This document shows, in pieces, positions 1-64,000 of a DNA stretch of 64,000 bases (position 1 is the stretch's first letter; each line of letters opens with the position of its first letter). This DNA is from Malacoraja senta (Eukaryota). Under the pieces are notes generated by a model. That model was given only the letters and a program-made list of their open reading frames with translations, had not been told where the DNA came from and searched no databases. The position numbers and the translations under genes are program-made. The stretch covers positions 17,918,001-17,982,000 of the forward strand of contig CM075982.1 in the NCBI GenBank assembly GCA_038087875.1, in the 5' to 3' direction.

Positions 1-145
1 TCCAGCGGCGACCAGAAAAACGCTACGACTCTTTGGGCGACCGACGAGACTACTCACGACCATTCAGGCGACACTCCTGCGACTATTTGACAACAGCCTA
101 GTCGCCGGCAGTCGCCTCAAAAATTGCTTAAGTGGGACAGGCCCT
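1..145. mobile_element. Right end of a MITE (non-autonomous DNA transposon), truncated by the window edge
   Basis: Ends in ...AAGTGGGACAGGCCCT followed by TA. This is the same terminus as the complete elements at 11247-11718 and 12531-12781. The interior is rich in GCGAC/GTCGC motifs. Confidence 0.8.
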
Positions 146-918
146 TACTGATTTCCCTCTTGATACTGCCTGGAATTTTACGATGTTGTTTTGTGCCAGG
201 GAGGAGATGTGTTTAACTTCTATTTAAGCTCTAATATCCCAGCTGAGGTAATCTGGACAGAATGATCTCAGCTCTTATATCATCCTCAAGCTTGGGTAGA
301 ATAAAAGGCAGGAAACTCGTATGTAGTTTAATACTTATTCTCTGAGGAGATTGGGAGCAGGTGGCAATTAAAATGGAACTAGACAAATCTCCATAAAATA
401 ACTGATGGACCATTAGGAATGGCTAATGTGAGTAAAATAAGTTGGGACATCATGATTGCTGACTGAAACACCTGGCTACACATTTCTCAGTTACTACCCA
501 TGATATTTCAAGTTCCCTCTATTAAAAAAATTTAACCATGGTTGGCAGTGTCAATTTTAGCTTTGCTTTGGGTAGAATTAGCATGGAAGTTTGTTGCCAT
601 TATCGTTTAACCCATTCATAAAAATGCATGGCAAGTGGTCCAGCATCTAAAAGAAAGCAAAAAGATTTGTGTTGGATGGAACATTGCAACATAGGCCAGC
701 TCCTGTATCTGCTTCAGTATTGAGACTTTTGGTGACCGCTTCCTCTATAAGTGACTGATCTGCTCATCAATGAACAAAGCTGTAAAGCTGCAAATGCTTC
801 TTTTGTAGGTGATATTAAAAAAAAAATCCTCTTAGTTTTAGATTTCATTCATATGCTGAATTGTGAGAGTATGAGTAACCACTGATTATGGCAGTAAAGT
901 ATCATTGTAGATATTTGG

Positions 919-978
919 TCGACAAAAATGCTGGAGAAACTAAGCATTGGCGATGTTTCGGGTCGAGACCCTACTACT
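919..978 (-). mobile_element. 60-bp internally deleted Penelope-like terminal-repeat insertion with a 14-bp TSD
   Basis: GACAAAAATGCTGGAGAAACT..GTTTCGGGTCGAGACCCT matches the PLE terminal repeat at 4100-4200 and 23379-23476. It is flanked by TTGTAGATATTTGG at 905-918 and 979-992. Confidence 0.75.
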
Positions 979-1756
979 TTGTAGATATTTGGAATTGGTT
1001 TCAGTATTTGATATTTGTATGGATTGGGAATAATATTGATTCATTGCATCAGGCAACTGTACCATTGCTTGAGTCTACCCAGGTATTACATACACTGTAG
1101 AACTCGGTGATCTTCCTTAGATCATGTTAACTAAATTTTGTGAAATAAATATCAAAATCTTATTTTGTCCATGTTGTAAAGGCCATTTGTAATTGTTAAA
1201 AGGAAGAGACTAATCACATTTTGAATGTCACAGGAAGTCATGGCACTAATTGCTGACATTTTGGTTTCATTCGCCATGCCATGGTACATCACAAGCTTGA
1301 CCTTTTGGTCTTAAGTGTCAGTTTCCTGGTAACCAAGAAAATATATAATTGAATCTGTAGTACATGATTTTCTGGATGAGGAACAAGTGTAATATTGCAG
1401 ATTGAGAAACAATTGGATGAGCTGGTAGCTAAGGGAGGTTTAGGGAAGAGTTATCACACAATAGAATTTTTAGCCTGGGGTCTAAACAAAACAAACAGCA
1501 ACATACAAGTTGAGTGTTAGTTATGGTAGATTGGGAAAACAATCACAAGGAAACATGGAATTACTAAAATTCAAAAATATGTGGGTTACAACAGATCTAT
1601 GATCTGTTTTAAGGGACACAACCAAACATATTAGGAATTCAGCAAAGAAAGACCAAAACCTTGATAACGAAAGAGAAAAGTGGAATACAACTATAATCTG
1701 GCAAAAAACAAAAACAGATCTCACGGGACTAGTGCATGACTAGGAAAGGTTTAGAG

Positions 1757-2530
1757 ATACAATAGACAATAGGTGCAGGAGTCGGCCTTTCGAGCCAGCA
1801 CGGCCATTCAATGTGATCATGACTGATCATCCCCAATCAGTACCCCATTCCTGCCTTCTCCCCATATCCCCTGACTCCGCTATTTTTATGAGCCCAATCT
1901 AGCTCTCTCTTGAAAGCATCCAGAGAACCCGTCTCCACTGCCCTCTGAGGCTGAGATATGGGACTGGTGTAAATGGGCATCTTGTTTGGCATTGATGAGT
2001 TAGGCTTCCATGCTCTATGGCCAAGTTATGGGGAGAGGTTGGCCAGGCTAGCACTATTTCTTGAAGTATATGAGATTGAAGGGTGATCTCGTGAAGCTTT
2101 ATTTATAAAAGCACAAGGGGCAAAGGTAGGGTGACCCCACATAGTCTTTTTTCCAAAGAGACCAACATTGTTGTTCTGGCACCATTCAATCAGATTATCA
2201 ACCTCCCTGACTCCTCATTGCCCATTATTCGTTTGACAATGGTGGTATTGTCTGTGAATTTAAAGATTTTGTTGGGAACATGTCTGGTTACGCGATTGTG
2301 GACATGAGTTCATGAGTCATAGCAGCAGAATTAGGCCATTCTACCCATCGAATTTACTCTGCCATTCAATCATGGCTGATCTATCTTTCCCTCTCAACAC
2401 CATTCTCTGGCCTTCTCTCTGTAACCTATGACACGCTTGCTAATCAAGAACCTGTCAATTTCCACCTTAATACTGCCCAATGACCTATCCTCCATTGTCG
2501 TCTATGGCAATGGATACCACAGATTCACCA
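1757..2530. mobile_element. Cluster of CR1 (HER1-type) LINE 3'-end fragments in both orientations, plus a Rex1 scrap
   Basis: 1760-1950 and 2310-2530 match the CR1 3' UTR of the young copy at 47940-48170 (AATAGGTGCAGGAGT.GGCC...CCATTCAAT..GATCATG.CTGATC). Confidence 0.7.
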
Positions 2531-2606
2531 CAGAGAATAGAGCAGGGGACGGGGCACATATCCATAGGTGCCCCTGTGCTGATGGTCATCGAGGAGGAAG
2601 TGCTGC

Positions 2607-2907
2607 TTAGTTTAGAGATACAGTGCAGAAACAGGCCCTACGGGCCCAGAGTCCACACCGACCAGCGTTCCCTGCACATTAACACTACCCTGTGTGCACT
2701 AGGGACAATTTTCCATTCATACCAAGCCATTTAACCTACAAATCTGTACATCTTTGCAATGTGGACGGAAACCGAAGATGTCGGAGAAAACCCACATGGG
2801 ACACGGGGAGAACGTACAAACTCCATATAGACAAGCAACTGTAGTCAGGATTAAACCCGGGTTTCAGGCGCTGTAAGGCAGTAGCTCTACTGCTACGCCA
2901 CCGTGCC
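2607..2907 (-). mobile_element. HE1-type V-SINE (tRNA-derived)
   Basis: The minus strand reads as a tRNA-like head (GGCACGGTGGCGTAGCAGTAGAGCTACTGCCTTACAGCGCC..CCCGGGTTTAATCC), a V-core (GGAGTTTGTACGTTCTCCCCGTG), a CR1-like tail (GGGCCTGTTTC) and a (CTAAA)n end. Confidence 0.85.
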
Positions 2908-3148
2908 TTTGCTGTTGTCAATTTGTACTGATTGAAGTCTGCTGATGAGGACGTTGAGCATCCATTTCGATCCAAAGTCGACGAACAACAACCAGGTGTG
3001 CTTTTTCTTGTCGATGTGACTTTATAAAAGTGAAATCAAAGTTGACAAAACTTATTTTTGAGGATGTAATTAGCAGAATAGATAAAGGGGAAACAAGTGG
3101 AAGTTTTATTTTTGGATTTTCAGGAATCCAATAAAGTATCACAAGAAA

Positions 3149-3438
3149 TTTAGTTTAGAGAGACAGCGCGGAAACAGGCCCTTCGGGCCAACCGAGTCCG
3201 CGCGATCCCGCCGCTAACACTATCCTGCACACACTAGGGACAATTTACAGTTTTGCCAAGCCAATTAGCTTTCAAACCAGTACGTCTTTGGAGTGTGGGA
3301 GGAAACTGAGGCTCCTAGAGAAAACCCTTCACAGGTCACGGGGAGAACGTACAAACTCCGTACAGACAACACCCGTAGTCTGGATTGAACCCGGGTCTCT
3401 GGCGCAGTAAGGCAACAACTCTATTGCTGCGCCACTGC
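3149..3438 (-). mobile_element. HE1-type V-SINE inserted into an old plus-strand CR1 fragment (about 2990-3950)
   Basis: Same head, core and tail as 2607-2907. The flanks resemble degenerate CR1 RT (..FFEDVISRIDKGE..LDFQ..). Confidence 0.85.
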
Positions 3439-4097
3439 ATTAAACAAAATGAAAGCATGTGGGATTGATACACTTGTGCCGATTGAGTGGTTGGAGGGCA
3501 GAACAATAGGAACAAACAGGTTGTTTTCAATTGGGAAACTGTGACCTTGGGAAACCCGGAGGAATACTGTTGAGGCCCAACATTGTTTAGTCTCTAATGA
3601 TTTGAATGGAGAGACTCTAATGATTTGAATGGTTATTCATCTCTATCTGCTCAGGATATGAAACTGGATGCCAGTGTCTTTTGAGGTGATGAGGTTGGAA
3701 AGTATTGATATGCGGAGAGACGTGCGTGTCCTTCACAAATCACAGACTTGCTGATAGCAAGAAATTGTAAGGCAAAGGTGTGTTGCTTCTATTGCAAGAA
3801 GATTCAAGTGCAAGAGAACAGGTCCCGGTCAATATAAGAATTGTAGGACTTTGAGATTACATGTGAAACACTGAGTACCAATCTGGTGTACAAACTATAT
3901 TTGGGACCCAAGGAGTTGTAGTGAAGATTCGCCAGACTAATTCCTGCATTGGCACGTATATTGTCACGTACCGCAGTGAAAACAGTGAAAAATGTTGTTT
4001 GCATGCGATCCGATCAAATATACTAAACACAAGTACGGTCGAGCCATACACAAGTACTACGGATAGTGCAAGGAGAAAAATACCAGAGTGAGGAATA

Positions 4098-4716
4098 AGA
4101 AGGTAGACAAAAATGCTGGAGGAACTCGGAGGGTGAGGCAGCATCTATGGAGCGAAGGAAATAGGCAACGTTTCGGGTCGAAACCCTTCTTCAGACTGAT
4201 GTGGAGGGGGGGGGGCGGGAAGAAAAAAGGATGAGACAGAGACAGTGGGCTGTGGGAGAGCTGGGAAGGGGAGGGGAAAGAAGGAGAAAGCAGGGACGAC
4301 CGGAAATTGGAGAAGTCAATGTTCATACCGCTGGGGTGTAAATTACCCAAGCGAAATATGAGGTGCAGCTCCTCCAATTTACGGCGAGCCTCACTCTGGC
4401 CATGGAGGAAGCCCAGGACAGAAAGGTCGGATTCGGAATGGGATGGGGAGTTGAAGTGATGAGCCACCAGGAGATCAGGTTGGTTATTGCGAACCGAGCG
4501 GAGGTATTGGGCGAAGTGATCGCCAAGCCTACGCTTGGTCTCACTGATGTAGAGCAGCTGACACCTAGAACAGCGGATGCAATAGATGAGGTTGGAGCAG
4601 GTGCAGGTGAACCTCTGCCGCACCTGGAAAGACTGCTTGGGTTTCAGAATGGGAGGGAGAGTTGAAGTGCTGAGCTACTTTGGGAATGGGAGGGGGAGTT
4701 GAAGTGCTGAGCCACT
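4098..4716 (-). mobile_element. 5'-truncated Penelope-like retroelement: GIY-YIG endonuclease region plus terminal repeat
   Basis: ORF 4057..4623 reads RQRFTCTCSNLIYCIRCSRCQLLYISETKRRLGDHFAQYLRSVR...HFNSPSH...HPSGMN, the PLE GIY-YIG domain with its CxxC/H insert. Candidate 10-bp TSD GTGAGGAATA at 4088-4097 and 4717-4726. Confidence 0.9.
4161..4200 (-). ncRNA. Minimal type-I hammerhead ribozyme motif in the PLE terminal repeat
   Basis: Minus strand: AGU CUGAAGA A GGGU-UUCG-ACCC GAA ACGU U. It has the hammerhead core boxes, a 4-bp stem II and a palindromic ACGU stem III. Confidence 0.7.
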
Positions 4717-5510
4717 GTGAGGAATATGTTCCTTTTGAAATCCAAATTCTAATGGATGTTCTCAGTAAATGCAGTGATGTTTTCTTTGTGTCTACAACCA
4801 CTGCCAGCCATTTAGGACTGATGAGAAGAAATACTTCCATCTACAGTGCAGTGAATCATTGGAATTCTCTATCCGATAGAGCCCTGGAAGCCCAGTTGCC
4901 AGTGTATTCAAGATAAGTAGATATATTTTTAGATGCAGAGGAAATGAGAGGTGGGATTTGTACTGGAAAGTGATCATGACCTTGTTGAACTACTGTGTGG
5001 TCATGGGCAGAATGGCCTACTGGTTTTTATAATCTGAAGGCAAGAAGGAAGTTCAGTTTATTCAACGCTTGTTATGTCATTGGAGTTCTTGCCAATTTGA
5101 TTACATCTTGGGTGAACTCTGAAACATCAAGCATTTTATCATCGCTTTGCATATAGCAAACTAATCTGTCTAGACATCTGCCTGTTCCCATGAGAAATAC
5201 TGAACATTAACTGTCACTAAAAATAACAAAACATGTAATCAATCCTCTCCAATTTTATAACTATTAAGGGCTCTGCCTGGATGAAATATGGAACCCATTG
5301 CACTGGCAGGTACATTAGTTACCAAGAAAGGTAGATTAAACATGACTGGCAAAAGGATTGGAGAGCGGAGGAGATACTTTTCTTTCACCAACTTGTTGCG
5401 CAACTCCACTCCAGGAAGCAATTCAATAATGTCAAAATGAAATTGAATAAAGGCCAGACAGGGCTTTCAGGTTGGGGGCGGGGTATGAAGATATGGAGGG
5501 TGGTGGCACA

Positions 5511-5816
5511 GTTTAGTTTAGAGATACAGCATGGAAACAGGCCCTTGGGTCCACTGAGTCCGTGCCGACCTGTGACCCCCGCACACTAACTCTATCCGAC
5601 ACACACTAGGGACAAATTACAATTTTACCAAAGCCAATTAGCCTACGAACCTGTACGTCCTTGGAGTGTGGGAGGTAACTGGAGCTGCCAGAGAAGACCC
5701 ACACAGGTCATGGGGAGGATGTACAAACTCCATATACACAGCACCCGTAATCCGGATCGAACCCGGGTCTCTGGTGCTGTAAGCCAGCAACTCGACTACT
5801 GCACAACCGTGCCACC
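5511..5816 (-). mobile_element. HE1-type V-SINE
   Basis: Full head, V-core and tail match the copies at 2607 and 3149. Confidence 0.85.
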
Positions 5817-8099
5817 CTATGAAAAGGGATAGAGTTAATGTGGAGTAGTATTAATTGGATTACTTCAAAGAGCTATCAAAAACTATGGTTACTTTCATGC
5901 TCAAAGGTTATACAGATGTAATTAAAGTAATCCGTCTGATTCCAACAGCCAACACATCTCTTTTTATATAGCTAGTTTAAGATTACAATTGACAGGGTTT
6001 GTTTCACCGTGTAAATGAACCCATAAGTGTTTTGCCACTCGTTCCCCCCCTCCCCACCCCGTTCTGCTTACTAAAGTTCAGATTAGGTTGTGGGAAGGAG
6101 TCGTATGTCGTATGGCATTAATGACATCTGTATGTTTGAGATTTTTAATATGAGGGTTACAGCAATATAGTAAACGCCAAAGGCATACATCCAGTGGAAG
6201 AACTGAGAGAACGGATCTGATCTACTTCCAAAGGTGCATGGTCACAGGGACAATTTCACAGGACTATAAATCAAGAGATACAATTATACAAAGTGGGTCA
6301 CTTGATCTAAAGTGGAACACGTCCCGTGAGATATTGCAGATGTTCTAATCCTCATTTCAGGATAAGAATCAGTCGGTGTTTTAAACCAAAAAAAATTTGC
6401 AGCTGAAGAAAACCATTCTCTAATTTCTACCTGTGTCATTTCTCAAAGACCGTCTTAATGCAGGCATGAATTCATGGGGAAAAGTACCACTGACCTGTTT
6501 GTTCCCAAAAGACACCAGGTGTAACTTGAGCATGCATCAGCCAATACAGCAATTCAATTTATAGCTTGACTGCGAGCAGTCAAATTCCACTCAATGAGTA
6601 GGGAGGAGGGGCTTCCTCTATAATCTCTGAGGCACATGAAACACCAGCCACAGGATGGCCAGCTGCTTCCATTGATTTTCTTTGTTAAATACGTAAATCG
6701 AGTCTCTCTCTCATGATCAACAATCTGACAGTGAGTTCTCTTTCTGGGGACGTAACTACTTTATACCGGTCGAGTGTAGAAAGATTTACATAACAGGGTT
6801 TGTTGTAGCCCCATATTGAGAAGAGGGACAAGTGTAAGGGAGCAAGCCCTGTTCTCTTTGCAAAACTGCTCAACTGTGTTTTTACCTATATCCTCTTTTC
6901 CCCAACTTTTCCAAACTTCAACTCATATCGACAATTTCAAAAAGTTTCCATAATTTCTTTAAAATGTATCTGATTGAAGCTTGTGACTATCCGCCTTGTT
7001 CTGAATATTGTTTGCTATCCTCGTGGTGCTCCATGTGATAGTGAGGGGAATGTGGATTTGGGCTATTTCTCCCCATGCACTTGTATAAATCAAGACTTGG
7101 CAACCGTGTATCCTGTGTACTCCAATGGGATGAGTAAATTAATCTGTTCTTCCACAAGATATTCATCATGCCCCTTGAATATTTCACACCAGAAATTTTT
7201 GATTAAACAACTAAAAATAATCCTGACAGTTAGAAATGTATCCTGTTGGCTAATACATTTGAGGAGAAATAATTTAGAAATTCCTATGAACAAATGAAAA
7301 TGCAAAGAACCAAATAATATAAGCATTAATTTACTGTATATTTTGCCTTGCTCCTAATCCAGATCGATACCAAATTCTTTCAGTTTCTCTCTGTATAACT
7401 AATTTTCTGTGGAAGGTTTTCATTGATGCAATGTAAAAACTACTAACTAGGTCTATACATCCTTGTCACCTCTCTCTTGAAATAGAGGGGGAGATCATCT
7501 GGTAGAGTTTGTTAGATTTCAGCTCGCCCTCAAAGGAAATGCAAATATTTCCTGATTGCCCTGAATTCCAAATAAAACATGCTCAAGATGAATTGACATA
7601 ATTCAAAGTAGTCACATTGAAAAGATGCTTAGTTAAAAGTTTACTGCAGATAGCTTGGGTGACTAAGTATTCTATCTATCAGTTTCTCAAACTTCCCAGC
7701 TGCTCAAATGGCACTAATTCGTATAAATATATTAGTGATGGGCAGTGTTATCTCCATCCATCAGTTGCTGGCTCGCACCTCCAGTGACCTGGGTTTGATC
7801 TTGACCTTGGGTACAGTTTGTGTAGAGTCTGCACATCCTCTATTACCTTGTGTGACTTCTCGTGTCGTTAATTGACTAGTCTAAATTATTACTGGTGTAG
7901 GTCGGCGATACCCCTTCAGTGTAGCTCTTGATGAGTGAATAAATACAGGAATAGGATTGAAAGAGGTGCTCTGAGAACTAGCATCGACTTGAGGGATCGC
8001 ATGTCCACCTTCAATATCATAGTCAAATGAGAAATCCGCAGTATTTTATGTTAATGTATGGCTGAGATCGGATGTTTGCAATTTCCTAATTTAATATAA

Positions 8100-8810
8100 A
8101 AAACAAGTCGATTGCAGGTAGGAAGGAGGATGTAAACGGGTTTCAAGATGCAGACTAACTAGTGGTAATGACATGGAAGGTGTAATATAGTGTGGGGGGG
8201 AATGTGAACTTATCCACTGGAAGAAAACTATAAAGCAGAGGGTTTTTTAAATGTTGGATTGACAAATGTTCACAGGTACCCAGTGTACCCTACTTGCCAA
8301 AAGCCAGAGTAGAAGAAGATGAGGAAGGCAAACAGTGCATTGGCCTTTATTACAACATGATTTAGTATACGAGTGAAGATGCCTCACAACAACTACATAG
8401 GACCTTGGTAGGACTATGCCTGGAACGCTGGCCTCCCTACAGAAAATGCTATTAAGTTAATGCCGCAACAGTTTTGTTGACATTTACAAAAGGTTTTTAT
8501 AAATGTTTGCTTCTACTGGTGTTTAAAACCAGGGGTCACAGTCGCATAATATGGGCAGGCCATTTAACGACTTGAATGGGGAAAGAAATCTATTTACTGT
8601 GGGTTGTGAATCTTGGGGAATTCTGTATTTCCAGGCAATGGAGGTCATTCAAAATGGATCGCAAGAATTCTGGATTTTAAAGACCTCTGGAGATTTTTGG
8701 ACAGTGCAGGAAAGTGGCCCAAACATAGAAGATTGGCCACAATTTGTTTTGAACAGTGGAGTAGGCTTGAAAGGGCAAATGGCATGGTCTTGCACCTATT
8801 TCTTGTTTTC
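8100..8810 (+). mobile_element. Old, degenerate CR1 LINE 3' fragment
   Basis: Residual similarity to the CR1 RT C-terminus and 3' UTR (ACCAGGGGTCACAGT, GGCTTGAAAGGGCAAATGGC..CTTGCACCTATTTCTT). Confidence 0.6.
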
Positions 8811-9729
8811 ACATAAAATGCTTAGCTTCCACTTTAGTTGAAGCCCTTTTATCATTTAAGGTGAAATTGTTTAGGAAGTACACATAGGTTTAAATTGAAG
8901 TCTTGAGCTTGGGGCAGTGAAAGGATATCCTCCTGAGTTAGCATTGAGAGAGTGTGTGAGTGTGAGATTCACAATGATCCTTGAACTGGAGCCTGCAGTT
9001 AGTTGGATTGATTTTGTAGAAACCTCTTTTTGGAATGAACAAGGCAATCTGCAGCCATCTCTGTACTTTGGTAGATGGAAACCATGTTTTAAAATGAATG
9101 TGTATAAATGGGCCATGAGCCCTCTTATTTTCCTTCATGATGAGTTGCTATTTCTATCTCATTAGGTACCTATTCATTCAAGGAGAGTAATATAGTATAG
9201 GTAACTGGACTTCATATTTTCAGCAGTATTTTAATGGATGTTGGAAATCAACTTTGCTCTGTGTGGTCTCTCTGGAATTTTCTTCCCGTGTTTAGCCCAA
9301 CGGTTACTATTTTCTATGCAAACTTGCCTCACTTGCAGTTATAGTACTACGTAAAATATTATTCATCACACCCACAGATTTGTTTTATTCATTATATGGT
9401 AAATACTGGTTTGAATCATGGAAGCCTTATGATTATTGTACAGACAAAATAATGATTGTGACGACTTGCTGGACACAATTTTAAATGAGAATAATTTTAA
9501 CTTCGGTGCACCGCAAAAGCTCTTGCCCTGATTTAATTGCATCCGCACGGTGCGTACAGTGGTTATAAAGAGTTCAATTAAAAAATACTGCAAACCACGC
9601 AAACTGCAAATCATGCTTGTTTTCTGTTCCGGCTGGGGGATGGGGTGGAGCTAACACCACCTAACCTATGAGCCCAAAGACTGTCTGTTTGTGTTTCTGC
9701 AGAGATGTTTCAGACACACACTTGTGTAA

Positions 9730-9995
9730 CATGAGAGTGCTGCATGTTTAAAGTGCTCTCTTTCTGATGAATGGTCAACTGAGAAGAGAAGCAAAGAAGT
9801 GGATGTTCAGGGAAATATCATCCCACAACTAGCAACACTAAAACAAATCATTTAGGCATTGCATTGTTTGTTGAAGTTTGCTCTACATATTAGCTGCTGC
9901 ACTTTCTTCAATGGCAGCAGTTTAGCAGTATTTGTTGGAAGTAAAGCTCTTTGGGGCTTCCCAAGTTTGTGAGGAGCTAATTTATGCAAGTCTTT
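9730..9995 (+). mobile_element. Degenerate Deu-core SINE (SacSINE1/AmnSINE-related)
   Basis: GAGTGCTGCA..TTTCTGATGA core remnant and a GTAAAGCTCTTTGGG..ATGCAAGTCTTT tail, similar to other copies in the window. Confidence 0.45.
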
Positions 9996-10560
9996 TCATT
10001 TATTGAACTATTTTATGCATTTCCATACTGACATACTTTGTGATTTTGTCAGAGTTCCTCTCGGTGTCAAGTCCAGTTGCACTGGTAGTTGGGCATCTGT
10101 ATCACAGTTTGAGTGACACAGGTTCATTCGTGACTTCTGGTGCTGTCCGTGGAGTTTGCATATTCCCCCTGAGATTGCGTGAGTTTCATCTAAGCGCTCT
10201 GGTTTCCTCCCTCAAGCCAAAGAAGGGCAGGTTGGTAGGTTCATTTTAGGCGAGTGGAATGTAGGTGGATTAGAATATTTAGACACGTGGTCAGGCAAGA
10301 AATGGAGGGATACAGACCATGTGCATGCAGATGGGATTAGTTAGATTGTCATCATGACCAGTGCAGACAATGTGGACCAAAGGGCCTGTTCTTGTGCTAC
10401 ATCCCTCTGTGACTTTATTGCCAATGTTCATATCATGTGCAAACTACTTCATCATAATTTAAGTCTGGATTAATTTATATGACAAAAAGAGACTGAGTAC
10501 TGAATCTTGTGGAACCCCCCGAGAACAGTTGTAGTCATAAAAACAAACAGCAATCCTTTT

Positions 10561-10626
10561 TAAGATAGACACAAAAAACTGGAGTAACTCAGTGGGACAG
10601 GCAGCATCTCTGGAGAGAAGGAATGG
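10561..10626 (-). mobile_element. Solo PLE terminal-repeat fragment, truncated before the hammerhead
   Basis: AAGATAGACACAAAAAACTGGAGTAACTCAGTGGGACAGGCAGCATCTCTGGAGAGAAGGAATGG is nearly identical to 36745-36810. Confidence 0.8.
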
Positions 10627-11246
10627 CTTCCTGTTACTGAAACAGTTTGGATCTAATTTTGCCACTCCCTTGGATCTCATGAGTTTTTACTTTTTTTTAG
10701 ACCAGCCTACCTACCATTTGCCAGGTAAAAAGCCTTACTCAAATCCACATAAACAACATAAAACACAATTAATGATCCCTGTCGTCTGCAAAGAATTTAA
10801 TGTTTTGAGGAAGTAACATGAGCTTGCCTCAATCCAGGCTGTGTTTCTGATTAATCCATGCGTTTCTAAATGAAAATTTATAATATCTCAGAATTAATTT
10901 CTGACATTTGCCCATCATTTAAAGTTAAGTGGCCCATAGTTACTCGGTTTATATTGTTTTTAAGCAATGATGGTGTTAAAGTGGTTCACACTCCCAGGCA
11001 CCATTCCTGGAGCCAGGGAGGATTGAACATTATGGTCCAGGCTTCTGTAGTTTCCTCTGTTTGCCTGTGATATATTGTATCTGAAGTTGGTGATTTATCT
11101 GCTTTCAAAGATGCTGAACTCCTTCACACTTCCTGTTCTGGTGCTTTATCTCTTTTGACATTACGCACTTGTCCTCTGCTACACTGCCAATACTCCCTAT
11201 TATGATTGCAGCTGCAAAGAACCTTGCCACACCCTCCACACACTTA

Positions 11247-11718
11247 AGGGCCTGTCCCACGGGCATGCGACTCCATGCGGCAAGCGGGGGTGGCGCGGAG
11301 GTCGCGGGGCCGGTCCCACTTCGATCGCCGTATGGAGTTGTGCGGGGCTCCGAAAAACTGCCAGTGTTCAAATATTCCGTGCGGCAACGGCCTGCCGCCC
11401 CGCAGCCGCATGGAGGCCGTGCGCGCCGCATCGACGGCCGTGCGCACCGCCTCGACACCGGACGCAGCCGCCTTGAGGCCGTGCGCACCGCCTCGACGGC
11501 GGACGCAGCCGCATCGAGGCCGTGCGCACCGCCTAGCAGCCGTACGCACCGTCTTGACGTCACTCGACCTCCGCGCGGCCCCCGCTTCCGATTTGGTAGC
11601 GCTTGCCGCATGCTGGTGGGACCGGCCCTGTACGGGGATCACTCGACCTCCGCGCGGCCCCCGCTTGCGGTTAGGTCGCGCTTGCCGCATGGAGTCGCAT
11701 GCCCGTGGGACAGGGCCT
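11247..11718. mobile_element. GC/CpG-rich MITE with about 40-bp terminal inverted repeats
   Basis: The left end AGGGCCTGTCCCACGGGCATGCGACTCCATGCGGCAAGCG is the reverse complement (1 mismatch) of the right end. TA flanks on both sides (TTAA context) and internal tandem repeats. Confidence 0.9.
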
Positions 11719-12530
11719 TAAGTCTCTAAGAGGTCTTTTTCTTTACTTGAATATTCAGTTGATCATTTTGTTCTCGTAAAAATTATTATAGACCCTCTTT
11801 GCTTCACCAATTTTTCTTCAATTTTACTTTTGAAGTTGTAGGCTTTCTGCTGTATTAAACTCTTGGTTTCTCTCAAACTTTTCTTTCTTGCTTTATCGTA
11901 CCTCCTGTGTTCCTTTGATCCAAAGAGTTCTAGATTGGCAGTCCCTGAGAGCATGCACTGCAAATGCCTTCCTTTCCTCCTTAAACATTTCTCATTGTAC
12001 TATGATTTAGTTGCCATCAAGTAGCTGTTTTCAGCCCATTTTAGCTCAATCATTTTTCCGTCTTGCACATGACCCCATTTTAGGACCACACTTCTATTTT
12101 TCTGTGAAGTTATCGTTCCTATCTCAAAAAACCACCTGCGGGACCGTGTTCCGTTTTCTACCTATTTCACTGGGTTGTGGGCAAAGGCCTCTGGGTTGTC
12201 TTCCTGCCACTGCTCAGTGATAGCCTTGACTTTGGCACGAAGGAGGCCACATACCATACTGGAATCCCCTATGACTGCAGAAGCAGCTGCCTGCTCCTCT
12301 AATAATAGAACCCCCTGTAACTTATGAACTCAAACTCTCTGTCTCCCTTCGTGGCTGAGTCACCCATGGTGTCTTGGATGTAACTGCATTCTTAGGGGAA
12401 CCTGCTTCCCTCACGTATTTGAAACTGAATACTGGTTGAACAGCCAAATGCTGTCAAATGTCTCCTGATGTGACTGCCTTCTCGTAAAAGCCTCCCGCTG
12501 TCCCACGAACCATGCTCGTTTGAGATGCTA

Positions 12531-12781
12531 AAGGGCCTGTCCCACTTGGCGATTTTTTTTTCGGCAACTGCCGGTGTCATTGACTGATGAATCCTGGTTG
12601 CTGAATTATTTTGAACATTTCAAAATCCAGCATTGACAAAAAAAATGTTGCGACACTTGAGGAAACACAGCGCGTCAATGAGTCATCACGCCGCATCATG
12701 CTGCAACTTATTCGGTGACCAGATATGCTAGTCAATGATGCTGACGGTCGCCGAAAAAATCGCCAAGTGGGACAGGCCCTT
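12531..12781. mobile_element. MITE, about 250 bp, with about 30-bp TIRs
   Basis: AAGGGCCTGTCCCACTTGGCGATTTTTTTTTCGGC ... GCCGAAAAAATCGCCAAGTGGGACAGGCCCTT, flanked by TA on both sides. Confidence 0.9.
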
Positions 12782-13442
12782 TAATGGTTTTCCTCTTTGC
12801 AATCACCTAAACGCAAATATAATTACTCTTCACTTGGCTAAGATTGCAAACATTGCAACTTGGGTTGTGTATGATGTGAGCAGTGGGACGATATCATCTG
12901 CAAGCTGATAATATATTTGCTAAACTGTGGGCAGTACAAGTTATTGGAGACAATTCATGGAGACAGAGAAAATATGCCACACATAGCTGGATCTTGGGCA
13001 TGAGGGTGAATGTGTCTTGAGCAGGAATGACCATTTACCCCCTAGTGTCCACCCCATCATTCTGGAAATGCATCGGGTCAAGCAGTTTCCGTGGAAAGCG
13101 AAACATTTAATATTTAAATTCTGGGACCGTTTGTCAACTAGGAAAGAGATTAGCTAGTTTGTTTTCAGTAAGAGAAGATGAGGAATGGGTAGAACAAAGG
13201 GAATATCTCTGATAAGGTGAAGACAATGATAATGAGCCTATTACAAGCATTGCGCTTTGTCTTAATGTGATGTTAATAATGAGGCTATTGGGACAAATTC
13301 AAGTCTGGCATAATTGAATTTGCCAACATTTGGTAAATTGCTTTCTTTTTAGCTGTATAAGATAGTCATTTCTGCCTGTCAGTGCAGGCTCAGTTTTTTC
13401 CCATCCGTGTAATCTTGCCTTCTGGGATTTGTTTATAATGCA

Positions 13443-14188
13443 TTGTACAACTAAGAAGCATAATGTACATAAAACTGCTCTAACCATCCCTATAAACCCT
13501 TCTGGGTTTGCCTAGTAGAGGCATTCCCTTTGTCCTATGTTCCCCTCCCACATTTTCTTTGTGAAGACTAATTAGTTTCTCCCCCGGTTCTATTGAAGGG
13601 ATCCCAACGTGAAACATTAACTTTGTTTCCCTTTCTACGGATGGTGCCTGGCCAGCAGTGTTTCTAGAATATACTGTTTTTATTTCATATTTCCAGAATC
13701 TGCAATTTTCTTGATTTCCAATTACATCGTGACTGATCTGTTATATCTATGCCACTTTCTGGCACATTCCCAGACCCTTTGATTCCTTTGATATCTAGAA
13801 AAACTAATCTGTAGTGAATATGCTTGATGATTGAATTGAGCTTCCACAACTGTCTTGCACTGAATTCCAGAGACAGACTATGGTCTAGATGAAGAACAAT
13901 TTCCCTCATACTAAGCAATCAACCCTGAAATTGTTACCACTAATTCTATACAACCTCAAGGGAAATATTATCTCTATTACCCCCGAACAAACCTCGTATG
14001 TTGGTTTCAATGAGATCGCTTGTACAACTAAGAAGCATAATGTACGTAACTGCTCTGACCATCCCTATAAACCCTTCTGGTTTTGCCTAGTAGAGGCATT
14101 CCCTTTGTCCTATGTTCCCCTCCCACATTTTCTTTGTGAAGACGAATTCGATTCTCTCCCGGTTCTATTAAACGGACCCCAACGTGAA
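13443..14188 (+). repeat. Local direct duplication of about 170 bp (13443-13613 and 14020-14188)
   Basis: TTGTACAACTAAGAAGCATAATGTAC...CCCAACGTGAA occurs twice with few differences. The second copy interrupts an old minus-strand CR1 (about 13715-14900). Confidence 0.9.
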
Positions 14189-14929
14189 CCTGGCATATCC
14201 TCTCGACTATGCCAATTTAGTCGATCATGCCTCATAGGGCTAACCTCCAATCCAAGAACCAATCCAGTAAATCTTTGGTGCAATCTGGAGGAGGTATATC
14301 CTTGAATACGGAGACTACATCTGTACACGGTATTCAAGGTAGTCTCACTCGTACCCCATATCATTTCAGAAATATTATTACTTATTCAGACCTTTTTGTA
14401 CTAAAGCTCAATGTGCAATCTTACAACTTAATTGCTGGCTGAACCTCCATGTTAACTTTTTGTTTGTGTGCAAGGTCTCCCAGGTCCCTCGAACGCTAAC
14501 TTTTAATCTTGTACCCATTACAACATTCTCTGCCTTTTTTAAAAATAAAGTTGATTTATGTTTCTACATTATATTCTATGTGTCATACCATGCACAATTC
14601 CATAACCTGGCAGTTTTCCATTCAAGTTCCTCTGCATCCTTGTCAAAATTTACACTGCCTAGTGCTCTGCCTTAAGCAAGGTTGAATATGTTACACTTGC
14701 TTCTCTCATATAAATTATTAACACGGATGGTGAATAACTAAGGATCCTGCATAATTACTGTGGTAACCCACTGGTTACAGTCTTACAATTAATGGGGGAA
14801 TTATTTTTTCCTATTGTTTTCTTTCCATTAACCAGTCCTCAATCCATTCCAATATAATACCCCTACCCTAGTGCTATAAATGTGTCATCTTGAAAGCCTT
14901 CAAAAAGTCCTAATGCATTACATTGATTG

Positions 14930-15755
14930 CTTGGAGATGGGTTGGTTAGCATGTTTACAGACAACACCAAAATTGCTAGAGATGTGAACAGCAAGGAAGG
15001 TTGTCAAAGGATATAGTGAGACTTGGATCAGTTAGAGATATGGGTGGAAAAATGTCAGATGGAATTTAATCTGAGCAAGTGGAATTTATAGTTGATGACA
15101 AAACTCTCAATTGATGTCCAGAGGGATCTTGGGGTCCAGGTCTATAGCTCCCTGAAAGGGGCAACACAAGTAGATAGTGATAACAAATGCCTTTGTTGTG
15201 CTTGGCTTCACTGGCCAAAGCATTGAGGATAAGAGCCATGAAGTCGTCTTGCAGCTTTATAGACATTTTGGTTAGGCCATATTTGGAACGTTGTGTGCAG
15301 TTCTGGTTGTCCCATAGCAGGAAGGATGTGGATGCTTCAGAGAGAATGAAGAAGAGGTTTACCAGAATGCTGCCTGGATTAGAGGTTATTAGCTACAAGG
15401 AAAGGTTAAATGAAAACATTTTTTTTTTCTGGAATATCGGAGGCTGAGGGTAGACAGTTGGAAAGTTTTTTTGGGGTGGTAATGTCAAGACTATGGCATT
15501 GCCTTAAGGTGACGGGGCAAAGTTTAAAGAAGACGTGTAGAGCAATTGTGAGTGGCGAGTGTCTGAAAGGTGCTGTCAAACGTGGTGGAAGTGGATACAA
15601 AAGTGGTGTTTAAGGTTTTTTTTCGATGGGCACATAGATACGTAGGGAATGGAGATATGAATCACAAGCAGGCACAGGCGATTAACTTGGTATCATATGT
15701 GGTACAAACATTGTGAGCTGAAGGGCCTGTTCCTGTGCTGTATTGTTCTGTTCTT
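14930..15755 (+). mobile_element. Degenerate CR1 LINE 3' fragment
   Basis: ORF 15187 contains LVRPYLERCVQFW..SRKDVDASERMKKRFTRMLPGL, followed by the 3' tail GAAGGGCCTGTTCCTGTGCTGTATTGTTCT. Confidence 0.85.
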
Positions 15756-16239
15756 GTACTTTTAAAGTCTTTGGTTTAATGTGCTGTTTGACCTCTTTGC
15801 CACAGTTGGATCTTTTAGTGGACTTAACATGATATAAATATGTTGTAAATTACAAATCAATTTCATAGTCAATCTATGCCTTATACTCGTGCCTTTTTGG
15901 TTGGTTTATTTAAAATTTAGACCCTAATTTCAGGTTGAAATAAATGACGACAATATACAAATGCATTCTGTCTATTGTGATCACTCATTCCCAAAGCACC
16001 TTTCACCTCAACTTCATTAATTAATATTTGTTTAAATCAGTACCAGATCAAAAGTGGCCTATTCCTAATTAGCTAAGAGACCACCTTGTTTACACTGAAT
16101 TGGTCTTCCACATTTCTAATGCTAATTTGTAATGTCCAATTTATATTCAAGCCACTGTTACATGCTTCTCTACTTTCATGGTCATCATTATCCATTTCAC
16201 TATCCTGGTTAGTGCCCTCAGCTGGGAAGTCGATGTTGA

Positions 16240-16410
16240 TAGATGCAGAATGCTAGAGTAACTCAACTCAAACTGGGTCTGAAGATGTATCTCGACCTGA
16301 AACGCCACCTATTCCTTTTCTCCAGAGATGCTGCCTGACCCGCTTAGTTACTCCAGCATTTTGTGTCTATCTTCAGTGTAGACCAGCAACTGCAGTTCCG
16401 TCCTACACAA
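16240..16410 (+). mobile_element. Solo PLE terminal repeat with a degenerate hammerhead and a short inverted head
   Basis: GGGT CTGAAGA ... GAAACGCC ACCT followed by ...GAGATGCTGCCTGACCCGCTTAGTTACTCCAGCATTTTGTGTCTATC. 16240-16266 is an inverted copy of its own 3' part. Confidence 0.8.
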
Positions 16411-16753
16411 GTTGGTGTGGATGTTGGTTAAGGAAGATGTTAGTGACTTTTGCTCTCTACCCATTGCCCATCTGGTTTCATAGTCGGTGGTTAAAGCAAC
16501 TGAGGGCACCTGATGCCCATTAAGATGGCTTCATTAATGTGTCACTTCTCAATGAAGGGATGAAGTTGAATAGCCTAAACTATTGGGTAGTATTAAATTT
16601 AGCATGACAAGTATTGTCCATCAGTCAGTTATATGCCCATAGCAATGGACTGATTAGAGTTCAACTGATAAGGTGAATGTAAAAAGCACATACAAAGAAT
16701 GCTTGGGATACTCAACATTATTTGTGGAAAGAAGCAGTTAACATTTCAGATGA

Positions 16754-17765
16754 GTAAGAAGGAACTGCAGATGCTGGTTTAAACCAAAGATAGACACAAA
16801 GCTGTAGTATGGCAGCGTCTCTGGAGAGAAGGAATGGGTGACGTTTCGGGTTGAGACCTTCTTCAGACTGGTTAGGGATAAGGAAACGAGAGATATAGAC
16901 GGTGATGTGAAGAGATGAAGAACAATGAATGAAAGATATGCAAAAAAAGTAACGATGATATAGGAAACAGGCCATTTTTAGCTGTTTGTAGGGTGAAAAT
17001 TAGAAGCTAGTGTGACTTGGGTGGGGGAGGGATAGAAAGAGAGGGAATGCTGGGGTGACCTGAAGTGAGAGAAATCAATATTCATACCACTGCCCAAGCG
17101 AAATATGAGGTGTTCCTTCAATTTGTGTTTAGCCTCACTCTGACAATGGAGAAGACTGAGGACAGAGAGGTCTGTGTGGGAATGGGAAGGAGAATTAAAG
17201 TGTCCAGCAACCGGGAGATCGGGCAGGTTCAGGCGGGCTGAGTGAAGGTGTTCCGCGAAACGATCGCCCAGTCTGCGTTTGCTCTCGCCGATGTATAAGA
17301 GTCCACATCTTGAACAACGGATACAATAGATGAGGTTGGAGGAGGTGCAAGTGAACCTCTGCCTAACCTGAAAGGACTGTCTGGGTCGCATCTTGTTGCA
17401 TCTTCTGCGGTTGTAGGGGAAGGTACCTGGGGAGGGGGTGGTTTGGGTGGGAAGGGATGAGTTAACCAGGGAGTTGCAGAGGGAACGGTGTCTGCGGAAG
17501 GCGGGAAGGGGGGGGGGGGGAGGAGATGGGAAAATGTGTCAAGTGGGAGGATCCCGTTGGAAGTGGCGGAAATTTCGGAGAAATGTGATGTATGCGAAGG
17601 CTGAAGGTAAGGACTAGGGGGACTGTCTCTGTTGCGACTAGGGGAGGGGGAGCAAGGGTGGAGCTGCGGGGTATTGAGGAGACAAGTGAGGGAGAGAGGG
17701 GAGATGGGAGAGGGGAAACCCCGTTCCCTAAAGAATGAGGACATCTCGGATATCCTAATATGGAA
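16754..17765 (-). mobile_element. 5'-truncated Penelope-like element (end of RT thumb region, GIY-YIG, terminal repeat with hammerhead at 16836-16870)
   Basis: ORF 16978..17391 reads RQRFTCTSSNLIYCIRCSRCGLLYIGESKRRLGDRFAEH; upstream MSSFFRERGFP. The minus strand has CUGAAGA AGGU CUCA ACCC GAA ACGU C. Confidence 0.9.
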
Positions 17766-18995
17766 GGATCAGATCTTTAATCCAAACTCAGTGCCGATTG
17801 ACTGATAAGTAGCCTGTTTGCATACTGCAGCAAACCAAATCAAATGCCACGTCACATGATGACCCCGAAGTGGTGGTGTTTTATAATGCATTGTTCAGAT
17901 CCAGTTCCTTACGAGTGATGGAGACTTCAGAGAAGAAAACAAGACTCGTCCAAAGTGTTAATAATGTCCACTTTGAGGTTGCTGTACATGTGGTTGAGGT
18001 GGTTAATTGGGGGGAGAGTGGGATGGCAGGAGGGACTTCAAATTGGCTCTCATATGGAATAACATAATTTTGGTAAACAGGAATTACACGTCCATAGAAT
18101 TTGCTCAGTAATTTGTCCCAAATCAGTCAAAACCCAGCACAAAATTATGTAATTTCAATTGTGAGGTGTGATTGATGCAAATTAAGCTCCTGAAATCATT
18201 TGTACTAATTTTAATGAGTACAATTGGCTCCATGCAAAACTTGCGTGTTTTCTAACATTCAATGAGGATATTTCCAAGGCCTCTGAGGTAGCTAAGAAAT
18301 GAATATATTTAACATTTTCTAGGAAGGTAACACCAAATGGTACTGTGTATCCTAGTTGCTTAAAACTAGACTACTGGAGCAAGATGGACATATCAACAGT
18401 AGTTATTGTTTAGTGAAAATCCCATTTTCATCTGATTTTAAAACTGCAGCAGATTGTCAGTCTTAAAAAATATTCCTCTTGAGATATTCCCATATTTTGA
18501 TCAAGGGGAGAATAGATAATTGTATTCTCAGATGTTGGACAATGTACTGGTTCTTGTAATGTTAAAGCTTGCAATTAATGCAGATTTGTTTAACTGGAAG
18601 CTTGTGCTGTGACATTGCTGTGGGAGAACAAGGACAATTCAGGCTCTCACTCGCTGTTGCACTTGAGTCGGCCTAGTTTTAGGCTCCAGCCTCTAAAGTA
18701 GATATTGAACCCATAATCTGCTGACTTAAAAGCCAGAATGCTACAACTGCGCCCAAGCTGCTATTTTGTTTACCACACTCTTCTAAACTTAGGAACCAGT
18801 GTCATCTGCTCGGGTCTCTGAAGTTTTCAGGGAATTACAGAATGGTTAAAGCATGAAAGGAAGCCATTTAGCCCTTTGAGTCTGTGCAAGTGGCATGCAA
18901 GAGCAATCCAACTTCGTCTTGCTCTCTCCTCGTAAATTCAAGTATACGTCCAGTTCCCTTTGAACATCCTTGAAAAGCACTATATAAATAAAATG

Positions 18996-19029
18996 TATTA
19001 TTATTATTATTATTATTATAATTATAATT
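18996..19029. repeat. (TAT)n microsatellite
   Basis: TATTATTATTATTATTATTATTATAATTATAATT. Confidence 0.9.
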
Positions 19030-19684
19030 GAGTGTGCCTCCAAAATTACCCCAATCTGTGCATTCCAGGTCTGTGTGTGGTTGGGAGGGAGGTTAAGAAT
19101 AAAACATTCCTTGTCACTGTTGATTATTTTGTAAATTGTTTCACCTGCTGTTTCTGTACCCTTTCATAATGGTAACTCTTTCTCAATGTATATAACCTTC
19201 ATAATTTTAAATACTCAGGACTCCCTCAAACCTTGTGCCAAATTTGCAATGAGATTGAAGTCACACCACTAATAACTGATGAAAGTTTTCCTTAACTTTA
19301 TTTAGCTCCCACATGCAACCACTCTCATCTTGCCCGGTTGCTGCAGAAACTTCATGCTCAAACACCCTGTGTAGCTTCCCATTATTCTGAAACGCTGGCA
19401 TGGGGTTTCTCAGCATTTCAGGTTCTCCAGTTCACGGTTCAGTAAGAGGTTAAATCCTGTTTCCAAGTCTCACTTGTCGCCTATTCTCTCAGTTCAGTGA
19501 AGCAGTACGACATTGTCCGATCTAATTCTGGACCAATTTGCCCAATTGCGGATGGACTATTGGCTGCTATGTTAACATATGTTACTATGTTACTTCAATT
19601 TTGTAGTATCCTAGTTATTGGTACTGAGCCATTCAGGTACCGGAATGTGAAATTGATTGCTCCTGACAGTTCATGCAAGGAAAC

Positions 19685-19858
19685 CTGAGACTGCAGATGG
19701 TGGAATCTGGAGCAGCAAACAATCTGCTGGGCAACTTGGCAGGTTGAGCAACATCAGGGAGGGTGGCAGGGGGTAAGTTATTGATGTGGAGGATACCCTG
19801 CCTCGGAACTTAGTCCATCGATGCCGTTTGACCTGCTGTGTTCCTCCAGAAGATTGCT
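19685..19858. mobile_element. Old PLE terminal repeats in inverted (fold-back) arrangement
   Basis: CAATCTGCTGG..GCAGGTTGAGCAACATC is mirrored by GATGCCGTTTGACCTGCTG..CCAGAAGATTG. Confidence 0.55.
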
Positions 19859-20367
19859 AGTTCATACAAGGACCTAATTTCCCCATGTGGGCCTCATGAG
19901 TAAAAGTCTTCACTCAGCTACTTTGGTGTCTTAACCTGGCTTCTAGTTATGGCTTAGTGACCGATAGCTCTTCTGCTTGTTGCAGAGTCCCTGGATGCCA
20001 TTGGATTCATCTTAAAGTGGACATAGTGTTTATCTTAATTATAACAACTTGATGACCTTTTCCCTATTGATTAAGTTGCTAAGACCTTGAGTCTTAGTAA
20101 AGCAAGCTAATGTCTCAATTTAAAGTTGCTGGTGAACAAAGCTGAAAGAATAATACTTTGGGGTTTTGTTCCTTTTCTCGTGCTGGACAAATTTATCAGG
20201 TTGTCAATTTTGACAATTCACTTCAATTAACTTATTATCTGTCCTTTTGTTTTAGCATTCTCAGTGAACTTTAATCATCCTTGTATATTGCAACCGCTAC
20301 ATTTTGGTTCAAACTAAAATAATATCAATTTTTTATTTGTTCTGGGATGACTCCTGTCTACTGGAGA

Positions 20368-21520
20368 TAGGAGACTGCAGATGCTGGAATGTAGAGCAAC
20401 TGTTGGAGGAGCTCCTCGTTTTAGACAGCAGGTCTGGGAAAGGAATGACAGGTGATATGTGAAAAGAGAGCTGATGGGCAGCAGGAATCAGATTGGGGTG
20501 GGGATAGGAGACCATGTGGGGAATGTGTTGAGGGGGGTAGGTGGAAGAAACCAGATGGGGGAGAGGGATACAACTGAGTGGTGGGGGTGTAGATGGGGTG
20601 TGGGAAAGTGAGAATGAATTGACAGTATTGGATTGGGAGAGAGGGGGATATGAGGTATTGTTCTTTACGTTTGTGTTTGGCCTCGAGGTGTTAGTGGGGA
20701 AAGCTGAGAATAGTATGGGAATGGGAAAAGAGTTAAAATGGCATGCAGTCAGGAGTTCAGGATGGCCACAGTTGAATTGAGAGCAGTTGCTCTGAGAACT
20801 GGTTGACTATGGTAGACTTGGTCTTGTGGATATAAAGCAGGCAATATCAGAAGCATTTAATGCAGTGAATCGTTGCTTCACCTGGCAGGGCTGTGTGTGC
20901 TACTGGAAGGTGGCGGAGCAGGAGGGTAGGGATAGGTGTTGCTGCACCTCTGGTTTCATGGGAAAGTGCCGGGGGCAAGGGAGGAGTGGGTGGGGAATAT
21001 GTCATAGAGTGGTCTCTGCAGAAAGGGTTGGGGAGAGGAACAATACTTTCACCGGCTGCAATGGGACCCCACTGCCATCCACATCTTTCCACTATCCCCC
21101 CCCAATCTGGTTCCACATGCCCTTCAGCTCTCTTATCTGATTCTCTTTGTTACCTTCCTTATTAATCAGAGACCAGTTCTTGCATTTAACCCACCACATC
21201 ACATTACAGCCTCTCACACTTCCATTCCCCCCCACTTGCTCCTTCTGTTCGTTCTTATCTCTTGTCTGTTCCCACCCTCCTGTCCTCTTTCTAAAAAAAA
21301 CTTGCCCTTCTCCACCCCCAACTGGCTACATCGACCCATCATCCCCCGCTTCATGTCCACCTAGCACCAACCGTCTCCAGCCTCGCCCGTCCCAATCCCC
21401 TCTTTATACTAGCTGTTCTCCCTCACCTCAGTCCCGATGCAGGGTCTTGACTAAAAATGCGGACCACTCCTTTCCCTCCATTGATGCAGTTTACCCACTG
21501 AGTTCCCTCAAATTGTTTTT
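20368..21520. mobile_element. Old Penelope-like element: degenerate minus-strand GIY-YIG region followed by an inverted 3' region
   Basis: 20640-20960 aligns by eye with 4330-4640. 21430-21510 is a plus-strand terminal repeat. Confidence 0.55.
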
Positions 21521-21751
21521 TAGCACCAATCTACCCATGTAGTTGAAGTTCCTCATTCCTGGAATCTTAGGAAATCTCTTCATCCTCTGGAGCCTTCTCA
21601 TCTTTCTTATGATTGATATCCAGGAGTGGTTGATGTACTCTAGTTATGGATGAATCAGTGTAGTGTAAAGGTTCATCACGACTTTCTTATTCTTGTATTC
21701 TGTATGCTTTATGAAGCGCAGGATCTTGTACCCTTTTACACAATTTCACAA

Positions 21752-21886
21752 CTGGTCTGAAGAAGGGTCTCAAGCCAAAATATCACCTATCCATGTTCTT
21801 CAGAGATGCTACCTGACCTGTCGAGTTACTCCAGCACTTTGTCTTTTTTCCCCCTGTAAACCAGCATCTGCAGATCTTTGTATATC
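21752..21886 (+). mobile_element. Solo PLE terminal repeat (hammerhead with G12 lost) inserted in an old CR1
   Basis: GGT CTGAAGA AGGGTCTCAAGCC AAAATATC ACC ... GAGATGCTACCTGACCTGTCGAGTTACTCCAGCACTTTGTC. Confidence 0.8.
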
Positions 21887-23378
21887 CCCACCACTGATGG
21901 CTGGCTCACTGGTCAATAGCTCGTTGGCTTATCCTTGCTACCCTTCTTAAATAATGGTACAACATTACCCAACCTGCAGTCTTGTATAACTTTACCTGTG
22001 GGTGAAGATGATACAAGGGCCTTGGCAATTTCCATCCTAGCTTCCCACAAGGTCTGAGAATATACTTACTTGGTCAGGCCCTGGGAATTTAACTACCTTA
22101 ATGTGCTTTAAAACAACCAAATATCTCCTCTTTGGTAATTCAGATGAGATGAGATATGTCTACCTTAAAAGCCTCCCATGGTTTGCCAGGCAAAGCCAGA
22201 AATGAATGCTGATTCCAATTTGCCTGTGGCAGATCTATTTACAACCCATTGTTCCAGGCTCCTCTACAATGTTTTTTTTTAACCTTGGAATGGCCTGGCA
22301 TATTTTATTCTTAATATTATTCTTAATATCTCCTCCCACGGTTGTCCCATTATGCTTCTCATTTCTAGCAATGTTCCCTTCCTTACTGTCACAGAAAATA
22401 TTACTAAAAATAAATAAACTCTCCATCTTTGCACCCTTATTGCTGTTATCTCAGTTTACTTTTGGTTAGTTATCACCACTATGAATTTTGCACATCAGTT
22501 TAATGTCCCTGCAAATGTGCTCAATATTTTTCCCACCAGCTGGTATCGTATAGGACATTCAAAGCTAGTGTTATCACACTCCTTGTGTCTTTAAGCTTTC
22601 ACCCCCCGCCCACCTCCTCATCAACTTAAAAAAAACAAAAAACGCAAGGATTTAAAGCCGAATTATGCATCCCTCTAATTCTAATTCTGAACTAACTACA
22701 ACACACAATTGTGGTACATATGTTTTTTAAGGTAGATTTCTGCAGATAAGGATTACAAATGGTTGCCAAATTGTAGCCCATACTCTGGGCAGAAGTATTT
22801 TCTATAAGGGTAAGAAATTGGTGCTTTATTTGAATGTAACATACGTACAATGCCACTTCCTTGGTCTTTCTGCTTGATTCAGTAAGGTCAAACTTGATAC
22901 ACTGCCTTCAAATGTGACTGCCTTATTATAGGACGGAATGACATCAAAATAATCATTGGGATTAGTTCTAGGAATAAGGCAACAAGCATTAAATTGAGGA
23001 TATCTTGCGGGTTTAAATAAAAGGATTTGAAAATATTTTAGACTGATTATTAACTTCTATAAATCACCAAAGGGTAAATTTTATTACTACCAGGAGCAAA
23101 CAGAGGGATTATTTGATTTGCCTTCAACATATAATTATTCGATAATGCATCATTCTTGATTTTTTAGAATAAAAAAGAAAAAGATGGGTAAAATAGAAAT
23201 CAAACAGCATTGGCTCGTTAGAAGTGGCTTCCTTCAAGTAATGTAATTTCTAAAATAAAGCAAAGAAGGACCAAATGTAAACTGTGAATTCATTCACTGA
23301 AGGGTGTTGAAGATTTTGGGATAAAATTCACTAAATTGGATGCAGTGAGGCATGTAAATAGGGATGTTCAATACGTAG

Positions 23379-24801
23379 GTACACAAAAATGCTGGAGAAA
23401 CTCAGCGGGTGGAGCAGCATCTATGGAGTGAAGGAGATAGGCATCGTTTCGGGCCGAAACCCTTCTTCAGACTGATAGGGGGTGGGGGGAGGCGGGAGAA
23501 GAAAGGAAAAAGGAGGAGGAGGAGCCCGAGGGCTGAGGGAGAGGTAGGAAGGGGAGGAGACAGCAAGGGTTAACGGAATTGTGAGAATTCAATGTTCATG
23601 CCACCAGGATGCAGACAACCCAAGCGGAATATGAGGTGCTGTTCCTCCAATTTCCGGTGTTGCTCACTCTGGCCGTGGAGGAGGCCCAGGACAGAGAGGT
23701 CGGATACGGAATGGGAGGGCGGGTTGAAGTGCTGAGCCACCGGGAAGTCAGGTTGGTTAGTGCGGACCGAGCGGAGGTGTTCGGCGAAACGATCGGCAAG
23801 CCTACGCTTGGTCTCACCGATATAGATCAGCTGACATCTAGAGCAGCGGATGCAATGATAGGAGGTTGGAGGAGGTGCAGGTGAACCTCTGTCGCACCTG
23901 GAACGATTGCTTGGGTCCTTGAATGGAGTCGAGGGGGGAGGTAAAGCGACAAGTGTAGCATCTCTTGCGGTTGCAAGGGAAAGTGCCCGGGGAAGGGGTG
24001 GAGCAGAAGGGAAGGGAAGAATTGACAAGGGAGTTATGGAGGGAGCGGTCTTTGCGGAAGGCAGACAGGGGGGGAGATGGGAAGATGTGGCGAGTGGTGG
24101 GGTCACGTTGGAGGTGGCAAAACTGACGGAGGACTATGTTGTATGTGCCGGCTAGTGGGGTGAAAGGTGAGGACCAGGGGGACTCTGCCCTTGTTGCGAG
24201 TGGGGGGGATGGGGAGAGAGAGCAGTGTTGCGGGGTATGGAGGAGACCCTGGTGCGAGCCTCATCTATAGTGGGGGAGGGGAACCCCCGTTCCCTGAAGA
24301 ATTAGGACATTTGCGATGCCCTGGTGTGGAACACCTTATCCTGGGAGCAGATGCGGCGTAGACGGAGGAATAGGGGATGGAGTCCTTACAGGAAGCAGGG
24401 TGGGAGGACGAGTAGTCAAGATAGCCATGGGAGTCAGTAGGTTTATTGTGGATGTCGGTCAGAAGTCTATCACCTGCGATGGAGATAGTGAGGTCAAGGA
24501 ATGGTAGGGAAGTGTCGGAAATGGTCCAGGTGTATTTGAGTGCCGGATGGAAGTTGGTGGTGAAGCGGATGAAGTCAGTCAGTTGTGTGTGGGTGCAGGA
24601 GGTGGCATCAAAGCAGTCGTCGATGTAACGGAGGTAGAGGTCGGGGATGGGGCCGTGGTACGCCTCGAACAAGGATTGTTCGACCTACCCGACAAAGAGG
24701 CGGGCGTAGCTGGGGCCCATGCGCGTGCCCATAGCTACGCCTTGTATTTGGAGGAAATGGGAGGAATCAAACGAGAGGAGGAAATGGGAGGAGTCAAACG
24801 T
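23379..24801 (-). mobile_element. Young 5'-truncated Penelope-like retroelement (RT C-half, GIY-YIG, terminal repeat) with a perfect 15-bp TSD
   Basis: The minus strand encodes QIQGVAMGTRMGPSYARLFVG..DLYLRYIDDCF..FHPALKYTW..LPFLDL (PLE RT) and CIRCSRCQLIYIGETKRRLADRFAEH (GIY-YIG), with stops and frameshifts. TSD ATGTTCAATACGTAG at 23364-23378 and 24802-24816. Confidence 0.95.
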
Positions 24802-25026
24802 ATGTTCAATACGTAGCTGTTTCTGAAATGAAAGCCAGTGATGAGCTGCAAGATTTTTTCAGTGATGGCTCGTCTTGTAAAATATCTGCCAAGTGATAGG
24901 GTTGAGTAATCTACACAGCATAATTTAAAACAGTAGATCCACAGTTAAACTGCAATAATCCACAAAACATTTAAATTTAAAAAAATGCTTGTTCAACAAG
25001 CATGGACAAATCAAACTGAACACTAA

Positions 25027-25887
25027 TTGGGCGGCACGACTTTCATCTGCAGCGGCCTCTGCAGTCCGTCTGTCTTTTTATTATTTTTGTCTCGTTTTTA
25101 TGTAGTTTTTATTATTTTTTTTGTCGGGGTATGTGTGTGGGGGGGTGGGGGTGGGGGGGGGGAAACTTTGAAATCTTTCCGCTGCATGGGAGACCCGACC
25201 TTTTCTTTGTCGGGTCTCCGTTGTCGTTGGGGCTGGGCAACGTGGAGCGGCCTCCAGCAGGAACGACCTGGGACTCCCGTGGAGCTGCGGACTACTCACC
25301 GTCGCGGGGCTGGCCGAGTCCGGAGCGGGTGGAGCTGTGGTGGAGCGCTGCTGCTACCCGACCCCCGGAGATTCGGAGGCTACAACCGCGGGTCTGGCGG
25401 ACGGCAACACTAGAAGCCCGCGGGTCCCCTGGTGGGAGACCGCTTTTCGGGGCTTCCGCAGCGGCGACTTCTCCCGCCCGAGTTGCGGGGTTGAAGCGCA
25501 CCTGGAGCGGGGCTTTATCCCCCCGCGCGGCTTGGAATGGCCACCGGACTTTGCGGGCGTGCGCCGGGGCTCTAACACCAAGACCCGGTGCGCGACCTTG
25601 CATCACCCGGCGTGGCTTTAATGGCTGCGGGACAATCACCATCGCCCGCCGGGGGCTTTGACTTTGACTCTGACATGGGGGGGGGGGGGGGAGTGCAGTG
25701 GAGAGATACGTTTTTTTGCCTTCCATCACAGCGCTGTGATGGATGTATGTGTAAATTGTGTTGTGTCTCGGGTCTTCTTCGTTTTGTATTGTATGGCTGC
25801 AGAAACGACATTTCGTTTGGACCTCAAGGGGTCCAAATGACAAATTTGTCAAAAAAAGACAAATAAATTGAATTGAATTGAATTGAA
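25027..25887 (+). mobile_element. GC-rich non-autonomous retroposon (about 860 bp) with a Rex1/L2-like 3' end and (AATTG)n tail
   Basis: CpG-rich body. The 3' end reads ATTTCG-stem-loop-TGACAAAT..AATAAATTGAATTGAATTGAATTG. A related partial copy lies at 56576-56866. Confidence 0.7.
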
Positions 25888-25889
25888 CT

Positions 25890-26274
25890 AAGAAATATAG
25901 AAACTAGGTGCAGGAGGAGGCCATTTGGACCTTCGAGCCAGCGCTGCCATACATTGTGATCATGGCTGATCATCAACAATCAGTAACCCGTACCTGCCTT
26001 CACCCGATATCCCTTGATTCCGCTAGCTCCTGGAGCTCTATCTAACTCTTTTTAAAATTCATCCAGTGAATTGGCCTCTACTGCCTTCTGTGGCAGAGAA
26101 TTCCACAAATTCACAACTCTCAGGGTGAAAAAGGGTTTTCTCATCTCAGTTTTAAATGGCCTCCCCTTTATTCTTTGACTGTGGCCCCTGGTTCTGGACA
26201 CCCCCAACGTTGGGAACATTTTTCCTGCATCTAGCTTGTCCAGTCCTTTTATAATTTTATATGTTTCTATAAGA
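25890..26274 (-). mobile_element. CR1 LINE 3' end
   Basis: Closely similar to 47955-48332. Confidence 0.9.
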
Positions 26275-26954
26275 AAGCTATGGAATAAGAGCGAGGAAGA
26301 GGTATTATGTTAGTTACCTTCTGTTTCTTAATTCTTGTATCCAGTGTCCTTGAACTTATCGCTTTCGCTCCTGAATCAGATGATCATGCCTAGTCTAAAG
26401 TCTAGCAGTAAGCGATCAAGCCCACATGAGGGATAAACCCAATGTGCACCCTCACCAATTTATTTGTCATAGATGCATCTGTTCATGTTGGCTTCAGCAG
26501 GCGAGAGAGTGGTAGGTGAGTGAGTAGAAAGGACTTACAGAGGCCTGTCCATTCTGAGCGACAGTCTGGACTTTGAGCCTCTGCAGGCTAGGGTAATTTG
26601 GCTGTCCAGCATATTAACATGGTGCACACTCATACCTTTGTCATCTCTTCCTATTTGATTCCTTCACAAAACTCTGCTCTCCCATTTTTATATTCCCTCA
26701 ACGCCAACTCTTGCCTCCTTCCCCAACCTCCCTCTCTGATTAAGGTTCCATTTTTTTAATCAACTCTTTTTATTAACTTATTTTCTCTTAGTTGTAGAAA
26801 CGTACTTGCTAATTTAAAAGGAAGCACAGTTGGGCATTCTTGGACCATCAGCAGCAAAATATATTCCATTGCAATCGATAAGCCAATGGTCTGGTATATC
26901 CCTCATTGTACCATTAAAATCAAGCTGGTAACCAGCCCTGATTCCATGAGGAGG

Positions 26955-28690
26955 CATGGAGTCATAGAGTGTGGAAACAGGCCCTTCAGCCTGACTTTCC
27001 CACACTGGCCCAGCTACACCAGTCCCACCTGCCTGCGCTTCGTCCATATACCCTCCAAACCTGTCCTATCCATTTGCCTGGCTAACTGTTTCTTAAATAT
27101 TGGAATAGTCCAGCCTCAACTACCTCATCTGGCAGCTTGGTCCATACACCCACCACCCTTTGTGTGAAAAAGTTACCTCTCAGATTTCTATTAAATCTTT
27201 TCCCCTTCACCTTGAACCTATGTCCTCTGGTCCTCGATTCCCCTACTCTGGGCAAGCGACTCTGCATTTACCCGATCTATTCCTCTCATGATTTTGTCCA
27301 CCTCTATAAGATCTCCCCTCATCCTCCTGCGCTCCAAGGAAGAGAGCCACAGCCTCTCGACCTCTCCCTATAGCTCACACCCTCTAGTCCTGGCAACATC
27401 CTTGTAAATCTTCTCTGAACCATTTCAAGCTTGACAATATCTTTCCAATAACATGGTGTCCAGAACTGAACACAATATTCTAAATGCAGTCTCACCAACA
27501 TCTTATACAACTGCAACTTTACCTCCAACGTCTATACTCTGACTGATGAAGGCCAATGTGTCAAATGCCTTTTTGACCACCTTATCTACCTGCGACTTGA
27601 CCTTAAAGGGACAATGCACCTGTGCTCCTGGACCCCTCTGCTCTACAATGCTCCCCGGAGGCCTACCAGTCACTGTGTAGGTCCTGCCATTGTTAGATAT
27701 CCCAAAATGCAACACCTCGCATTTCTCTGTGTTAACTTCCATCAACCATTCCTTAGCCCACCAGGCCAATCGATCCAGATCCGGCTGCAATCTTTCACAA
27801 CCATCTTCACTATCTGCAAACCGCCCATTTTTGTATCATCAGCAAACTTGCTAATCTTGCCCTGTATGTTCTCATCCAAATCATTGATGTAGATGACAAA
27901 CAGTAACTGGTGCAACACAGGCCTCCAGTCTGAGAAACAACCTTCCACCATCACCCTCTGTTTCCTTCCATGGAGGCAATTTGCTATCCATTCAGCTATC
28001 TCTCCTTGGATCCCATGCGATCTAACCTTCCAGAGCAGCCTACCATGTGGAACCTTGTCAAATGCATTTCTGAAATCCATGTATACAACATCTACAGCTC
28101 TGCCCTCATCGATCTTTTAGGTCACGTCTTCAAAAAACTCAACCAGATTTGTGAGACACGACCTCCCACGTACAAAACCATGCTGACTATCCCTAATCAG
28201 CCCTTGCCCATCCAAATGCCTGTATAACCTATCCCTCAGAATACTCTAGTAACTTTCCAACTACAGTTCACTGGCCTATAGTTCCCAGTGTTTTCTCTGC
28301 AGCCCTTCTTGAAAAGAGGCATAACATTTTCCACCCTCCAGTCATCCGCAACCTCTCCTGTATTTAAGGACGACTCGTAAATTTCAACCAGGGCTCCTGT
28401 AATTTCCTCTCTGGTTTCCCACAATGTCCTCGGATATATCTGATCAGGCCCTGGAAATTTGGCTACCTTCATACACGATAGTACCTTCAGTAGTTCTTCG
28501 ACGGTAACAATGATTGCTCTCAAGACGCTTCCATTGACTGCCCCAAGTTCCTTCATCCTACTGTCTTTCTCCTTGATAAAAACAGAGGAGAAATACTCAT
28601 TGTGGACTTTGCCCATATCCTGTGGTTCCACAGAGGTGACTGCTTTGATTCCTGAGAAGTCCCACTCTCTCTCTAGTTACCATTTTTACC
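26955..28690 (-). mobile_element. CR1 (HER1-type) LINE, 5'-truncated and frameshifted RT
   Basis: ORF pieces: PLFKKGCRENTGNYRPV, DFRNAFDKVPHGRLLWKV, IYINDLD..KFADDTK, LVRLHLEYCVQFW, TRGHRFKV..NFFTQRVV. The tail GAAGGGCCTGTTTCC is shared with the HE1 SINEs. Confidence 0.95.
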
Positions 28691-30721
28691 CTTTTCCTTT
28701 GATGATTGATGGGACGTTGGGAGGAGCATCAGGCGCACCTGGAAATATGTTGGCATCGGGAAAAAAGTACATCAGTGCCGAACATATCTGCTACATGACT
28801 CGGTGTGCTATATAGCTGACAAGTTCCCTCAATCAACAAATTACAAAATCCCTGTAGCACTACCACGTAAGTGGTGCGTGGTGGTGGGCAATTAAGTCAT
28901 TTATGAAGAAGGTAGCTCCAAAAATGAACCATTCTCCCTAAAGGCAGGACACAGTAAGTAGTTGCCAAAGCATCTTCAACTCAACACTTCTGGTGTTGGT
29001 CATTTTCTGGTTCCTCTTGCGGCCACCCTGGCAAGACAGAAACCACTCTTCCGTCTCTGATATCAAGAAGCACCTATGACCAATAGATTCAACAATATCC
29101 AGAAGGTCAGGTAACAACCTGGCTGTAGTGCTAAAAACTTGCATTCTATGACAAGGCCACGCCTCCCGATGAGCAGTTCCAACACGCAGTAGGTATGTCT
29201 CGTCTGCAAAATGCAGGACAGACACAATGCAGTTAATTGTAATTCGAGCAGAAAAATGATGCGTATTAAATCACTCATCAATGACATGTGTACTGCTGTT
29301 CAGTGAAATGCCATAAAGCTTCAGAATTTGTGTTTGTTCTAAATGAAAATTATCTGAATTTGAGAAGTGCGTTGAGGTTATGCTGTATCGGAACACTGTT
29401 CGTGACTGCATTTTCGACGTGCAAACTGGGTTATGAGCAGCTACCTGGAGCAGGACTTACTGTAACCTGCGGATGACCTGTGCTCTGACAGCACCTTCAA
29501 GACCCTTGTGTGATTGTCATTATCCATCCCTACTCTTCAAATCACATTTCATCCTAACTTTGAAATAATGTTGTTCTTTCAGTGCCGGATCTAATCCCTT
29601 TAATTCCCTATCTAACAATTCAAGGAGATAATTTTCCTCCTTCGTGGTAACAGGGGATGAAATAATAAATTCTGACCTTGCTAGAGTTGCCCTCATTCAG
29701 TAAATATCACTACACCTTCAAAGAACACAATCGTGAAGTGTTTATTGCATGTTTCAATAATATCAAAGGAGTTGTAATCTCTGTAACTATTACAACCCTA
29801 TTGTTCATGCAGTAACGATATCTCCACTGGTAATCCATATCAGTATCAGATCTATAGGCCTATATATTGGCCTTCTAAATATTTAGATTTTATTGGTTTT
29901 GTACTAGATGATAGCAGCTATTTAGTGCAGTGGGTGTGTACAAAGGTGACATACTGTGGGGAAGAGCAAGTAAATATCCAACCTACCTATTTTAACTGGG
30001 CCTGACAAGCTGTACAGCTCGAGAACAGTTGGGCAATTGCTCCAGCGTCTCCCAACTTCACCTTTGTTAGAGCAGTCTGAATATCTCCTCCCTCTTTCCA
30101 GTTGAAATTCTCAGGACTGCATTAAAAATTAGCCTGTAGTACTGGACAAGCTGGATAGAACTTTGGCACGTTGCACAATTATGTTAATTCTGATTAACAA
30201 GGTGGTTAATGCTGACATCAAAAGTAAGGTGCAGCAAGTTGTATTGCATTCATCGAAAAGTTGGCAGCCTAAACCCTTTTTAGATGAAAGGTTAGCAAGT
30301 CAGTGGCATGAACTACTGCGCTTTTTTTTCCTTTTTTTTAAATTATCAACAGACATCGGGTAAGCAAATAGAATTAAATTAATTTGACCTGTATTCAAAT
30401 ATCAATGAGTCGTGGTATAGGGATGCTCTGCAAAATGATGTAAGGGAGCAAGAGTGAATGACCATCCTACAGAAGGAATCTCTACATTAATGTGGCAGAA
30501 AAAAGCTAAGGCAAGAGAATAAATACCACAGTGGATGCCATAAAAAGGAATAATTGGCATAAAAGCAAAGTAACCAGGTGTGCCACTGGCTGCAATTTGT
30601 CATGCATATTCATTATAACTGAGTGCTTCTGGCTTATGCTCTGCATCACAAGACATTATGAATTATTAATAAATAAAACATGTTTTTCATTTGCAGATTC
30701 TCAGTGCATTTAAGGCACAAA

Positions 30722-30960
30722 TGATTAGTGCTCCTGCCACTTAAAGTTTTGGGATTAATTCTGCTTGCAGGGACGTGAGCATTCAAAGCCAAGGACAGGT
30801 GTCCAATGTAGTACTGAGGGAGTTCTGGACCATGTTCCGAAGGAGACATTAATCAGGGAGCTGGTTTGTGCTCTCAATGGGATGCTAGATATCGGCCAGT
30901 TCTATTTCAAAAAACAGTTCTGTGTTTCCCAGTTAATATTTATAACTTGATCAACGTTAA
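30722..30960 (+). mobile_element. Degenerate Deu-core SINE
   Basis: GTAGTACTGAGGGAGT..GAGACATTAA..CTATTTCAAAAA..AATATTTAT; similar to 62770-63040. Confidence 0.5.
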
Positions 30961-31639
30961 AACATTATATTCAATTTTATATCACTTATTGTACTTGCTG
31001 CTGCAATTCCCATCTCACATCAATGACTACATTTCAGCGGCACTTCAGTCCAAAGCATTTTGGGGTACCCCAGTGCTTGTGAAAGTTGGCATTTCAATGT
31101 GTCCTGTCTCTATCATTGTAAAACAAATGATGTATGTGCATTCAATATCGTCACAAATAAAGACAGCAAGGATGCTTCCTTTTTGATCTTCTCTTTTAAA
31201 ATTATAAACATTTTCAAAATGTAACTCTAGTGAAGGGATGGGTGGGATGGGATTGGGGGCACCTGCATTTTCAACAATGAATCTCTTCCTTAGGAGATTC
31301 CTTTTGGCAGTTGCCTGAGATGGTAAGATACTGACACGGATTGAAAATACAAAGTGAAATGTATGGCACCAAGTGTCCCCACTCTGTGGAGAGTCCACTG
31401 ATTGGGAAATGTTGCTCTTGGACTTTTGTGTCATTGCATTTATCTGTTAGTTGTAAATCAGCATGGTATAGGATGTTAGAGGCAAGTTTGCTGGTAGGTA
31501 TAATGCATTGTTTTGAGAAACCTTGCACCTACTTCCAAAAGTATCTTACTTGTGGAAACAGTTTTTCCTATCACTGTTAATGAAGGTTTTCAATTTTGAA
31601 CATCTCCCATCGTCAGAGGTTCGACTGTCTGGGTAACAT

Positions 31640-31812
31640 AGGATATTTTTAAGGTAGAGATGAATAGATTCTTGATTGGTACGGGTGTCAAGGGTTATGG
31701 GGAGAAGGCAGGAAAATGGGGTTAGGAGGAAGATATAGAACACCCATGATTGAATGGCGGAGTAGACTTGATGGGCCAAATGGCCTAATTGTGCTCCTAT
31801 CACTTATGACCT
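31640..31812 (+). mobile_element. CR1 LINE 3' end
   Basis: GGATATTTTTAAGGTAGAGATGAATAGATTCTTGA...GATGGGCCAAATGGCCTAATTGTGCTCCTATCACTTATGACCTTA. Confidence 0.85.
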
Positions 31813-31989
31813 TACTATGAGATGCATGCTCCTTCACCTGACCAGCAAGTGTTCTACAAGCTGCCAACTGTTATTCAAGCCTTATAAATTCTCTAAAAGT
31901 GTGATTATTGTAAACCAGCAACTTTGACCAGAACAAAGTCGTGGAACCAATCATGTGATGGATTTTTTTTTGTTCTAAGAGGTGAACTA

Positions 31990-32290
31990 CAGCAACCTGG
32001 GTTAAATCCTGACCTTGTGTGCTGTCTAGGTGGAGTTTGTATGCTCTTCCTGTGACTGTGGGCTTCCTCCAGGTACTCCGGTTACCACCCGCAGATGTGC
32101 TGGTTTTTGGATTAAATGGCCAAAGTAATTTGCCTCTGTGTAGGAATGATGGTATCTGGGAAGAGTTAACTGAAATGTGGGTGGGATAAAATGGTGTCAG
32201 TGTAAATTTAGTATAAATAGGTGTTTGATGGTTGTCACAGACTGGGTGGACTTGAAGGTCTGTTTCTAGGCTCTCTCTCTGTATTTCAGT
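31990..32290 (+). mobile_element. Older V-SINE
   Basis: CCTGGGTTAAATCCTGACC..GGAGTTTGTATGCTCTTCCTGTGAC V-core. Confidence 0.65.
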
Positions 32291-33954
32291 GTTACACTTG
32301 GGCATTGTGCCAATATGTCAGCCCAGAGCATATGCTTAAATATCTGTGGGTTTGAAACATTGTCACACTCCTGAGCCATCGACAGTGATCAATGATTAAT
32401 TCATAGACCCATCAGTATTACTAGACTTTGTCACCTTGGAAGTAGAGCGTATTTGTTAAAATTTAATTATCTGTATTTATTCAATAGTATACATTTTTCT
32501 TTATCACTTAAGTCTTGGAGTGAGCCTATATATTTTGTGCAATGTCTGAATGAGAACGTAATAAGCTGCAGCATTGTAATTAGCATGTCATCCATTGTAA
32601 ACTTTGTACACGCAGTTAAGCAATTGGTTAGTAAAGTAGAAATGAAAATTATTTGCATAAAACAAAATTTTAGAAACACTGAGCAGGTCAGGTCACATCT
32701 GTGGCATAGTGTTAATGTTTCATGTCAAAGACCCTTCAAGAGAACTGGGAAGGAGACAAAAGAAGCTTAAGCTGGAAGGACAGTGGAGGGCAAGTAGTTG
32801 GAATGAGAACGTGGACAAAAACGACAAAGTGATGCAGGTCTTGTGAAATGCTGAGCAGGGTGGGTGTTCTTCCAGAATAATTACACCAACAATTCTGAGT
32901 GTCCTTTATTCCAGTTAACATTGGGGAACCATAATGCTTGGGTGATGAGTCAATAAATAATTGGTTCTTGCACTGAAGTTTTATCCCTTCCTCTCCTGAA
33001 TGTCAACTTGTATAATTCTGCAGCATTTGCCATTTTTGTGGTTTGTTTACTTTGAGGCATCAACTTATCGCTACCTCAAAAAAACACGGGGGAATTTCAC
33101 TGCCAAATGCAAACCTCTCCATGCCCCGTGTTTAATTTCACGGATAATGATCAAGTGTAGAAACTTTCCATTTCTTTCTGGTTTCCACGTTTTTCCAAGA
33201 CCTCTTCTGCACCCACTCCAAAGTCTCCATATCCTCCTTGTACTATGGCGACCAGCACTACCACTAATATTACTAATGTGGCCTAACCAAAGTTTTATAA
33301 AGCTACAAATGACTTCCTAATCTGTATTCTTAATGCCCTGATTTATGAAGGCAAGCATGCTGTACAGTTTCTATCTCACCTATCCACCTGTGATGCGATT
33401 TCATAGAGCTTTAGACTTACACCCCCAGATCCTTCTGTAGTTGTAGCAGTACATCATTTATTGGCAGTAAGAACAATGTATTGTCCCTTATTATTGCGAA
33501 TTGTCTGCACCTAATGTATATTGGTTGATTCCTATATGTGCCCATTTCTATTTAGGTTATGCTTTAGGAAGGATATGGTTGGGTTGCAGAGGGGAGTTTC
33601 AGTGACACCAGGAATGAAGGATTTTGGTCATGTTAAGAGGACGAGATTGTTCTCCTTGGTGCAGAGGAAGTTATGGGAGATGTAATACAAATATAAACTA
33701 GTAGAATAGGAAGGAAGGATTTGTTTCCTTTGGCTGGAAGTGTGATAGCCAGAGGATGATGACTAATTTTAATTGCAAAGAGAATGCACAATTTAAAGCA
33801 GATTTGATATGCTTTGTGATACCTTGCCCGAAAGGACTCGGGAAGAATATCCAATAGTAATGTTCCTTGATCCTTTCAATTTAATGTTTTCTAAACCCTT
33901 ATCAAAGAGTTATAAGCAAAGAGATATATGTAAAGGATACAATATTTATAAGAG

Positions 33955-35798
33955 GGACTGAAGAAAAAGAAATTATTGACACTGTAAAAAAACCTCAAGA
34001 GTAAGAAATCCACAGACTGTCATGATATTGACATGTTTACAGTTAAAAACATTATAGAATGCATAGCAAGACCTTTGACTCATATTTGTAATCAGTCCCT
34101 TCAAACCGGTGTATTTCCCAACAAAATGAAAACAGCAAAAGTTATACCAATATATAAAACTGGAGACAAACATGTACTTTCAAATTACAGACCCATTTCA
34201 TTGCTTCCACAGTTCTCCAAAATACTGGAAAAAATATTTTACACAAGACTGGACGAATTTATCACCAAACATAACATACTGTACGAACAACAATATGGTT
34301 TTAGAGCTAACAGAACAACTTCATCTGCAATTATTGAATTTATAGAAAAAATTACTAAGGCAATAGAAAATAAAGAGTATGCAGTAGGGATTTTTTTGGA
34401 CTTTAAAAAAAGCATTTGACACTGTAGACCACGAGTTATTAATAAAGAAACTACAAAGATATGGCATTAGAGGCATCGCACTATCATGGCTATCCAGCTA
34501 CCTACAGAACCGGGAACAATATGTCGAAATACAAAACCATAAATCACAATTATTGCAGGTTACGTGTGGGGTGCCTCAGGGCTCAGTGCTGGGGCCATTA
34601 TTATTCATTTTGTATATCAATAATATATGTGAAGTGTCAAAAACTCTTGAAACTATTCTCTTCGCTGATGATACTAACTTACTCTGCTGTGGAGACAACT
34701 TGGAACAGCTCCTGGATAGTATGGAAAAGGAATTGAGCAGGATGAAGATCTGGTTTGACGAAAATAAACTCGCATTGAATTTAAGTAAAACAAAATTCAT
34801 AATATTTGGAAATCGATCAACCAACACACAGAAAAAGCTCATGATAAATGGCACAGAAATAGAAAGAGTATCTGAAATAAAATTTCTTGGAGTATTAATT
34901 GACAACAAATTAACTTGGAAATCTCACATCAATTATATTAAAGCCAAAATATCCAAATCAATTGCAATACTGAATAAAGCCAGAGACCTACTAAATCAAG
35001 CCTCCCTGTATATGTTGTACTGCTCCCTCATACTCCCATACATGATCTACTGTGTGGAGGTATGGGGGAACACATACAAAACAAATACACATCCAATCTT
35101 CATCCTCCAAAAAAGAGCAATACGAATTATACATAAAACCACCTACAGACAATCAACAAAACCATTATTTATCAGACTAAAAACATTAAAATTTCAAGAT
35201 CTGACAGATTATAAAACTATCCAAATTATGTTCAAAGCAGCTAATCAGCAATTGCCTTGTAATATCCAGGGGGTGTTCCAATGGAGAGAAAGCAAACACA
35301 GCCTGAGAGGAACCTATATATTCGAAAAACCGGCAATAAGAACTAATGCAAAACTCCATTGTGTTACAGCAAAGGGTGTTAGTCTCTGGAATAACTGCCA
35401 TGATGAGCTGAAAAAATGTAAGATTCTATTCAAACTAAAAACACTTTTCAGAAACAAAAGATTGAATGGTTATGAGCTGGACCAGTGATTTTCTTTTCTG
35501 TTTGGTTATTTCTTGTTTGTGGACTGTTCAACAGATTTTGGGTCCATTTGTTCCCATTATTTTGTTTTTCCATGAAAATGTATAGAAAATAAGAGGGGGT
35601 AGGACCAGAAAAGTTTTCGAACTTCTTCTTACCCCTTTTAAACATGAACGATATTATTTGTATTATTTGAGTTACTTATTTGTTTGTTTTCTTTTGTATT
35701 TTCTTTTATTTTTATTGCTTATAAGTTTATTTGTGTTTGTATTTTTTAACATGTTCAATAAATAAGAACAAAAAAAAACTAAAACAAAAAAAAAAAAG
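33955..35798 (+). mobile_element. Near-intact 5'-truncated AT-rich LINE of the L2/Crack/CR1-group, RT domain to poly(A)
   Basis: PNKMKTAKVIPIYKTGDK..NYRPISLL..QYGFR..DFKK/AFDTVDH..GVPQGSVLGPLLFILYIN..FADDT..KFLGVLIDNKLTW (ORFs 34033..34419 and 34553..35488, joined by a +1 shift in an A7 run). T-rich 3' UTR, AATAAA near 35757 and an A-rich tail to 35797. Confidence 0.9.
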
Positions 35799-36396
35799 TT
35801 ATGGTAATATAGCTATCAACGATCAGCTTCCGCTTGAATTATTAAATGTGAGCATGCAACTAATGATTTCCGAGTTGTGGAAGGAACTTGATCTGAGAGA
35901 TGGATTTAAAATTTTCTCTGCAGAGCCACATATTATCCAGGGATGCAGCTATATGACAACACTTGACAGTACAATTTGGCATGGAAAATGTTGGCACTGC
36001 AATTTTCAAAGGGAAATGTCACTGTAAAAATATTGCCAGAAATTATAACTTGACATATTAAAAATGATAGGAAATATGTATTCAACACAAGATTTTGGTA
36101 ATGCGTAAAAGTTTTATCCTGCACCTATGAATGCAATATTTTCTATTGCTTCCTGGCCACGATTCTTCAGATGTCACATTTGGGAGATTTAAGGTTAAAT
36201 AACACTAAACCTGGCTATTTTACTAGAGAGATGAATAAGATTATATGGTTCTTAAAAAGGGACCAAATTATACCTATGGTGTCAAAGCCCTTGGAAGGAG
36301 TTGTTCAGACTTCAACACGGTTCCTCACTGGTCAAGGCTGTGAACCCATAGGTAGCATTCCTGCCTCTCATTTCAGAAGATTGCAGGCTTGTGCAC

Positions 36397-36495
36397 CAGT
36401 CTGAAGGAGGGTCTGACCCAAAACATCACCCATACTTTTTCTCCAGAGATGCTGCCTGACCTGCTGAGATATTCCAGCACTTTGTGTCCATCTTC
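36397..36495 (+). mobile_element. Solo PLE terminal repeat (degenerate hammerhead)
   Basis: CAGTCTGAAGGAGGGTCTGACCCAAAACATCACC..GAGATGCTGCCTGACCTGCTGAG. Confidence 0.8.
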
Positions 36496-36708
36496 ACCAT
36501 TCTCAACCTATCTTACAGCTACAGTTCTTCCCTCCAACAGCCTTTGCCAAATTCCACCTTGAATGGATCCTGGAATTCTTTGTGTATATAAATGACAAGT
36601 CAATATGATTTTTTTTTGTTTAAATTCCTCCTTTAATGTAGGAGAAATAGTGCCCAAATTTCTGGGAGCGTCCCAATATAGACACTTGCCTGCCAAATAT
36701 TCTGCGAG

Positions 36709-37630
36709 TGTGTAAGAAGGAACCGCAGATGCTGGTTCAAACCAAAGATAGACACAAAAAGCAGGAGTAACTCAGCGGGGACAGGCAGCATCTCTGGAGA
36801 GAAAGAATGGGTGACGTTTCAGGTCGAGACCCTTCTTCAGACTGATTAGGGATAAGGGAAACGAGAGATATAGACGGTGATGTGGAGAGATAAAGAACAA
36901 TGAATGAAAGATATGAACAGAGACTGTCCCTTCTGCAACTCCCTGGTTAAATCATCCCTTCCCATCCAAACCACCCCCTCCCCAGGTACCTTCCCCTGCA
37001 ACTGCAGAAGATGCAACACCTGTCGCTATACCTCCTCTCTCGACTCTGTCCAGGGACCCTGACAGTCCTTTCAGGTTAGGCAGAGGTTTACTTGCACCTC
37101 CTCCAACCTCATCTACTGTATCTGTTGTTCAAGAAGTGGACTCTTATACATCAGCGAGACCCAATGCAGACTGGGCGATCATTTCGCAGAACACCTTCGC
37201 ACAGTCCGCATGAACCAACCTGATCTCCCGATTGCTAGACACTTTAATTCTCCTTCCCATTCCTACACAGACCTTTCTGTCCTCGGTCTCCTCCATTGTC
37301 AGAGTGAGGCTAAACGCAAATTGGAGGAACAGCATCTCGTCTTTCGCTTGGGCAACTTACAGCCCAGTGGTATGAATATTGATTTCTCTCACTTTAGGTA
37401 GCCCTGGCATTCCCTCTCTCTATCTCTCCCCCACCCAAGTCGCACTAGCTTCTCATTTTCACCCTACAAACAGCATGTTTCCTTTATCGTTACTATTTTG
37501 CATATCTTTCATTCATTGTTCTTTATCTCTCCACATCACCGTCTATATGTCTCGTTTCCCTTATCTAACCAGTCTGAAGAAGGGTCTCGACCCGAAAAGT
37601 CACCCATTCCTTCTCTCCCGAGACGCTGTC
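36709..37630 (+). mobile_element. Penelope-like element with an inverted terminal repeat: minus-oriented repeat 36709-36915, then plus-strand GIY-YIG region and 3' repeat
   Basis: The plus strand encodes RQRFTCTSSNLIYCICCSRSGLLYISETQ..HFNSPSHSY..QPSGMNIDF. 36785-36915 is the reverse complement of 37501-37630. Hammerhead motifs at 36809-36844 (-) and 37571-37604 (+). Confidence 0.9.
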
Positions 37631-37722
37631 TCAGTATTCTGTGAGTGGTTAATTTAATTGTCACAGAATGATGCCAAATCATTTCAGAGATTGCCCAAAA
37701 TGATGCTGTCATGAAAATATAG

Positions 37723-37760
37723 TCAGTCTGAAGAAAGGTCTCGCCCTGAAATATCACTGA
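37723..37760 (+). ncRNA. Minimal hammerhead ribozyme motif at the start of a solo PLE repeat (to about 37820)
   Basis: UCAGU CUGAAGA A AGG-UCUCGC-CCU GAA AUAU C^ACUGA: 5-bp stem I, intact core boxes and a palindromic AUAU stem III. Confidence 0.6.
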
Positions 37761-40167
37761 TCCATGTTCTGCACAGATGCTGCTTGACCCGCTGAGTTAT
37801 TCAGCACTTTGAGTCCTTTTCTGTCTTGAAAAGACATGTTCTGCTCACTCTTTACTCCTGGTTTGCAAATCTATTGAGGCTCTTGGTCCAGCAGTGCTGT
37901 AGCTTTTGTATTCCTCAGGCTTGCTTTCAAGTCTCCCCATGCCCTTGCACTCCTTGCCTCGGTTATCTCCACTGGTTTTCAGATCTTGGGTCAGCATTCC
38001 TTCAATTCAGGTTTCTTGCAACATCCCACTTTTGATTGTTCCATTACTGACAACATGCCCTTCTGCATCTGTCTATCACTATCTTCTTTTAACACAGGCT
38101 TAGTGTTATTTAACCTTAATTCTCCCAAATGTGACGTCTGTAGAGTGGTGGCCATAGTGCAATAGAAAAGATTGCATTCATAGGTGCAGGATAAAACTTC
38201 CACGCATTATAAAAATCTTGTATTGAATACATTATTCCTATCATTCTGAAATGATTTGAAACCCATCTAATTTAGCAACCAGTGCTTAACATTAGGTTCT
38301 CTTAACTACATAATAAGCACAAGTGTTTTAGGCCATGTTGTGCAATGGACATTGTCTAGTTACAGGTTCTATTTCAAAACAGTTCTAGTCCCTTGCACAT
38401 ACTTCAATAACAAATACATTACACCCTTCCAATACAAGTATGTGTACATTTCAGGAAAAGTAATTGTCACCATTGGGGGCACAAGACGAATGATAATTTC
38501 TTCAATCGTTCAAACCATCTTTCAACGTTGTAGCATCAGATTTAAGTATTTTGCTTTCATGTGTCCTATGAATATTAAGAAAACAAGCTGTGCATTCTGT
38601 TTATTAATCAAAAAAATATTAATAAACATTTGATTACCATATGAATTAACAACCAGCCACAAAACTGGTGTAACTCAGCTTGTAATTTAGCAGTTAGTAC
38701 ATTTTCTGTTCTGGGCATTAGGATTGATAGGACATTCTTAAATTAATTGGTACTTGTAACTGAAATTATGATGTTTCCTCATCTCTAGATGTGTTTGAGC
38801 GGTTGGGTCCAGTGGGCAAATCTGAAACCATGTTGCTTTAAAACCACACAGAGCATTGATTAAGGAGGCCTACGGTAACTAAAGCAATGTCGACGATGGC
38901 TGAGGAGCAAAATTGTAGCTTGATTGTGATTAACAACAACAAATCAAAAATGAGCACTTGCATAGATCCTTCTAGAGCTTCCCAGAATGCTTTGCATCCT
39001 CCAATTCTGTCAAAGTGTGGTCACTAATGTACTTTGGAGGTGGTGCAGGGAAGATTCACTGGATTGATTCCTGAGATGAAGAGGTTGTTTTATTGACAAA
39101 TATTGAGTAGAGTGGGCCCATGTTGTCTGGGCTTTACAAGAGTGAGGTGATTGAAACAAAATTCAGAAGGATGGCATGTAGATATTTCTGTTTGGAATTT
39201 TAAAAAAAAGAAAGATTTGGAATAAAGGACTTCACATTTAAGACTGATAAGGAGGAATATCTTTTGGGTTAAGCATCTCTTTAGCCCAGAGAGCTACGGA
39301 TGCTATCATTAAGTGAAGACCGGAGAGAGAAATTTGGATCAAAGGCAGATCACGTATACTGATTGGACCAAGCACCACTTCTGAGTCTTTGTGTGAAGTG
39401 CCAATATAGGGTGGGGGTGAAAAAAACTTGTTTTTGTTTTTGTTGTAGCCTGAAACCACAGCAATACATTATTAGCAGGAACTCAAACCATGTGCATTGT
39501 ACTTGCCAGTTAAAATTGGTTGCCTTAAGGTGCCATTGCTTCCATCTTCAGCTGGTAAAAATTACAATGTTATGCATGGTCCAACATGCCCAGTGGATTG
39601 GAGTCGCTCAGTTATGTGAGTGAATCTCACACAACCAAAGGATTCATTCACTTCACTATCCCTGGGGCAGCTCTTTGGTAGCGCTACTCCATTAATTCCA
39701 ATAACATGCTTTTTGTGCTTAGGCCTGATAAAATGTAAGGTTTTATTCAACGGATGTTGTTATTGCATATCCACTGCTGTTCTTGGGCAGTGAATACCGG
39801 GCCCATACTTTGTGGCTTTGAAATATTGTCCTTGTTGCTATATGCTGCTTATGTTGTCTTACATCTGTCAAAAACAAGAGACATGGATAATTGGTTGCAT
39901 TTGGCTGGTCAAGTAGCATCTGGGTAAAGAACGAAAATTAACATTTTGGATTTTGGATCCAAGACCTTTTGTCAGGTTGGAAGGAAATCGGACGAAAGGG
40001 GAAGGATGGATAAGACAAATGGAATATCTTTGATAGGCCGAGGGCATAAATTATCTGATTGATAGGTTGCTGTGGGCAGAGAGAAAAATAAAAGAATGTA
40101 AAGTCTCTGAAATGCAGATCTGTAGGAAATGTTCAGCAGGTTAGGACATCCTGGATGGTAAACCTGA

Positions 40168-41046
<879 letters not shown>

Positions 41047-43705
41047 GCCATGGGGGGGAGGGGGAAACTGGCTGCTGCAGCTGCGACCGCAGTCTTTTTT
41101 TTTCCACTAGGGTGGGGGAGGGAGAGTTTCTGTTTACCCCCTCCCCTCACTCTCTGACGCCTCTTCGACATTTGCCAAAACACCACTAGCGGAAAGTCAG
41201 ACTTGGCCGTGCTGGTTCGGAATGGGAGCCACACACTGGCATTTGGACTGTTCTGTAGTTAAATAAGTGGAGTTGTTTCATTTAACGTAAAGCTAGAGAG
41301 AAGTAAAACTTGAATGATGAGGTCTGCACAAAAAAATACTCTTGTGGTTTCAGTAACCTCCACTCTTTCAAAAAACTCGTATTAACAAAATACAGTACAA
41401 GATATTTTATTTATATTAATTTGCCTATTTAAAAAAAAGACTAATTTATGAAGCCGTAGATGTGTTTCCAGGCTCTCATTTCCCTAAATTAGGAACTGAT
41501 TATGGCTCATGTCCTGAAATAAATGATTTGCAAAGACCAATATTTCTAGATTTAAATAATAGAACAATTGAGATCTAGTAGCATCATACCTAGTTCAAAA
41601 CTGCTGGCAGATGTACTTTTCACTGGAAAGACTTCTGCTTTTTTTAATGATTTAGAGCAACCCTTGTTAGCCAATTGGATTTTTTGTGCCTACCATTGTT
41701 TAACCAAAGGCATTTCAGACCAGAGATTAGTTCTTGTTACTACTTAGACCCCTCTACATGTTACTGAAAGCATAGGATCATTTGTTTGGGTCAGGCTGAA
41801 TCAAGGGCAGATTTCATAAAAGAAATATAATGGGAATTGATCTTCAAGCAGCTTATTTGGTTTTTTTTAAAGAGATGCACTTGCCTATTATGCTGTCTTA
41901 TCAAGTGTAATATGATTATTATGCTTCAATATTGTGCATGCTGGTGATGTATTTAAGCAGTAGCTCAGATTTATTAACTTATAGATGTGATGTATTCTAA
42001 TGGCAAAAATACTAGTCTTCATATGTAACTGATTTGCTGGAGTATGCTCTACCCAAATGATCGTAACAGTTGATTGGTCTGTTATGGACATTACTATAGT
42101 GACATGCAATTATGTAATTGACTTGTTGAAAGCACCAGTGTTCTAGCTTAATCTTGATGTCTGGTGTTTTGTTATAGTGAAATTATTACAGTGTAGGAGC
42201 TTTTACCAGAACTTGTTAGTATGAAGCTTCTGTTTGTGCTTTTGTCATGTTATGCAGTGAACTCTTACAGTTTGAGCAAGTGACTTGATTATTTTACCTC
42301 CAACCCAGTGTATCTGTGGGGAAACCCTTCCACACAATGGACCATTCCTTGGCAATTTTCTCAGTGATGGAATATCTTGAATGTGAGTCATTATGTAGCA
42401 GTCGCACACAGGCTAATAAAATCGCAAATCAGTTCTTCTGCTTATGTAGAATTCTTCCGCCTGCTTCACTGTCTGTGTTCGGGGGTGCTCCAAAGGCAAT
42501 GGAAGCTGAGGATGGAATTGAGGCCTGGAAGTGATGCTGGGAATGATGAGGGGGGGGGGGGGGGGTTCTATTTCCATTCTGTTGCTGTAACTTCAACAAT
42601 GACTCTCAGAAGCACCGAGGTGTAAGGGTCCTTTGCTTATTGATCCACATGAGTATCAGCTCCTGTGATGTCTGCATAGGCGAGATTTCAAAAAGGCTTC
42701 TGTCGTCACAATCTGCAGAGTTACTTTTTATGCCCACCATGACAGGCAGAATTGCATGATTAATTCTTTCTGATGATATCATAAGCTGTTCATATCGGAG
42801 TCAATGCCACCTGAACCAATTCAATTTGTTGATACTATTCCTCTTTATGGATACCTGATGCGCCAATTTGCCTGCAGCGCTCCCGCAAAACAAACCTTTT
42901 AAAATTAGTGGGTCATTTTTAAGTGCTTTGGGATGTACCATCAGAACTAAGATCTTTCTTTCACAATCCCCACGGCAGTACATTTTGAACCTCTTTACAA
43001 CGAAGGTGTTGATGGGACTAAGTTCCTATCTCAAATATGTTCATACCACATTAATGTAGGTTTGACCACAACTTTGCTGAAGGAAGTTTCTTGTGCACTT
43101 TGTCTAATTTCATATTCTGACTTCAATAACATGAAGTACATTAAAACTTCAATACTTAGCCAAATGTTGGCAATAGTGACCTATACATTCTATTTATTTT
43201 ACAGATCTGGGAAGTGCTTGGTGTAGTTATCAGGATTATGATAATTAACATTTCCTGTTAAACACAATGGGGGAGCAGTTTTCAAACTGAACTGGAGTGA
43301 GTTATGTCCTGAAATAGTGTCTTCTGCTTCCTCAGCTTCCTCTCAAGTAGGTTGGCTTTTTTTATTTAAGCTTTGTGATGCATTACTTCTATTTAGGTGC
43401 ACCATATGCTACGGTTTGCACACTTTCCATACAATCCAATATTCCCCATTTCCCACAGTAGCGCAGTGACAATTATAGCTACTGCGGGCTCATCCTTCCT
43501 TAATACAGAGAGCCTGCTTGCAGCTGCTGAGACTCCCTGACCATAACAGGAAGACTCCTTCTGGGCCATTCAGTCACAGTCCAACTTTAGCTGACATTTG
43601 AGCAAAGCAACTTTCTGCCTGGTATGTGGCTGCGGTTCTTTTTAAAAAAAAAGCTGATGCTAATTTCTTGAATTTGTTGCAATAAACCCCATTCTGCAAT
43701 AGGGT
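41047..43705 (+). other. YWHAG: Probable YWHAG 3' UTR (about 2.65 kb)
   Basis: No recognisable transposon pieces here, unlike the flanks. AATAAA at 41518, 42415 and 43681; the distal signal gives a length comparable to the long mammalian UTR (inference). Confidence 0.6.
43681..43686 (+). terminator. Candidate distal polyadenylation signal
   Basis: AATAAA preceded by U-rich sequence, at the end of the repeat-free block. Confidence 0.5.
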
Positions 43706-45882
43706 ATAGGCAAACTAACACTGTCGAGATTATGTATAGCTTTCAACGTGGGTATTGCTCAGCGGGTAGCTTCTGACTTCTAGCCGTGAAGATGGTAATT
43801 GATTCAGCCAGAGGGATTCAGATTTTTTTGTGTGTGCGTGTATGTGTGTGTGTTGCTTGCTTTCGTTCATTTTTGTTGAATGCCAGACACTGAAAATTAG
43901 GGAGTTCTTGCCGTCCCACAGTTTTGTAGTTCAACTTTATACAGATAATGAGTATGATCGAGCATTGCCAAATAATACTGATATGGAAAGGCATTTCCGT
44001 CTTGGAGCAACACAAGACATGACGTCATGGTGAATTCATGCTGACTGAGCTGCTAGTGATTGAACAGCTGAGGCTATTTGGTGCTGCTCTGGCCCAAAAC
44101 CAAGGCTTTTACTGACAAATTAATTTTTTGGCGAACCTAAAATTATGCTTTGCCTTCATTTTGACAGAAAATGTGGGGGCACCAAAGCAAAATACTAAGG
44201 ATGTTGGAAGTCTGAATTTTATTTGGGGGGGGGGAGGGGGCAGTTGTTGAAATGGGTGAAACAGCATCAGTGGAGAGAGAAATAGTCAATATTTTGAGTT
44301 AATGACAGGATTTCAGAAGGATTGAGGTACTCCTACCTCCAGCCATAATCTTTCAACGGACCACCTTTTAAGGAGCACGGTGAAAGTTTTGGATTGTGAA
44401 GAAATTGCAATTTTTAAGATGCAATGTTTCTCCAGCATGGTCAAACTATGATTAATCCTGTATTGGAGATTTTATGGAGCATGATCTAAAAAATGGCAGA
44501 GCTGAACCTTAAAACAAAAATTTGATGACATATGAACGACCAATGCCACTGGCAAAGCAGAAGGAGTACTATTATTAACACTTAAGTGCGGAGACATCTT
44601 GCTTGTATTAAACGACTTTTTCTGGAATTTGGCTTGGCTGTGCAATTTGCTGAGAGATTATGATGGAGGAGTCTGAAATGTTGGTTGTGAGTATAACTGT
44701 GAAGCTGATGCTTAACTAATCTGTAAGTCTGATCTCCCAATTAAGGCACCAGGCCCAGGATGTTCATGAGGAAACCTTTGCAAGCTCAACAAAACTGGGG
44801 ATGAATTTGCCACGTCCGAGTCAACTGTAGGTCAATGCCGAGCGGTCCATCCAGTTCTATTCTGAGTTCAACTTTGTGTTTTTCAATCAGCATTTGAGAG
44901 GGCAATTAAGAATCAACCACTCTGCTGTGGGTCTGGAAGCCCTCTTCAGCCAGACGTGGTTTGGACTTGATTTCCTTTTGCAAAGGATATTAAAATCATC
45001 CCTGGCTAAATCATACCTGTGCATTGATCACAACTTCCCGTGCTTTCTCCATGTTTCTTGTTTCTCTTATGATTCAGCACAGCTGCAATGGGTCAAATAA
45101 TTTCCATCAGTGAGGAGAGATTTGATTAAATTTATCACAAAAATAACAAAACTGGGGAACCTTAGTAAAGAGTTTCTTCATTGTTTGTAAGAACCTTAAG
45201 TTTTACAAGAGCCTAAAGATTGTAGAGTGCCAGTAAAGACAGCAGTGACATTTGCAAACATCAATAGGGCCCAAGGCCTCATTGTGCACTCTAGCCGTAA
45301 CAGGAAGGCTAATGTCCTATTTGACGCTGGATCTGAAGGGTTGGGCATTGGGATGCAGAGACACCAAGTAATTGGGTGCCTGATGCTTGGGTTAATCAGA
45401 GCCTCAGAGAGGTTGAGATCTGGGCTGATTGAGGATTAAGGATTGGGTGGAGCAGATTGTGAGGGGGTACCTAAGGAGGATAGGGGTTGGCTGGAGACAT
45501 GTGGATTAGGGTATTGTATGTGAGGTGATCAGATTAATGCACAATGCTCTGGATGGGAGAGCGTTCCTTCTGTATCTTTTCAATGATTCTTTCACAGGTA
45601 GCTGTCTCTATTAGAAGCCATGTAATAAAATGACAGGATGATTGCAGGTGCCTCCAAACCACTCTCAGCATCAGAAACAAGGTACACCAACATGGGAAGA
45701 ATGTTACCAGTAAAGTATGTTTCTTTACACCCACCTCTTGAGGGAAAATTTGTAATAGGAATATCACCAACGTTAAATAAAATCTGCAAGCAAACTCTAT
45801 GTAGAAAGCCTGCGAGACTTCAATAATTTTCCAGTAATTTTAAATATCAGACATGAAATAGTATAGACAGCGCACAAAATGT

Positions 45883-46160
45883 GCAGCACCGTGGTGCAGC
45901 TGCTAGAGCTGCTGTCTCACAGCACCACAGACATAAGTTGGATCCTGACCTCTGTGTGGAGTTTGCATGTTCTCTCTCTGACTGCATGGGTTTCCTCCCA
46001 CATTCCGAAGACATAGTTTTGTAGATTAATTGGCCTCTAAGTTTACCCCTAGAGTAGGGACTGGATGTGAGGTTAAATAATGTAGAATCAGTGTGGATGT
46101 GGGATCGATCATTGGTGTGGGATATAGGGCCTGTTTATATTTGGGTGTTTATCTTTAAAT
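45883..46160 (+). mobile_element. Older HE1-like V-SINE
   Basis: GCAGCACCGTGGTGCAGCTGCTAGAGCTGCTGTCTCACAGCACC head and GGAGTTTGCATGTTCTC core. Confidence 0.7.
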
Positions 46161-46733
46161 TCGAGTAAAATCTGCTGGAATCATCTCATCATCCTTCACT
46201 ATAATAAGGAAATCAAGTAAGAGGTAGCTGGTCATTTTTAGAAACTTACTAAAAAAACTGACACTGGTTTCATGGGGGATAAAAATAATAATATTTCACT
46301 AATTTGCTGCAGTTCTTTGAAGGAGTTCAAAGCAGTCATGAAAGGAGAACCTGAAGAAGTAGTGTATTTGGAATTTCAGACATTTAACAACTTGTAATGT
46401 TAAAGCCAGGTGCACAAGGTAAAAGATCCTGGAATCGGGGAAATCAGCCCTATCTCCAACATGGACTGCAGAGAGGTTAATGCGAGTTACCAGTCCAATG
46501 GCAAGGATATCCAAGATGATTGGACAGCTGGAATAAAAATGCAACACATGTGGAGAAGGAAGCAGCTTTTGTTTCAGATTTCCAGTATTTGGAATTCTTT
46601 AGCGATTCACACTGGAGGATCGGATCTGCTGCACAGTCTACAGACGTACACTCTGCATAAAAACGCTAGCACATGCAAGCGCTAGTCTGTGTCCTTTATG
46701 AGAGACTTCCCCTTCACAGACACAGTTTTCTCC

Positions 46734-46830
46734 TAAGATAGACACAAAATGCTGGAGTAACTCCGGGTTAGGCAGCATCACAGGAGAACATGTATGGGTG
46801 GTGTTTTGGGTTGGAAACCTTTAGACCCTT
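46734..46830 (-). mobile_element. Solo PLE terminal repeat
   Basis: AAGATAGACACAAAATGCTGGAGTAACTCCGGGTTAGGCAGCATC. Confidence 0.75.
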
Positions 46831-47479
46831 CAAAACATAGTTCTCTCTTTCCTTCTATCATCTCGCCTCCTCTGCATATCCCAAAGCCGTTACCACTAAC
46901 AGCCTCACTCTCCCTTCCCTCAATTCTCTATCTCTATCATCTTCCCCTAAATCACTTTCCCTTTTAGCTCCTTCTGCTCTAGGTTCCCCTACTCCACTCC
47001 TAGACTTCACCCTCGTCTTCTCTTCTCCAGTTGCGACTGCTGTATCTTTCAAATAATGAGGTTAGTCACCACCTTCAAGGCTTCTCCCTGGTTACCAATT
47101 ACCTTTCATGCCCCTCAACCTGAGGTCCACATGTTCTAGTCCAGAATCACTGAATGTCTCCTGGAACTCTTGGGGGAACCTCCAGCTGCCCATCGATGCC
47201 AGCAGATTGTCATCCCCAGTGCTCTGCACAAGAGATAGCATATCCAATGTGCAGTTTCCTGTCCACTGGATGCGAGTTCATTCTGCATGGGTGGGAGCAT
47301 CTCATTTGGCTGCCATCCCAATTAGTGTATACAGATTCTATGCTCAGCTGATCTCTGTCTCTGATGCTCTTAAGGCTCACCAATCCTCTGTTTCCTGTGC
47401 TCCCCTAAAAACCATGGGGCTTATCATATTTACAAAGACATGGTGAATCTCTCTGAACAACAATGTTGCAGTACCTTAT

Positions 47480-47830
47480 AGTCAAGTTGAGTTTCTTGTC
47501 TGTATAGTTAGGTACAGGCACAATGAAACTTTCTTTCAGCAGCATCATAGGAACAGAGGATCAGACAACACGCAGAAACATAGATGATGCATAAATTGCA
47601 TAAATTCCACACAACAGTAAATGCAAAACACTATTAGAATACACGTCCATAGTAGTGCGAGAGATGTCTTGTATTCCAATGCTGACTAGGAACAGTATTG
47701 TGCAAGTCTATTCAAGAACCTGATAGTTGTTCGATAGTCGCTATACCTGAATCTCGTGGTATGTGACTTCAGGCTTCTGTACCTCTTGCCTGATGGTAGC
47801 AGCGAGAAGAGGGCACGGTCTGGATGATGA
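47480..47830 (-). mobile_element. Rex1/Babar-type LINE 3' fragment
   Basis: The minus strand at 47740-47825 has degenerate HP..LFSLLPSGKRYRSL..T.RF homology. Confidence 0.55.
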
Positions 47831-47936
47831 AAGCCTTTCAAAGTCATAGATCATCACCGGCTTTATAATCATAATTTGCCAAAACCACCCACATCTTGAA
47901 AAATGAATAAGTGATGAAAATAGCATCAACATGCTG

Positions 47937-49445
47937 CATATAGATACATAGATACATAGAAAATAGGTGCAGGAGTAGGCCATTCGGCCCTTCGAGCCTG
48001 CACCGCCATTCAATATGATCATGGCTGATCATCCAACTCGGTATCCCGTACCTGCCTTCTCTCTATACCCCCTGATCCCTTTAGCCACAACGGCCACATC
48101 TAACTCCCTCTTAAATATAGCCAATGAACTGGCTTCAACTACCCTCTGTGGCAGAGAGTTCCAGAGATTCACCACTCTCTGCGTGAAAAAGTTTTTCCTC
48201 ATCTCGGTCTTAAAGGATTTCCCCCTTATCCTTAAGCTGTGACCCCTTGTCCTGGACTTCCCCAACATCGGGAACAATCTTCCTGCATCTAGCCTGTCCA
48301 ACCTCATAAGAATTTTGTACGTTTCTATAAGATCCCCTCTCAATCTCCTAAATTCTAGCGAGTATAAGCCAAGTCTATCCAGTCTTTCTTCATATGAAAG
48401 TCCTGACATCCCAGGAATCAGTCTGGTGAACCTTCTCTGCACTCCCTCTATGGCTATAATGTCCTTCCTCAGATTTGGAGACCAAAACTGTACGCAATAC
48501 TCCAGGTGTGGTCTCACCAAGACCCTGTACAACTGCAGTAGAACCTCCCTGCTCCTATACTCAAATCCTTTTGCTATGAAAGCTAACATACCATTCGCTT
48601 TCTTCACTGCCTGCTGCACCTGCATGCCTACTTTCAATGACTGGTGTACCATGACACCCACGTCTCGCTGCATCTCCCCATTTCCTAATCGGCCACCATT
48701 TAGATAATAGTCTGCTTTCCTGTTTTTGCCACCAAAGTGGATAACCTCACATTTATCCACATTATACTGCATCTGCCAAACATTTGCCCACTCACCCAGC
48801 CTATCCAAGTCACCTTGCAGCCTCCTAGCATCCTCCTCACAGCTAACACTGCCCCCCAGCTTAGTGTCATCCGCAAACTTGGAGATGTTGCCTTCAATTC
48901 CCTCATCCAGTTCATTAATATAAATTGTAAATAGCTGGGGTCCCAGCACTGAGCCTTGCGGTACCCCACTAGTCACTGCCTGCCATTGTGAAAAGGACCC
49001 GTTTACTCCTACTCTTTGCTTCCTGTTTGCCAGCCAGTTCTCTATCCACATCAATACTGAACCCCCAATACCGTGTGCTTTAAGTTTGTATACTAATCTC
49101 TTATGTGGTACCTTGTCGAAAGCCTTCTGAAAGTCCAGATACAACACATCCACTGGTTCTCCCCTATCCACTCTACTAGTTACATCCTCGAAAAATTCTA
49201 TAAGATTCGTCAGACACGATTTACCTTTCGTAAATCCATGCTGACTTTGTCCAATGATTTCACCACTTTCCAAATGTGCTGCTATCCCATCTTTAATAAC
49301 TGACTCTAGCAGTTTCCCCACTACCGATGTTAGACTAACTGGTCTGTAATTCCCTGTTTTCTCTCTCCCTCCCTTCTTAAAAAGTGGGGTTACGTTTGCT
49401 ACCCTCCAATCCTCAGGAACTACTCCAGAATCTAAAGAGTTTAAA
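47937..49445 (-). mobile_element. Young CR1 (HER1-type) LINE, 5'-truncated, with an uninterrupted 473-aa RT frame
   Basis: ORF 48029..49450: VPEDWRVANVTPLFKKG..NYRPVSLTS..QHGFTKGKSCLTNL..DFQKAFDKVPH..GVPQGSVLGPQLFTIYINELD..KFADDTKL..YCVQFWSP..FFTQRVVNLWNSLP. Ends in (TATCTATG)n octamer repeats typical of CR1. Confidence 0.97.
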
Positions 49446-50019
49446 TTCAAGAAAATTTAAATGCCAGAAATTTAAGAGTAACAACAAAAAGAGATGACGA
49501 CTGCCAGGGCTGGCAGCATTTAAACCATGACCTGTGGGAGCTGATTTGTTGACACACAACCAAAAAAGGCATTTTCACAGCTGCAGACTTCTAATCCCAA
49601 GTTCCCACATTAGAGGAATGAAAGCTTTGAGTCACAACCATTATTGTAGCAGTTCAAGTCCTTTTCTCAAGACAAGGAATTTCTGAGAAATGAGCGTCTG
49701 CAACCAGACTCCATGCACCTCTAGGCAATATAAAGAACATGTAAAGGGATGCAAGAAAACTGCTGTGACCATATCACCTGGCTATTCAAAAGGGCAGTGT
49801 GTTACTGAGAAATATACCCAAACATTCAAGAGAACGCAAAGTGACAAAGAAAAACCCTTATCTTAATGTTAACCTGAGCAATGCCACTTACCTGAAATTG
49901 CCAACCACGCTACTGAATGGGGAAAAGAGCAAGACAACTTTGTCAAACAAATATATTCTCCACAACACCAAGGAGAAGGAAGACAATGATTGAATGATGC
50001 ACATGTAATTAGAGGTTAA

Positions 50020-50945
50020 TATAGTCATAAAGTGAAACAGTATGGAAACAGGCCCTTCGGCCCAACTCGCCCACACTGGGCAACAATGTCCCAGCTACCC
50101 TAGTTCCACCTGCCTGCGCTTGGTCCATAACCCTCCAAACCTGTCCTATCCATGTACCTGTCCAACTATTTCTTAAACGATGGGATAGTCCCAGCCTCAA
50201 CTACCTCCTCTGGCAGCTTGTTCCATACACCCACCACCCTCTGTGTGAAATAGTTACCTCTCAGATTCCTATTAAATCTTTTCCCCTTCACCTTGAACCT
50301 ATGTCCTCTGGTCCTCGATTTCCCTACTCTGGGCAAGAGACTCTGTGCATCTACCCGATCTATTCCTCTCATGATTTTATATACCTCTATATGATCTACC
50401 CTCATCCTTCTTCTTCTTCTCCAAGGAATAGAGACCCAGCCTACTCAATCTCTCCCTATAGCTCACACCCTCTACTCCTGGCAACATTCTCGTAAATATT
50501 TTCTGAACCCTTTCAAGCTAAACAATATCTTTCCTATAACATGATGCCCAGAACTGAACACAATATTCTAAATGCGGTCTCACCAACATCTTATACAACT
50601 GCAACATGACCTCCCAACTTCTATACTCAATACTCTGACTGATGAAGGCTAAAGTGCCAAAAGCCTTTTTAACCACCTTATCTACCTGCGACTCGACCTT
50701 CAAGGAAACATGCATTTGTACTCCTAGATCCCTCTGCTCTACAACTAGGGGCCTACCATGTACTGTGTAGGTCCTGCCCTTGTTCGACGTCCCAAAATGC
50801 AACAACTCGCACTTCCATCAACCATTCCTCCGCCCACCTGGCCAACTGGCCAATCGATCCAGATTCTGCTGCAGTCTTTCACAACCATCTTCACTATCTG
50901 CAAAACCACTAACTTTTGTATCATCAGCAAACTTGTTAATCTTGC
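50020..50945 (-). mobile_element. CR1 LINE 3' fragment, same subfamily as 26955-28690
   Basis: KFADDTKV, LVRPHLEYCVQFW, TRGHRFKVKGKRFNRNLRGNYFTQRVV. Confidence 0.93.
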
Positions 50946-51624
50946 TAATACTACAACAACCATGGTAAATAATTTCCTGAAAGAACAAGCAGTGCATAGG
51001 CAGGATCCAGCTAAAGTTAGCAATAAAGTTGACCCCAGATTGCACAGTACAGGTGGGTCTGCTGAAACCTAAGTTTCCATAATGCTAATGGATATAACAC
51101 CATTGTTGAATTAGGGAACACTATTTACATTATGCGGACAGACTTTAACACGATTTCAATCAAGAAAATCATTTGAAGTCACTCTGGAATTGTATAAGCA
51201 GAAAAATATGTTTCTTGGAAGAATAGAGTTCAAGGAAAATAAACATGGTTTCTATGTAACCAGCAATGAGACACCATTGTCTCTATAGGACACAGCTGCT
51301 AGTTTCACTGTGGGTGACCAAACAGATATATATCAAGGTAGATAAAAATATATCAACAGATATATATCAAGGCATCACTTTCATTGAAACTTATGCAATG
51401 ACACCCTATTAAACAATGTAATGTAAAGCCTTTAGTATTTTTAGCTTGCAGTAACAAAAATAAACCTATGTTTATTGCTGTGCAAAAAATAACTTTGTTA
51501 TTGTGAGTATGAAACTCTCTAACCCCTTCCCCCCTTTCCCCATTGTTCTTATAATGCAATTTTCTTTAACGCTAGGTTTCTTAGAAAAGCAAAAGCACGT
51601 AATAGCAGAACTTGTATCAAAATT

Positions 51625-52690
51625 GAAATGCATGGGATCCAGGGTGGCTTCTTAGTTTGGATTCAGAACTGGCCTACTCATAGAAAATCGAGGGTTGTGG
51701 TGGCATGGTGTTATTCTAGCTGAGCTTGGTGGTGTTCTCCAGGGATTTGTGCTGGGACATCTGTTGTTTGTGATATATATCAATGGCTTGGACGAAAATG
51801 TAGATGTTTAGGTCAGCAATTTGCAAATGACACAAAAATCGGTGAAGTGGCAGAAGGTGAATATGGATACATCAGGATATAGATCAATTACAGATGTGGG
51901 CAAAGAAATGGCAGATGGAGTTTAATCGGGGCAAGTGTGATTTGCTCTGCATTGGAAGGTCAAATGTAAGGGCAAATCACCATTAACAGCACTGGTGTAC
52001 AAAGGGATATTGGGGTCTAAGCCCATAGCTCCTTGAAAGTACCAACACGAGCAGATGCAGTGGTGTATGGCATGTTGCTTCTATCAGTTGAGGCATTGTG
52101 TAAGAGTTAGGAACTCATGTTACAACTTTATAAAACATTGGTTAGACCCCGTTTGGAGTATTGTGTGCAGTTCTGATTGCCTTATTACAAGAAGGATGTG
52201 GAGGCTTTGGAGAAGGTGCAGAAAAAAGGTTTATAAGGATGCTGCCTCCATTAGAGAGTATTAGCTATCAGGTGAGGTTGGACAAAGTTGGATTGTTTCC
52301 TCTAGAGATTCAGAAGCTGAAAGAAGACCTGATAGAAGTTTGTTAGTTAGGGTAGAGAGTCAGACATAGTTAGGGTATAGAGTGAGAATCTTCTTTCTAG
52401 GTGGAAATGTCAAATATCTGGGCGTATAGCTTTAAGGTGGGAGCAGAAAAGTTTAAAGGAGATGTGCAGGCAAGATTTTTACACAGAGAGTGGTAGGTGA
52501 TTGGAAAGCGTTGTCTGGGATGGTGGGGGGTGCAGATACAATAGCTGCATTTATGAGACTCTTAAGAAAGGTGGGAAATGGAAGGATATGGATCATGTGC
52601 AGGCAGAAGGGAATAGTTTAACTTGGCATCATATTCGCCACAGACATCATGGGCCGAATTGTCTGTTCCTGTGCTGTACAGTTCTATGTT
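51625..52690 (+). mobile_element. Degenerate CR1 LINE 3' fragment
   Basis: HGIQG..WIQNW, LFVIYINGLDENV, RMLP.LESISY..RLDK.GLF; tail CTGTTCCTGTGCTGTACAGTTCTATGTT. Confidence 0.85.
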
Positions 52691-53750
52691 TTACGTCAGA
52701 GGTGAGATGCCATAATGTAATGAGAAAAACTGAGAAAAGCATATAGATAATGACACTGCCTCTTTACTGAGGCTACTGAACAGCATCACTGACTGGTACA
52801 CTATTCTGTGCAGAAAACAGCACTTCAGCAGAATATGGTCTGCAGTCTGTAAATAAACAAAACATAGCCACAAACGAATCTTAGTAGTGTAAACAAGAAA
52901 GAGTTCTGGGAGCAACAAAATGTAAGACCTAGAATGTCACATTTTGTTTTTAATAATACAGAATTATTTCCGTTACATTTCTCTTTGAATCATAAAGAAC
53001 TGGAGCAACACTGTTATGTACAGTAATTGGAACCTGTATACATACCACTGTTCATTTCAACACTTTGTATTCTGAAATTGATTTCACCCAGAGTAATTTA
53101 CATTAGTGATCATTTCCAGGTGGAACTAAGCCAGATGCAAAATTGGACCAGGCACTTCTGGTTGGAATCCATATTAAGCATCTGAAGACATCAATCATCA
53201 TGCAATGCACATTTCAGCTCCTGCTATAAACTGGAGCTCATAGCTCCAGGCAACAAACATTGTGGGACAATCTTCAGAGAACTAAGAGCACAGTGTGCTG
53301 CATTCTTGATTAACTTACAATTTAAAGGGACATCATACTAAAATCGGCGCGGCCTCAGAACTGACAGCAAACTGCACAAACGACTCCCAAGGTCATAAGT
53401 GATAGGAGCAGAATTGGGCCTTACGGCCCATCAAGTCTGCAAGCCATTCAAGCATAGCTGATCTATCTCTCCCTCCTAACCCTATTCTCCTGCCTTCTCC
53501 CCATAACCCCTGACACCTCACCTCACCTCACCCACTCTTCACATATTGCTGATCCCTCTCTATTCCCCAACACACATTCAACAGCAAAGGCCTTTACCAA
53601 GAAAATGGAATCACGCAATGCAATGATATCAGTACCTGTGTAAATCATAAATTGAAATTGCTCTCTGTGCAAGACCGAAAGGAAAGTGAGATCACCTAGC
53701 CTATTTCGTGACAAGTGCTAATTCTATCAGATTTTGACACTATACTTTGG

Positions 53751-53988
53751 GGGCGGCATGGTAGCATAGTGGTAGCTACTGTCTTACAGCGCCAGAGACT
53801 CGGGTTCGATCCTGACTACAGTGCTTGTCTGTATGGAGTCTGTACGTTCTCCCTCGTGACCTGCGTGGGGTTTCTCCCACACTCCTAAGACTTATATGTT
53901 TATAGGTTAATTGGCTTGGTATAAAATGTAAAATGGTCCCTAGTGTGTGTAGGGTAGTGTTAATGTGCAGGGATCGATGGGCCGAAAT
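53751..53988 (+). mobile_element. HE1-type V-SINE
   Basis: GGGCGGCATGGTAGCATAGTGGTAG..CAGCGCCAGAGACTCGGGTTCGATCC (A and B boxes), then the V-core. Confidence 0.85.
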
Positions 53989-54805
53989 GGTTCTAGTGTG
54001 CAGGTATTAGTGTTTCAAAACATGGTTGTTCACCTTATTCTGGTCCAACTGTAACAAGGGTATGACCAGATCGGTATCAACAAATCAACACTGACAGCTC
54101 AAGAAATCAACACTGGCTCAAAATTGTTCGAACATCCTATCTAAGCATAGCACCAGGATCTACCCATTACTCAGAGTATTGAAAATCCATTGCATTAATA
54201 TTTCACCTGTAAAATGCAGCTAAGGTTGTTCACTGTAGCTTTTGGTTGTTTATAGGCTTTGGAGAGATTTTCGGTATCTTAAATAGATTTTTAAAGATGC
54301 TTTTGAAGCAAACTGTCAACTGTAGCATTCGCTAGCTGTCATTTTAAACAAATTGTCTGTGAAATCTGAAGACAAAAACTAATTTACTAATCTTGTTTGC
54401 CCAGTTTCTGTGGCCCGGACTGGCAACAGAATTTCCATGTCAACAAAGTTCATTATGGCAGAAACTTTTCAAGGTGCTGGTAAGTTCAGATCATTTTGAA
54501 AATTGATGACAAGGCCTAATTAAATTGAAAAATGCATAGACTTATAAGGAATAGAGTGGACAATCAATCATGAAGAACATAATTTCTTTGGTAAAGGGGT
54601 GTTTGGAGCAAACTTTTAGTCATTTGTAAACTATTGCGGTACAGGCTGATCACAATTGTACAAATGGGTGGGTTCCTCCAAGTGATCACCTGGATGAGAA
54701 TCAGAGTTAGAGATATACATGAGGTTAAATTACAAGTACAGTGTAAGGTTAAACCTTTGTAAGGCTGATAAAGTACAAAAGCCATATCAGTGTACAGTAT
54801 TCATC

Positions 54806-54930
54806 AATCTGAAGGGTCCCAACCCAAAACGTCTGCTCATTTCCCTACACAGATGCTACCTGACTTACTCAAATCCTCCAGCACTTTTGTTTTTTCCTCA
54901 AGATTCCAGCGTCTGCAGTCTCGTGTCTCC
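54806..54930 (+). mobile_element. Solo PLE terminal repeat, older subfamily
   Basis: CTGAAGGGTCCCAACCCAAAACGTC..CAGATGCTACCTGACTTACT..CCTCCAGCAC..GATTCCAGCGTCTGCAGTCTC. Confidence 0.7.
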
Positions 54931-56479
54931 ATAGAATTTTTGCTGTTGTATTTTACGTCATAGAACATAGAACAGTGCAGAACATGCTCTTCCATGCACA
55001 ATGTCCATGCCAATCATGATGCCGTTAAACCAGGCTCCTCTGTAATCCATACATGATCCAAATCCCTCCATTCCCTGTGCCTATTCAAAAGATAAATACC
55101 ACATAATTATTTTGTAGTTTTGTGTAATATTCAATTGTAGATTATTTGTAGTGCTTTATATTATATCAGTTGCAGTGTTTACATAATCACAGTAATTTTT
55201 TATGAAGAATTCTGGAGGAGGGGGGGGGGGGCTAATTTGAAGGTCTTGACTTTATACCACTCAGACTGAGTTAAACTTAGAAAATACGTGAAAAGGAAAA
55301 TTATCTACAAGGAGGAAAAATGTAGTGCACACATTATATTACTGCTATATATACTATTAGTGCACATGATTTATTTACATTTTATCCATAATTCTATCCA
55401 TAATTCTACCACAATCCTGTATAATTTAATGGATTATAATTGGTACAAGAACATTAATCAACAAAGGCTCAGAGCAATGCTACAGAAATTTTATCATTTG
55501 GATATTCTTCTATGTAGAAGTAGCTTGTAAAAAAGCAAGTTATTTACCAATTAATTTTATTGCAGTTGATGTACGATTGTACGATGTACAAGAAGCATGA
55601 AATGTTGGAAAAAGTACAACGGGTCGACTGGCATTTGAAGGCTTCATGTTTGTGGTGGGACTGAGATCACTAAAGATCTAGCGGTTAGGTTTTGGTACAA
55701 TTGTTGTCGTGGTCACAATTGCATTCCTGGTTAGTAAGGCAATGTTTACAGAACTAAATGACGACAACAGTCTCCTTTTTATTTGCATTTGCTTTGCTGA
55801 GCAGAGCTGAAGAATGACTTCACCAACCCAGCTTTTCCTTCCTCGTTGACCAAGCTATTGAACGTCTAAGGCAGCTTCTGTCTTAATTTGGTTATTCTCC
55901 ACTTTCTCCAAACCAAACTTAAGTGGCACAATTTGCATAATTGTGAGTCAGCTTTCATATGTTGAATCACTAAAGTCAATATATTAGATCACTACTCATC
56001 CAAGATGAATAGTGCAGGGTCTGTTGCTTAATATTAATAAATACCATGCCTCATTTTGTAAACAAAAGGACAGAAATAAGAATGATGCTGTTCAAGAAGG
56101 ATGACAGAGTGGTAGACTGAAGTTAAGTGGAGAGATTAGAGCATTTTTACTTACAACCGAGGAGGTTAAGGTAAGTTTAAATATTCAAAATTATTGGAGG
56201 CTGATGGAATACCAACAGATGTGTCACAAACCAGGGAACACCAATTATTAATACTTGGCAAAAGGAATGACAGGAAGATCGTTTTTTGTTTTTTTTGCTT
56301 CATTGTTTTGATCAGATTGCAATGCCTGAAGGGATGGTGGATTAACTACAAACTTTCCAAAGTTAATTGGATAAATATTTCAAACGGTAAGAAGTGTGCG
56401 GGAACATGAAGAAAGTGTGATAAATTGGCTAGCTTCTTCAAAAAGCCAACACAGGCACATAAAACTGACCGCGAAATGA

Positions 56480-57168
56480 TAAACTGCTGGAGGAACTCAG
56501 CGGGTCAGGCAGCATCTGTGGCAGCTGATGGGTGGTCAACATTTCAGGTCGAGACCCTGCATCAAGACTGAGTATCCCGGCGTGGCTAAATGGCCACAGG
56601 ACTTACCATCGCCCGCCGGGGGCTTTAACATCGGAGCCCCAGTTCGCCTCGACGCTGCAGTTGGAATGCTGGACCGCGGGAGAAGAACAAAGGGAAGAGA
56701 TAAGACTTTGCCTTCCATCACAGTGAGGAGGTGTTGAAGATTCACTGTGATGGATGTTTATGTAAACTGTGTTAAGTGTGGGTCTTGGTTTTTTTTGTAA
56801 TGTAAAAAACTGTAGTAAATGATATTTCGTTCAAACCTAGGTTTGAATGACAATAAATAGCATTCCAGTATGTGCAGTTGAGTTGGCCAGTGTAAAAGGT
56901 TGGTGGAGAGGGAGGAGGGGGGGGAGGGGGGGGGGTGAGACAGGGGCTGCCTGGTCTTAGGCGGAACCAGGTGAGCAAAGGGAAATGGGTAGATAGGGGA
57001 CAGGAATAAAATTGAGTAATGGGGTTCTGGGGGTCGGAAAAATTGAGGGAACCTGGGTGGATCAGAAGGAGAAAGAAAGGAACACAGAGTTCAGGGGTAC
57101 CAAACATTGGAAAATTCACTGTTCATACCATTTGATTATAAACTTCCCAGGTGGAACTTAAGATATTT
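56480..57168 (-). mobile_element. Old PLE 3' end interrupted by a plus-strand GC-rich retroposon
   Basis: Terminal repeat at 56480-56573. Degenerate GIY-YIG C-terminus (TTGGAAAATTCACTGTTCATACCA) near 57105-57165. Confidence 0.6.
56576..56866 (+). mobile_element. 5'-truncated relative of the 25027-25887 retroposon
   Basis: Shares CCCGGCGTGGCT, ACCATCGCCCGCCGGGGGCTTT, GCCTTCCATCACAG..CTGTGATGGATGT and ATTTCGTT..AATGACAA. Possible 5-bp TSD AGTAT. Confidence 0.8.
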
Positions 57169-57189
57169 TAGAGATTTAGTTTTAGTTTT

Positions 57190-59270
57190 AGAGTAATGAA
57201 AGTGGTGGTCCAAGGTGTTCTGTTTCCATGCCGAGGTAGGATTAGTGTTGTGTAGGTCAGATCAAGAACCTGACAGTTATAGGAAAATGGCTGTTCCTGA
57301 ACACAGTGGTGTGCAACTTCAGGCTTATGTACCTCCAGCCCAACAGTAGAAAGGAGAGGAGGGCTTGGCCCAGACGATGGGGATAATTGATGATAGATGC
57401 CATTTTCTTGCAGTAGAGCCTCAAGTAGATGCATTTTATGATGGGCTGGGCTGAGTCCATCACTCTCTGCAACATCTTTTGTTCCAGTGAGTTGGAATTG
57501 CCGTACCAGCCCATGATGCAACCAGTCAAGAAACTTCCTACTCGTTGACATGCCAAATCTCTTTGAACTTCTAAGTAGAGGCGCTGGTGCACCTTCTTTG
57601 TGATCATACATAATGTGCTGGGCCTAGGACATGTTATCTCAATGTTAGTGCACAGGAACATGAAGCTGCTAACTTTCCACCGCCAACTCCCCAATGAAAA
57701 CTGGAGCGTGGCCTCCCGACTGCCCCTTTCTAAAGTAATTGATTAGTTTCTTGATTTTGTTGATATTGGAGAGGTTGTTGTAGCGACACCACTCAACCTG
57801 GTGTTCTATCTCTCTCCTTTACGCTGACTCCCCGCCACCTGTGATTCAGCCAACAAAAGTGATGTCACCGGGAAAACTGTAGATGGCATTGGAACTGTGT
57901 TAGCCACCCATTAACGGGTGCAGAAAGTAGAGCAGGAGACTGAACATGCAGCCCTCAGGTACACCTGTGTTGATGGTCAGTGAGGAGATGTTCCTACTTA
58001 TCCGCACTGATTGAGGTGGGCCGTTGAGGAAGTCAAGGATCCTGTTGAAATGGTACCTGGCTGTACCACCTCCTCTGGAAGCTTGATTCAAATACTCACC
58101 ACCCTTTGTCTGAAAAACCTATGCCCCCGATCTCTCCTGCACAGTCACAGATATAAGTTCACAAGTTATAGGAGTAGAATTAGGCCATTCAGCCCATCGA
58201 GTCTACTCTGCCATTCAATCACGGCTGATCTCTGCCTCCTAATCGCCTTTTCCTGCCTTCTCCCCATAACCCTTGACACCCGTTCTAATCAATAATTTGT
58301 CTATCTCTGTCTTAAAAATATCCACTGATTTGGCTTCCACAGCCCTCTGCGGCAATGTTCTACTACCCTCTGGCTAAAGAAGTTCCTCCTCACCTCCTTT
58401 CTAAAAGAGCGCCCTTTAACTCTGAGGCTATGACCTCTGGTCCTAGACTCTCCCACCAGTGGAAATATCCTTTCCACATCCACTCTATCTATGCCTTTCA
58501 TTATTCAGTAAGTTTCAATGAGAGTAAGTAGAGCAAGGGTAATATATAGAGTAGGGAACTCAGCATACAGCCCTGAGATGCTCCGGTGCTGATGATTATT
58601 GAGGAGGAAGCATTGTTGCCAATTCATACTGATTGTCACCTGTATATGAGGAAGTTGAGTATCCAGTTGCACAGGGATGTACAGAGCCCCAGTTGCCTGA
58701 GCTTGATAAAAGGTTTAGAAGGAATGATGATGTTGAATGCTGAGCTGCAGTCGATAAACTATAATACCTTGATGTTTGTGGTCTTATTGTCCAAGTGGTC
58801 CATTGCCGAGTGGAGAGCCAGTAGGATCACATCCTCAGTTGACCTATGGTGGCGGGAGGCAAATTATAGGTTGGTCCATGTTCTTGCTAAAGTAGGAGTT
58901 TATATCTGCCATAACCAACCTCTCAAAGCAATCCACCACCACGGACATTAATGCCACTAGTCAGTAGTTTTTGAGGCATGTCACCTTACTCTTCTTTGTG
59001 TTATTGCTGCCCTTTTATAGAAGGTGGAAACATACGACCTTAGTAATGAGAGGTTGAAACTCCAGCCAGTTGGTTCATGCAGGTTTTGAGAATGTGGCCA
59101 GGTACACCATCAGTCCAGATGTTTTCTGAGGGATCACACTCATGAAGGATCTTTTGATGTTGGCCTCGGTGACTGAGATAACCATGTCATCAGGAGCTAT
59201 GAGATCCCGGGAAGGCACGTCGGAGTCCTCCCTTTCGACGCAATGCCCTGACACAGCTGCCAAATATGTC
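57190..59270 (-). mobile_element. Rex1/Babar LINE fragments (about 57190-58040 and 58530-59270) with nested CR1 pieces (about 58050-58520)
   Basis: ILDFLNGPPQSVRI..SSLTINTGVPEGCMFSLLLY; LTGCIMGWYGN..KMLQRV..AQ.I..SII..P..LL.G.RY.SL..T..FRNS.FP..VR.L. The CR1 piece reads TRGHSLRVKG..RRNFFSQRVV. Confidence 0.8.
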
Positions 59271-60454
59271 TCACTCTGTAATTTAGAGCAACAATGTCTC
59301 TTGGCTTTTTTGATGGTCTTATCTGTACCTGAACTTTCTTATAAACCTGTGTTACCAGGCATGAATGCCCGAGATCTGGTCCTCAGAAGATTGCGGACAA
59401 ATTCTCTCCAACAAATCATTTTCCCATTAGTCTACTCCAAGTCCAAATTTACACGAGCTACACAACACCCTACAAAACAAATGTTCAAGCAACCGTGTTA
59501 ATTTTAAATGTTATTTCCATGTGATGTCTCTACTGAATTGACCTAAATCGGGGTAAGTGATTTCAATGAGACGGTGGACTCCTGCTATGATTAATATTGT
59601 CTCAGTACTGTTGGACATCTTGCTTGGTGGAGAAAGAAGGCTCTAAAGAGCAGTAGATAGACACAAAAAGCTGGAGTGCTCAGCGGGTCAGGTAGCATCT
59701 CTGCAGCAGTCTTGGGAATGGACAGTAAAGATGAGGACAAATCTACTGGCATATTTGGGCAAGCTGTCAGAATACCTCAACACAGTGGGAGGAAAGGTGA
59801 TGTACATGGTTGTATTTTGCTGGTATCCTGATAATATGCCTGTCTTTTCTTACATCACCTAACCCAATGTGGTTGCCATTTTTTGACAGCATGAAGTGGT
59901 TTGTAGAGGTTATTATGCAGATAGAATTAGAAATGATGCATCACTGTTCAGTAGGACTTGACCAGGCTACATTGCAAAACAAATCCTAGCCAACAAACCT
60001 GCTTACAAAACGTTCTTTAATGCCCACAGTGGTTGAACATGTGTCATGCTAATAATTGCAGTTTCTTTTCCCAAGAATATTGGAGAGGTGTTTACAGCCG
60101 GAGGTATTAAGTGTCACCTTAACCTCTCAGAATGCATTTATTTCACTGGGACTAGACTGCAAATATGAAGAGGATATCCAGGGAGAAGGTAGGACTGCTC
60201 ATGGATAAAGAAGGGAATCTGTGCTTGGAATGTGGGGATGTAGGCAAGGTACTAAACTTGTACTTTGCATACAGGCTGGTGAGTAAGTTTGCAGATGACA
60301 TCAAGGATTGTGATAAAGGTGTGCAACGTGCTGGATATAATTGGCAACATCATGTTAAAATCCATGGAGCAAACGTTAAAGCTCAAAACCAGTTTAGCAT
60401 CGCTGGTTAACATACTGACTCTATTGACGTCTATAAAGGTCAATATTTATACAT

Positions 60455-60855
60455 CATGCTACCTTGGCAAGGCCAGCAGCATAATCAAGGATGAGTCGCA
60501 CCCAGGCCATTCCCTATTCTTCTCTCTCCCATCCGGCCAATGGTATAGAAATGTGAAAACGCACACCTCCAGATTCAGGAACAATTTCTTCCCAGTTGTT
60601 ATCAGGCAACTGAATCATCGTCCCACAACCAGAGAGCAGTGCTGAACTACTATCTACCTCATTGGTGACCCTCGGACTATCCTTGATCGAACTTTGCTGC
60701 CTTAACCTTGCACTAAATGTTATTCTCTTATCATGTATCTATACAATGTAATGGCTTGACTGCAATAACATATTGTCCTTCTGCTGCCGGATAGCATGCA
60801 ACAATAGCTATTCTCTGTACATCGGTACACGTGGCAATAAACTAAACTGGAACTG
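60455..60855 (+). mobile_element. Rex1/Babar LINE 3' end
   Basis: KASSIIKDESHPGHSLFFSLPSGQWYRNVKTHTSRFRNNFFPVVIRQLN; tail TGTACATCGGTACACGTGGCAATAAACTAAACTG. A second tail is at 61310-61410. Confidence 0.85.
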
Positions 60856-62192
60856 CTCTAATCATACACAATTTGGCCAGATATCTGTTCTATTCTTGGA
60901 GCACAAGAAACAGAAACAATGATGGACAGTTTGACCCTTCGTACCTGCTCCATCATTCAATGACCAAGATCTTTTCCCACAACTATCCGACACTAGCCCA
61001 ATTTCATTCTGCCTACATTGTAATCCATTTACCACAGTTCTACTCATTTGCCTGAATTTGTTAAGAAAACGCAGATGTGATAGCAAACTTTAATAAACAT
61101 AACTACATTCCTATTAAATGCCATTGGTACTGTTCAGAATGGGATTGCCAATAAATGCTAGATTAGAGAAAAAAACAGATAATGCTGGAATAATTCAGTG
61201 GTCAGTCATCTTCTCTGGAAGACATGGATAGGTGATGTTTCACTTCGGGAAGCTTCTTCAGATCCTTGATCACCATCTTTCAGCACAGTAAAGTCTGTAG
61301 AAACAAGACATTTGTATTGTCTTTTTGCTGACTGGATAGCATGCAACAAAAGCTTTTCACTGTACCTCGGTGCATGTGACAATAAACTAAGCTGAACTAA
61401 ACTGAACTGAAATTGCCAACTTATCCCTCCAGAGATGTTGTACCCATGTGGCCTAATATGTAGCGGTTAAATGCAGAAATATACAGGTCGTAGATTTCTT
61501 CCCAATGCGCCAATAATTTATCTGACTTCAACTCCCCACCCATAAATTTCAAGTCATAGGAACAAGAGTAGCCATTCAGTTAAATTATGGCTGATCTGTA
61601 ATTATCCACCTTGGTCCCATAACCCTTGGCTAACAATAATCAATTTCAGTTTTAAAAGGTGATGCTGACAGCTTCCACAGTAGCCTCATTCAGACATAGA
61701 AATAATGCATGGCTCCAGAATGGGGTCAGAGACTCGGAAGCGATATAAAACAGGCACGGCATACAAGCCAGAATGGTTGCATGTACACAATAACAAAGAC
61801 ACATTCATTCAATATTTTTTACGATCTCAGGATGTTCAAAAGCAATTTCAAACTGTTAAATTGCTTCTTTTTTTAATGAACAGTAGTGACTGTTGTAATG
61901 TATGAAACAAACGCATCAATTTAGGAACACCATGATCCCACGAAAAGCAATGTATTAATTAATTGGATCATCTACTTGTGGCGACACAAGAAAGAGCAGA
62001 CTGAAGCTCCGAAACATTGTCTGTCCACTTTCCTCCACAGATGCTGCCTGACACACTAAATTCGTTCAGCTGTTTGGTTTGCTCATCTGTTTGTAGTCTT
62101 GTAAGAGACACATATTGACCAAGATAATGGAAGAACTCTACTGCTCATTGGAGCAGTGTTAGAGGATATCAGGCTTCCTACATTACATCAGT

Positions 62193-62399
62193 CCTCTTCT
62201 TCTTGCGTTTGAGGCAGCAGAAGTCTGCAGCAGGGTGATGCCATCCAGTTCGACATCCGTAGGTGCCCGCTCTAAAAAAGGGCGCATGTTCCGGGTTGGC
62301 GCCAAGCTGAGGCGCAGCTGCTGTCTCTGTTTGTTGTCATTCGCCTGACTGTGGTCAGTTGACAGGGCTCACCATGGGGAGGTCGACAACATGAGCCCC
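62193..62399 (-). mobile_element. 207-bp non-autonomous retroposon with a 5' HDV-like ribozyme, (AGA)n tail and 11-bp TSD
   Basis: TSD ATTACATCAGT (62182-62192) and ATTATATCAGT (62400-62410). The minus-strand 3' end is ...AAACGCAAGAAGAAGAGG. It is inserted into a Deu-SINE tail. Confidence 0.85.
62332..62399 (-). ncRNA. HDV-like (delta/CPEB3-type) self-cleaving ribozyme
   Basis: Minus strand: ^GGGGCUC A UGUUGUCG ACC UCCCCAU GGU GAGCCCU GU CAA CUGAC CACA GUCAG GCGAA UGACAACA. This gives P1 (7 bp, G1-U wobble), P2 (8 bp), P3 (3 bp) with a 7-nt L3, a 1-bp P1.1, P4 (5 bp) and J4/2 GCGAA carrying the catalytic C. Confidence 0.88.
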
Positions 62400-62769
62400 A
62401 TTATATCAGTGGCTACAATTCAAACAATGTTTTGAGGTATTGAGATACTATGAAAGATATCATATGAGTAACCAAGATTTCTGCTCTTTATTGCAATACA
62501 GGGAACCCTGCAGAAAAATTGTCAAATTCCAACATTATCTGGGGTTTAGGCTTTGTTTGCCTGAGATGCTTGTATTTTTTAAGAGCCCAACCAAATGCGT
62601 TGTATAGACTTTTACAAGAAAGATAGGTATTTGGTTAAGGCAGGGCAGAGAGCCTGGTGATCAGGAGACAAACATGTTTCACACACGACTGGTGAAATAA
62701 TTAAATTATTGATTTGAGATGTAATGGTATATACTGAATCAAATATCAGCTGCAACTCATAGCACTGAA

Positions 62770-63040
62770 TTCATAGCACTTTTGTGTCTGACAGTGGTTT
62801 TAGGTTCAAGACTCACTAAAGAAGCTTGCATAAAAACTTAGATTGATATCTCATTGCAGTATGAAGGAAGGGCTGCCATGTTGGAGGTAGTCTTACAAAT
62901 GAAGTTAAATCAAGGCCATGTCTAATCTCTCTGGTGGACGTAAAACATGCGTCCACCAGAGAATTTCTTAAAGGAGTTTCTTAAAGGAGGACAGTAGCTA
63001 TCCTGTAGAGCCCTAGCCAATATTTTCCCCTCAGCAGTGC
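62770..63040 (+). mobile_element. Degenerate Deu-core SINE
   Basis: TAGCACT..GGTTCAAG head; GCAGTATGAAGG..TGTTGGAGGT..GTTAAATCAAGGCC..GGTGGACGTAAAA..GCCAATATTT core. Further tails at about 61790-61970 (-) and 63370-63540 (+). Confidence 0.6.
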
Positions 63041-64000
63041 TTTTGTTGCCAACAAAAGGTGCCAGTTTGCATATAATGATTCAATGGTGCGTTATTGTCA
63101 CATGTGCAAATATACAGTGAAATTATTTTCTTCCAAACAGTCCAGTAAGGTATTGCCATATTCAAGTATAATCTCCAGATTAGCAAAGTGTGCAGAAATA
63201 GTCCACTGAGCCTGCATGTAAAAGGCACCCCGTTTTGGCAGTTCCCTCAACACTATTCACAGCTGTACATAAAACTGCAATGAACTTTTTAGAGAAGCCG
63301 GTACCCCTTACCAGCGCATACAGTCACAAGAAAGAGCATTGCCCCTTGGTGAATGTCACAGATGCGGATTGCTTTATCATTATTACAGTGCTGTTCATGT
63401 GAGCTTGTAGTATGCACATTGGATGTTGCAGTTCCACATTACAATCGTGACTAGGCTTCAAAAACGGGTTTACTATTCGAAAACCAATTTGAGCCATAGT
63501 CAAAGGGGCTCCAGAAATAAGAGTCTTTCTCTTTTAGTTATTGTCCAAATGCCCACAACTAGAGGGACAATAACATCAAATGTTATCTTTGAACGCACAT
63601 GTCATCTTAATTTGGAAATATGTTGTTTTTGCTTTTGTTCTGCGGCGTCAAATTCTACCTTTACCACACAAATTCCTTTGCCACACAGATTATTCACGTA
63701 GTGCACCTAATCTGATGGAAATCAACTGCAATCTGCAGATTGGCAACCAATCCTACCTTTACATTCAGCCATTAGAAGGTAAAAATACTGACTCTTGCTC
63801 AATTCATATCGTCCTGACAGCATTACCAATGTCTCAGCAGCTGCATCACCACCACAGTGATGTTATCCTTTTACTGTTACCAAGGAGATTGCCACTGGCA
63901 ACAATGATCCAATGTGCACTCAAATGAAAACAGGTTAGGCCCCAACTCTTGATAACTGAAAGTAGCTCATAAGTAATATTCACAGATGTCTCATGAAGAT

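What the first reader, a model, noticed from the sequence alone, without database searches (positions are those of the whole stretch)
62182..62410. Ribozyme-headed mini-retroposon: an HDV-like ribozyme whose cleavage site coincides exactly with the element's 5' end and TSD
Seen in the sequence: the minus strand from 62399 folds into every element of the HDV/CPEB3 nested double pseudoknot. P1 is GGGGCUC/GAGCCCU with the G1-U wobble, J1/2 is a single A, P2 is UGUUGUCG/UGACAACA, P3 is ACC/GGU, L3 is UCCCCAU, GU follows P1 as in CPEB3 (1-bp P1.1), P4 is CUGAC/GUCAG and J4/2 is GCGAA with the catalytic C. The base 5' of G1 already belongs to an 11-bp TSD (ATTAyATCAGT). About 140 nt of non-coding sequence follow, ending in CGCAAGAAGAAGA. 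Removing the element restores a Deu-SINE tail (TTCCTACATTACATCAGTGGCTACAATTCAAA; compare 63430-63460), which supports the boundaries. Established knowledge: HDV-like ribozymes process the 5' ends of R2, L1Tc/ingi and some RTE retrotransposons. Inference: this is a short interspersed element with no tRNA, 7SL or 5S head. It would be released from host read-through transcripts by self-cleavage and mobilised by an ingi/Vingi- or RTE-like partner LINE. I am not aware of such a family being described in cartilaginous fish, but I could not search. L3 has A where HDV has G25, consistent with CpG decay (C>T at 62375 on +), so this copy may be slower than the family consensus.
Basis: partly seen in the sequence, partly recalled or inferred. 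Interest (0 to 1): 0.92.

Follow-up and report, generated by a model that had tools for sequence, protein, structure and literature searches.

The report
Ribozyme-headed short retroposon of skates
This 207-base insertion is one old copy of a very abundant short jumping element of skates that starts exactly at the predicted cut site of a hepatitis-delta/CPEB3-type self-cutting RNA fold, so it probably trims itself out of host transcripts instead of carrying a promoter; cutting itself was not shown.

Summary
On the minus strand, 62399-62332 forms every helix of the HDV/CPEB3 double pseudoknot. Rfam's HDV-F-prausnitzii model matches end to end (30.5 bits, below the gathering score of 44). My own descriptor hits only this site in the window, against 0.017 hits expected per shuffled window.

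Public runs from at least six coded organisms were examined. They show a repeat family bounded at 62195 and 62399/62400, with word depth about 10^3-10^4 times the single-copy level. Flanks beyond G1 are random.

Copies start at G1, and about 90-95% of family depth has G25 where this copy has A25.

A second full copy (L002) starts at G1 directly after its own 10-bp TSD. There is no tRNA, 5S or 7SL head, and a T6 run lies inside the element.

Best reading: a bipartite non-autonomous non-LTR retroposon, 5'-processed by its ribozyme and copied through its (AAG)n tail. This is a new vertebrate member of a known design (NARTc, R2 SIDEs).

Not shown: cleavage, and the partner LINE. This copy is old, being shared by at least three species, and is probably catalytically crippled.

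The scan has flagged this class before on other DNA of the same genome (136 notes), mostly as shorter P4-less forms.

The parts
62400..62410 (-). Target-site duplication on the 5' side of the element (ATTATATCAGT on the + strand)
   Evidence: it matches 62182-62192 at 10 of 11 positions. Family depth falls to the single-copy level here.
62332..62399 (-). 68-nt HDV/CPEB3-type ribozyme fold, with G1 at 62399. P1 62399-62393 with 62370-62364; P2 62391-62384 with 62339-62332; P3 62383-62381 with 62373-62371; L3 62380-62374; P4 62358-62345; J4/2 62344-62340.
62375..62375 (-). A25 in L3; the family has G25 (partner of U20). A CpG-decay change in this copy.
   Evidence: +62375 T>C in 172584/181420 (X1), 47829/54304 (X2) and 15145/16695 (X19) of depth. 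The L002 copy has G25.
62343..62343 (-). C57, the predicted catalytic cytosine in J4/2 (GCGAA)
   Evidence: same number as in CPEB3 (PMC4836649). It is lost to T in 6-18% of family depth by CpG decay (62343 G>A).
62205..62331 (-). Non-coding body. The middle (about 62270-62319) is shared by about 5 times fewer copies than the head and tail.
   Evidence: depth profile, joints; no unusual folding, z=0.06; no protein relative of the open frame
62274..62279 (-). T6 run in the sense strand, which would act as a Pol III terminator. It is also present in the family consensus.
62193..62204 (-). (AAG)n-type 3' tail (AAGAAGAAGAGG); the family consensus has AAG at the last repeat
   Evidence: (62194 C>T in most copies; alignments of other copies stop at 62195-62198)
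62182..62192 (-). Target-site duplication on the 3' side (ATTACATCAGT on the + strand)

Best explanation
62193-62399 (minus strand) is one copy of a family of short, non-coding, LINE-dependent retroposons, present in the order of thousands of copies in skates. The family is built from two modules. One is a 68-nt CPEB3-architecture HDV-like ribozyme plus about 15 nt, forming the extreme 5' end. The other is a 3' domain of roughly 70-80 nt ending in (AAG)n.

Proposed mechanism (inferred). A source copy is transcribed as part of a longer Pol II transcript. The ribozyme then cleaves immediately 5' of G1, which leaves an RNA whose first base is G1 and which still carries the intact ribozyme. A LINE reverse transcriptase recognises the 3' domain and tail and copies the RNA by target-primed reverse transcription, producing 10-11-bp TSDs.

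The window copy inserted before at least three sampled species diverged. It has since lost G25, so it is probably a slow or dead ribozyme.

Shown here: the fold, the family, its sharp ends, the TSDs and the consensus G25. Inferred: cleavage, read-through transcription and LINE dependence.
For: - Fold: every helix and core residue is in place.
- Rfam: RF02682 aligns over the full length exactly from the element's first base.
- Chance: the descriptor gives 1 hit in the window against 0.017 per shuffle.
- Shared core: the 21-nt P3-L3-P3'-P1' core of the family consensus and L002 (this copy differs only at A25) is identical to that of a metagenomic ribozyme that passes Rfam's gathering score (47 vs 44 bits).
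- Family: word depth is 7e4-2.5e5 inside 62195-62399 against about 25 outside. Between 1296 and 1853 distinct contigs per run lie on it, and it was laid in six DNA-type runs, each a different coded organism, plus two RNA-type runs from two further organisms.
- Ends: loose ends at 62399/62400 (25+23 contigs in X1, 51+32 in X19) and at 62195 (27, 59 and 59 contigs) show only 0.36-0.39 agreement, meaning random flanks.
- Consensus: all three differences between this copy and the consensus inside the ribozyme make the consensus an equal or better ribozyme. These are G25, C61 (G16-C61 in place of G.U) and U48 in loop L4.
- Second copy: L002:340-539 is 92% identical to the reconstructed consensus and starts at G1 right after the TSD TAAATCGGAT/TAAATCTGAT.
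- Promoter: there is no Pol III-type head, and a T6 run lies in the sense strand.
- Modularity: head and tail are about 5 times deeper than the middle, and many contigs join the head to the tail with another middle or none.
- Age: orthologous contigs of two other species run from inside the ribozyme out to 62700 with 4-6% flank divergence (records 24 and 32).
Against: - The Rfam score is below the gathering threshold, and neither the HDV (RF00094) nor the CPEB3 model hits at E<=10.
- No compensatory double changes could be scored, because only two real copies and a majority consensus were available.
- The one raw RNA run (poly(A)-selected, another species) gave 33 reads. Of these, 32 run on into other sequence, and there is no pile-up of 5' ends at G1. 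There is therefore no in vivo support for cleavage, although such a library would not capture a non-adenylated cleaved RNA.
- No LINE sharing the head or tail was found. The two LINE fragments in the window share nothing with it.
Confidence: 0.8

Rival explanations
1. The sharp 5' end at G1 reflects transcription initiation from an internal promoter lying in the first ~80 nt, as in Pr77 of L1Tc/NARTc, which is both promoter and ribozyme. On this view the ribozyme fold is secondary or redundant.
For: In trypanosomatid L1Tc/NARTc the same 77 nt serve as both promoter and HDV-like ribozyme (PMC3383444, found). Nothing here distinguishes a cleaved end from an initiated one.
Against: No Pol III-type head was found and a T6 run lies inside the element. 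The conserved module coincides base for base with a complete ribozyme whose consensus keeps G25, C57 and all pairs, which points to selection on the fold in source copies.
Confidence: 0.08
2. The copies are dead-on-arrival internal-deletion products of a ribozyme-headed LINE, made repeatedly, rather than a self-propagating short family.
For: Many different head-to-tail joints with different or missing middles are seen in the contigs (tables 5 and 5c).
Against: The particular middle of this copy is itself highly repeated, at about 4e4 word depth against 25 for single copy. An independent copy from another data set has the same middle and the same length class. So this deletion form was amplified as such.
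Confidence: 0.07
3. The HDV-like fold is a chance resemblance in a repeat whose 5' end is set by something else.
For: The Rfam score is below the gathering threshold, there is no covariation data, and my descriptor was written after seeing the hit.
Against: Shuffles give 0.017 hits per window. The model start coincides exactly with the family's 5' end. The consensus restores G25, the signature residue. The 21-nt core is identical to that of an Rfam-qualifying ribozyme.
Confidence: 0.04

Closest known systems
Mammalian CPEB3 ribozyme (HDV-like, intronic)
   Same: The architecture and numbering are the same: 68 nt, G1.U36, a single-nucleotide J1/2, a 3-bp P3 with 7-nt L3 carrying U20, C22 and G25, G37-U38 giving a one-G-C P1.1, a short P4, and J4/2 GCGAA with C57. 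The CPEB3 numbering is from PMC4836649. The CPEB3 sequence itself is recalled from memory only.
   Different: It is not a sequence relative by Rfam, since the CPEB3 model gives no hit at E<=10. CPEB3 is a single-copy intronic element of mammals. This is the 5' end of a retroposon with thousands of copies in cartilaginous fish.
NARTc / L1Tc (and RIME/ingi, SIDER) of trypanosomatids: Pr77 head with HDV-like ribozyme
   Same: A short non-autonomous element that keeps only the 5' ribozyme-bearing end and the 3' end of a LINE. The ribozyme releases the RNA from co-transcripts (PMC3185411, PMC4035085, PMC3383444).
   Different: Protozoan host; Pr77 is also a promoter; poly(A) tails; no sequence relation. 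Here the host is a vertebrate, the tail is (AAG)n and the ribozyme is of the CPEB3 type.
R2 SIDEs of Drosophila (Eickbush & Eickbush 2012, PMC3414825)
   Same: Internally deleted non-autonomous elements whose 5' end is an HDV-like ribozyme and whose 3' end is the RT-binding part.
   Different: SIDEs insert site-specifically in 28S rDNA and depend on rRNA co-transcription. This family is dispersed, with variable TSDs of 10-11 bp.
Bipartite non-autonomous LINEs of the RTE and Vingi clades (Kojima 2018, PMC5786205)
   Same: A 5'-end plus 3'-end structure, vertebrate hosts, and a suggested link with 5' ribozymes.
   Different: [quoted passage not shown] Here the clade of the partner is unknown.
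HDV-F-prausnitzii ribozyme family (Rfam RF02682)
   Same: It is the best Rfam match. The P3-L3-P3'-P1' core of the family consensus and L002 (this copy differs at A25) is identical over 21 nt to a qualifying member (L003/L004).
   Different: The score of 30.5 is below the gathering score of 44. J4/2 is GCGAA rather than GGCUAAG, and P2 and P4 are unrelated. The source is microbial or metagenomic, with no retroposon context.

Membership tests
HDV-like ribozyme (structural class) | Nested double pseudoknot: P1 (7 bp), P2, P3 (3 bp), P1.1 and P4 in the canonical order | tested here: met
   all 24 pairs are standard; unique descriptor hit, with 0.017 expected per shuffled window.
HDV-like ribozyme (structural class) | Cleavage-site G1 in a G.U wobble closing P1 | tested here: met
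   G1.U36 in the window copy, the consensus and L002.
HDV-like ribozyme (structural class) | Catalytic cytosine in J4/2 (C75 in HDV, C57 in CPEB3) | tested here: met
   C57 in GCGAA. Numbering as in PMC4836649.
HDV-like ribozyme (structural class) | L3 U20/G25 pair (U23/G28 in antigenomic HDV), described as part of the signature | tested here: inconclusive
   The window copy has U20/A25, so the feature is not met there. The family consensus and L002 have U20/G25, so it is met there. U/A at these positions is 528-fold slower in antigenomic HDV (PMC3386971).
HDV-like ribozyme (structural class) | Passes a curated Rfam model at its gathering score | tested here: not met
   RF02682 scores 30.5 and 30.1 bits against a gathering score of 44. 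RF00094 and the CPEB3 model give no hit at E<=10.
HDV-like ribozyme (structural class) | Pairings supported by compensatory changes | tested here: inconclusive
   Only G16-C61 (consensus) versus G16.U61 (this copy). Minor variants look like CpG decay. There were too few real sequences.
HDV-like ribozyme (structural class) | Mg2+-dependent self-cleavage 5' of G1 | not testable with these tools
   The RNA run X25 shows no pile-up of ends, but it is poly(A)-selected and gave only 33 reads.
CPEB3 ribozyme family (Rfam RF00622) | Sequence homology to the mammalian CPEB3 intron ribozyme | tested here: not met
   No hit at E<=10 in the permissive 3-kb scan. It resembles CPEB3 in architecture only.
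Ribozyme-headed non-autonomous non-LTR retroposon (NARTc / R2-SIDE type) | Multi-copy, with defined 5' and 3' ends and TSDs | tested here: met
Ribozyme-headed non-autonomous non-LTR retroposon (NARTc / R2-SIDE type) | The 5' end of copies coincides with the ribozyme cleavage site | tested here: met
   Loose ends at 62399/62400 with random flanks. L002 starts at G1.
Ribozyme-headed non-autonomous non-LTR retroposon (NARTc / R2-SIDE type) | Head and tail shared with an autonomous LINE | not tested
   No such LINE is in the window. Skate genome DNA could not be searched by nucleotide sequence. Earlier scan notes (s1-140056, s1-213458) claim a Vingi-type LINE, but I did not check them.
Ribozyme-headed non-autonomous non-LTR retroposon (NARTc / R2-SIDE type) | No coding capacity of its own | tested here: met
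   The 58-codon open frame has no relative among 1.84e9 proteins apart from a translated second copy.
Classical SINE (Pol III, tRNA/7SL/5S head) | Head derived from a Pol III gene with an internal promoter | tested here: not met
   No tRNA, 5S or 7SL match. A T6 terminator lies inside the sense strand.

The most novel reading that the evidence does not exclude
The mammalian CPEB3 ribozyme could be an exapted head of this kind of retroposon or LINE lineage. The skate family would then be a surviving mobile relative with the same 68-nt architecture and numbering. That would give the long-sought mobile-element origin of CPEB3, and it would make promoter-less, ribozyme-released short retroposons an alternative to Pol III SINEs in vertebrates.
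Probability: 0.15. Interest if true: 0.8.

Novelty: new member of a known kind. Interest (0 to 1): 0.58.

Why it matters
HDV-like ribozymes are known to process the 5' ends of R2, RTE, LOA and L1Tc/ingi elements and of their short derivatives in insects, nematodes and trypanosomes. In vertebrates the known cases are essentially CPEB3, R2 and a lamprey example.

A dispersed vertebrate family with thousands of copies, headed by a CPEB3-type ribozyme, would add several things. It would be an abundant natural set of ribozyme variants. It would show a way for short retroposons to do without a Pol III promoter. It would also be a concrete candidate for the kind of element from which the mammalian CPEB3 ribozyme arose.

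There are practical consequences too. Sense-oriented active copies inside genes would cut host transcripts, so their orientation bias and decay (G25 and C57 both sit in CpGs) can be tested genome-wide.

Tried and rejected
1. Other copies in the window: none found (blastn with word size 7).
2. Whole-window Rfam scan: no further ribozymes. The stricter filters of the large scan even lose the local hit.
3. Partner LINE in the window: the RT at 48029-49450(-) is CR1-like, and its best named relatives are Leucoraja erinacea proteins at 87-93%. The second RT remnant at about 33900-35540(+) is a different LINE. Neither shares a tail with the element.
4. Protein route to the parent LINE: phmmer of the element's 58-codon open frame found no LINE. 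It found only a spurious cadherin-repeat protein and P0122, a translated copy. The word-indexed search with the alignment found P0122 alone.
5. One 21-kb Leucoraja erinacea locus (L001) holds no copy. More such look-ups were judged too low in yield.
6. Metagenome scan with the 21-nt core: no skate copies, only an unrelated F. prausnitzii-type ribozyme.
7. Thermodynamics: the body has no unusual stability (z=0.06). The nested MFE of the head is unremarkable (z=-1.1), as expected for a pseudoknot.
8. RNA reads: no evidence either way.
9. Literature: no paper in the held library joins HDV-like ribozymes with skates. The Vingi paper (PMC3002237) is not held.
10. Scan notes by sequence or by place gave nothing.
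11. A MAFFT alignment of the skate and metagenome ribozymes (A2) misaligns P2 and P4, so it was not used for pair counts.

Full report
**Observation.**
- P1 is GGGGCUC/GAGCCCU with G1.U36, and J1/2 is A8.
- P2 has 8 pairs, and P3 is ACC/GGU.
- L3 has 7 nt (UCCCCAU). G37-U38 follow P1, giving C22-G37 as a one-pair P1.1.
- P4 is CUGAC/GUCAG, and J4/2 is GCGAA with C57.
- The numbering is the same as that of the 68-nt CPEB3 ribozyme: U20, C22, G25, C57 and a 4-nt J4/2 (PMC4836649).
- The element (62193-62399) is flanked by ATTACATCAGT and ATTATATCAGT, and it ends in an (AAG)n-like tail.

**Is it more than chance?** Three lines of evidence say so.
- In a permissive 3-kb Rfam scan, the HDV-F-prausnitzii model (RF02682) aligns over its full length exactly from 62399 to 62333. 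The score is 30.5 bits with E=0.005, below the gathering score of 44. No HDV or CPEB3 model hit appears.
- I wrote a generous HDV-like descriptor: 7-bp P1 with G.U, P2 of at least 5 bp, 3-bp P3, 7-8-nt L3, G after P1, P4 of at least 4 bp, then C[GU]AA followed by the P2 3' strand. It finds only this site on both strands of the 64-kb window, and 60 dinucleotide shuffles gave 0.017 hits per window. The descriptor was written after seeing the hit, so this figure is only a ballpark.
- A scan of JGI metagenome contigs for the 21-nt P3-L3-P3'-P1' core found two contigs (L003, L004). They carry an otherwise different ribozyme that passes Rfam's gathering score (47 bits). The core of the family consensus, from which this copy differs only at A25, is therefore letter for letter that of a qualifying family member.

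**Family.** There is no second copy in the window. Public runs show an abundant repeat family.
- Runs from eight coded organisms hold 35-41% of the element's sampled 31-mers.
- I laid Logan contigs of six DNA-type runs (X1, X2, X3, X5, X19, plus RNA-type X20) on the region. Word depth rises from about 10-25 in the flanks to 7e4-2.5e5 inside 62195-62399 only. Between 1296 and 1853 distinct contigs per run lie on the 281-nt stretch.
- Depth is not a copy number, but the ratio points to the order of thousands of copies.
- Contigs that leave the element do so at 62399/62400 (25+23 in X1, 51+32 in X19) and at 62195 (27, 59 and 59). The loose-end consensus agreement is 0.36-0.39, which means random flanks (table 7).

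**Consensus.** The majority base differs from this copy at nine positions. Three of them lie in the ribozyme.
- +62375 T>C, in 95%, 88% and 91% of depth in X1, X2 and X19. This gives G25 in L3.
- +62339 A>G. This gives C61, so G16-C61 replaces G16.U61.
- +62352 T>A. This gives U48 in the P4 loop.

By analogy, this copy should be a poor ribozyme: the U/A combination at the equivalent positions of the antigenomic HDV ribozyme is 528-fold slower (PMC3386971). Minor variants at C57, G58, G62 and G16 are CpG transitions typical of decaying copies. They provide no compensatory pairs.

**A second real copy.** The element has a 58-codon open frame. A phmmer search of it against 1.84e9 proteins found no LINE protein, but it did find a 56-aa ORF (P0122) that is a translated copy. 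Its contig (L002, a Logan assembly) holds a full element at 340-539.
- It is 92% identical to my reconstructed consensus.
- It has G25, U48 and C61.
- It starts at G1 immediately after the TSD TAAATCGGAT, which is repeated as TAAATCTGAT after the tail.
- Rfam gives the same full-length sub-threshold match, 30.1 bits.

**What it is not.**
- There is no tRNA, 5S or 7SL similarity.
- The sense strand carries a T6 run (62274-62279, also in the consensus), which would stop Pol III.
- The body has no unusual folding energy and no coding relatives.

**Architecture and age.**
- Head (about 62317-62399) and tail (about 62195-62260) are about five times deeper than the middle. Many contigs join head and tail with another middle or none (tables 2, 5 and 5c). 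The functional modules are therefore the ribozyme head and the 3' domain, as in bipartite non-autonomous LINEs (PMC5786205).
- This particular middle is itself highly repeated, and it is shared by L002. This form was therefore amplified as such.
- Contigs of two other species (X3, X5) run from inside the ribozyme (62367 and 62372) through G1 and the TSD out to 62700, with 4-6% flank differences (records 24 and 32). The insertion therefore predates their divergence. That fits the 4% distance of this copy from the consensus.

**Mechanism (inferred).** A source copy is transcribed by read-through. The ribozyme self-cleaves 5' of G1. The resulting RNA is copied by target-primed reverse transcription by a LINE that recognises the 3' domain and (AAG)n tail.

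The main rival is an internal promoter that starts transcription at G1, as in Pr77 of L1Tc, which is both promoter and ribozyme (PMC3383444).

The only raw RNA run is poly(A)-selected and from another species. It gave 33 reads in both orientations, nearly all running on into other sequence, with no pile-up of ends. That is uninformative.

**Partner LINE.** It was not identified. The two RT remnants in the window are a CR1-like element (best named relatives in Leucoraja erinacea at 87-93%) and another LINE. Neither shares the tail. Earlier notes of this scan claim a Vingi-type LINE headed by a CPEB3-type ribozyme and (AAG)n-tailed shorter families in the same genome. I could not check these.

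**Comparison and novelty.**
- The design, a short non-autonomous non-LTR element whose 5' end is an HDV-like ribozyme, is known from NARTc/L1Tc and from R2 SIDEs (PMC3185411, PMC4035085, PMC3414825).
- I found no paper linking HDV-like ribozymes with skates. Dfam and Repbase could not be searched.
- I file it as a new member of a known kind: a vertebrate host, dispersed insertion, very short length and CPEB3-type architecture.
- The scan has already flagged the same class on other DNA of this genome (136 notes). Most of those are 133-145-bp forms without P4, whereas this one is a longer form with P4.

Noticed in passing
window 40186-41046 (+): An uninterrupted 286-codon ORF with a complete 14-3-3 domain (Pfam E 2e-97). 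It is either an intronless 14-3-3 gene or a processed retrocopy.
   Followed up: no
window 62008-62088: The core of an extremely abundant SINE, with word depth up to 4e5 in skate runs. Loose ends continue as GTCTGAAGAAGGGTCCCGACC.... The ribozyme element sits about 100 bp downstream.
   Followed up: partly
window 48029-49450 (-) and about 33900-35540 (+): Two LINE reverse-transcriptase remnants. The first is CR1-like, 87-93% identical to Leucoraja erinacea proteins, which suggests the window comes from a skate. The second is a different, AT-rich LINE with frameshifts.
   Followed up: partly
L003:1832-1898 (-), L004:1811-1877 (+): JGI metagenome contigs with an HDV-F-prausnitzii-type ribozyme above Rfam's gathering score (47 bits). 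Its 21-nt P3-L3-P1' core is identical to that of the skate retroposon, while P2, P4 and J4/2 differ.
   Followed up: partly
L002:340-539 with ORF 554-1624 (-): The second family copy lies antisense, just downstream of a 356-aa ORF with dCMP/cytidine-deaminase domains on a 2.1-kb Logan contig. In that orientation the ribozyme would not form in the gene's transcript.
   Followed up: no
window 62195-62368 (-): One frame of the element stays open for 58 codons up to the (AAG)n tail, also in the consensus. By chance this has a probability of about 0.06 per frame. No protein relative was found.
   Followed up: yes
window 62089-62169: No contig of any run, including the run of the same species, was laid here. 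The tool warns that holes prove nothing. This remains unexplained.
   Followed up: no
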